A DNA stretch of 30,133 bases from the IMG/VR virus record IMGVR_UViG_3300027563_000029, positions 1-30,133 of that record, one strand, 5' to 3'. The DNA comes from a virus. Taxonomy: Duplodnaviria; Caudoviricetes. Positions 1 to 30,133 of the stretch are shown here, one piece after another. Each line of letters starts with the position of its first letter. The first letter of the stretch is position 1. A program made the position numbers and the translations under genes. The notes beneath the pieces are model-generated. The model saw only the letters and a program-made list of their open reading frames with translations, had not been told where the DNA came from and searched no databases.

Positions 1-172
1 TAATAATTCATGGCAACTATCAGAAGATGTAAGAGTTGCTTCAGTAGATTTTAATCATGGGTTATTATCAATTTCATTAGAAAAAATTATTCCTGAGCAT
101 CAAAAGAAAACCACTTACAATATTGGAACACCAATAAAGGCAAGTGGCAAAAAACAATTATTGGTGGGATAA
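1..172 (+). CDS. hsp20: Small heat-shock protein Hsp20, 3' part (5' truncated)
   Basis: Frame 2 reads NNSWQLSEDVRVASVDFNHGLLSISLEKIIPEHQKK...VG*, the alpha-crystallin C-terminal motif. It sits in the usual position upstream of gp43 in cyanomyoviruses. Confidence 0.9.
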   Translation, partial: NNSWQLSEDVRVASVDFNHGLLSISLEKIIPEHQKKTTYNIGTPIKASGKKQLLVG

Positions 173-210
173 TAAATAATAGCGGGTCAACCCCAACTAT
201 CGTTGCCGCT

Positions 211-252
211 GGAGCCTTCCTGTCAACTATCAGGATAGGCTCCCATTTTTTT
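211..252 (+). terminator. Rho-independent terminator
   Basis: Stem GGAGCCT-TCCTG / CAGGA-T-AGGCTCC followed by a T-run. Confidence 0.75.
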
Positions 253-255
253 GGG

Positions 256-284
256 TTGACAAAACAAAAAAAATGTGCTATAGT
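256..284 (+). promoter_or_regulatory. sigma70-type early promoter
   Basis: TTGACA(256)-17 nt-TATAGT(279) with extended TG. Confidence 0.8.
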
Positions 285-307
285 AAATTTACTCTTTATT
301 GAAAATC

Positions 308-688
308 ATGCTTATAAAGATTTTAAAACTACAAGGTGGAGAACAACTGATTTCTGGTATCTCAGAAATTTCTAATGACAAAGGTGAAGGATTAGGGTTT
401 CAAGTAACTCATCCGTTCCTGTTGGATCTTGTTCCAACAGGAGATCTTAATCCCGAGGGGCAACCAGTATCGTTTAATATTAATTTTACTCGTTGGATTT
501 CCTGCTCATCTGATACAACCTTCCGTATTCCATATAGTTCCGTGGTAGCTATTGGAGAACCTGAACCATCAATTATTGAAACATACAAAGGAAAATTTGG
601 AGATTTGTTTAATGACGACGACACCTTACCAACCGTTGATCCAAGTGATATTGCTGAAGGATCAGAAGTACTTGATATCGGAAATTGA
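308..688 (+). CDS. Conserved cyanophage hypothetical protein (possible Sm-like fold)
   Basis: ATG at 308; IKILKLQGGEQLIS...HPF...RWI pattern typical of the genes between hsp20 and gp43. Confidence 0.75.
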   Translation: MLIKILKLQGGEQLISGISEISNDKGEGLGFQVTHPFLLDLVPTGDLNPEGQPVSFNINFTRWISCSSDTTFRIPYSSVVAIGEPEPSIIETYKGKFGDLFNDDDTLPTVDPSDIAEGSEVLDIGN

Positions 689-1001
689 AGAAAGGGATGA
701 AAGTCCTGAATGTCTTCTTACAAATCCTTACCTCATAGATGAGTTAAGTTATTGGGAATACTCTAATGTTGATTACAAAAACATTCACAATCCCGATGCT
801 CTGTTTATTGGAACAAAGCAAGAACAAGAAATGAATAGAGAAGGTGAACTACTAACAGTTACCGAATCAAATTATGTTCTTCTTGAGAAGTTTCCAAAGT
901 ATACAAACCAGACACAGGTTTACCTGAGGGCAGAAGACATTCTAAGCCTTGCGGATCCGACCCATTCTATGGTAGAATACTACAAGAAGATCGTGGGTTG
1001 A
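612..1001 (+). CDS. Conserved cyanophage hypothetical protein, distant paralog of the upstream gene
   Basis: ATG 612 with GGAG RBS at 599; IQVILLKDQKYLISEIEE...LTNPY pattern; overlaps the upstream ORF by 77 nt. Confidence 0.75.
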   Translation: MTTTPYQPLIQVILLKDQKYLISEIEERDESPECLLTNPYLIDELSYWEYSNVDYKNIHNPDALFIGTKQEQEMNREGELLTVTESNYVLLEKFPKYTNQTQVYLRAEDILSLADPTHSMVEYYKKIVG

Positions 1002-1005
1002 CCGA

Positions 1006-3498
1006 ATGAAGTTTTATACCAATATTGAGCAGGCAAGAAATCGTATTCTTGTTCGTGGTTATGAAAATGGTCAGCGAGTTCAATATCAGGTAAATTACAA
1101 TCCCAGTCTATACGTTGTTGCTAACAAGAAGACCGATCATAAAAGTTTGGATGGGCGTTACCTCAAGGAGGTACGCCCTGGTTCTATGAATGATTGTAGG
1201 CAATTTATCAATCAGTATGAGGGCATAGAGGAGTTTGAAATTCATGGTAATACTAGATACTTGTATCAGTATATCAATGAAGCATATCCAACCGATGAGA
1301 TTGATTACGATACATCTCTTATTCGCACCTTCACTCTTGACATTGAAACGGGAGCTGAGAATGGTTTCCCTAACATTGAAACAGCAGATCAAGAGATACT
1401 TCTTATTTCTCTCCGTGATTCTTTTACAAATAGGATTACTGTCTGGGGATCAAAAAGTTTCAAGAATGAAGACCGACAGGTTGATTATCTGCATTGCGAC
1501 AATGAAACGAAACTGCTATCTTGCTTCCTTAAATGGTGGCAGGAAAATACCCCCGATGTCGTAACGGGTTGGAACATTCAACTCTTTGATATTCCATACA
1601 TCTGTAATCGCATGAACCGCATTCTTGGCGAGGAGCATACTAAATTGCTTTCGCCTTGGAAGTTGGTATCATCAAGAGAAATCTATATCAAAGGTCGCAA
1701 ACAGATTGCTTATGATATCACTGGTGTTGCCTGTCTGGATTACCTTGAACTCTATAAGAAGTTCACATATACAAACCAAGAAAGTTATCGCTTAGATCAT
1801 ATCGCATCAGTAGAACTTGATGCTACGAAACTTGATCACTCTGAGTTTGATACCTTCAAGGAATTCTATACTAAAGACTGGGATAAGTTTGTTAAGTATA
1901 ACATCATTGACGTTCGCCTGGTTGACCAACTGGAAGACAAGATGAAGTTGATTGAACTTGCGTTTACTATGGCATACGACGCTAAGGTAAACTATGAAGA
2001 TGTTTACTCTCAGGTTCGTATGTGGGATAACATTATCTACATCTACCTTGATAAGATGAACGTTGTTATTCCTCCTAAGAAAGATAGTGTAAAGAATGAT
2101 AAGTATGCTGGTGCTTATGTAAAAGAACCCAATCCAGGTTTGTATGACTGGGTGGTGAGCTTTGACTTGAACTCCCTGTATCCTCACTTGATCATGCAGT
2201 ACAACCTGTCCCCAGAGACCCTCCTAGACCGCCGTAGCAGCGTCAACGTAGACATGCTGCTGGATAAGGCATTTGATACCTCGGACCTCGTAGACGAGAC
2301 CCTGTGCGCCAATGGCACTCACTACACTACTAAGTTTCAGGGGTTTCTTCCTAAGTTGATGCAGAAGATTTATCAAGACAGAACCATATACAAAAAGAAG
2401 ATGCTTGCTGCTAAACAGCAGTATGAGTTGACACCAACGATTGAGTTGAAGAAAGAAATCTCTCGTTGCAATAACATTCAGATGGCACGTAAAATTCAAC
2501 TCAACTCTGCCTATGGTGCTATTGGTAACGAGCACTTTCGTTATTATAAACTTGAGATTGCTGAAGCAATTACACTATCGGGTCAACTTGCCATTCGTTG
2601 GATTGGTGATCGCATGAATAACTATCTTAATAAGATATTAAAAACTACAAGTTACGATTATGTTATTGCTTCTGACACCGATTCTATGTATCTTAACCTT
2701 GGTCCTCTTGTGGAGAAGGTATACGCGGGAAGAGAGAAAACTCCTCAAAGCATTGTCACGTTCCTTGATAAGGTGTGTGCGATGGAACTTGAGAAGTATA
2801 TTGAGAGTTCTTATAAGGAGCTCGCCAGTTATCTGAATGCCTACGCACAGATGATGACAATGAAGCGGGAGAACATCGCTGAACGTGGTTTCTGGACCGC
2901 CAAGAAACGCTATGTTCTCAACGTATGGGACAGTGAAGGTGTGCGTTACAACAAAGCGAAGATGAAAGTATGTGGTATGGAGACAGCACGTTCTTCTACT
3001 CCGTCTTACTTCAGAAACAAATTGCTTGAAGCGTATACTATTATCATCACCCGAAACAACGAAGAGTTGATTAACTATATCAACACCATTAAAGAAGATA
3101 CCAAAGACCAGCATTATCTTAATATTGCTTTCCCTCGTGGATGTAATGGTCTGAAGAAGTATCGTAGCAGTGCTGACATCTACGGCAAGGGAACACCTAT
3201 TGCTGTTCGTGGTGCGTTACTATATAATTTTCACGTTAAAAAGAATAACCTAGAACATAAGTATCCTTTAATTCAGGAGGGCGAGAAGATTAAATTCATG
3301 TATCTCAAAACTCCTAATCCAATCGGTGAAAATATTATCTCTTTCTTTCAACAACTTCCCAAAGAACTTAACCTTGAGAAGTATGTTGACTACACCACAC
3401 AGTTTGAGAAGTCATTTCTTGAACCACTAAAAACTGTGTTAGAATGTATTGACTGGCAGTATGAACGCCGTGGTTCACTTACAAGTTTCTTTAGCTGA
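1006..3498 (+). CDS. gp43: Family B DNA polymerase (T4 gp43-like)
   Basis: Exo I DIET; FDLNSLYP; KIQLNSAYG; ASDTDS; KKRY; no intein visible. Confidence 0.98.
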   Translation: MKFYTNIEQARNRILVRGYENGQRVQYQVNYNPSLYVVANKKTDHKSLDGRYLKEVRPGSMNDCRQFINQYEGIEEFEIHGNTRYLYQYINEAYPTDEIDYDTSLIRTFTLDIETGAENGFPNIETADQEILLISLRDSFTNRITVWGSKSFKNEDRQVDYLHCDNETKLLSCFLKWWQENTPDVVTGWNIQLFDIPYICNRMNRILGEEHTKLLSPWKLVSSREIYIKGRKQIAYDITGVACLDYLELYKKFTYTNQESYRLDHIASVELDATKLDHSEFDTFKEFYTKDWDKFVKYNIIDVRLVDQLEDKMKLIELAFTMAYDAKVNYEDVYSQVRMWDNIIYIYLDKMNVVIPPKKDSVKNDKYAGAYVKEPNPGLYDWVVSFDLNSLYPHLIMQYNLSPETLLDRRSSVNVDMLLDKAFDTSDLVDETLCANGTHYTTKFQGFLPKLMQKIYQDRTIYKKKMLAAKQQYELTPTIELKKEISRCNNIQMARKIQLNSAYGAIGNEHFRYYKLEIAEAITLSGQLAIRWIGDRMNNYLNKILKTTSYDYVIASDTDSMYLNLGPLVEKVYAGREKTPQSIVTFLDKVCAMELEKYIESSYKELASYLNAYAQMMTMKRENIAERGFWTAKKRYVLNVWDSEGVRYNKAKMKVCGMETARSSTPSYFRNKLLEAYTIIITRNNEELINYINTIKEDTKDQHYLNIAFPRGCNGLKKYRSSADIYGKGTPIAVRGALLYNFHVKKNNLEHKYPLIQEGEKIKFMYLKTPNPIGENIISFFQQLPKELNLEKYVDYTTQFEKSFLEPLKTVLECIDWQYERRGSLTSFFS

Positions 3499-3504
3499 GG
3501 CATT

Positions 3505-4512
3505 ATGAGTTTTTTACAATCTGTTATTAAAGAGTTAGATAATGAGTACGCAAACGTAGTTGATGATTCCATCGTATGTAAAACGTTTGTGGATACTGGT
3601 TCTTATATTCTGAATGCTCTTATCAGTGGGAGCATATTTGGTGGTCTCCCATCAAATAAAATTACTGCGCTCGCTGGCGAAAGCAGCACTGGTAAAACAT
3701 TCTTTGCCATCTCAATCGTCAAAAACTTCCTTGACAACAACCCAGATGCCCAAGTAATATATTTTGAATCTGAATCAGCTATTGAAAAAGATATGCTTGC
3801 TGAGCGTGGTATTGATATTAAACGTGTTGGTCTTGTACCTGTGACTACAGTTCAAGAGTTTCGCACACAAAGTATCAAAGTAATTGATGAGTATATGAAA
3901 CTTAAGAAGGGGGCTAGACCTCCGCTCCTTTTTGTGCTAGACTCTTTGGGGATGCTCTCTACCACCAAAGAGGTTCAGGATGCTACCGATGGTAAGGAGA
4001 CCAGAGACATGACCCGTGCTCAGGTTATCAAATCCATCTTTCGTATTCTTTCACTCAAGCTGGGTCAAGCAGAAATTCCTATGATTGTTACAAATCATAC
4101 TTATGATGTTGTTGGTGCTTATGTTCCAACTAAAGAAATGGGTGGTGGTAGTGGTCTAAAGTATTCAGCATCGTCTATTCTTTTCCTCTCTAAGAAGAAG
4201 GAGAAAGACGGCACTGAAGTTATTGGTAACATCATTAAAGTGAAGGCACATAAGTCACGCTTTACAAAAGAAAATTCTATGGTTGAAACAAGGTTGTATT
4301 ATGACGCAAGGGGACTTGACAAATATTATGGATTATTGGAGTTGGGTGAGAAGCACGGAGTATTTGAACGTGTGGGTAATCGTATTAAACTTGATGGGGG
4401 TACTGTTTATCCTTCGGTTATTTACAAAGAACCAGACAAGTATTTCACCCCAGAAATCCTCCAAGCTTTAGATGAATGTGCTAAGAAAGAATTTCTGTAT
4501 GGTAGTGAGTAA
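3505..4512 (+). CDS. uvsX: RecA-like recombinase UvsX
   Basis: Walker [26 protein letters not shown]. Confidence 0.96.
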
Positions 4513-5897
4513 TGAATGAAAGAATAGAAACCACAATTTTACGCAATCTTCTATGTAACGAACCGTTCTATAGAAAGGTTGTGCCTTTTGTGAAACCAGA
4601 TTACTTCAATGAAATCCACGAGAAGGTTATCTATGAAGAGGTCTGGAACTTTGCTAGCAACTATGAGATGCTGCCAACAGCAGAAGTGCTTATTATTAAC
4701 TTAGAAAGTAGGAAAGATTTAAATGAGGAAGTATATCAAAACGCAGTTAAAACGATTGCTGCTCTTACTAATGCCCCAGTTGAACACAAGTGGTTGCTTG
4801 ACACCACAGAAAAATGGTGTAAAGATAGAGCCATCTATCTTGCCCTCTTGGAGTCTATCAAAGTCGCAGATGGCGGCAATCCAAAAGTATCAACAGATGC
4901 GATCCCCTCCATACTCCAAGAGGCCCTGGCAGTATCTTTCGACGAACATGTAGGTCACGATTATCTAGAGAATAGTGGAGAGCGTTATGCTTTCTATCAC
5001 CTGACAGAAGAAAAAATTCCATTCCACTTGGAATACTTTAATAAGATTACTAAAGGTGGTCTACCTAACAAGACATTGAATGTTGCTCTTGCTGGCACAG
5101 GTGTGGGTAAGTCACTCTTTATGTGTGACTATGCTGCCAATTGTCTATCGCTTGGTCGCAATGTTCTCTACATAACTATGGAGATGGCAGAAGAAAAGAT
5201 TGCTGAGCGTATTGATGCTAACTTATTTAATGTTAATATCAAAGACCTTGTTGATTTATCTGAATCTGTTTTCAATAGTCGCATCACTGAGTTAAAAAGA
5301 AAAACACAGGGTCGTCTTATTATCAAAGAATACCCAACAGCAGCAGCACACGTAGGTCATTTTAAAGGTCTTCTAAATGAGTTGTCACTGAAGAAGGTAT
5401 TCAAACCAGATATTATCTTTATTGATTATCTGAATATCTGTGCCTCGTCTCGTTACAAAGGCGCTATTGTAAATTCTTATACTTATGTCAAGGCGATTGC
5501 TGAGGAACTCAGAGGATTGGCGGTTGAACACAACCTGCCAATTGTCACTGCAACACAAACTACTCGGTCTGGGTTTGGTAATAGCGATGTCGATATCACT
5601 GATACCAGTGAGTCTTTTGGCTTGCCAGCTACTGCTGACTTTATGTTTGCTCTCATCGCTACAGAGGATTTGGAAAAAGATGGCAGGATAATGGTGAAGC
5701 AGTTGAAGAACAGATATAATGATCCAACCATGTATAAGCGTTTCTTGGTGGGGGTTGACAGAGCACGAATGAAGCTCTATAATGTGGATAACGCTGTTGA
5801 TCTATCTTCTGATAAAGAAGAGGAGTATGACTTTGAAGAGATGGCAGCGAAACAAAGCAAAGATACTAAAAGCAAATTTACCAGTTTTATTTTATGA
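4512..5897 (+). CDS. gp41: Replicative DnaB-like helicase (T4 gp41)
   Basis: LAGTGVGKS, YITMEMAEE, IFIDYLNI, ATQTTR, QLKNRY. Confidence 0.97.
   Translation: MNERIETTILRNLLCNEPFYRKVVPFVKPDYFNEIHEKVIYEEVWNFASNYEMLPTAEVLIINLESRKDLNEEVYQNAVKTIAALTNAPVEHKWLLDTTEKWCKDRAIYLALLESIKVADGGNPKVSTDAIPSILQEALAVSFDEHVGHDYLENSGERYAFYHLTEEKIPFHLEYFNKITKGGLPNKTLNVALAGTGVGKSLFMCDYAANCLSLGRNVLYITMEMAEEKIAERIDANLFNVNIKDLVDLSESVFNSRITELKRKTQGRLIIKEYPTAAAHVGHFKGLLNELSLKKVFKPDIIFIDYLNICASSRYKGAIVNSYTYVKAIAEELRGLAVEHNLPIVTATQTTRSGFGNSDVDITDTSESFGLPATADFMFALIATEDLEKDGRIMVKQLKNRYNDPTMYKRFLVGVDRARMKLYNVDNAVDLSSDKEEEYDFEEMAAKQSKDTKSKFTSFIL
5755..5783 (+). promoter_or_regulatory. Perfect sigma70 promoter inside gp41, likely driving mazG
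   Basis: TTGACA(5755)-17 nt-TATAAT(5778). Confidence 0.8.
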
Positions 5898-6304
5898 CGA
5901 AACAAGTTGACCTAGTTAAGTATACTGAATTTGTGGATAGCACCACTAGCTATCCATCAAAATCAAATGAAGAGTTTATTGCTCGTATTCGTCAATTGAC
6001 TGAGCGTGATGTTCCTATTGCTCGTTTGATGACTGCTGCTGTAGGAATGTCTGCTGAAGCAGGAGAGTTCACTGAGATTGTAAAGAAGATCGTCTTTCAA
6101 GGTAAAGAAATGACTGAAGACAATCGCACTCATCTTATTAAAGAACTTGGAGATGTGTATTGGTATTTCACTCAAGCATTGCTTGGATTGGATGTTGACC
6201 TGAATGAAGTGGTTCTCACTAATGTGATGAAACTCACTGCCCGATATCCAGAAGGTTCTTTTGAGGTCTTGCGATCCGAGAACCGAGTAGAAGGAGATAT
6301 CTAA
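5894..6304 (+). CDS. mazG: MazG-like nucleotide pyrophosphohydrolase
   Basis: GMSAEAGEFTEIVKK...KELGDVYWY; canonical position after gp41. Confidence 0.93.
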   Translation: MTKQVDLVKYTEFVDSTTSYPSKSNEEFIARIRQLTERDVPIARLMTAAVGMSAEAGEFTEIVKKIVFQGKEMTEDNRTHLIKELGDVYWYFTQALLGLDVDLNEVVLTNVMKLTARYPEGSFEVLRSENRVEGDI

Positions 6305-6311
6305 TAAACTG

Positions 6312-6343
6312 CCTCCCCACTAAATAGTTGGGGAGGTTTTTTT
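6312..6343 (+). terminator. Terminator hairpin with a late promoter (TAAATA) in its loop
   Basis: CCTCCCCA-CTAAATAGT-TGGGGAGG-TTTTTTT. Confidence 0.8.
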
Positions 6344-6345
6344 AT

Positions 6346-7593
6346 ATGAAAATAAATGACTTAGTAAGAAATGGTGGCGATTACATGAAACGCCTTACCA
6401 CTTTCTTCGATAAAGGTCTTAACAGAAATGGAAGAGTAAATCAATTTATCACTGACATTGGAGTTGTCAGTATAGATGGATTTGAAGTAACTATAGTTCA
6501 AAACAAAAAAGCAAAATCAAAAGAATTTTTCTTTGTTGACATGAAAAGAAATAAGACTTTGGAAGATGAAGCAAAAAATTTGTTTATTACTTTAGCTAAT
6601 GTTGGATTACGTGGCAAAAATAATATTGAATTTACCTGTAACATATACGATCCAGAAAATAAATCTACTGGAATAATGAATAGAGATATATGTTTAGAAA
6701 TAGATGATCTAGTAAAAACAGATGAATTTGGTGGGCAACAGAGGGGTGGTAAGAAAGTTAATATGGGTAATAAGTATGAAGGTGATTTGGCAGAAGATCT
6801 AGTTCTTTATGCTAATGGGCACACACCAAAAAATTATCCAGAACATGTTAATACAATCATATCTACATTACAAAATAAATTAAAATTATCTTTAACTGGC
6901 GCACAACATGTGGGTGGGAAAAATAGTCCCAGACCATTAGTAATTAATAATGGAAGTATTCAAATTTCTGCGGGGGGAGTTAGCACTTTAGATATTGGTG
7001 CCACCCTCACAGATATTACTTTGTATTTTGGAAAACAAAAAACTCCCGTATATCTTTCTGTTAAATTTGGAAGCACTCTATCATTTTTTAATTGTGGTAT
7101 TTCTGGTGGTGGAAAAAATCTTTCATTATTTCCACAAAATGAATTGAAACAAATGAACATACCAGATGATGGTAAAAAATATTTGGATATGTTTGGTATT
7201 GATTATTTGGATTTTCTAGATGTATTTCACAAGTATACTGGTGATAAAGCTTCTTCCACAACAGTCAGTAATCATTCAAGAAATACTACTCTTGATGCTA
7301 ATGGTAAAGCAGCATTAGAAAAACTTTGTGCTTCTGGTATTGGGTATGGATATTGGATGGTTCATTATGATGGAACCCATATGGAATTTTATGAAATTGA
7401 TAGAGAATATATGAATAAAGCTTCTACACTTGTGGGCAACAATGTAGAAATTAATTATGGTGGAAGTTCTGGAAGGGGAAAAAGAATTGACATGTCTTTT
7501 GAAACACAGAAGTATGAGTTTAAATTTAACATCAGAAGTAAATCTGGTGGAGTATTTCCTACACACACTAATGGGGATTATTATAAAAAATGA
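6346..7593 (+). CDS. Hypothetical protein, probable PD-(D/E)xK-like endonuclease
   Basis: ATG 6346; GNKYE helix followed by TLTDITL...VYLSVK resembles the restriction-endonuclease catalytic pattern; AT-rich. Confidence 0.6.
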   Translation: MKINDLVRNGGDYMKRLTTFFDKGLNRNGRVNQFITDIGVVSIDGFEVTIVQNKKAKSKEFFFVDMKRNKTLEDEAKNLFITLANVGLRGKNNIEFTCNIYDPENKSTGIMNRDICLEIDDLVKTDEFGGQQRGGKKVNMGNKYEGDLAEDLVLYANGHTPKNYPEHVNTIISTLQNKLKLSLTGAQHVGGKNSPRPLVINNGSIQISAGGVSTLDIGATLTDITLYFGKQKTPVYLSVKFGSTLSFFNCGISGGGKNLSLFPQNELKQMNIPDDGKKYLDMFGIDYLDFLDVFHKYTGDKASSTTVSNHSRNTTLDANGKAALEKLCASGIGYGYWMVHYDGTHMEFYEIDREYMNKASTLVGNNVEINYGGSSGRGKRIDMSFETQKYEFKFNIRSKSGGVFPTHTNGDYYKK

Positions 7594-8795
7594 GTAAGAA
7601 CACCCACCTAGAACACTTAGAAGATAGTATATTATTTGATGGAGAGCAAGGCGCAAAAGATGCGTTTGCTTTTTTGGATGCTCTTACAAACACATTTAGT
7701 GGAACTCAAACAAGAAATTTTAAAATTACTACTAAGTGGGATGGTGCGCCTGCTATAATATGTGGTATCAATCCTGTAACTAATTTCTTTTTTGTTGGCA
7801 CAAAATCAGTATTTAATAAAGATGGAAAAATTAATTACACTGAAGAAGATATAAAAGTTAATCATGGTCATGCTCCAGGATTGGTTGAGAAATTAAAAGT
7901 AGCATTAAAATATTTTCCTCAACTTGATATTGATGGAATAATCCAGGGCGATTTACTTTTTACTGATGACGCAGTTGAAAAGAAAATTGATGGCGAAGAT
8001 TATTTAACTTTTACTCCAAATACAATTACTTACGCAATTCCAAAAAATTCGGATATGTATGCCAAAGCTAAAAAAGCAAAGATAGGTGTAGTGTTTCACA
8101 CTCGCTATGTTGGAAAAAGTATTGCCGAATCTCACGCAACGTTTGGAGTAGACATAAGTAAATTTAATAAAACTAATGATGTATTTGTTATCAGTGCTGA
8201 AGTTGATACGTTAGGAACAAATTTAATTTTAAATCAAAGAGAAAAACAATCTTTGAATAGAATGAAAACTACTGCGTCTCGTTTGATACCAGGATGTAAA
8301 AAATTTTTAAATGAAATTGCGGTTCTTATTGAAGGTAATGATCAACTAACTGTAGGACCAAGATTAAAAACATACTTTAATTCTTATGTGAGAGAAGGTA
8401 AGAAAATAAATAATGTTCCTCAATTTATTCAAAATTTTAAAAAATATTTTGAAGGGGTGGTAACAAAAGAAGTTGACAAAGCAAAGATGCCTAAAACTAA
8501 AGCAGCTAAACTTAAGAAACTTTATGATGGCATTGAAATAATAGATAATAATATAGACGCATTTAAAAAATTGGTTACGCTATATACAACAATATCAAAC
8601 GCTAAACTTTTCTTTGTTAAAAAATTAGAATCTGCTGATGCTGTGCGAACATTTTTAAAAACAGAACATGGATTTAAAATTACTGCTCCTGAAGGTTTTG
8701 TCGCAATTAAAGATGGTAATGCCACTAAGTTAGTTGACCGTTTGGAATTTAGTGTAGCCAATTTTACAATAGATAAAAACTGGGTTGGTAAATAA
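7590..8795 (+). CDS. Conserved T4-like phage protein (probably DUF6267) with ligase/nucleotidyltransferase motifs
   Basis: N-terminal KNTHLEHLED; TTKWDGAP (KxDG), IQGDLLF, PEGFV, KLVDR. Confidence 0.75.
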   Translation: MSKNTHLEHLEDSILFDGEQGAKDAFAFLDALTNTFSGTQTRNFKITTKWDGAPAIICGINPVTNFFFVGTKSVFNKDGKINYTEEDIKVNHGHAPGLVEKLKVALKYFPQLDIDGIIQGDLLFTDDAVEKKIDGEDYLTFTPNTITYAIPKNSDMYAKAKKAKIGVVFHTRYVGKSIAESHATFGVDISKFNKTNDVFVISAEVDTLGTNLILNQREKQSLNRMKTTASRLIPGCKKFLNEIAVLIEGNDQLTVGPRLKTYFNSYVREGKKINNVPQFIQNFKKYFEGVVTKEVDKAKMPKTKAAKLKKLYDGIEIIDNNIDAFKKLVTLYTTISNAKLFFVKKLESADAVRTFLKTEHGFKITAPEGFVAIKDGNATKLVDRLEFSVANFTIDKNWVGK

Positions 8796-8797
8796 AT

Positions 8798-9349
8798 ATG
8801 AGTAGGATAGTCGTAACATTTGGCAGATTTAATCCTCCTACTATAGGTCATGAAAAATTAATTAATGCTGTCAAGCGTATAGCGAGTGGTGACGACTACC
8901 ATATATACACCAGTCATTCGCAAGATAAAAAGAAAAATCCATTGTCATCTGAGGCAAAGGTTGAATACATGAAAAAAATGTTTCCTTCTCATAAGGATCA
9001 CATCATGTATGATACTTCATTAAAAACAATAATAAATGTTCTTCAAAAATTACAAGGAACGTATACTGATGTTACCTTAGTTGTTGGTAGTGATAGAGTG
9101 CCAGAAATGGAAAAACTCATATTAAAATACAATGGAATTGAATATACATTTAAAAATATAGATGTTAAATCTGCTGGAGAAAGAGACCCAGATGCTGATG
9201 GAGCAGCTGGTATGTCAGCAAGTAAAATGAGAGCAGCTGCCGTGGAAGGAGATACTGCTTCTTTTAGAAAGGGCATACCTACCACATTAGATAATTCACA
9301 TGTTATACAATTAATGAAAGAAGTAAGAGAGGGGTTAGGTATTAAATGA
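8798..9349 (+). CDS. Cytidylyltransferase-like / NMNAT-like HIGH-family nucleotidyltransferase
   Basis: TFGRFNPPTIGH, VVGSDR, MSASKMR. Confidence 0.9.
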   Translation: MSRIVVTFGRFNPPTIGHEKLINAVKRIASGDDYHIYTSHSQDKKKNPLSSEAKVEYMKKMFPSHKDHIMYDTSLKTIINVLQKLQGTYTDVTLVVGSDRVPEMEKLILKYNGIEYTFKNIDVKSAGERDPDADGAAGMSASKMRAAAVEGDTASFRKGIPTTLDNSHVIQLMKEVREGLGIK

Positions 9350-9660
9350 AATCACTTAAAGAACTACTAGTACAATCAAAGCAAAAATCATACATGCTTG
9401 GCATGGCATTTGCTGAGGGCACTTGGGTAGAAAACAACTTAGGTGAAGTTGGAAAAATTCATAGGCGTGGAGTTAACTATGTTATTGCTGTTACTGAAGA
9501 AGGTGAGATGTTTAGAGCTTGGGTGAAAGACATCAAAGAACATTGTGGATGCTTTCTTACTGACCCAGAACCAATGAAGGAGCGTGATGGTTCTGATAAT
9601 GTCAAGAAGACCAAGGAGTTTATAAATAAGTATAAGAAGAAACCCGCTGAACAAAAATGA
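9346..9660 (+). CDS. Conserved hypothetical protein (small beta domain)
   Basis: GKIHRRGVNYVI...FRAWVKD; ATGA overlap with the upstream gene. Confidence 0.75.
   Translation: MKSLKELLVQSKQKSYMLGMAFAEGTWVENNLGEVGKIHRRGVNYVIAVTEEGEMFRAWVKDIKEHCGCFLTDPEPMKERDGSDNVKKTKEFINKYKKKPAEQK
9621..9628 (+). promoter_or_regulatory. T4-type late promoter
   Basis: TATAAATA about 30 nt upstream of the ATG at 9657. Confidence 0.7.
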
Positions 9661-10421
9661 AAATTGACGATTTTGCATACAATCTAATTCAGAAATCTAT
9701 GCTGGGATTAGAAGAAAAAACTAAATGTAATCATTCTGGCGCAGGATCTGCATGTGCAGTACATGGTGATGCTGATTGTAATTCATCAAAACAAAATCGC
9801 AAAGAAGAATTGATGTCTGACGAGTTGATTGGAACAACTTATGAGGCAGTATTAGAAACTGGAGAAACTATTATTCTTGAAAAAGAAAAAGGTCTTGATG
9901 GTAAAGCTTGTTGGAAAGGATACAAGCAAATGGGAACAAAGAAAAAAGGCAACAAGACAGTTGACAATTGTGTAAAGGCTGGATACGAACCAGATGGAGA
10001 TGTGATTGAAGAAAAGAAAGATATGCCTGGCAGTCAAGAGAAGATTGATGCCAACAAGAATGGCAAGGTAGATGCACACGACTTCGCATTACTTCGTGCC
10101 AAGAAAGGTAAGAAGACAGTTAAAGAAATGCGTGAGATTGCTGAAGGCAAGAAAGTTACGATTGAAATCATGCCGAATGTTGATACACCTAATGATCCAG
10201 ATCCTTCTGAAAAAAAATCAATTGCTGATCCTAAAAAAAAGTTGAAGAAAGAAGAAGTTGAATTAGAAGAAAAGAAACTCTCTGCTAAAGAAGCAGCGAA
10301 GAAAGAAAAAGTAGTTAAAGGAATGAAGAAAAAATTTGGTAGCATGAAATCAAAGTATGGTGATAAAGCATCATCTGTTATGTTTGGTGGCGCTACTAAT
10401 ATGGCAAAAGCAAAAGCATAA
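9657..10421 (+). CDS. Lys/Glu-rich late protein, possible internal head protein
   Basis: CWKGYKQMGTKKKG...NCVK module, EF-hand-like DANKNGKVDAHDF, repeated (L/I)EEK sites. Confidence 0.7.
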   Translation: MKIDDFAYNLIQKSMLGLEEKTKCNHSGAGSACAVHGDADCNSSKQNRKEELMSDELIGTTYEAVLETGETIILEKEKGLDGKACWKGYKQMGTKKKGNKTVDNCVKAGYEPDGDVIEEKKDMPGSQEKIDANKNGKVDAHDFALLRAKKGKKTVKEMREIAEGKKVTIEIMPNVDTPNDPDPSEKKSIADPKKKLKKEEVELEEKKLSAKEAAKKEKVVKGMKKKFGSMKSKYGDKASSVMFGGATNMAKAKA

Positions 10422-10442
10422 ATCTTGCGTCCTAATTTTTTT

Positions 10443-10450
10443 TATAAATA
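10443..10450 (+). promoter_or_regulatory. T4-type late promoter
   Basis: Intergenic TATAAATA upstream of the structural gene. Confidence 0.8.
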
Positions 10451-10488
10451 CTCTTTAGAACAAGAATATTTTATAGACGAGGAAACCG

Positions 10489-11577
10489 ATGGCAATTTTC
10501 GGAACGATTGACGCTAAGGCGTTGGCAAATAACGTGAGTGTTACCAATAACACCAAGACTGTGACCACTGCAGGAGATTTTACTGATAGAACATCCGCTA
10601 ATTTTATTCAAGCGGGAGACATTCTTTCACTATCATCAGTACAATATACTGTTGAATCTGTCGTGTCGGCAACTACGTTATCTTTAACTACTGCATATGC
10701 TGGATCAACTGGAACAGTTACTGCTGCTAATGCTATAAGAAGAACAGCTCCTAAAGAAGTTGCTAATCTTTTGATTAATGAAAACCAATTCCCTAGCGGA
10801 ACGCAATTTATCTTTGTTGATAATACTGAGGCAGAACTCAACGAAAATAAAATTCGTGGTCTCAAGTGGCCAGGTTGGTGGACATATAGAACATACACAG
10901 ATGGCGATGGCAATACTAGACACAAATCAGAATGTATTGCTTTTGCTAGACAAACTGCTGCTAATGCTGGCGATTTTGATAATGACAATCCTGCTGCTGA
11001 TGTAGCATCTGCTATCACTATCTCGGTACAACCCACTAATCAAACTACAATTGCTGGTAGAATATACCTTCATACAGCTACTAATGGTGGAACAACTCTT
11101 GCTGGTCAAGCAAATCAAACTTATACTCTAACTGGTCTTGCTGGTTCTGCTGCTGGTACTGGTGCGGGATTCACTATAGTCAGAAATTCTAGTGGGGCGC
11201 TCCTCTCTACTGCCAAGACTGCCAATGGCGCTGGATTTGTTGCTGGAGAAACAATCACTATTCTTGGTTCTCTAGTTGGTGGTGTGAATACAACTGATAA
11301 TATGGTAATTACTGTTGATTCTGTTCAATCTGCTGATGCTACCTTCTCGGTAACTGCTGCTGCTTCTACTGGTTCACTTGTTTATCAGTGGCAACTACAA
11401 ACCGCTGCTTCTACAACAAGGTGGACTAACATCAGTGGTGCTACCTCTGTTTCACTGGCACTTACTGGTTTAGCAGGTGGTGATAGTGGTAAGAAGTATA
11501 GAGTCAGGATTGGTGGATCTGTTGGTGGAGAAGAAGTAATCTCCAACAGCGCAACACTCACAGTTTCTGTTGCCTGA
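10489..11577 (+). CDS. Virion structural protein with C-terminal Ig-like domain
   Basis: Thr/Gly/Ala-rich; PGWWTYRTYTD...RHKSE motif; ISVQP...ATFSVTA...YQWQ...ISGATS...DSGKKYRV...SNSATLTV is an I-set Ig pattern. Confidence 0.8.
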   Translation: MAIFGTIDAKALANNVSVTNNTKTVTTAGDFTDRTSANFIQAGDILSLSSVQYTVESVVSATTLSLTTAYAGSTGTVTAANAIRRTAPKEVANLLINENQFPSGTQFIFVDNTEAELNENKIRGLKWPGWWTYRTYTDGDGNTRHKSECIAFARQTAANAGDFDNDNPAADVASAITISVQPTNQTTIAGRIYLHTATNGGTTLAGQANQTYTLTGLAGSAAGTGAGFTIVRNSSGALLSTAKTANGAGFVAGETITILGSLVGGVNTTDNMVITVDSVQSADATFSVTAAASTGSLVYQWQLQTAASTTRWTNISGATSVSLALTGLAGGDSGKKYRVRIGGSVGGEEVISNSATLTVSVA

Positions 11578-11583
11578 TGATAT

Positions 11584-11943
11584 ATGATATTCAATGAGTT
11601 GACACCAGACAACTGGTTGTTGTTTGCCATCAAAAACTACAACAACCCTTTGTCTGTAACATATAATGACTTTGAAGAGGACTTACAAAAATTTACGTAT
11701 ATTAAAAAATTACTTCGTCGTTATGATACCACAGGTGAATTGAAGCAACACCTAATTTTAAATCATATTATTACACTATATAATGTGTTCAATGACGCGG
11801 CAACGTTGCTTCTATTTTATAAAATAGAATCACAATACTGGCCAATTCTAAAAACATTTATGGTATTCCTTGATAGATTACCAGACAATGTAGATACAAC
11901 AGATGTAGATCAACAATGTTTGAAAACACTAAAACTACTATGA
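11584..11943 (+). CDS. Conserved T4-like phage hypothetical protein
   Basis: FNELT...FAIKNYNNP...FEEDL...LILNHII...YNVF. Confidence 0.85.
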   Translation: MIFNELTPDNWLLFAIKNYNNPLSVTYNDFEEDLQKFTYIKKLLRRYDTTGELKQHLILNHIITLYNVFNDAATLLLFYKIESQYWPILKTFMVFLDRLPDNVDTTDVDQQCLKTLKLL

Positions 11944-12692
11944 ATGAAATGATGGCAGGTGATGGATCTTCTTTAGCACTTCCTCCTGCCTTTGTCTTTG
12001 TTAATACAGCAAAGAAAAAGAAAAATCTGAAGAAGACCAAAGATGATAAAATTGATGGTCGCAAGAAAAGTGCTAAAAAATTAATCCAACGTGTAATGTC
12101 AAGGAGGAAACCCAAAATGTCAGAAGAAATGAACAAAGAAATTCTTGAGGCTGTTTCAGAAACTGAGAAAGCCCAGAAACAAATCAAAGCTTCTAAAGAG
12201 ATGAGAGGCAAGCGCGATCTTCAAGCAAAACGCACTCAAGCAAAAACGAAGATGGGCGACAAGCAAGACGAAATGAACGTTCTGCTTCGTGCTCGTATGT
12301 CAGACTTTAAAAAGAAGTCAGCAGAGAAGCAACAGAAAGCAGACAAGCAAGTTCAAAAGAACTCATACGACCCACAGGGTAATGTAATTTCGGAGATGGA
12401 TAATATGATTAGCATTCCTCGTGGTGGTTCTGCTGGTGGTGTAGACGTATTCACAACTGCTATGAAAGTAGCTGAAGAGGGAACATCATATGGAAGAGAT
12501 CCAGAAATCTCGTTTGCTAATCTTATCTTTCAAGACGGCACGGCTGGTCGCATCGGCGTCTTTGATGCAAAAAGAATCCTTGCTACGTATGAAGGATTAT
12601 CCCAAGAGAATAGAGACAAGTTCCGAGTGATGCTCAACATGAGCGCAACGACATATCAAAAGGCGCTTGACTTCTCTGTTCGTAACGTTTAA
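11940..12692 (+). CDS. Basic/coiled-coil hypothetical late protein
   Basis: ATG overlapping the upstream TGA; Lys-rich N-terminal half. Confidence 0.75.
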   Translation: MNEMMAGDGSSLALPPAFVFVNTAKKKKNLKKTKDDKIDGRKKSAKKLIQRVMSRRKPKMSEEMNKEILEAVSETEKAQKQIKASKEMRGKRDLQAKRTQAKTKMGDKQDEMNVLLRARMSDFKKKSAEKQQKADKQVQKNSYDPQGNVISEMDNMISIPRGGSAGGVDVFTTAMKVAEEGTSYGRDPEISFANLIFQDGTAGRIGVFDAKRILATYEGLSQENRDKFRVMLNMSATTYQKALDFSVRNV

Positions 12693-12704
12693 GAGAATAC
12701 TATC

Positions 12705-13082
12705 ATGGCGGAATTAACCGACGTTAATATACTACTCATAGAACGTATAGAACGTATAGTAGAAATACTGCAAGAGAACTCCATTAAGATGGGGCAACTA
12801 CTTGCAGTTCATAATGAAAAGTTAATGAAGCAAGATCACACTGATGGAGTGTTATTTGAAAAAATAGATAGTGTTCATAGGGAAGTAACCCGTAAGGCAG
12901 ACGAAATAAAAAAGGGTTGCGAAAAAGATATCATGTTAGTAGATACTCGTCTCCGCACAATGGAGAAAAAAATCTGGTCATTATTTGGCGCAATCGCTTT
13001 AGTCTCCTTCCTTGTCAGTGCCCCAGGTCAAAATATTCTAAGGAATATTATTACTCCTGCTCCCACCGCTCAAGTTAAATAA
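12705..13082 (+). CDS. Coiled-coil protein with C-terminal transmembrane helix
   Basis: MGQLLAVHNEKL...RLRTMEKKIWSLFGAIALVSFLV; usual gene upstream of primase. Confidence 0.8.
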   Translation: MAELTDVNILLIERIERIVEILQENSIKMGQLLAVHNEKLMKQDHTDGVLFEKIDSVHREVTRKADEIKKGCEKDIMLVDTRLRTMEKKIWSLFGAIALVSFLVSAPGQNILRNIITPAPTAQVK

Positions 13083-13086
13083 TTAG

Positions 13087-13115
13087 TTGACACCTGCCCA
13101 ATGACGTGGTATGAT
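13087..13115 (+). promoter_or_regulatory. sigma70-type early promoter
   Basis: TTGACA-17 nt-TATGAT upstream of primase. Confidence 0.75.
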
Positions 13116-13140
13116 GGTATGACCGACCACCCACCACAGA

Positions 13141-14127
13141 ATGACTTACATTGATACCAAATATATTGGTCTGGTCTCTACACAACTTCTCAAGTTCACT
13201 GAAAAAAAGAAAGGCACTTACAACTTCCGATGCCCCTACTGTGGTGACTCAGAGAAGAAGCAGAATAAAGCACGAGGCTATCTCTTTGGTATGAGGGATA
13301 GTTTTGTTTTCAAGTGTCATAACTGTGGAGTTACTCGTAACTTCTCTCAGTTTCTAAAGGATCAGAACATGAACCTTCATGACGAATATGTCATGGAACG
13401 TTATAAAGAAGGAATGACAGGTAAGAACTATCAAGTCAAAGCACCTGATTTCAAACAGTTCATTAGTAAACCAGTATTCAAACAAAATATTTTTAGTGAA
13501 CTCCCAACCATCACTTCACTAAATACTACACACCCAGCAAAACAATATCTGCTCGCACGAAAGATACCAGAGAAATACTTCTCAAACTTCTATTACGCAG
13601 ACAACTTTAATGCTTGGGAGAACAACAAAACTACGATTAAAGAAGCAAGAATTATACTACCGTTAATATCAGAAGATGGAAATGTATTTGGATATCAAGC
13701 AAGGTCTCTTGATAAGAATTCAAGCTTACGTTATATCACTACCATCTTGGATAAAGGATACCCTAAAGTATTTGGACTTGATCGTATAAACAAAAATGAA
13801 AATATCTACGTTACAGAGGGTCCGTTTGACTCTCTTTTCTTGTCTAATGGATTGGCAATGTGTGGCGCTGATGTTGTACTTGACAGGGTATCTTACCCTA
13901 CTCGTACATTTGTTTACGACAATGAACCAAGGAACAAACAAATCGTTCAACGATACGAAAGGTGTATTGATAAGGGAGAAAGTATTGTAATCTGGCCAGA
14001 TTCAATTAAAGAGAAAGACATCAACGATATGGTAATGACTGGTCAAAACGTTCAAAGTGTGGTAGAATGTAATACCTACACTGGGTTAGAAGCAAAAGTA
14101 AAACTTAACGATTGGAAGAAGATATGA
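13141..14127 (+). CDS. gp61: DNA primase (T4 gp61)
   Basis: Zn ribbon CPYCGDS...CHNC; TOPRIM VTEGPFDS, YDNEPRN, KDINDM. Confidence 0.96.
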   Translation: MTYIDTKYIGLVSTQLLKFTEKKKGTYNFRCPYCGDSEKKQNKARGYLFGMRDSFVFKCHNCGVTRNFSQFLKDQNMNLHDEYVMERYKEGMTGKNYQVKAPDFKQFISKPVFKQNIFSELPTITSLNTTHPAKQYLLARKIPEKYFSNFYYADNFNAWENNKTTIKEARIILPLISEDGNVFGYQARSLDKNSSLRYITTILDKGYPKVFGLDRINKNENIYVTEGPFDSLFLSNGLAMCGADVVLDRVSYPTRTFVYDNEPRNKQIVQRYERCIDKGESIVIWPDSIKEKDINDMVMTGQNVQSVVECNTYTGLEAKVKLNDWKKI

Positions 14128-16436
14128 GTAATGGTACAAAAGTTAAAAAGCGCAATGGATCTTTGGAATCTCTTGACTTAGATAAGATTCATAATATGGT
14201 TGAATGTGCCTGTGGTGGTCTCTCAGGTGTGTCTCCATCTCAAGTAGAGATACAATCTGGTATACAATTCTATGACGGTATTAGCACTGATGAAATCCAA
14301 GAAATTCTTGTTAGATCGGCTAGTGACCTTATTAATCTTGAGTATCCAAACTATCAGTATGTTGCTGCTCGTCTTCTTCTGTTCGGTTTATATAAGCAAG
14401 TCTTTGGAAATGATTGGAAGAACGGTTTTCCAACAATAGGCGAACATCTATATGCTGGCACTCGTATTGGTATCTATGATTTACATTTGACAGGTAAATA
14501 TACTGATGAAGAATGGGATAAAATTAACACTTGGGTTGACCATGACCGTGACTATCTCTTCACTTATGCTGGTCTTCGTCAGGTTGTAGATAAATACTTG
14601 GTGCAGGATAGAAGCAGTGGCAATCTTTTTGAGACACCACAATATGCTTACATGTTAGTTTCAGCAACCATCTTCGCAGAGTATCCTAAAGCAACCAGGC
14701 TCTCTTATGTTAAACGATACTACGACGCAATCAGCAAGCACAAAATCAACGTGCCAACCCCCATCCTCGCAGGAGTTAGAACGCCTCTTCGGCAATTCGC
14801 TAGTTGTGTTTTGGTTGATAGTGATGACACCCTCGATAGCATCTTTAGCAGCGATATGGCTATTGGCAAATATGTCTCTCAACGGGCTGGCATCGGTATC
14901 AACGCAGGCAGAATTCGTGCGATCAACAGTAAGATCCGAGGTGGAGAAGTTTCTCATACAGGGGTTATCCCATTCCTCAAAAAGTTTGAAGCAACTGTTA
15001 GATGCTGTACACAAAACGGGATTCGTGGTGGAAGTGCTACGGTCCACTTCCCGATCTGGCACAGTGAAATAGGAGACATCCTGGTATTAAAAAACAACAA
15101 AGGAACAGAGGATAACCGAGTTCGTAAGTTGGATTACAGTATTCAAATCTCTAAACTATTCTATGAGAGATTTATTCAAAATGCTTCAATTGCATTGTTC
15201 TCTCCTCACGATGTACCTGGACTTTATGATGCTTTTGGAACAGATCGTTTTGACGATCTCTATGTTTCGTATGAAGGAAATCAAAGATTTCCAAGGAAAA
15301 CTATCAATGCACAAGAACTATTTCTTTCTCTTCTAAAGGAGAGAGCAGAGACAGGTCGGATCTATATTATGAATATAGATCATTGTAACGAGCACTCTTC
15401 CTTTAAGGATAAGGTTTGGATGAGTAACCTCTGCCAAGAGATTACACTTCCAACTACACCACTAAAGCACATTGATGATCCTGATGGTGAGATTGCTTTG
15501 TGTATTCTCTCTGCTATCAACGTAGGAAAGATTAAGCATCTTGATGATCTTGAAGAGTTGTGTGACCTGGCTGTCAGGGCACTAGATGAGTTGATTGACT
15601 ATCAGGCGTATCCTGTTGTAGCAGCTAAAGTATCTACTGAAAATCGTAGGTCACTTGGCATTGGTTACATCGGTCTTGCTCATTGGTTAGCAAGACAGCA
15701 GGTGAAGTACTCTGATGAAGCTGCTGCTCATCTTGTGCATGGTTTGACTGAGGCATTTCAGTATTATCTACTGAAAGCATCTAATCAACTTGCTATGGAG
15801 AAAGGAGCATGTGGTTACTTTGATCGCACTAAGTATGCTGATGGCATTCTGCCTATTGACACCTACAAAAAAGATGTAGACCAAATCGTACCACACATTC
15901 TTAACTATGACTGGGAATCTCTTAGGGCGTCTATCTTTGCCAACGGTCTCAGGAACTCAACACTGTCCGCACAAATGCCTTCAGAGAGCAGTTCCGTTGT
16001 GTCAAATGAGACAAATGGAATTGAACCTCCTCGTGCCTTTCTGTCCGTTAAGAAGTCAAAGAGGGGAGTTCTTAAGCAAATTGTACCGCAGTATCAATCT
16101 CTTAAAAACTATTATACGCTTCTTTGGGATATGCCTGACAATACTGGTTATATCAATATTGTTGCTGTTATGCAGAAGTTCTTTGATCAGGCAATCTCGG
16201 GTAACTGGTCATATAATCCAGAGCATTATGCCGATAATGAAGTACCTGTGTCGGTAATGGCACAAGACCTTCTTACCACATATAAACTGGGGTGGAAAAC
16301 TTCTTACTATCAAAACACATATGATGCTAAAAAAGATGGTGATGAAGAAGACAACAAAAAAGAAATAGAAAATTTACTTAATTCAATCTTAGAAAACCAA
16401 GAGGAGGAAGACGACTGTGGCAGCTGTAAAATTTAA
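14124..16436 (+). CDS. nrdA: Class Ia ribonucleotide reductase alpha subunit
   Basis: ATP cone (VKKRNG), PTPILAG, SCVL, NLCQEI, C-terminal CxxC. Confidence 0.98.
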   Translation: MSNGTKVKKRNGSLESLDLDKIHNMVECACGGLSGVSPSQVEIQSGIQFYDGISTDEIQEILVRSASDLINLEYPNYQYVAARLLLFGLYKQVFGNDWKNGFPTIGEHLYAGTRIGIYDLHLTGKYTDEEWDKINTWVDHDRDYLFTYAGLRQVVDKYLVQDRSSGNLFETPQYAYMLVSATIFAEYPKATRLSYVKRYYDAISKHKINVPTPILAGVRTPLRQFASCVLVDSDDTLDSIFSSDMAIGKYVSQRAGIGINAGRIRAINSKIRGGEVSHTGVIPFLKKFEATVRCCTQNGIRGGSATVHFPIWHSEIGDILVLKNNKGTEDNRVRKLDYSIQISKLFYERFIQNASIALFSPHDVPGLYDAFGTDRFDDLYVSYEGNQRFPRKTINAQELFLSLLKERAETGRIYIMNIDHCNEHSSFKDKVWMSNLCQEITLPTTPLKHIDDPDGEIALCILSAINVGKIKHLDDLEELCDLAVRALDELIDYQAYPVVAAKVSTENRRSLGIGYIGLAHWLARQQVKYSDEAAAHLVHGLTEAFQYYLLKASNQLAMEKGACGYFDRTKYADGILPIDTYKKDVDQIVPHILNYDWESLRASIFANGLRNSTLSAQMPSESSSVVSNETNGIEPPRAFLSVKKSKRGVLKQIVPQYQSLKNYYTLLWDMPDNTGYINIVAVMQKFFDQAISGNWSYNPEHYADNEVPVSVMAQDLLTTYKLGWKTSYYQNTYDAKKDGDEEDNKKEIENLLNSILENQEEEDDCGSCKI

Positions 16437-17601
16437 ACTTACCGAAACTTCACCAACCAAAATTGATGGCATGACAGTTTTTAATCCAAATCATGTTGAC
16501 CTTAAAAAGCAACCAATGTTCTTTGGTGCTCCTTTGGGAGTGCAAAGATATGACACCTACAAGTATCCTATCTTTGATAAATTAACTCAACAACAACTTG
16601 GATACTTTTGGAGACCAGAAGAAATCTCTCTTTCTAAAGATAGAGGAGATTACATGACCCTTCGTCCAGAACAAAAACATATCTACACATCTAATTTGAA
16701 GTATCAGATTATGCTTGATTCTGTTCAAGGTCGTGCTCCTGGTATGGCATTCTCTCCCTACTGCTCACTACCTGAGTTAGAAGCATGTATGTCTATTTGG
16801 CAAACTATGGAGATGATACACAGTCGTTCGTATACATATATTATCAAGAATGTTTATTCAGACCCATCAGAAGTATTTGATACCATTCTTGATGATCAGA
16901 ATATTATGGAGAGGGCAAAGAGTGTTACTGAAGCATATGATGATTTCATTCGTGCTTCACAGGAGTACTCTTCAGGCAATCAATGGCAGCATCAACTTGA
17001 AGGTGTAAATGCTGCTCAAGAAACTCTTTATGAATTAAAGCGTAAGCTTTATCGCGCTGTGATTAATGTTAACATTTTGGAGGGGATTAGGTTTTATGTT
17101 TCGTTTGCATGTTCGTTCGCTTTTGGCGAGCTTAAAATCATGGAGGGATCCGCTAAAATCATCTCTCTCATCGCAAGAGATGAAAGTCAGCATCTTGTTC
17201 TTACACAAAACATTATCAAAAATTGGCTTAATGGAGATGACCCAGACATTCTCCAGATTGCTAAAGAAGAAGAAGCGTGGACCATAGAGCAGTTTAAGAA
17301 AACTGTTGACGAAGAAAAATCTTGGGCAAAATATCTATTTCAAAATGGCAGCATCATTGGATTGAATGATAAGTTACTCAACTCATACGTTGAGTATATT
17401 GCTAATCGTCGTATGAGAGCGATTGGTTTGAAGCCTGTGTTTGATACTCCTATGTCTAACAACCCACTACCTTGGACACAGCACTGGTTATCTTCTAAAG
17501 GTTTACAAGTTGCACCACAAGAAACAGAGGTAGAGAGTTATGTTATTGGCGGTATTAAGCAGGACGTTAAAGCGAATACTTTTTCTGGGTTCAAACTTTA
17601 A
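16417..17601 (+). CDS. nrdB: Ribonucleotide reductase beta subunit
   Basis: FWRPEE, EMIHSRSY, ILEGIRFYVSF, IARDESQH, APQETE; GTG start with GAGGAGG RBS. Confidence 0.97.
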   Translation: MAAVKFKLTETSPTKIDGMTVFNPNHVDLKKQPMFFGAPLGVQRYDTYKYPIFDKLTQQQLGYFWRPEEISLSKDRGDYMTLRPEQKHIYTSNLKYQIMLDSVQGRAPGMAFSPYCSLPELEACMSIWQTMEMIHSRSYTYIIKNVYSDPSEVFDTILDDQNIMERAKSVTEAYDDFIRASQEYSSGNQWQHQLEGVNAAQETLYELKRKLYRAVINVNILEGIRFYVSFACSFAFGELKIMEGSAKIISLIARDESQHLVLTQNIIKNWLNGDDPDILQIAKEEEAWTIEQFKKTVDEEKSWAKYLFQNGSIIGLNDKLLNSYVEYIANRRMRAIGLKPVFDTPMSNNPLPWTQHWLSSKGLQVAPQETEVESYVIGGIKQDVKANTFSGFKL

Positions 17602-17753
17602 TGGAAGAGTGGAAAGAACAAGCACTGAAATACGAAAAACTCTCGGAGCACAACAAACGAATTCTTCGGGAGGGACCAAAAGCTCTGTCGGAAGCGTGGT
17701 TTCTGGGAGCAATGAAACAAAAATACTACCAGACCCCTGGTTCAACTGAATAG
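17601..17753 (+). CDS. Small hypothetical protein (50 aa, missed by the ORF track)
   Basis: TAATG coupling to nrdB; MEEWKEQALKYEKLSEHNKRILREGPKALSEAWFLGAMKQKYYQTPGSTE. Confidence 0.75.
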   Translation: MEEWKEQALKYEKLSEHNKRILREGPKALSEAWFLGAMKQKYYQTPGSTE

Positions 17754-17782
17754 ATAAATACCCCTAGTGATAGGGGTTTTTT
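17754..17782 (+). terminator. Late promoter ATAAATA followed by a terminator hairpin
   Basis: ATAAATA, then ACCCCTA-GTGA-TAGGGGT-TTTTT. Confidence 0.7.
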
Positions 17783-17785
17783 ATT

Positions 17786-18124
17786 ATGAATCCAAGTTCA
17801 GCAAAGGCCAAAGGCCGCAGACTTCAACAGTGGGTAAGAGATAAACTTATTGAAATGCTTGACGTTCATCCAGAAGATATTGAAAGCAGATCTATGGGAG
17901 CGGGTGGCGAAGATCTTATTATGGCACGAGCAGCTAGATCAAAGTTTCCTCATAGTATTGAATGTAAGAATGTAGAAAAACTAAATATATGGGATGCTTA
18001 CGAGCAAGCATCTGCCAACTGTGGTGAATATGAACCTCTCGTCGTTATTAAAAAAAATGGCAAAACTCCTTTAGCAGTAGTAGATGCTGAGTATTTTATA
18101 ACTTTATTCGGAGACAAAAAATGA
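17786..18124 (+). CDS. Small PD-(D/E)xK nuclease (Holliday-junction-resolvase-like)
   Basis: SAKAKGRRLQ...GEDLI...SIECKN. Confidence 0.8.
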   Translation: MNPSSAKAKGRRLQQWVRDKLIEMLDVHPEDIESRSMGAGGEDLIMARAARSKFPHSIECKNVEKLNIWDAYEQASANCGEYEPLVVIKKNGKTPLAVVDAEYFITLFGDKK

Positions 18125-18792
18125 CGTTAGATCTTCATAACTTTTTTAAGTTTTATGATGAAAAGAATTCAAACCACGTAGCATCAATTCAATGGTTGGA
18201 AGATAATCTTCCTGCTAAATTTTTGGATGATGCCGAATCAGATTGGATTGGTATGTTTAGAACCAAACCACCAACACCATCAGTATTAGCAGTTCCATAT
18301 TTCAATCAAGTAGATAACTATAGAGATGCACAAAGAACTTGTAACAGTTCTTCTTGTGCTATGTGTCTGGCATTTCTAAAACCAGGAAGTATTCAAGGCG
18401 ATGACGAGTATGTTACGAAAGTTTTTGCTATCGGTGATACAACTGATCATGGAGTGCAGACACAAGTTCTTGCTGGTTATGGACTCAAATCGCATTTTAG
18501 TTATAATCTTTCTTTTTCTGACATTGATAAAAGTCTTGATGGAGGCAAACCTGTTGTTATTGGCATCCTACATCGGGGTTCTTTATCTAATCCTACGGGC
18601 GGCCACATGTGTGTAGTTATCGGACACACTCCAGATAAGAAAGGTTATTATGTAAATGATCCTTATGGTTCTTTGAATGATAACTATACTGGACCAGTAG
18701 AAAATGGTAAGAAGACCATTTATACAAAAGCAGTTCTCAAGCATCGTTGGTGTCCAGGAGGTAATGATGGATGGGGAAGGATCTTCGACTGA
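18121..18792 (+). CDS. C39-like cysteine peptidase (putative cell-wall endopeptidase)
   Basis: VPYFNQ...TCNSSSCAM (Cys), GGHMCVVIG (His), VNDPYG (Asp). Confidence 0.85.
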   Translation: MTLDLHNFFKFYDEKNSNHVASIQWLEDNLPAKFLDDAESDWIGMFRTKPPTPSVLAVPYFNQVDNYRDAQRTCNSSSCAMCLAFLKPGSIQGDDEYVTKVFAIGDTTDHGVQTQVLAGYGLKSHFSYNLSFSDIDKSLDGGKPVVIGILHRGSLSNPTGGHMCVVIGHTPDKKGYYVNDPYGSLNDNYTGPVENGKKTIYTKAVLKHRWCPGGNDGWGRIFD

Positions 18793-18916
18793 GTTCAAGA
18801 AGAAAATTCTTGAAGAAGTAAAAAAACTCACAAATCACGGGAAGCATAAAGAAGCTTCAGAACTATTCCAAATTTATTTTCCAGATATTACAGGAGGTCC
18901 AGATGGCAAGAATTGA
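18764..18916 (+). CDS. Small helical hypothetical protein (50 aa)
   Basis: AGGAGG RBS before ATG 18764; overlaps both neighbouring genes. Confidence 0.65.
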   Translation: MMDGEGSSTEFKKKILEEVKKLTNHGKHKEASELFQIYFPDITGGPDGKN

Positions 18917-19628
18917 TCTACATAACTTCTTTCAATTCTATGATGAAAGAAATCCAAACCACGTCAAATCAATACAGTGGTTAGAAGATAACCTACCAGT
19001 TAAGTATCTTGAAGATACTGCAGACTGGGCGGAGATTTACAGAGGAAAAAAGGCAAGTGCGGTAACTGTGGTTGCCGCTAAGGATGCTTCAGCAGAAACC
19101 ACAGTATGCTCAAAGTGTGGTAGGGGAGTTGCTCCTGCTCCTGCTCCTGTAGCATCTGGTGATGATATGACTATGACTGGCATCAAACTTATCAAAGAGT
19201 TTGAAGGTTGCCATTTAGAGGCATATCCAGATCCACTATCAGGTGGACTTCCAATCACTATTGGTTGGGGAACTACCCGTAAGAAGGATGGATCACCATT
19301 TAATATGGGTGATACTATTACTCAGAAAGAAGCAGATGAGTTATTGATTACTCAATGTAAGAACCAGTTTATTCCATCACTTCGTAAAATTCCATACTGG
19401 AATGAGATGTCTGATGGTAAGCGTGGAGCACTCTTATCATTTGCCTATAACTTAGGTGCTGGTTTCTATGGTTCTGGTGATTTCAATACGATTACAAAAC
19501 GACTGAAGAATAAAGAATGGAACTTAGTTCCTGATGCGCTTTATCTCTATCGCAATCCTGGTTCTAATGTGGAAGCAGGTCTTGCTCGCAGAAGAAAAGC
19601 AGAAGGTGAAGCTTGGAAAAAAAGTTAA
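18903..19628 (+). CDS. GH24 phage lysozyme (endolysin) with extra N-terminal domain
   Basis: LIKEFEG...AYPDP...TIGWG, ALLSFAYNLG, GLARRRKAE. Confidence 0.93.
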   Translation: MARIDLHNFFQFYDERNPNHVKSIQWLEDNLPVKYLEDTADWAEIYRGKKASAVTVVAAKDASAETTVCSKCGRGVAPAPAPVASGDDMTMTGIKLIKEFEGCHLEAYPDPLSGGLPITIGWGTTRKKDGSPFNMGDTITQKEADELLITQCKNQFIPSLRKIPYWNEMSDGKRGALLSFAYNLGAGFYGSGDFNTITKRLKNKEWNLVPDALYLYRNPGSNVEAGLARRRKAEGEAWKKS

Positions 19629-19646
19629 CCTATCAAGTAAAGTAAA

Positions 19647-19997
19647 ATGTTTAACAAAAGAAAAGAAAACGCTATGGGACAACTAATTCGTGTATGTATT
19701 TTGGGTTGGTCTGCTGCTCTCCTTACAGCAAGCTATGCGGGAACTCTTTCTAAGATGGATCCCACATTTATTGCTACAGTATTCACTGCTTCTGCTGCCA
19801 CTTTTGGAATTAATACAATGAAGAAAAGTGGTGATGATGAGGATGAGAAGAAAGAAGAACCTAAAAGACAAGAGTACGTAGAAGCTCCTCCTGAACCACC
19901 TGTTTCTTATGTTGATGAAACTCTTGTAGAAAGAGTTGAAGCATTGGAAACTAAGGTTGAAGAGGAAGGATACGTTACTCCCCGCACAGCAACATGA
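19647..19997 (+). CDS. Two-TM membrane protein, holin candidate
   Basis: Two hydrophobic segments plus a charged tail, directly after the lysozyme; second in-frame Met at 19674. Confidence 0.6.
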   Translation: MFNKRKENAMGQLIRVCILGWSAALLTASYAGTLSKMDPTFIATVFTASAATFGINTMKKSGDDEDEKKEEPKRQEYVEAPPEPPVSYVDETLVERVEALETKVEEEGYVTPRTAT

Positions 19998-20010
19998 TCC
20001 TTGTACCTAT

Positions 20011-20208
20011 ATGCCGAGAGAATGGAACACTCCCGACAGGGAAAGGTGGACTGCCCCCATCCACCAACTACTTAAAGCAATAGATAATCACACCTGTTTT
20101 TATATTGAGACGGGTGATTTTTGGCATGAAGAGCAGGCACAGATACTTAGAACATACGTTAAAAATTTGAAGATTTTCATACATAAAGAAGAGGGATGGA
20201 ATGACTGA
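20011..20208 (+). CDS. Conserved cyanophage hypothetical protein
   Basis: MPREWNTPDRERWTAPIHQLLKAIDNH... Confidence 0.7.
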   Translation: MPREWNTPDRERWTAPIHQLLKAIDNHTCFYIETGDFWHEEQAQILRTYVKNLKIFIHKEEGWND

Positions 20209-20302
20209 TCCAGTTTGGTCTGTGAATATTATGGTTGCTATCCTATTGGCACTTACAATAGGATACATTTTATACATATTTAAATTAGCAAAAGAAGAAT
20301 GA
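20201..20302 (+). CDS. 33-aa single-TM peptide (missed by the ORF track)
   Basis: MTDPVWSVNIMVAILLALTIGYILYIFKLAKEE*; GAGG RBS; ATGA coupling to the next gene. Confidence 0.7.
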   Translation: MTDPVWSVNIMVAILLALTIGYILYIFKLAKEE

Positions 20303-20490
20303 AATACGTAGCAGCACGAGAAGGATTTGGGGAGTATATTTACTTTCAAGATAATGAAAATGATTCGCCAAAATGGACTGGCGATATATCAATGGCAATG
20401 AGATTTGATACTGAAGAAGATGCTGTAACAAAATCAGATAGAACTGGCGTATACTCAGACGCTATCACATCAATTAAGGTAGAAAAATAA
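20299..20490 (+). CDS. Hypothetical protein
   Basis: 63-aa ORF filling the gap in the operon. Confidence 0.65.
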   Translation: MKYVAAREGFGEYIYFQDNENDSPKWTGDISMAMRFDTEEDAVTKSDRTGVYSDAITSIKVEK

Positions 20491-20518
20491 TAAATATAGC
20501 AGATAGTGAAATAAAAAA

Positions 20519-21127
20519 ATGAATCACCTCATCAACACTAAATTACCCAAAGAAGTTATTTTAAAAGCAGTCAAGAACTGTGTTGATGTATATGCTGATC
20601 CAAAAGATTTCACCATTGATAAAAGCATAAATGGATATTGTATTCTTGCAGTAGAAGGAACAAAAGAAATGTCAGATTGGATTACAAATGTAAAATTTTT
20701 ATTCCGAAGTGAAGATACTCATAGAGGTTTCAAATCTAACGCAATGAAAACTATCACTGAGTTGGTGTGTAATTATGAGTCTTTATGTAAAGAAAGAAAA
20801 TTAGTACTTGCTGGTCATTCTCTTGGTGGAGCAACAGCAACAGTTATTGCAGATTTGATGTTGGAGAATACAGTAGACTTATCAATCGTTACCATTGGAT
20901 CACCTCGTCCAGGTGGTCGTGCTCTTCGCAAAAGATTGAAAGTTGCAGATCATCTTCGTTTTGTTCATGGATCTGATATTGTACCCAAGTCGCCACCTTG
21001 GTTAACTGGATATGTTCACACTCACCCATCCATTCATTTGGAAGATGTCAATCCAGAATTTTTTGATAGAGTTGCCGATCACGATGCCGCATCGTATTAC
21101 ACCGCAATAGAGAAGTTACTATCATGA
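20519..21127 (+). CDS. Class 3 lipase (alpha/beta hydrolase)
   Basis: EGT...DWITN, HRGF, GHSLGG nucleophile elbow, GSPRPG, DIVP, DH; TAAATA late promoter at 20491. Confidence 0.9.
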   Translation: MNHLINTKLPKEVILKAVKNCVDVYADPKDFTIDKSINGYCILAVEGTKEMSDWITNVKFLFRSEDTHRGFKSNAMKTITELVCNYESLCKERKLVLAGHSLGGATATVIADLMLENTVDLSIVTIGSPRPGGRALRKRLKVADHLRFVHGSDIVPKSPPWLTGYVHTHPSIHLEDVNPEFFDRVADHDAASYYTAIEKLLS

Positions 21128-21336
21128 AAAACCTTGCATTAGGTCTATCAATTTTAAGTTTGAGTATTAGTGGAGCACTATGCTATGGTGCATACACAAC
21201 TTACCAAAAAGCACAGAAAATTTTAGATAACCCAGAAGAATTTGTGGGTGCTGTGGTAGAGAAACAAGTGGCAAAAGCCTTGGAGAAACTACCCATTCCT
21301 AAACTAAATATTAAGGAATTTAAGATGCCTTTCTAA
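21124..21336 (+). CDS. Small N-terminally membrane-anchored protein
   Basis: Hydrophobic N-terminus followed by an amphipathic helix. Confidence 0.7.
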   Translation: MKNLALGLSILSLSISGALCYGAYTTYQKAQKILDNPEEFVGAVVEKQVAKALEKLPIPKLNIKEFKMPF

Positions 21337-21743
21337 TGGATAAAGATCCTTATATTTACAGAGTAAAGAAAGTAATCAAAGTAGTTGATGGAGACACAAT
21401 AGATGCGGACATTGATCTTGGTTTCGATATTTCTCTTACTAAGCGAGTACGCCTTAGTGGTGTTGATACTCCAGAGAGCAGGACTACAGATCTCAAAGAA
21501 AAAAAACTTGGACTTGAATCAAAAGAATGGCTCAAACATAAATTAGAGTTTGCTAAAGATGTTCTAATCAAAACCGAACTTCCAGATAGTACCGAAAAAT
21601 ATGGTAGAATTCTCGGTAATTTATATGTCAATAATGAAGCATTATCTCTCAACCAACAAATGATTGACGAAGGGTATGCTCTTGCGTATGATGGTGGCAC
21701 AAAAGATAAAAATTTTGATGTCTTATTGGAAAGAAGAAAGTAG
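21336..21743 (+). CDS. Staphylococcal-nuclease (SNase/thermonuclease)-like protein
   Basis: KVVDGDTID, RVRLSGVDTPE, KYGRIL, GYA. Confidence 0.92.
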   Translation: MDKDPYIYRVKKVIKVVDGDTIDADIDLGFDISLTKRVRLSGVDTPESRTTDLKEKKLGLESKEWLKHKLEFAKDVLIKTELPDSTEKYGRILGNLYVNNEALSLNQQMIDEGYALAYDGGTKDKNFDVLLERRK

Positions 21744-22466
21744 TTACTTATTATGTGCTTTTTTATATTGGTCTTGTTTTGATTTCTTCTGTTCTTTTTT
21801 GAGTAGTTTTAAATTCTTCTTATCTAATTCAGCAGCAAAATATAATTGTAATTCATATGGGGTAAGGTCTCTATTCAAGAGCTTCTTGCCCCTTATAAGT
21901 ATCTGTTGAACGATAGGTTTCATCTTTGCTACCATCCATTCAACCAAAGATTTGCCAAGCAGAGCCGCAGCAACAGAAGCAGTAGCAGTGGTGCCAGCAA
22001 GAATAACCTGTTCTTTAGGAGGTATTGGAACTTGCCCGATGAATGGTACTTCAATTACGGGAACTCCAAGATTAGTGTTTACTGGTAGTATCGCATCTTC
22101 ACTTGATTTATTTTCTTGAGGTAATACTTGTTGAATTTGAGGAGGTAGTATAGGTGGTGGACTATCAGGAAGACCTCTAGATTTCTCTTGCTTCTCATCC
22201 TCCTGTGCCTTCTTCTCTGCTCTCACTGCCTCATCAAACTCTTCCTGTGTAGGAACACGGATGACTGGATATGGAACGGCAGTGTTTGGTGCTTGAATAA
22301 TAGGTATTGCCAGACCACGAATGATTGGTTGTTGTGTTTCAACGACAACTGGTGGTGCTAAACTTGGTACAATACTGTTCTGAGCAACACCAACATTAGG
22401 AATTGAATTGGTATTGGTTTGTATGTTTCCTATTCCACTTGCATTGAATGTCGGTATATCACTCAT
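21744..22466 (-). CDS. Pro-rich protein with a C-proximal hydrophobic helix and basic tail
   Basis: P/V/I-rich N-terminal region; VILAGTTATASVAAALLG; last gene of the minus-strand operon. Confidence 0.8.
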   Translation of the reverse strand: MSDIPTFNASGIGNIQTNTNSIPNVGVAQNSIVPSLAPPVVVETQQPIIRGLAIPIIQAPNTAVPYPVIRVPTQEEFDEAVRAEKKAQEDEKQEKSRGLPDSPPPILPPQIQQVLPQENKSSEDAILPVNTNLGVPVIEVPFIGQVPIPPKEQVILAGTTATASVAAALLGKSLVEWMVAKMKPIVQQILIRGKKLLNRDLTPYELQLYFAAELDKKNLKLLKKEQKKSKQDQYKKAHNK

Positions 22467-23035
22467 CGCCTTGCAGCTTCTTTTACAGATGGATAACGAA
22501 CAACTATATCAGCACAGATTTTGTAGTATGGACTATCTGGATGAAAGGTAATACCATTCTTGATTGCTTCTCCACACTTCAACAATCTAACTAATTCAAA
22601 ATCTAAACGACTTTTATCTACTTCACTTTGTTGCCTTGATATTTCTACTCGTGCTCTTGACTTACAAAGTTCCATCAGCATACCATCTAAAGGTATATTG
22701 AAACCAGCAGAGATGCCCCAGTTGTAGTTTTTTGATTCAAATGTCTCTGGGTCAGCACTACTATTGCCACTATTCAAAGCAAATGGAGATAGTGAGAATG
22801 TTGCTCCCTGACAACTCACACCACCTCCATAGGTATTCATTGCGTATGGACCTTGTAAGACCTGTACTGCCTGGTTGGTGACGTTTCCAGTTGCCGAAGC
22901 ACTCGGTCCAGCAATATTGGTATTGGAGGGCGCAGGGGCGGTCTGAGCGACTGCTGCTGACCCCATCAACATTACTGTGTAAACACAGACATTGATGTAG
23001 TGGTTGAATTTGTTTCTGTAGTTCTGTCTATCCAT
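22463..23035 (-). CDS. Exported protein with an amphipathic beta-hairpin and coiled coil (outer-membrane candidate)
   Basis: Signal-like ...VMLMGSAAVA|Q; NWGISAGFNIPLDG; four Cys in the mature part; alternative start at 22972. Confidence 0.8.
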   Translation of the reverse strand: MDRQNYRNKFNHYINVCVYTVMLMGSAAVAQTAPAPSNTNIAGPSASATGNVTNQAVQVLQGPYAMNTYGGGVSCQGATFSLSPFALNSGNSSADPETFESKNYNWGISAGFNIPLDGMLMELCKSRARVEISRQQSEVDKSRLDFELVRLLKCGEAIKNGITFHPDSPYYKICADIVVRYPSVKEAARR

Positions 23036-23337
23036 GTTTCTTTCGCAATTCCAGTTCCGAGATATGTCTCACTAAATTGGAACGGAGCACCTTGATTCAT
23101 AATAGTATAACTTGCTCCTTGTCTTGGAGTTCCAGGAATATTAATATTAGTTCCAGATACAGTATAAGATGTGCCAGTTGAGTATTCCACCTGGCGTATG
23201 GTTTCTACAATCCGTGTAGTTGATTGTGTTGTGGCGTTGATAGTTCCTCTAGTAAAATTAGGAACTACACTTTCAGCATAAGCAGGAGTACAAATGACTC
23301 CCGCTGCTAAAAGCAGAACGGGAGTTAAGTGTTTCAT
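22972..23337 (-). CDS. Exported beta-rich protein
   Basis: Sec signal MKHL...PAYA|E; SYTVSGTNI and GAPFQFSET motifs. Confidence 0.85.
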   Translation of the reverse strand: MKHLTPVLLLAAGVICTPAYAESVVPNFTRGTINATTQSTTRIVETIRQVEYSTGTSYTVSGTNINIPGTPRQGASYTIMNQGAPFQFSETYLGTGIAKETWIDRTTETNSTTTSMSVFTQ

Positions 23338-23795
23338 TTGAATACGCTCAGTTCAATAGTGCGTTGTGCTGTTCCTGTTGAACCAGGACCACCAGCAGTA
23401 ATAGTAGGAACACCAGTAGGTGATAGTGTACCAGCAAGAGAACCTTTATCTCCTGCTAACTGAGTAACACTATCTCCATAAAGATTAGGAGAAGCAACAG
23501 CTCCAGCAGACCAAGATTGGTTGGTAACTAAAGCATCGGAAGCAGTAAAGCTTTCAGAGAAAGTAAATGCTTGACCCGATGTGTTGATATCATAAGATCC
23601 AGCACCAGAAGTGCCACCAAAAGATGTAGACTGAATATTTGTTCCCGACACACCATAAGATGCCCCGATTCTTGTTGACTGTACCGCAGCACCCTGTACA
23701 CTAAGTTGAACAGAATCAGTAATCTTTGATGTAATTTCAGCAGCACCTACAGGAATAGCAAAGAATAACGAAGAGATTAAAAGTAATCTTTTCAT
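23334..23795 (-). CDS. Exported Ser/Thr/Gly-rich beta protein, paralog of the next gene
   Basis: Sec signal MKRLLL...VGA|A; SYGVSGTNI and GQAFTFSES motifs. Confidence 0.85.
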   Translation of the reverse strand: MKRLLLISSLFFAIPVGAAEITSKITDSVQLSVQGAAVQSTRIGASYGVSGTNIQSTSFGGTSGAGSYDINTSGQAFTFSESFTASDALVTNQSWSAGAVASPNLYGDSVTQLAGDKGSLAGTLSPTGVPTITAGGPGSTGTAQRTIELSVFK

Positions 23796-23818
23796 TTTCT
23801 TGTATGAATAACTATATG

Positions 23819-23826
23819 TATTTATA
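23819..23826 (-). promoter_or_regulatory. T4-type late promoter for the minus-strand operon
   Basis: TATTTATA on +, i.e. TATAAATA on -, about 24 nt upstream of the ATG. Confidence 0.8.
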
Positions 23827-23840
23827 ATTTTGAGGAGGTA

Positions 23841-23869
23841 TTGACACGAACATAAATACGTGTTATATT
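23841..23869 (+). promoter_or_regulatory. sigma70 early promoter with a nested late-like ATAAATA
   Basis: TTGACA-17 nt-TATATT; the spacer contains CATAAATA. Confidence 0.7.
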
Positions 23870-23875
23870 ATGCTT

Positions 23876-23970
23876 GTTGTCATGAGAAAGTGAGTGACAC
23901 CCCAGAGCCGTGGAAGGTGCCTGCCGAGAGGTTAGGTATACCCCCCTTTTATACGGATGCCGAATTCTAT
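23876..23970 (+). ncRNA. Candidate structured 5' leader RNA
   Basis: TGTCA/TGACA hairpin; long CCGTGGAAGG...CCTTTTATACGG stem enclosing TGCCT-GCC-GAGA-GGT-T-AGGTA (GNRA loop). Confidence 0.5.
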
Positions 23971-23978
23971 TAAAATTA

Positions 23979-24623
23979 ATGCAACAATTTTTTACAGTAG
24001 CCTTGCCCCTTTTGGCAGCGGTTACAACATCAACGACCACACTGCCTCCAATGTTTCCTCCTCCCCCTGTGAGTGGACCACCACCATTCTCTATTATTAA
24101 AGAGGAGCCTACATCAAAGACAGCAATCCGAGAGGTTGCTTCCGTTAAGACAAAAGAGACAAAGCTAATTTGTAAAGGATGTAATACTAATGAGATCTTA
24201 ACTCTGGAATTTCTCCAGAACCGAGGTATCACTGATAAAAATGCCCTAGCAACCATCATGGGCAATATCCGACAAGAATCCACCTTCACTCCTAATGTAT
24301 GTGAAGGTGGTGCTAGAGTATCCTACAATGGTTGTAGGAGTGGTGGTTACGGTCTTCTCCAATGGACCGATACTTCCCGTTATAATGGATTAGGACAACA
24401 CGCTAGCCGTACTAGTGCCAATCCTTCTACACTGACTACACAACTTGATTATATGTTATATGAAGGTGATTGGAAAATTATTGAACCAAGAATGAAAACT
24501 CCTGGTAAATCTATTGACCAGTATATGCACTACGCAAGTAAGTGGATACGCTGGGGACATCATGGAGCAAGAACAGATTATGCTTACAACTATGCAAGTA
24601 AAATGGTTCGGGTTGAAGTCTGA
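23979..24623 (+). CDS. Exported lysozyme-like protein (phage tail lysozyme/Phage_lysozyme2-like domain)
   Basis: Hydrophobic N-terminus, Pro linker, ATIMGNIRQES, GYGLLQWT, QLDYM. Confidence 0.8.
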   Translation: MQQFFTVALPLLAAVTTSTTTLPPMFPPPPVSGPPPFSIIKEEPTSKTAIREVASVKTKETKLICKGCNTNEILTLEFLQNRGITDKNALATIMGNIRQESTFTPNVCEGGARVSYNGCRSGGYGLLQWTDTSRYNGLGQHASRTSANPSTLTTQLDYMLYEGDWKIIEPRMKTPGKSIDQYMHYASKWIRWGHHGARTDYAYNYASKMVRVEV

Positions 24624-24640
24624 TACAACAGAATAAATAT

Positions 24641-24660
24641 AGGGGAGATCATCTCCCCTT
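24641..24660 (+). terminator. GC-rich hairpin overlapping the -35 box
   Basis: AGGGGAGAT-C-ATCTCCCCT; no long T-run. Confidence 0.5.
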
Positions 24661-24687
24661 GACACCAACCCAACCATCTGCTATAAT
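24659..24687 (+). promoter_or_regulatory. Perfect sigma70 promoter for the tRNA cluster
   Basis: TTGACA-17 nt-TATAAT, 8 nt before tRNA-Arg. Confidence 0.85.
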
Positions 24688-24695
24688 ACTTGCAT

Positions 24696-24769
24696 GTCTT
24701 GATAGCTCAGATGGATAGAGCATCTCACTTCTAATGAGTAGGTCGGGGGTTCAAGTCCCTCTCAAGACG
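24696..24769 (+). tRNA. tRNA-Arg(UCU)
   Basis: GTCTTGA/TCAAGAC acceptor; CT-TCT-AA loop; GGTTCAAGTCC. Confidence 0.93.
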
Positions 24770-24772
24770 TTT

Positions 24773-24844
24773 GGGAGATTGGCGCAGCGGTAGCGCAGCT
24801 GCTTTACACGCAGACGGTCACTAGTTCAAATCTTGTATCTCCCA
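24773..24844 (+). tRNA. tRNA-Val(UAC)
   Basis: GGGAGAT/ATCTCCC acceptor; TT-TAC-AC loop. Confidence 0.9.
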
Positions 24845-24859
24845 TATAAAATAAAGATC

Positions 24860-25117
24860 ATGGCAAAAATAAGATGTAGTGGATGTAATACAGAAATAGA
24901 AGTAACCCAACCAAACAAAAGTAAATCCTGTGGTTGTGACAACCACACTTTATTAAGAATGGATAGGAATAGTATGCCTGTTATTAGTGCCTTAGATTTG
25001 AGATTGGTAGTAGAGATTAATGGCATCTCAAAACACAAAGTTAAAAAGGTTGACATGCACCCAGTAACAGAGTATAATAAGAGAGTTCCAAGAAAAATGG
25101 ATTTTGAAGTTCGTTAG
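24860..25117 (+). CDS. Small Zn-binding (CxxC...CGC) hypothetical protein
   Basis: MAKIRCSGCNTE...SCGCDN; start moved downstream of tRNA-Val. Confidence 0.75.
   Translation: MAKIRCSGCNTEIEVTQPNKSKSCGCDNHTLLRMDRNSMPVISALDLRLVVEINGISKHKVKKVDMHPVTEYNKRVPRKMDFEVR
25050..25078 (+). promoter_or_regulatory. Perfect sigma70 promoter inside the CDS, upstream of tRNA-Ser
   Basis: TTGACA-17 nt-TATAAT. Confidence 0.8.
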
Positions 25118-25205
25118 GAAGATTGACCGAGAGGTTTAAGGTAGCAGTTTGCTAAACTGCCGAATGGAATTAACCATTCCGATGGTTCGAATCCATCATC
25201 TTCCG
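25117..25205 (+). tRNA. tRNA-Ser(GCU)
   Basis: GGAAGAT/ATCTTCC acceptor, G73, TT-GCT-AA loop, long V-arm. Confidence 0.93.
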
Positions 25206-25246
25206 TTTTTCCATACATGGAAAATTTTATTTTTTGTATTTAAACT

Positions 25247-26287
25247 ATGGATTTATTAATAGGTATCTGGGAGAAACTTTTGTTCCTCCCATATATCATC
25301 GGCATTATGATTGTCGGTGGTCTTGTAAAACAATACGGTGTGCTTAACGAAGTATTTGTGGCACTTCGTAAAACATTTAAATCAAATCGTTTAGTTGTTG
25401 CTGCCACTGCTCTTGCTGGTGGTATTCTACCCATTGAAGGAAGAGTGATTATGTCGGCTCCTCTTCTTGATTCCATTGCTTCTGATAAAGCACAATCGCG
25501 TTCTAAGTTTGGTATTGTAGATTATCTTTCTACTCACCACTATTACTGGTGGTCACCACTTGAGAAAACAGTTGTGCTTCCGATGGCAGCATTGGGTATG
25601 TCTTATACCACATTCATGTCACATGCTATTGTTCCTCTTGCTATTGTTTTAACATTTGCTGGAGTATACATCTTTAAGTATGTGAAAGAAACTGATGTAG
25701 AAATCGTTGAAGAAACACGTTCCTTTAGTTGGCAGCGTCTTGCTAAAGGTTGGGGACCGATTGTAGCTACAATGTGGTTTCTAGTGTGCTATGGTGACCC
25801 CGACTATCCTTACCTATTCTCTCTTTGGTTTGGTGGTCTTGCTGCTTACTATTCATTCATCTGTAATGATTGGAAGTGGGGTCGGTATATCAACTGGAAG
25901 TTTGCTGGTCTTGCTGCTTTAGTTCTTGCTCTGGCAGCAGTGTTTGGTGAACTCAAAGCACCTGTCATGGAGTATCTTAAGATTACTTCAGAACAAGGTT
26001 CTGTTGCTCTTGTGTCAGTTTCTGTTGTTGGGTTCTTAGCATCATTTGCTATGGGTTCATCTGGTAAGTATGCTGGTATCGCAACGTTGCTTGCTCAAGC
26101 ATTTGGTGCTGGATACTTGACGTGGTTTCTATGTATTGAGTATGCTGGATACATCATCTCACCAATGCATAAGTGCCTACTGATTGGTCAGCAATACTTT
26201 GGCACTCCTATCAAAACTTATTATAAGGTTCTTGGTATGTTGATTGCCACACTGGTTGGATATGGAGCACTGACGCTGGTTTTTTAG
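25247..26287 (+). CDS. Polytopic membrane protein, DUF401-like / IT-superfamily transporter
   Basis: Many TM segments; GGILPIEG...SAP and C-terminal SPMHKCL...QYF motif. Confidence 0.7.
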   Translation: MDLLIGIWEKLLFLPYIIGIMIVGGLVKQYGVLNEVFVALRKTFKSNRLVVAATALAGGILPIEGRVIMSAPLLDSIASDKAQSRSKFGIVDYLSTHHYYWWSPLEKTVVLPMAALGMSYTTFMSHAIVPLAIVLTFAGVYIFKYVKETDVEIVEETRSFSWQRLAKGWGPIVATMWFLVCYGDPDYPYLFSLWFGGLAAYYSFICNDWKWGRYINWKFAGLAALVLALAAVFGELKAPVMEYLKITSEQGSVALVSVSVVGFLASFAMGSSGKYAGIATLLAQAFGAGYLTWFLCIEYAGYIISPMHKCLLIGQQYFGTPIKTYYKVLGMLIATLVGYGALTLVF

Positions 26288-26290
26288 GGG

Positions 26291-26319
26291 TTGACAAACC
26301 CTCCTCCCTCCTATATAAT
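26291..26319 (+). promoter_or_regulatory. Perfect sigma70 promoter
   Basis: TTGACA-17 nt-TATAAT; the -10 box is flanked by the inverted repeat CCCTCC/GGAGGG. Confidence 0.85.
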
Positions 26320-26335
26320 GGGAGGGTAAACAAAT

Positions 26336-26419
26336 GGAAGTGTGGCCGAGTGGTTTATGGCAACAGTCTTGAAAACTGTCCTGTTAGTAGCAGCGTAGGT
26401 TCGAATCCTACCACTTCCG
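26336..26419 (+). tRNA. tRNA-Ser(UGA)
   Basis: GGAAGTG/CACTTCC, G73, CT-TGA-AA loop, V-arm. Confidence 0.94.
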
Positions 26420-26517
26420 TTGGTAGTCGTTAGGCACATAGCCTAGAAAGACGCCAAGATCATCGGATGCCGTTTGGTAGTTTCCATAGTCTGGTGTGAT
26501 AAAAATTGAAACTATCA
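26420..26517 (+). ncRNA. Candidate two-hairpin RNA between tRNAs
   Basis: Two stems, each beginning TGGTAGT. Confidence 0.4.
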
Positions 26518-26520
26518 TTT

Positions 26521-26594
<74 letters not shown>

Positions 26595-26615
26595 TTCTTT
26601 TTTATAAAGATACTT

Positions 26616-26888
26616 ATGATTTCTCAACTTGTTATTTACACCAAAGACCAATGTGAGTATTGTCGTAAACTCAAGGTAATCCTTGATAGTTTCACGGTTA
26701 AATACACACACTACAACTTGGGGCTTGACTTTGACGAGGAAGCATTCTATAATGAGTTTGGTGAAGGCGCAACATTTCCAAGAGTTACCCTTGATGGTCA
26801 CTTGATGGGAGGATGCACTGAGACTATTGAATATCTAACCAGCATTGGTTGTCTACAAGAACAAAAAGATATGGAGTGTATGGTATGA
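26616..26888 (+). CDS. Glutaredoxin
   Basis: IYTK..CEYC, TFPRV, GGC. Confidence 0.92.
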   Translation: MISQLVIYTKDQCEYCRKLKVILDSFTVKYTHYNLGLDFDEEAFYNEFGEGATFPRVTLDGHLMGGCTETIEYLTSIGCLQEQKDMECMV

Positions 26889-27058
26889 AAACAATCACCG
26901 AAGAAACATTTTGCCACGATTTTGATGACATCATGGAGAAAGTTATTACAGACAAAGAAAGTTTTATCATCACAACAGCGAGTGGATCTAATATTATGCT
27001 GATGCCTTATGATTATTATGAGCGAATACAAGGGGAATTAACTCAGTTGGTAGAGTAG
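26885..27058 (+). CDS. Phd/YefM antitoxin-like small protein
   Basis: MKTITEETF..DFDDIMEKV...FIIT....NIMLMPYDYYE matches the Phd/YefM N-domain pattern; ATGA coupling. Confidence 0.65.
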   Translation: MKTITEETFCHDFDDIMEKVITDKESFIITTASGSNIMLMPYDYYERIQGELTQLVE

Positions 27059-27104
27059 CGCCTTTGCAAGGCGAATGTCAGCGGTTCAAGTCCGCTATTC
27101 TCCA
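27032..27104 (+). tRNA. tRNA-Ala(UGC)
   Basis: GGGGAAT/ATTCTCC with G3:U70; TT-TGC-AA loop. Confidence 0.94.
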
Positions 27105-27112
27105 TTTAATTT

Positions 27113-27200
27113 GCGAGTGAGACTTGGTAGTCAGAGGAGTTTTATAAACTCTTTCCGCCAGATTAGCGGCTTTGATCTGGTTCAAATCCAGACACTCGTA
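27113..27200 (+). tRNA. Non-canonical tRNA with UAU anticodon and long variable arm (nominal Ile)
   Basis: GCGAGTG/CACTCGT acceptor, A73; T arm TCTGG-TTCAAAT-CCAGA; GAGGAGT-TTTATAA-ACTCTTT anticodon arm; CCGC/GCGG V-arm. Confidence 0.8.
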
Positions 27201-27223
27201 TTTGCTATTTGGAAATAGCAAAT
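27200..27223. repeat. Perfect inverted repeat forming the whole inter-tRNA spacer
   Basis: ATTTGCTATTT-GG-AAATAGCAAAT. Confidence 0.8.
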
Positions 27224-27296
27224 GCTCTTTTAGCTCTCTGGCGAAAGCACCGAACTCATAATTCGGCTAAGGTCAGTTCGATCCTGACAAGGAGCA
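27224..27296 (+). tRNA. tRNA(CAU): elongator Met or Ile2
   Basis: GCTCTTT/AAGGAGC; CT-CAT-AA loop; the paired 1:72 argues against an initiator. Confidence 0.88.
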
Positions 27297-27322
27297 TACA
27301 TATTACGACGAGGCAAAAATCC

Positions 27323-27904
27323 ATGACAATCTCACAAGGACTAGTAGAAACTGAAGATGAAGTGCCTGGATTTGAAATCATCCACTTATCTTTTCGTAAA
27401 AAATTATCAGAAAATATGTGTGGCGGCCCAGTAAACTATTACGTTGGTAACATTGTATTTCGTCTTACAGATGAAAGTGCTATCAGTCGTATGAAGTATT
27501 ATCTGGAAGATAATGAAGACATTCGTGTAGCACCAGACCTAGCGTTGATGGAAAAGTATTACGAAGATCTTCACTTTGTCTTTGGTGGTGATGAAGAACA
27601 CGAAGTAGATGGAGAGGTGGAGACATACAGACCACTTGATATTCGTAATACAAACGGTATCAAGGATGAAGATGTATTCATTCGTGCTCATCGTCGCAAC
27701 ACAGCACCGCTTCATGACTTCATTCAATACAACGAAAAATTTAATTGTTACAGAATGCACGAATACTTTCAAGACACTCCAGTAGTTCGTGGTATAATTG
27801 AGTATCTCCAAGATATGAAAGATGGCAAACCAAATCCTAGCCGCACTGTCTACCATGAGCAGTTTCTCAGCACTCTTGAAAACCTGTGCTGGTGGTGGGA
27901 TTGA
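27323..27904 (+). CDS. Acidic hypothetical protein
   Basis: ATG 27323 with GAGG RBS; ends in CWWWD. Confidence 0.8.
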   Translation: MTISQGLVETEDEVPGFEIIHLSFRKKLSENMCGGPVNYYVGNIVFRLTDESAISRMKYYLEDNEDIRVAPDLALMEKYYEDLHFVFGGDEEHEVDGEVETYRPLDIRNTNGIKDEDVFIRAHRRNTAPLHDFIQYNEKFNCYRMHEYFQDTPVVRGIIEYLQDMKDGKPNPSRTVYHEQFLSTLENLCWWWD

Positions 27905-27929
27905 CAAGCATCCTCACCTGTGCTACAAT
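27901..27929 (+). promoter_or_regulatory. sigma70 early promoter
   Basis: TTGACA-17 nt-TACAAT with extended TG. Confidence 0.8.
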
Positions 27930-27951
27930 AAACTGAGTTGAAACCCCACCA

Positions 27952-28194
27952 ATGCTTCGCATCAAAGTTGACCTAGAACCTTTTGGTATGACTATTGGGG
28001 GTAAGCAGCTAGCTGAAATTCGTATTTGGAATTCAACTGGTAAAGGTCTTGCCCCAAGTCATAATTATGAGTATGAAGTATATGAACCATCTCCTCTTGA
28101 AGGAGAACCTATTATGAAACGTGGTAGTATTACCAAATATGATAGGCAACAACCAGTGATTGAATTGATTAAAACTGTACTAAACGACATCTAA
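27952..28194 (+). CDS. Hypothetical early protein
   Basis: 80-aa ORF directly after the promoter. Confidence 0.75.
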   Translation: MLRIKVDLEPFGMTIGGKQLAEIRIWNSTGKGLAPSHNYEYEVYEPSPLEGEPIMKRGSITKYDRQQPVIELIKTVLNDI

Positions 28195-28200
28195 ACTATT

Positions 28201-28512
28201 ATGCAAGACAACGTTAAATACCAATTGGAGAAAGCAGAATCTGCTCTCCGCGAAGCACTCAGTCTGGGTGGTTCTAAAGAAGATACATATCTTCTGAAAC
28301 ATATTGCAGAAACCCTATCCACTATCAATGGTTGGTATGGTGTTTTTGGTCAACAATCTCCACGATATAATGTGAATAAAACCAGAGTAGGAGATTCTAT
28401 TCGATTTGACATGGGTGTTGTTGGTGGGATGGATGAGATGCCAGCATCATATTATGGAGCTGCTGGTGATAGAGTAGTTGGCGGTGCTGGAAATGATGTA
28501 ATTAGTTTTTAG
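28201..28512 (+). CDS. Hypothetical protein
   Basis: 103-aa ORF ending GGAGNDVISF. Confidence 0.75.
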   Translation: MQDNVKYQLEKAESALREALSLGGSKEDTYLLKHIAETLSTINGWYGVFGQQSPRYNVNKTRVGDSIRFDMGVVGGMDEMPASYYGAAGDRVVGGAGNDVISF

Positions 28513-28519
28513 TAACTCA

Positions 28520-28900
28520 TAGTCACGGAGAGACTTTAAAAGAACTGGTGGAGTCAACTTACCCTCTGTATATTATGTTTGGAACTAAGATGAGAATTGT
28601 TGAACAACTCAACAATGGTGATGAAGTAATCACATACTTCTCAGTTGAAATGATTGACAAAAAGTTTTACTACGTGTATAATGATGTCAATCACGGTCCT
28701 TACGAGGACTTTGATGATGCTGTTGACGCAGCATACGAGGATTTAATTCCTCAACCTGTCTCGGAATGACACTAAACGTGCCCTGGTCGGGAACCCCCTC
28801 GATGAGTTTCCAATTTCTCTAAAGAATTGGTGGTGCGGATGGGGTATAACTCCCGCCCAGTTTCTTGCCTCTGGTTAAAGGGCAAGTGGCGAGCCTGAAA
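28520..28900 (+). ncRNA. Large structured RNA, manA-motif-like, interrupted by an ORF
   Basis: Long-range helix 28522-34/28758-70; two tandem H-type pseudoknots; four TAAA-N5-7-TGGY elements; next to tRNAs. The family name is from recall, not a search. Confidence 0.65.
28575..28769 (+). CDS. Small acidic hypothetical protein inside the RNA element
   Basis: ATG at 28575 or 28590; ...HGPYEDFDDAVDAAYE... Confidence 0.65.
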   Translation: MFGTKMRIVEQLNNGDEVITYFSVEMIDKKFYYVYNDVNHGPYEDFDDAVDAAYEDLIPQPVSE

Positions 28901-28901
28901 G

Positions 28902-28920
28902 GAGGAGTGGCGTCCTCTTT
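28902..28920 (+). terminator. Hairpin closing the RNA element
   Basis: GAGGA-GTGGCG-TCCTC-TTT. Confidence 0.4.
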
Positions 28921-28922
28921 AA

Positions 28923-28994
28923 TGGGATGTAGCACAACGGCAGTGCGAAGAGCTGTTAACTCTTAGGTTGCTGGTTCGAATCCAGCCATCCCAG
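28923..28994 (+). tRNA. tRNA-Asn(GUU)
   Basis: TGGGATG/CATCCCA, G73; CT-GTT-AA loop. Confidence 0.94.
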
Positions 28995-29007
28995 TTAGTA
29001 TTATTAC

Positions 29008-29080
29008 AGGAATGTAGCATAGTGGTTAATGCATTCGGCTGATAACCGAAAGATCGTCAGTTCAAATCTGACCATTCCTA
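29008..29080 (+). tRNA. tRNA-Ile(GAU)
   Basis: AGGAATG/CATTCCT, A73; CT-GAT-AA loop. Confidence 0.94.
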
Positions 29081-29093
29081 TCACTCTTGGGCA

Positions 29094-29183
29094 TCAATGT
29101 AGAGTAGATCCCATAGTCATGCTCAAATAAATGGATATGCCGATGGTTGAAAAAAGTATTGTTGCGTTAAGCAAAGTTCGCAT
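29094..29183 (-). CDS. 29-aa hydrophobic peptide
   Basis: MRTLLNATILFSTIGISIYLSMTMGSTLH*; GAGGT just upstream. Confidence 0.45.
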   Translation of the reverse strand: MRTLLNATILFSTIGISIYLSMTMGSTLH

Positions 29184-29310
29184 ATACCTCTTCTGACATG
29201 ATTATATCTCCTTCTTTTCTGTGAATGTCTAAGAATTTTTTACCCCAAGGAATAACACGCACTTCAGTAGTGCCATTCCACTTTAATAAAAGAATTTTTA
29301 AATGTCGCAT
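29167..29310 (-). CDS. 47-aa hypothetical protein
   Basis: MRHLKILLLKWNGTTEVRVIPWGKKFLDIHRKEGDIIMSEEVYANFA*; TAAATA upstream on -. Confidence 0.5.
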   Translation of the reverse strand: MRHLKILLLKWNGTTEVRVIPWGKKFLDIHRKEGDIIMSEEVYANFA

Positions 29311-29478
29311 ATGATATTTAATTCAAAGGTATTTAGATTTTATTCTAACAACAACCCAGTATTCATCAGGGTTTACTGACAATTGGTGTGGGGGTGGACA
29401 TCACTCCTACCTCTTGTAATGTAATATACTGGCAGATGTTTTCCCTAAATATACTAGGAAAGACCTTGCTATAAATGG

Positions 29479-30133
29479 ATGTCACGAATTAGAGCAGACG
29501 TAGTAGTAAATAGAGATGCTGACGGTCCAGTTCAGGCTTCTGAAGGACTAGTTATTCCTCAATCAAAACCATTAACAATTGGATCTAACTCTGGTATTTC
29601 TGGTCAATATTTAAAATCAACTGGAACTGGACTGAGTTGGACAACTTTTCCAACGATACCAGCAGCTCAAGTTGCCTCGGATTGGAATGCAAGTACTGGT
29701 ATCTCTGCTATTTTAAACAAACCAACCTTGTTTAGTGGAAGTTACACTGATTTAACTAATAAACCAACAATTCCTGGAGCGTATACATTACCAACCGCAA
29801 CTAGCTCTTCTCTTGGTGGTATTAAAATTGGATCTGGTTTAATAATTGATGGCAGTGGAGTGGTTACGGTTGCTGGTATACAAAATGTTTACGCAGGTGT
29901 CGCTAATTTTCCAGCAGCAAATTTATCTACTGGCATATTTGCTTATGCTACCTCAACTGGGTCAATGTATTACTCCAACGCAGTAAGTTGGACCAGTCAA
30001 AGAATTGTAACTACAAATAGCTCAACAAGTTCTGATTTTGCTACGTTACTTGCGAATACTCAACTCACATATTCTACTAGTGTGGTTGACGTTACTTCTG
30101 GAAACACTGCTTTTAATTTAGCAAGGAAAATTT
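29479..30133 (+). CDS. Tail-fibre-like structural protein (3' truncated)
   Basis: MSRIRAD...GQYLKSTGTGLSW...SDWNA...ILNKP...SGSYTDLTNKPTIP..YTLPTAT..SLGGIKIG; TAAATA at 29446. Confidence 0.85.
   Translation, partial: MSRIRADVVVNRDADGPVQASEGLVIPQSKPLTIGSNSGISGQYLKSTGTGLSWTTFPTIPAAQVASDWNASTGISAILNKPTLFSGSYTDLTNKPTIPGAYTLPTATSSSLGGIKIGSGLIIDGSGVVTVAGIQNVYAGVANFPAANLSTGIFAYATSTGSMYYSNAVSWTSQRIVTTNSSTSSDFATLLANTQLTYSTSVVDVTSGNTAFNLARKI

Follow-up and report, generated by a model that had tools for sequence, protein, structure and literature searches.

A tRNA(UAU) of phages and bacteria that carries a second, GAU-bearing anticodon-like arm

Introduction

In the case of synthetases that read the anticodon, a single triplet normally fixes the amino acid and the codon alike. 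The routes by which AUA is decoded rely on lysidine, on agmatidine or on an altered isoleucyl-tRNA synthetase (IleRS). The IleRS of E. coli charges UAU poorly unless its Trp905 is changed, and in Mycoplasma mobile, where this residue is replaced by Arg (Arg865) and tilS has been lost, a tRNA with UAU reads AUA as Ile without lysidine (PMC3575796). Which enzyme would charge a tRNA(UAU) carried by a phage, and what would AUA then mean?

This question is raised by an 88-nt gene in the window, by which we mean the whole 30,133-nt stretch of viral DNA analysed here. This stretch is part of a T4-like cyanomyophage genome and holds genes for DNA polymerase, UvsX, a helicase, a primase and NrdA/B; its NrdA is 75-79% identical to those of Synechococcus phages. 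The gene sits in a tRNA cluster, immediately 5' of a CAU tRNA. An earlier note on this DNA described its product as a class-II-like tRNA with the anticodon UAU and a long variable arm, a mark of Leu, Ser, Tyr and Sec tRNAs, and proposed that it might insert a residue other than Ile at AUA, bypass the host TilS or act as a nuclease decoy.

Results

Fold and neighbourhood of the tRNA

Inspection, ARAGORN and the minimum free energy (MFE) fold give the following parts, in window coordinates:

27113..27200, + strand: two-arm tRNA(UAU) gene, 88 nt, with 7/5 acceptor/T geometry, A73 at 27200 and no encoded CCA
27113..27119, + strand: 5' strand of the acceptor, pairing with 27193-27199; pair 4:69 is A-U, not the E. 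coli Ile determinant C4:G69
27120..27133, + strand: one-base connector A27120 (no U8) and short D arm, with a 3-bp stem (27121-23/27130-32) and the loop UUGGUA
27134..27154, + strand: arm 1, the predicted decoding arm, with a stem of up to 7 bp (27134-40/27148-54) and the loop UUUAUAA, which holds U33, the anticodon UAU at 27143-27145 and A37-A38
27155..27169, + strand: arm 2, anticodon-like, CCGC-CAGATTA-GCGG, with 4 bp and the 7-nt loop CAGAUUA, GAU at 27161-27163; C27156-G27168 equals C29:G41, position 33 is A and position 37 is U
27170..27175, + strand: class-I-like variable loop of 6 unpaired bases 3' of arm 2, of which 27170-72 may pair with 27134-36 in competition with 27152-54
27176..27192, + strand: T arm, 5 bp, loop UUCAAAU, with compensatory changes among close relatives

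The cloverleaf elements named in the earlier note (acceptor and T arms, A in place of U8, 3-bp D stem, anticodon stem extendable to 7 bp, UAU, long arm and A73) all lie where it had placed them; what it overlooked is the GAU at the centre of the 7-nt loop of the extra arm and the six unpaired bases that follow this arm. The RNA has the canonical 7-bp acceptor, a 5-bp T stem with T-loop consensus, and an anticodon loop of 7 nt that holds U33 and a purine at position 37; the anticodon-loop letters of the family were part of our search patterns. Folding puts the cloverleaf with the extra hairpin at the energy minimum (MFE -30.7 kcal/mol, z -3.4), a result equalled by 1 of 200 shuffles. ARAGORN calls a tRNA-Ile(tat) at 27112-27201; we dropped its 8-bp acceptor because the extra pair is not conserved in every close relative. 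The Rfam tRNA model RF00005 gave no match to the window RNA at the gathering threshold, nor at E<=10 in a 501-nt stretch.

The surroundings of the gene include the following features:

27224..27296, + strand: neighbouring CAU-anticodon tRNA, with C4:G69, U12:A23 and A73
29008..29080, + strand: ordinary tRNA-Ile(GAU), the ordinary tRNA of the window that scores highest with the family model R1
26725..26753, + strand: sigma-70-like site upstream of the UAU gene on the same strand, 11/12 consensus bases, a consensus match only
26291-26319, + strand: sigma-70-like site upstream of the UAU gene on the same strand, 12/12 consensus bases, likewise a consensus match only

The nearby GAU and CAU tRNAs of the earlier note are thus both present. 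From its C4:G69, U12:A23 and A73, rather than from any model classification, the CAU tRNA looks like tRNA-Ile2, and the next downstream tRNA is of the CAU type in 79 of the 104 related loci in which ARAGORN calls the UAU gene. Model R1 gives 42 bits to the window tRNA-Ile(GAU), 24.6 and 22.4 bits to the two long-arm Ser tRNAs of the window, and 91 bits to the window RNA, which was itself among the sequences from which R1 was built.

Several other elements lie close by. A 12-pair hairpin (27198-27225) spans the spacer between the UAU and CAU tRNAs and overlaps both gene ends, resembling a terminator or a processing signal. A wcaG RNA motif (Rfam RF01761, 97 bits, 28802-28900) stands just 5' of tRNA-Asn and tRNA-Ile(GAU), a 346-aa hydrophobic transporter-like protein (phrog_14035) is encoded at 25247-26287 within the tRNA region, and a Phd-like antitoxin gene (phrog_375, 26885-27058) lies just 5' of the Ala-UAU-CAU tRNA group, as it does in S-SKS1. 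Contigs from RNA libraries span the UAU gene wholly or partly in three of four runs (X1, X2 and X6; none in X9), but they are possibly DNA-derived, with ends, strand and level unreadable, and we do not count them as evidence of expression.

A widespread and covarying family

An exact 28-mer of the window RNA occurs in at least 120 viral loci (about 160 by estimate). Relatives extend to hundreds of viral contigs, to four cyanophages in culture and to tRNA arrays of bacteria. By BLAST the gene was located in S-SRM01 and S-SKS1, and in more diverged form in S-CRM01, in each case without annotation in the record; the DSL-LC02 member was added by pattern search and model R1, and looser patterns yielded diverse members in further phages. 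A scan of GTDB genomes gave at least 120 loci (about 140 by estimate), from which the parser took 91 different sequences to be UAU long-arm tRNAs. Most of their carriers belong to the Acidobacteriota; alpha-, beta- and gammaproteobacteria and Acidithiobacillus are also represented. Among the matches listed the bacterial members lie mostly in tRNA arrays adjoining ordinary Ile(GAU) and CAU tRNAs. Plasmid searches produced one member (Xanthomonas), and none matched when the window RNA itself was the query. In S-CRM01 a 3' half-copy of another gene subtype (L003:2996-3053) lies directly 3' of the intact gene and downstream of an HNH gene, and looks like a replacement scar. One 284-kb phage contig holds two copies of the two-arm gene (G013:C1:11781-11868 and 117588-117675).

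Every helix holds across 83 family representatives, that is, members below 85% mutual identity: the acceptor pairs covary, with 81-83 of 83 paired at each position, and the weakest pair, 31:39 of arm 1, is kept in 61. In an alignment of the 24 sequences nearest the window in D-arm type, paired cells amount to 91.4%, and of the 26 pairs 25 show changes on both sides, a number reached by none of 500 shuffles and by no slid control. Each of the five helices covaries, in a set that takes in phages and several phyla of bacteria and in counts that treat related sequences as independent. The missing U8 and short D arm of the window copy are a subfamily trait; 52 of the 83 representatives start this region with U8, 46 have a U8 D arm of canonical length, and among 50 canonical-D members A15 stands opposite U48 in 36. 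The UAU two-arm RNA is a real, conserved tRNA-like RNA and not the pseudogene that the earlier note would have read from a lack of covarying homologues.

Arm 2 resembles the anticodon arm of tRNA-Ile(GAU)

Two of our scans (a looser viral pattern and the GTDB scan) fixed letters of arm 2, and are excluded as proof that GAU is conserved. A scan blind to arm 2, whose pattern fixed the UAU loop and the T loop only, returned 120 loci and 95 distinct strings, and 51 distinct UAU long-arm tRNAs were parsed. GAT is central in a 7-nt loop on a 4-bp stem in 39 of these 51 and GAC in three more, followed by 5 or 6 unpaired bases; the identical GAU-loop test on control tRNAs of the same loci was passed by 2/60 Ser, 1/21 Leu and 0/13 Tyr tRNAs (3/94). 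The other nine do not pass, among them two in which the GAU hairpin is shortened. About a dozen further UAU RNAs (counted by eye), mostly of a second group that has no GAU loop, were lost in parsing, which puts the true share of GAU nearer two thirds. In three two-arm members (L317, L360 and L418) the centre of the arm-2 loop reads GAC, which is a Val anticodon; these might be charged with Val, or IleRS might tolerate C36.

The pairing of arm 2 is kept in 321 of 332 cells over the 83 representatives (shuffle mean 204.5, maximum 232). The bacterial Ile determinants are described as C29:G41, A73, G34, A35, U36, A37 and A38 (PMC9976931). C29:G41 is present on arm 2 in 72/83 representatives (27/32 in the blind subset) and on arm 1 in 17/83 (9/32), with control values of 92/510 for non-GAU tRNAs and 9/12 for Ile(GAU) tRNAs. 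By its stem bases alone arm 2 best fits Ile(GAU) among 27 anticodon classes (+2.36, the next being -0.07), on an Ile profile of 12 sequences. The identity bases G34-A35-U36 and A38 are likewise found on arm 2 and not on arm 1 (A38 in 65/83), and A73 is kept in 81/83, the window copy included. Outside the arms, C4:G69 occurs in 40/83 and is missing from the window copy, and U12 is present in 31 of 46 canonical-D members.

Two positions of arm 2 depart from an ordinary anticodon loop. Position 33 is U in only 5/83, and position 37 is a purine in 18/83 and A in 11/83; the U of the window copy leaves no t6A37 site beside GAU. U33 and a purine at 37 matter for decoding. With so few of either, arm 2 appears to be a poor decoding loop. 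The lack of A37 also bears on charging, t6A37 being a strong determinant for IleRS of the bacterial type (PMC9976931).

Arm 2 is tied to UAU: the partner arm 1 has this anticodon in 19/19 two-arm strings checked by eye and in 37/40 structured hits, the remaining three being chance-like. No arm 2 with another anticodon was seen in a scan of 20 of 64 parts, whose pattern stood one register off and which for the most part recovered UAU members again. From arm 2 onward, the 3' half of one member is 80-82% identical over 50 nt to the annotated tRNA-Ile of T5-like phages.

The geometry of arm 2 is that of neither Leu nor Ser tRNAs. Bacterial class II tRNAs (Leu, Ser and Tyr) also have a hairpin between the anticodon and T arms, but in these loci it mostly has a 3-4-nt loop and 1-3 unpaired bases on its 3' side, whereas arm 2 has a loop of 7 nt and is followed by 5-6 unpaired bases; a class I D arm is kept by many two-arm members. 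Five or six unpaired bases precede the T stem in 156/181 UAU long-arm sequences; in the same loci Leu tRNAs have 1-2 in 19/20 and Ser tRNAs mostly 1-2. G73 is found in 53/60 Ser controls, where the window RNA has A73. Of the class-II-like variable arm proposed earlier, then, the long arm exists, and its GAU loop and 3' spacing set it apart from the Leu and Ser type.

Two registers for the arms

The bases behind arm 2 resemble positions 43-48 of class I tRNA, and in the window 27134-36 can pair with either 27152-54 or 27170-72, so that one or the other loop comes to lie seven pairs under the D stem. The second register (27134-36 with 27170-72) is about 5-6 kcal/mol less stable in the nearest-neighbour model. 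In both subfamilies base 26 and the second base behind arm 2 show Watson-Crick covariation (17/23, shuffled 8.6; 22/50, shuffled 14.2), and in the 50 canonical-D members base 26 also forms ordinary G.A or A.A juxtapositions with the base behind arm 1. Positions 25 and 24 gave no covariation in the alternative-register test. A long alternative helix that displaces the D stem was rejected: only 11/83 members form at least 5 bp, and support is confined to positions 26-27.

Host IleRS and TilS

The R-C-W motif is kept in the IleRS of 5/5 carrier genomes tested, and tilS scores above cut-off in 5/5 carrier genomes, the two sets overlapping in three; Synechococcus IleRS is said to keep the Trp, as in tilS-bearing species (PMC3575796). 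We therefore reject the two-arm tRNA as a replacement for TilS in its carriers, although a TilS-independent route, the other side of the bypass once proposed, is part of the reading that we favour. No dedicated partner protein was found among 1125 ORFs in 182 loci, and apart from one cluster (24 bacterial loci, 1 viral) no protein family was common to viral and bacterial loci, making a host enzyme the likely reader of arm 2. In the complex of S. aureus IleRS, solvent reaches C32 and U33 in part, and A35 is the only base read by the anticodon-binding domain (PMC11685878), with which the free position 33 and the occasional GAC of arm 2 would fit.

Related UAU and GAU tRNAs

Short tRNA(UAU) genes that have no arm 2 are present in S-PM2 (L683), S-SCSM1 (L686), S-CREM1 and DSL-LC03, and also lie within 1 kb of a two-arm gene in L032, L034 and L053. 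A further kind consists of ordinary-length phage tRNAs, many of them in jumbo phages, in which CCGAUUA (C33, U37), the same loop as in arm 2, is the sole anticodon loop:

L197, L199-L201, L227 and others of L196-L315: single-arm CCGAUUA tRNAs

These 48 distinct tRNAs have A73 in 48/48 and C29:G41 in 38/48. That a class with U37 in its loop keeps both features suggests, by sequence, that U37 is compatible with Ile identity. One contig carries both the two-arm and the single-arm CCGAUUA kinds (L234 and L385), and no UAU tRNA was seen by eye in five jumbo phages with the single-arm kind.

Other UAU long-arm RNAs form separate groups. The second has odd D regions and a long AAGGGUAA-type insert in which there is no GAU loop (L324, L328, L333, L347, L369, L370, L389, L401 and L413), a similar insert being present in L240 (GAU) and L274 (GUU). 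The third has a CAA-containing hairpin in place of the GAU loop (L335, L337, L349 and L379). A 92-nt 'Ile(aat)' call in L540 was rejected, since it has no GAU arm and looks degenerate.

AUA codons stand at Ile-like sites and are used more by carriers

An alignment of 34 window proteins with 80 loci from related phages gave 47 ATA columns with at least 5 homologues. These columns hold Ile at 0.40, Val at 0.19, Leu at 0.16 and Ser at 0.03, against Ile at 0.60 for ATT, Leu at 0.71 for Leu codons and Ser at 0.53 for Ser codons; pooling of 1174 ATA codons gave Ile at 0.55 and Leu at 0.13. The Leu share is somewhat higher at ATA than at ATT columns (0.16 against 0.08; pooled, 0.13 against 0.08). ATA sites are thus Ile sites that are less conserved than ATT sites, in a test to which low-level ambiguity at AUA is invisible. 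The alignment of AUA with Leu columns that the earlier note had suggested looking for did not emerge, and the recoding of AUA to Leu or Ser is rejected.

Codon usage was taken from three 20-kb stretches per genome. In the four cultured carriers of the two-arm gene ATA makes up 9.5-18.5% of Ile codons and in the window 17.6%, compared to 3.8-6.2% in five phages in which no UAU tRNA was found: two-arm carriers (n=5, including the window) use AUA 2-3 times more than the n=5 phages lacking UAU tRNA (one-sided p 0.006, on small samples and with kinship ignored). In four phages with a short ordinary UAU tRNA the share is 6.6-17.8% (p 0.56 against two-arm carriers). The A-ending bias at four-fold sites overlaps between groups. 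ATA codons concentrate in few genes (9, 14, 10, 7 and 9 each; in the window at 6346-9349, 12705-13082 and 21744-22466), and core replication genes have few.

Discussion

Our analysis places two anticodon-like arms in one tRNA, UAU on the arm with a textbook decoding loop and GAU on an arm with the stem pair of tRNA-Ile. It is probable, in our view, that host IleRS reads the GAU arm and loads Ile, and that the UAU arm decodes AUA as Ile. The GAU and C29:G41 of arm 2 would be the charging signal. During charging, arm 2 would stack under the D stem, a place that it must occupy if IleRS is to reach GAU, with arm 1 looped out; the arms would then exchange for EF-Tu and the ribosome, where arm 2 would lie like a variable arm, unable to decode for want of U33 and a purine at 37, and the UAU of arm 1 would decode AUA. 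The broader prediction, of a natural class of tRNA whose two anticodon arms swap places, GAU for charging by IleRS and UAU for decoding by the ribosome, which would amount to a fourth way to read AUA, seems to us evenly poised between true and false. The gain would be a capacity to read AUA that needs neither TilS nor an altered synthetase, and for this reason the tRNA could travel between hosts on phages and tRNA arrays. A mobile UAU tRNA faces a charging problem in hosts like the carriers tested, which keep the R-C-W motif in their IleRS; the GAU arm with its C29:G41 would solve it.

The tRNA can be compared to several known systems. It shares with the M. mobile tRNA-Ile(UAU) the anticodon and, as predicted here, the reading of AUA as Ile without lysidine, but there the synthetase is altered and tilS lost (PMC3575796), whereas all tested carriers keep Trp and tilS and the RNA has an extra GAU arm. 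The allo-tRNA(UAU) species of Mukai et al. (PMC5389517) resemble it in their long extra arm, in UAU as the commonest anticodon, in mobile contexts and in being often from Acidobacteria; as far as that source describes them, they have 8/4 or 9/3 geometry and Ser/Ala identity, in contrast to the 7/5 geometry, covarying 5-bp T stem and A73 of the two-arm family. Membership in the allo-tRNAs was rejected on the 7/5 geometry and on a search of the allo-tRNA table in the supplement of PMC5389517, which contained none of four arm-2 loop motifs and a fifth once, in an unrelated place. The nematode nev-tRNA-Ile(UAU) also combines UAU with a long arm, but is eukaryotic and leucylated in vitro (PMC4300185), while the two-arm tRNA has an anticodon-like arm, Ile marks and a non-Leu geometry. 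The tRNA-Ile(GAU) of T5-like phages has one arm and reads AUU/AUC; the loop of one record also has C33. Synthetase-bound anticodon mimics are known in mRNAs, for example in the thrS operator of E. coli. These likewise attract a synthetase with an anticodon-like hairpin, but they are regulatory elements of mRNA and not part of a tRNA that is charged.

Some findings count against a charging role for one arm and a decoding role for the other. Arm 2 mostly has no A37, though t6A37 is a strong determinant for IleRS. Arm 2 may be unneeded for charging in these hosts, because short UAU tRNAs exist that do not have it and their carriers use AUA as much. The two-arm RNA is redundant rather than essential, since 5/5 carriers keep tilS and an Ile2-like CAU tRNA apparently adjoins. 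The window copy has no C4:G69, the change of register would cost 5-6 kcal/mol, and on ribosomes of E. coli a UAU that carries no modification reads AUG as well (PMC3575796), so that AUG might be misread.

Among the other explanations, the one that survives best, though we consider it unlikely, is a tRNA-Ile that reads AUA and is recognised for charging by way of the UAU loop, and in which arm 2 would be a second decoding arm for AUU/AUC, an aid to affinity or a bait for a GAU nuclease. The short UAU tRNAs of related cyanophages speak for such charging, and the missing A37 for another role of arm 2, as does the occurrence of CCGAUUA at the ordinary anticodon position of single-arm tRNAs, where such loops may decode. 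The retention of C29:G41 on arm 2 and not on arm 1, however, points to synthetase contact there, the scarcity of U33 disfavours a second decoder, and a nuclease bait would not require the exclusive tie to UAU. Distinctly less probable is a non-translating decoy or sponge for IleRS or for defence enzymes that target tRNA-Ile. Such a role would agree with the inactivity in E. coli of six allo-tRNA(UAU) species made into amber suppressors (PMC5389517), with the TilS and ordinary Ile tRNAs that carriers already own and with the missing U8 of the window subfamily, but not with the textbook decoding loop of arm 1, the higher AUA use of carriers compared to phages lacking UAU tRNA, or the canonical D arm and A15-U48 of many members.

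The charging by LeuRS or SerRS through the long arm that the earlier note raised, by which AUA would be read as Leu or Ser (or by ValRS in the GAC variants), appears very improbable. In its favour, a large variable region and A73 both count among the Leu determinants (PMC9976931), nev-tRNA-Ile(UAU) accepts Leu in vitro (PMC4300185), and the Leu share is slightly raised at ATA columns. These columns are nevertheless far from Leu and Ser columns, and their Val share is up too, as expected at less conserved sites; the arm is not built like those of Leu or Ser tRNAs, G73 is absent, neither enzyme accounts for the conserved GAU and C29:G41, and for the nev-tRNAs the source reports no detectable mistranslation in vivo (PMC4300185). 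A pseudogene, or a relic of the tandem fusion of two tRNA-Ile genes, which the silence of the Rfam tRNA model and the broken 3' half-copy beside the S-CRM01 gene might suggest, can be dismissed in view of compensatory changes in five helices across phages and several bacterial phyla.

Searches of the open full-text literature brought up no account of a tRNA that joins UAU with a GAU arm, and the available text of PMC5370408, PMC6933170, PMC8450103, PMC7590224, PMC8421152 and PMC4717488 holds nothing on the two-arm family. Within that literature the two-anticodon architecture appears to be new. Should the charging model fail, the RNA would still be a new structural variant of tRNA-Ile(UAU). If we are correct to infer charging on one arm and decoding on the other, the synthetase would see one triplet and the ribosome another, and their coupling would be broken by RNA structure alone. 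This would add a route to AUA that needs no modification enzyme and no altered synthetase. It would also offer a scaffold for engineering, in which amino acid and codon could be set independently via two loops and the decoding loop changed without loss of charging. The family is widespread, mostly unannotated and missed by Rfam, and a division of labour between its two arms would explain how an AUA reader carried on phages and mobile tRNA arrays can function in unrelated hosts.

Follow-up and report, generated by a model that had tools for sequence, protein, structure and literature searches.

The window analyzed here, a viral contig of 30,133 nt (IMG/VR record IMGVR_UViG_3300027563_000029) with an estimated completeness of 16% of the genome, encodes ribonucleotide reductase, MazG and a set of T4-like replication genes, together with ten tRNAs. 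The nearest UvsX to its own is that of Synechococcus phage S-CREM1 (72.6%), and the identical stretch is contained in five freshwater metatranscriptomes, with 72–98% of its words found in each; further runs with small shares of it were left out of the analysis. Toward the 3' end of the window, four RNA modules, each following the general plan of a small fold, UGG and a hairpin, form an array that is interrupted by a small gene and leads into two tRNA genes. The features of the locus are as follows.

28521..28564, + strand: module A (type I), with a 3-4 bp stem, a 7-nt loop, an A-rich linker, a UGG tail and a hairpin
28575..28769, + strand: conserved phage gene of 64 aa, predicted to fold into four beta strands and one helix, with its stop codon inside module B
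28654..28682, + strand: sigma-70-type promoter TTGACA-17-TATAAT, a 12/12 match inside the ORF, with a predicted start near 28689
28758..28803, + strand: module B (type I), with its tail from 28784
28802..28900, + strand: covariance model match to the Rfam wcaG RNA (RF01761), full model, 97.1 bits
28804..28857, + strand: module C (type II, an H-type pseudoknot with UGG tail and hairpin), the first half of wcaG
28858..28897, + strand: module D (type II pseudoknot), the second half of wcaG
28901..28920, + strand: G+C-rich hairpin with a short U-run, which closes the array, is weakly terminator-like and lies clear of the D tail
28923..29080, + strand: phage tRNA-Asn(GTT) and tRNA-Ile(GAT), the context directly 3' of the array

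The terminator scan made no call on the 28901-28920 hairpin, and its loop (28907-28912) repeats the GTGGCG with which the tail of module D begins. A Phd/YefM-like antitoxin ORF is located amid the window tRNAs (26876-27043), with similar genes near the arrays of Sf-FR1 and DSL-LC03, and a MazG-domain gene at 5894-6301 bears on the stringent-response alternative considered below. ARAGORN called a 90-nt tRNA-Ile(TAT) at 27112-27201 that falls below the Rfam gathering score, a type that accounts for 20 of the 157 tRNAs near arrays. Just 5' of a tail-fibre-like gene at 29479 is the sequence TATAAAT (29470-29476), close to the T4 late-promoter consensus.

A preliminary description had interpreted this locus as a manA-like RNA built of repeated modules, two of them pseudoknots in tandem, with a protein-coding gene held in the loop of a long-range helix. 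The sequence motifs that it named were borne out by our analysis. The two GTC-type elements are present at 28522-34 (GTCACGGAGAGAC) and 28758-70 (GTCTCGGAATGAC), and the ORF at 28575-28769 encodes 64 aa from the ATG at 28575 or 59 aa from the ATG at 28590, its TGA falling within the second element. H-type pseudoknots occur at 28804-30 (GAG/CTC with CCAATT/AATTGG) and at 28858-86 (CAG/CTG with CTTGCC/GGCAAG), and TAAA appears four times (28537, 28773, 28820 and 28876), each time followed by TGG (28546, 28784, 28831 and 28887). The repeated-module RNA with tandem pseudoknots is real, as is the gene between modules, which some relatives have at that place and others do not. The family assignment did not hold, since no manA match at E≤10 was found in 28300-29100 and the family is wcaG, scoring well above the gathering cut-off of 42 bits over model positions 1-98. 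The wcaG features are present in the alignment, namely the two covarying stems, GUUUC...AAAG...GUGGYG, the middle hairpin and the pseudoknot, and the wcaG RNA at 28802-28900 corresponds to the third and fourth modules of an array of four, each about 45 nt long and consisting of a fold, UGGN and a hairpin.

The wcaG RNA was described by Weinberg in 2010 (PMC2864571) from cyanophages, where it was scored as a probable cis-regulator and proposed to be a metabolite-binding riboswitch or a leader of exopolysaccharide and high-light genes. Its whole model is matched by modules C and D, so the Rfam model covers two of the four modules, and the RNA in the window leads to tRNAs rather than to a sugar gene. 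In the alignment of supplementary file 5 of the same paper, A- and B-type modules already fill the first slot in some rows; the parts of the paper considered here name neither a modular array nor a tRNA partner, and its Additional files 1, 3 and 7 may mention tandem copies. The portions of PMC9964418, PMC9602691 and PMC4787817 that were covered add no function for wcaG. The family occurs in T4-like cyanophages, and the window has T4-like core genes. The manA RNA (RF01745) is likewise a structured cyanophage RNA beside tRNA genes, described as cage-forming with kissing-loop pentamers in a preprint (bioRxiv 10.64898/2026.07.01.735769), but its model matched neither the window nor the naturally uninterrupted array of S-CREM1. 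That phage carries the same array without an insert, and its true manA (96.6) is separate, about 370 nt downstream.

Relatives of the array were gathered with two DNA patterns and an ORF search (120, 19 and 120 loci), the B and C tails doubling as search patterns, and were parsed with a module caller that gave 0.06 false calls per kb in shuffled sequence. Among 175 type II modules called blind to pairing, with relatedness uncontrolled, P1 was paired in 79% against a shuffled mean of 58% (maximum 62%) and P2 in 87% against 67% (maximum 70%). The type I stem was fully paired in 126 of 140 pairing-blind modules, with compensated variants GTC/GAC (85), GAC/GTC (31) and GTG/CAC (7). Type I modules are probably knotted, because covariation connects two positions of the loop to the linker (loop 2 with -4 and loop 5 with -5); this pattern is not accounted for by a plain H-type helix, and no classical P2 could be fixed from covariation.

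Module order varies among the 123 distinct arrays with at least three modules: BACD in 25, B-insert-ACD in 14, ABCD in 12, BA-insert-CD in 11 and the order of the window, A-insert-BCD, in nine, the last being enriched by the ORF-based search. Most arrays include successive modules that no gene separates. Where inserts occur, 60 of 64 contain an ORF of at least 30 aa, and these fall into nine unrelated clusters. Across the 123 arrays the modules stay intact whatever their order or neighbors, as expected of units acting in trans. A stop codon lies within or just 5' of the module in 161 of 240 first-in-run modules, so the placement seen in the window is the usual layout. Downstream of module D, a terminator-like hairpin was found in 90 of 125 relatives, overlapping the tail in none of the 90, and a TTGAC-like promoter within 110 nt 3' of D in 65 of 125.

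Several further arrangements were observed in the relatives. The closing terminator often holds the −35 box of the next gene in or near its hairpin (for example L004:1650-1700). The arrays of Syn9 and S-RIM2 (L466:1410-1480 and L467:1430-1500) begin with an additional kind of module, which immediately follows a stop codon and ends in TGG, and their orders end in C-A and A-D. A fifth module type is located between C and D in six loci (L015, L024, L036, L037, L101 and L104); its variable tails match Cyanobium tRNAs by just 6-7 nt and are followed by a conserved TTCCGTGTGG-like stretch. In L137 and L138 (about 1690-1730), C has been lost and B is joined to the end of D, an arrangement suggestive of recombination between module motifs. 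The idea of type III antitoxin-like repeats was rejected, as the modules are not near-identical, no such Rfam match was obtained and the tails point to tRNA.

The long-range helix was an artefact of two local hairpins. The elements of A and B fit each other because both are GTC-N7-GAC hairpins, and in the 28 of 46 distinct module pairs whose stems differ, after 73 ambiguous calls had been dropped, the local stems keep 6/6 pairs in 23 while the long-range register reaches at most 4/6 pairs in all 28. The 5' and 3' elements do not covary, the three additional long-range pairs of the preliminary description co-occur in four of the 46 module pairs, and RNAfold gave the long-range pairs a probability of 0.00 and the local pairs about 0.5. 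The suggestion that translation to the stop codon melts the closing helix falls with that helix. Four metatranscriptome contig sets cover A-ORF-B-C-D, one of them stopping at 28892 inside the D tail, and a joint skipping the ORF was absent from all four, contigs being prone to drop rare forms. In addition, the ORF occurs with no module A before it in two loci (L023 and L133), and inserts are also found at joints unable to form the long helix.

The gene itself is a genuine coding sequence with 207 homologues. Across 15 sequences, single-base codon differences were synonymous in 1532 cases and nonsynonymous in 659, and the differences by codon position (1096/718/2562) are those of coding-type divergence. 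The AlphaFold model (pLDDT 87.7) has four strands and one helix. No Pfam or PHROG family matched the protein, and Foldseek returned no match to the fold at E≤0.001 in PDB or BFVD; the best VIA hit (6d7k_H, Z 5.8, rmsd 2.5, 55 aligned) was below the meaningful level, and the Atlas look-alikes are unnamed viral clusters. No SD-like motif was evident by eye 5' of the ORF in the window.

As the promoter scan gave 13 sites against 8.6 in shuffles, the site at 28654-28682 called for a conservation test. It is perfect in 11 of the 15 distinct ORF sequences and matches at least 10 of 12 positions in 14 of them. Synonymous codons are fixed at the promoter, Asp28 being GAC in 12/12 and Tyr35 TAT in 14/15, with the neighboring Tyr mostly TAC. 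The conserved perfect site and the fixed codons together indicate that the ORF DNA is constrained as a promoter, as judged from sequence comparison. The preliminary description had named separate transcription of the 5' half and the pseudoknot part, like a long-range helix that fails to covary, as evidence against its reading, and both point against it: the helix does not covary, and the conserved promoter on the + strand would drive modules B-D apart from A, as an early B-C-D transcript with a predicted start near 28689. The ORF would be a passenger located where two modules join, its DNA also supplying the promoter, and not cargo of an RNA loop.

The module tails are complementary to the mature 3' ends of host-type tRNAs. 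The reference set comprised the 39 tRNAs of a Cyanobium genome, a stand-in for the host set that is without Ala(TGC) and Ile(GAT), and p values were derived from composition-preserving shuffles. The A tail (28546-28557) pairs with the end of tRNA-Ala(GGC) over 8 Watson-Crick positions, or 12 with G-U pairs (p = 0.009). The B tail from 28784 pairs with tRNA-Pro(CGG) over 9 nt (p = 0.013), reaching 11-12 in many relatives, and is not significant when G-U pairs are counted over 11 positions (p = 0.39). The C tail (28831-28844) is the exact 14-nt complement of the tRNA-Leu(CAG) end (p = 0.00015), and the D tail (28887-28897) has 8 contiguous Watson-Crick pairs with Arg-CCG (p = 0.048) and matches both Arg(CCG) and Arg(ACG) at 10 of 11 positions. 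At least 8 tRNA pairs were found in 355 of 465 distinct modules compared with 162 of 5134 other TGG sites, a comparison that is partly circular, the C and B tails being search patterns, and in which many of the 162 sites are missed modules. The longest complement among the 465 modules was 15 of the 16 positions examined.

Position tables, restricted for B and C to loci from other queries, follow the tRNAs in finer detail. Tail position 4 tracks the discriminator, with U for Ala, Pro and Leu (A73) and C for Arg (G73), the tail classes having been defined on the first tail bases. Opposite U70 of Ala, A is found in 91 of 100 tails, and at tRNA G-U pairs the tails are mostly complementary to the 3' strand instead of repeating the 5' strand. 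Among 118 tails of module D, positions 5, 7, 8, 10 and 11 are fixed at 89-99% and positions 6 and 9 are split about evenly; host Arg(CCG) and Arg(ACG), whose ends are near-constant in 29 + 29 family genomes, differ within the first 11 positions only at 6 and 9. The conservation of all tails fades at positions 10-14. CCA is unencoded in 38 of 39 host tRNA genes and encoded in 0/58 Arg genes, so the invariant UGG cannot be DNA homology and points to RNA-RNA pairing, which also ruled out integration-site homology to tRNA genes. tmRNA was rejected as the target of module A: its end pairs over 8 Watson-Crick positions like all Ala acceptors, and tail positions 10-11 (C in 86 and A in 92 of 100) follow Ala(GGC), not tmRNA.

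In co-folding, which ignored tRNA modifications, tertiary structure and EF-Tu, the cognate tRNA ranked first of 39 for all four modules, with energies of -14.7 (A), -7.5 (B), -14.1 (C) and -10.8 kcal/mol (D) against medians of -0.7 to -2.6. Discrimination was weak for B among the Pro isoacceptors (-7.5, -6.9 and -6.8), and D bound His almost as well (-10.5). The tail hairpins partly mask themselves, the GG of UGG being 66-80% paired in A and C in isolated folds. Taken together, these patterns of complementarity make it very probable that the modules bind tRNAs, the predicted mode being UGGN-NCCA pairing with the tail invading the acceptor stem and the first part of the T stem.

The choice of targets follows codon usage. 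We compared 6536 window codons in 41 decoding classes with host frames picked by a GC-by-position rule, with 6-47 frames per set and all sets but the first sharing orthologous loci. Arg-CCG, Pro-CGG and Leu-CAG were the top three of the 41 classes by host/phage ratio (8-27 fold in three GC-rich host sets), and Ala-GGC and Arg-ACG ranked 7th-13th (about 2-2.5 fold). The bias of the five targets fell to 1.0-2.1 fold in loci with less than 45% GC. Gly-CCC and Val-CAC are host-biased by 4-6 fold in the two most GC-rich sets, yet they are not targeted, and phage genes do use GCT and CGT, the codons read by the Ala-GGC and Arg-ACG tRNAs. Four tRNA-rich cyanophages in Table S6 of PMC9964418, as far as that source was covered, carry no Leu-CAG, Pro-CGG, Arg-CCG or Ala-GGC tRNAs, Arg-ACG being the exception among the targeted isoacceptors. 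Against the Leu and Arg tRNAs that phages encode near arrays, the tails pair less well (for Leu, 3-8 contiguous pairs in 17/17 versus 13). Self tRNAs are not fully spared, as the tRNA-Ala encoded in the window pairs with module A over 8 nt (-9.4 kcal/mol) and the common B tail is complementary over 11-12 nt to 5 of 25 phage tRNA-Pro.

The host range points in the same direction. All 50 phage records with wcaG are named Synechococcus phage or Cyanophage, and none has a Prochlorococcus name or host, against 23 Prochlorococcus-named among 473 relatives by UvsX; wcaG was found in 0/3 Prochlorococcus-host phages and 2/2 Synechococcus phages, an absence that rests on few, related and redundant genomes. 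It was also absent from 121 host-family genomes (0/121). In Table S7 of PMC9964418, seen in part, manA belongs mostly to Prochlorococcus phages and wcaG to Synechococcus phages, the two being almost mutually exclusive, with S-CREM1 carrying both. The "Prochlorococcus phage Syn1" of that table has a Synechococcus host.

On balance we favor, by a modest margin over even odds, a reading of the wcaG array as an early antisense trap for host tRNAs. It builds on the observed anatomy, local covariation, shuffled module order, complementarity, codon bias, host range and conserved internal promoter. The array would capture host-type tRNA-Ala(GGC), -Pro(CGG), -Leu(CAG) and -Arg(CCG/ACG) and thereby hold back protein synthesis from GC-rich host genes, with the AT-rich phage relying on other tRNAs. 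By analogy with T-boxes, the duplex may stack on the last helix of the module, favor uncharged tRNA and block its recharging, and early expression from sigma-70-type promoters would give a net shift of ribosomes to phage mRNA. That it is an RNA-only, multi-target anti-tRNA device, capturing tRNAs for host-common, phage-rare codons and shutting down host translation through codon bias with no nuclease, is about an even bet. Titrating abundant tRNAs demands very high RNA levels. Contig depth, a poor measure, gave no sign of extreme abundance: in one run it was 58 over the array, 19.5 upstream and 8.5 downstream, at most about 3 times the depth of upstream genes, and three other runs were flat.

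Known systems share parts of the proposed strategy and pairing. T-even phage infection of Escherichia coli cleaves host tRNA-Leu(CUG), whose codon is host-common and phage-rare. There the T4-like phage, likewise AT-rich, eliminates the tRNA that reads CUG in its host by cutting that single tRNA, as opposed to the predicted antisense binding of four to five tRNAs by an RNA. The modules also resemble the tRNA primer-binding site of retroviruses and retrotransposons, which starts with UGG, is complementary to the 3' end of a host tRNA and opens its acceptor stem. A retroelement primer-binding site is about 18 nt long and complementary to one tRNA 3' end, whereas the modules are shorter (8-14 nt) and address four different tRNAs in tandem. 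No reverse transcriptase was among the 32 window proteins scanned, from a genome that is 16% complete. The priming role of tRNA in retroelements is described in PMC4810235.

Among the alternatives, an unlikely one is a T-box-like sensor, in which uncharged tRNA opens the tail hairpin and switches a downstream small gene or transcript. The UGGN abuts a helix as in all T-boxes, is complementary to NCCA and has an N that tracks the discriminator (PMC7583486, in the part covered), and the tails fold into hairpins that tRNA binding would open. The ORFs directly behind modules in most inserts fit such a sensor, as do the published grading as a probable cis-regulator (PMC2864571, in part) and the absence of an evident SD-like motif 5' of the window ORF. 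In T-boxes the pairing spans 4 nt, and Stem I recognizes the tRNA by its anticodon (PMC7583486, likewise), whereas the modules, about 45 nt long and back to back, pair 8-14 nt into the acceptor stem and have no Stem I or specifier, and no T-box match was obtained at E≤10. Moreover, no terminator-like hairpin overlaps the D tail (0/90), most arrays have module runs with no gene between, the genes behind modules are unrelated, and the array in the window leads into tRNAs.

No more probable is an alarm damper, in which the array shields uncharged host tRNA ends against the stringent response or CCA-end toxins. It shares the tRNA pairing evidence with the trap and fits the MazG domain and Phd-like antitoxin encoded in the window, as well as the Phd-type antitoxins near the arrays of Sf-FR1 and DSL-LC03; the most-used host tRNAs would presumably also be the most often uncharged. 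A damper should, however, cover the phage-drained Lys, Asn, Tyr and Ile tRNAs (host/phage ratio 0.2-0.5), which no common tail matches, and shielding a tRNA end also blocks its use.

The published proposal of a metabolite riboswitch or leader for exopolysaccharide and high-light genes (PMC2864571, in part), with the likeness to tRNA being incidental, appears improbable. Sugar genes do follow the arrays in S-SM2 and DSL-LC03, but four different tails each match a different tRNA, D is followed by a terminator-like hairpin in 90/125 and by a TTGAC-like promoter in 65/125, and tRNA genes follow the array in both the window and S-CREM1. Slightly less probable still is an acceptor mimic, whose tail hairpins would be decoys for synthetases or nucleases: the tail by construction resembles the 5' strand of a tRNA and folds back with its own 3' strand, yet UGGN is no part of a tRNA 5' strand and is nevertheless invariant and tracks the discriminator, the tails are for the most part complementary to the 3' strand at wobble positions, and the mimic hairpins have no CCA end. 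A manA-like scaffold, with the ORF excised or in the loop of a long helix melted by translation, is the least probable reading, for although a pairing of the two elements can be drawn for the window and relatives differ in whether they have the ORF at the joint, everything found on manA matches, long-range covariation, folding, skipping joints (4/4 runs) and the placement of the ORF and other inserts speaks against it.

Since 2010 the wcaG RNA has been listed among orphan riboswitch candidates, and Synechococcus phages carry it widely; in the viral collection, about 1100 stretches are estimated for one 14-mer alone, and about three quarters of the sampled ones are true arrays. The four-module array is an uncatalogued form of this known family with a specific predicted partner. 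A link of wcaG, or of any phage RNA, to host tRNA ends was not found in the literature searched. The partners of the proposed trap are specific and testable, as the exact tRNAs are named. Small modules able to seize a tRNA end of choice would also be useful as tools. If the antisense trap for host tRNAs is true, it would represent a new viral route to the takeover of translation, the negative counterpart of phage-carried tRNAs, and would explain the apparent absence of the motif in phages of the AT-rich Prochlorococcus.
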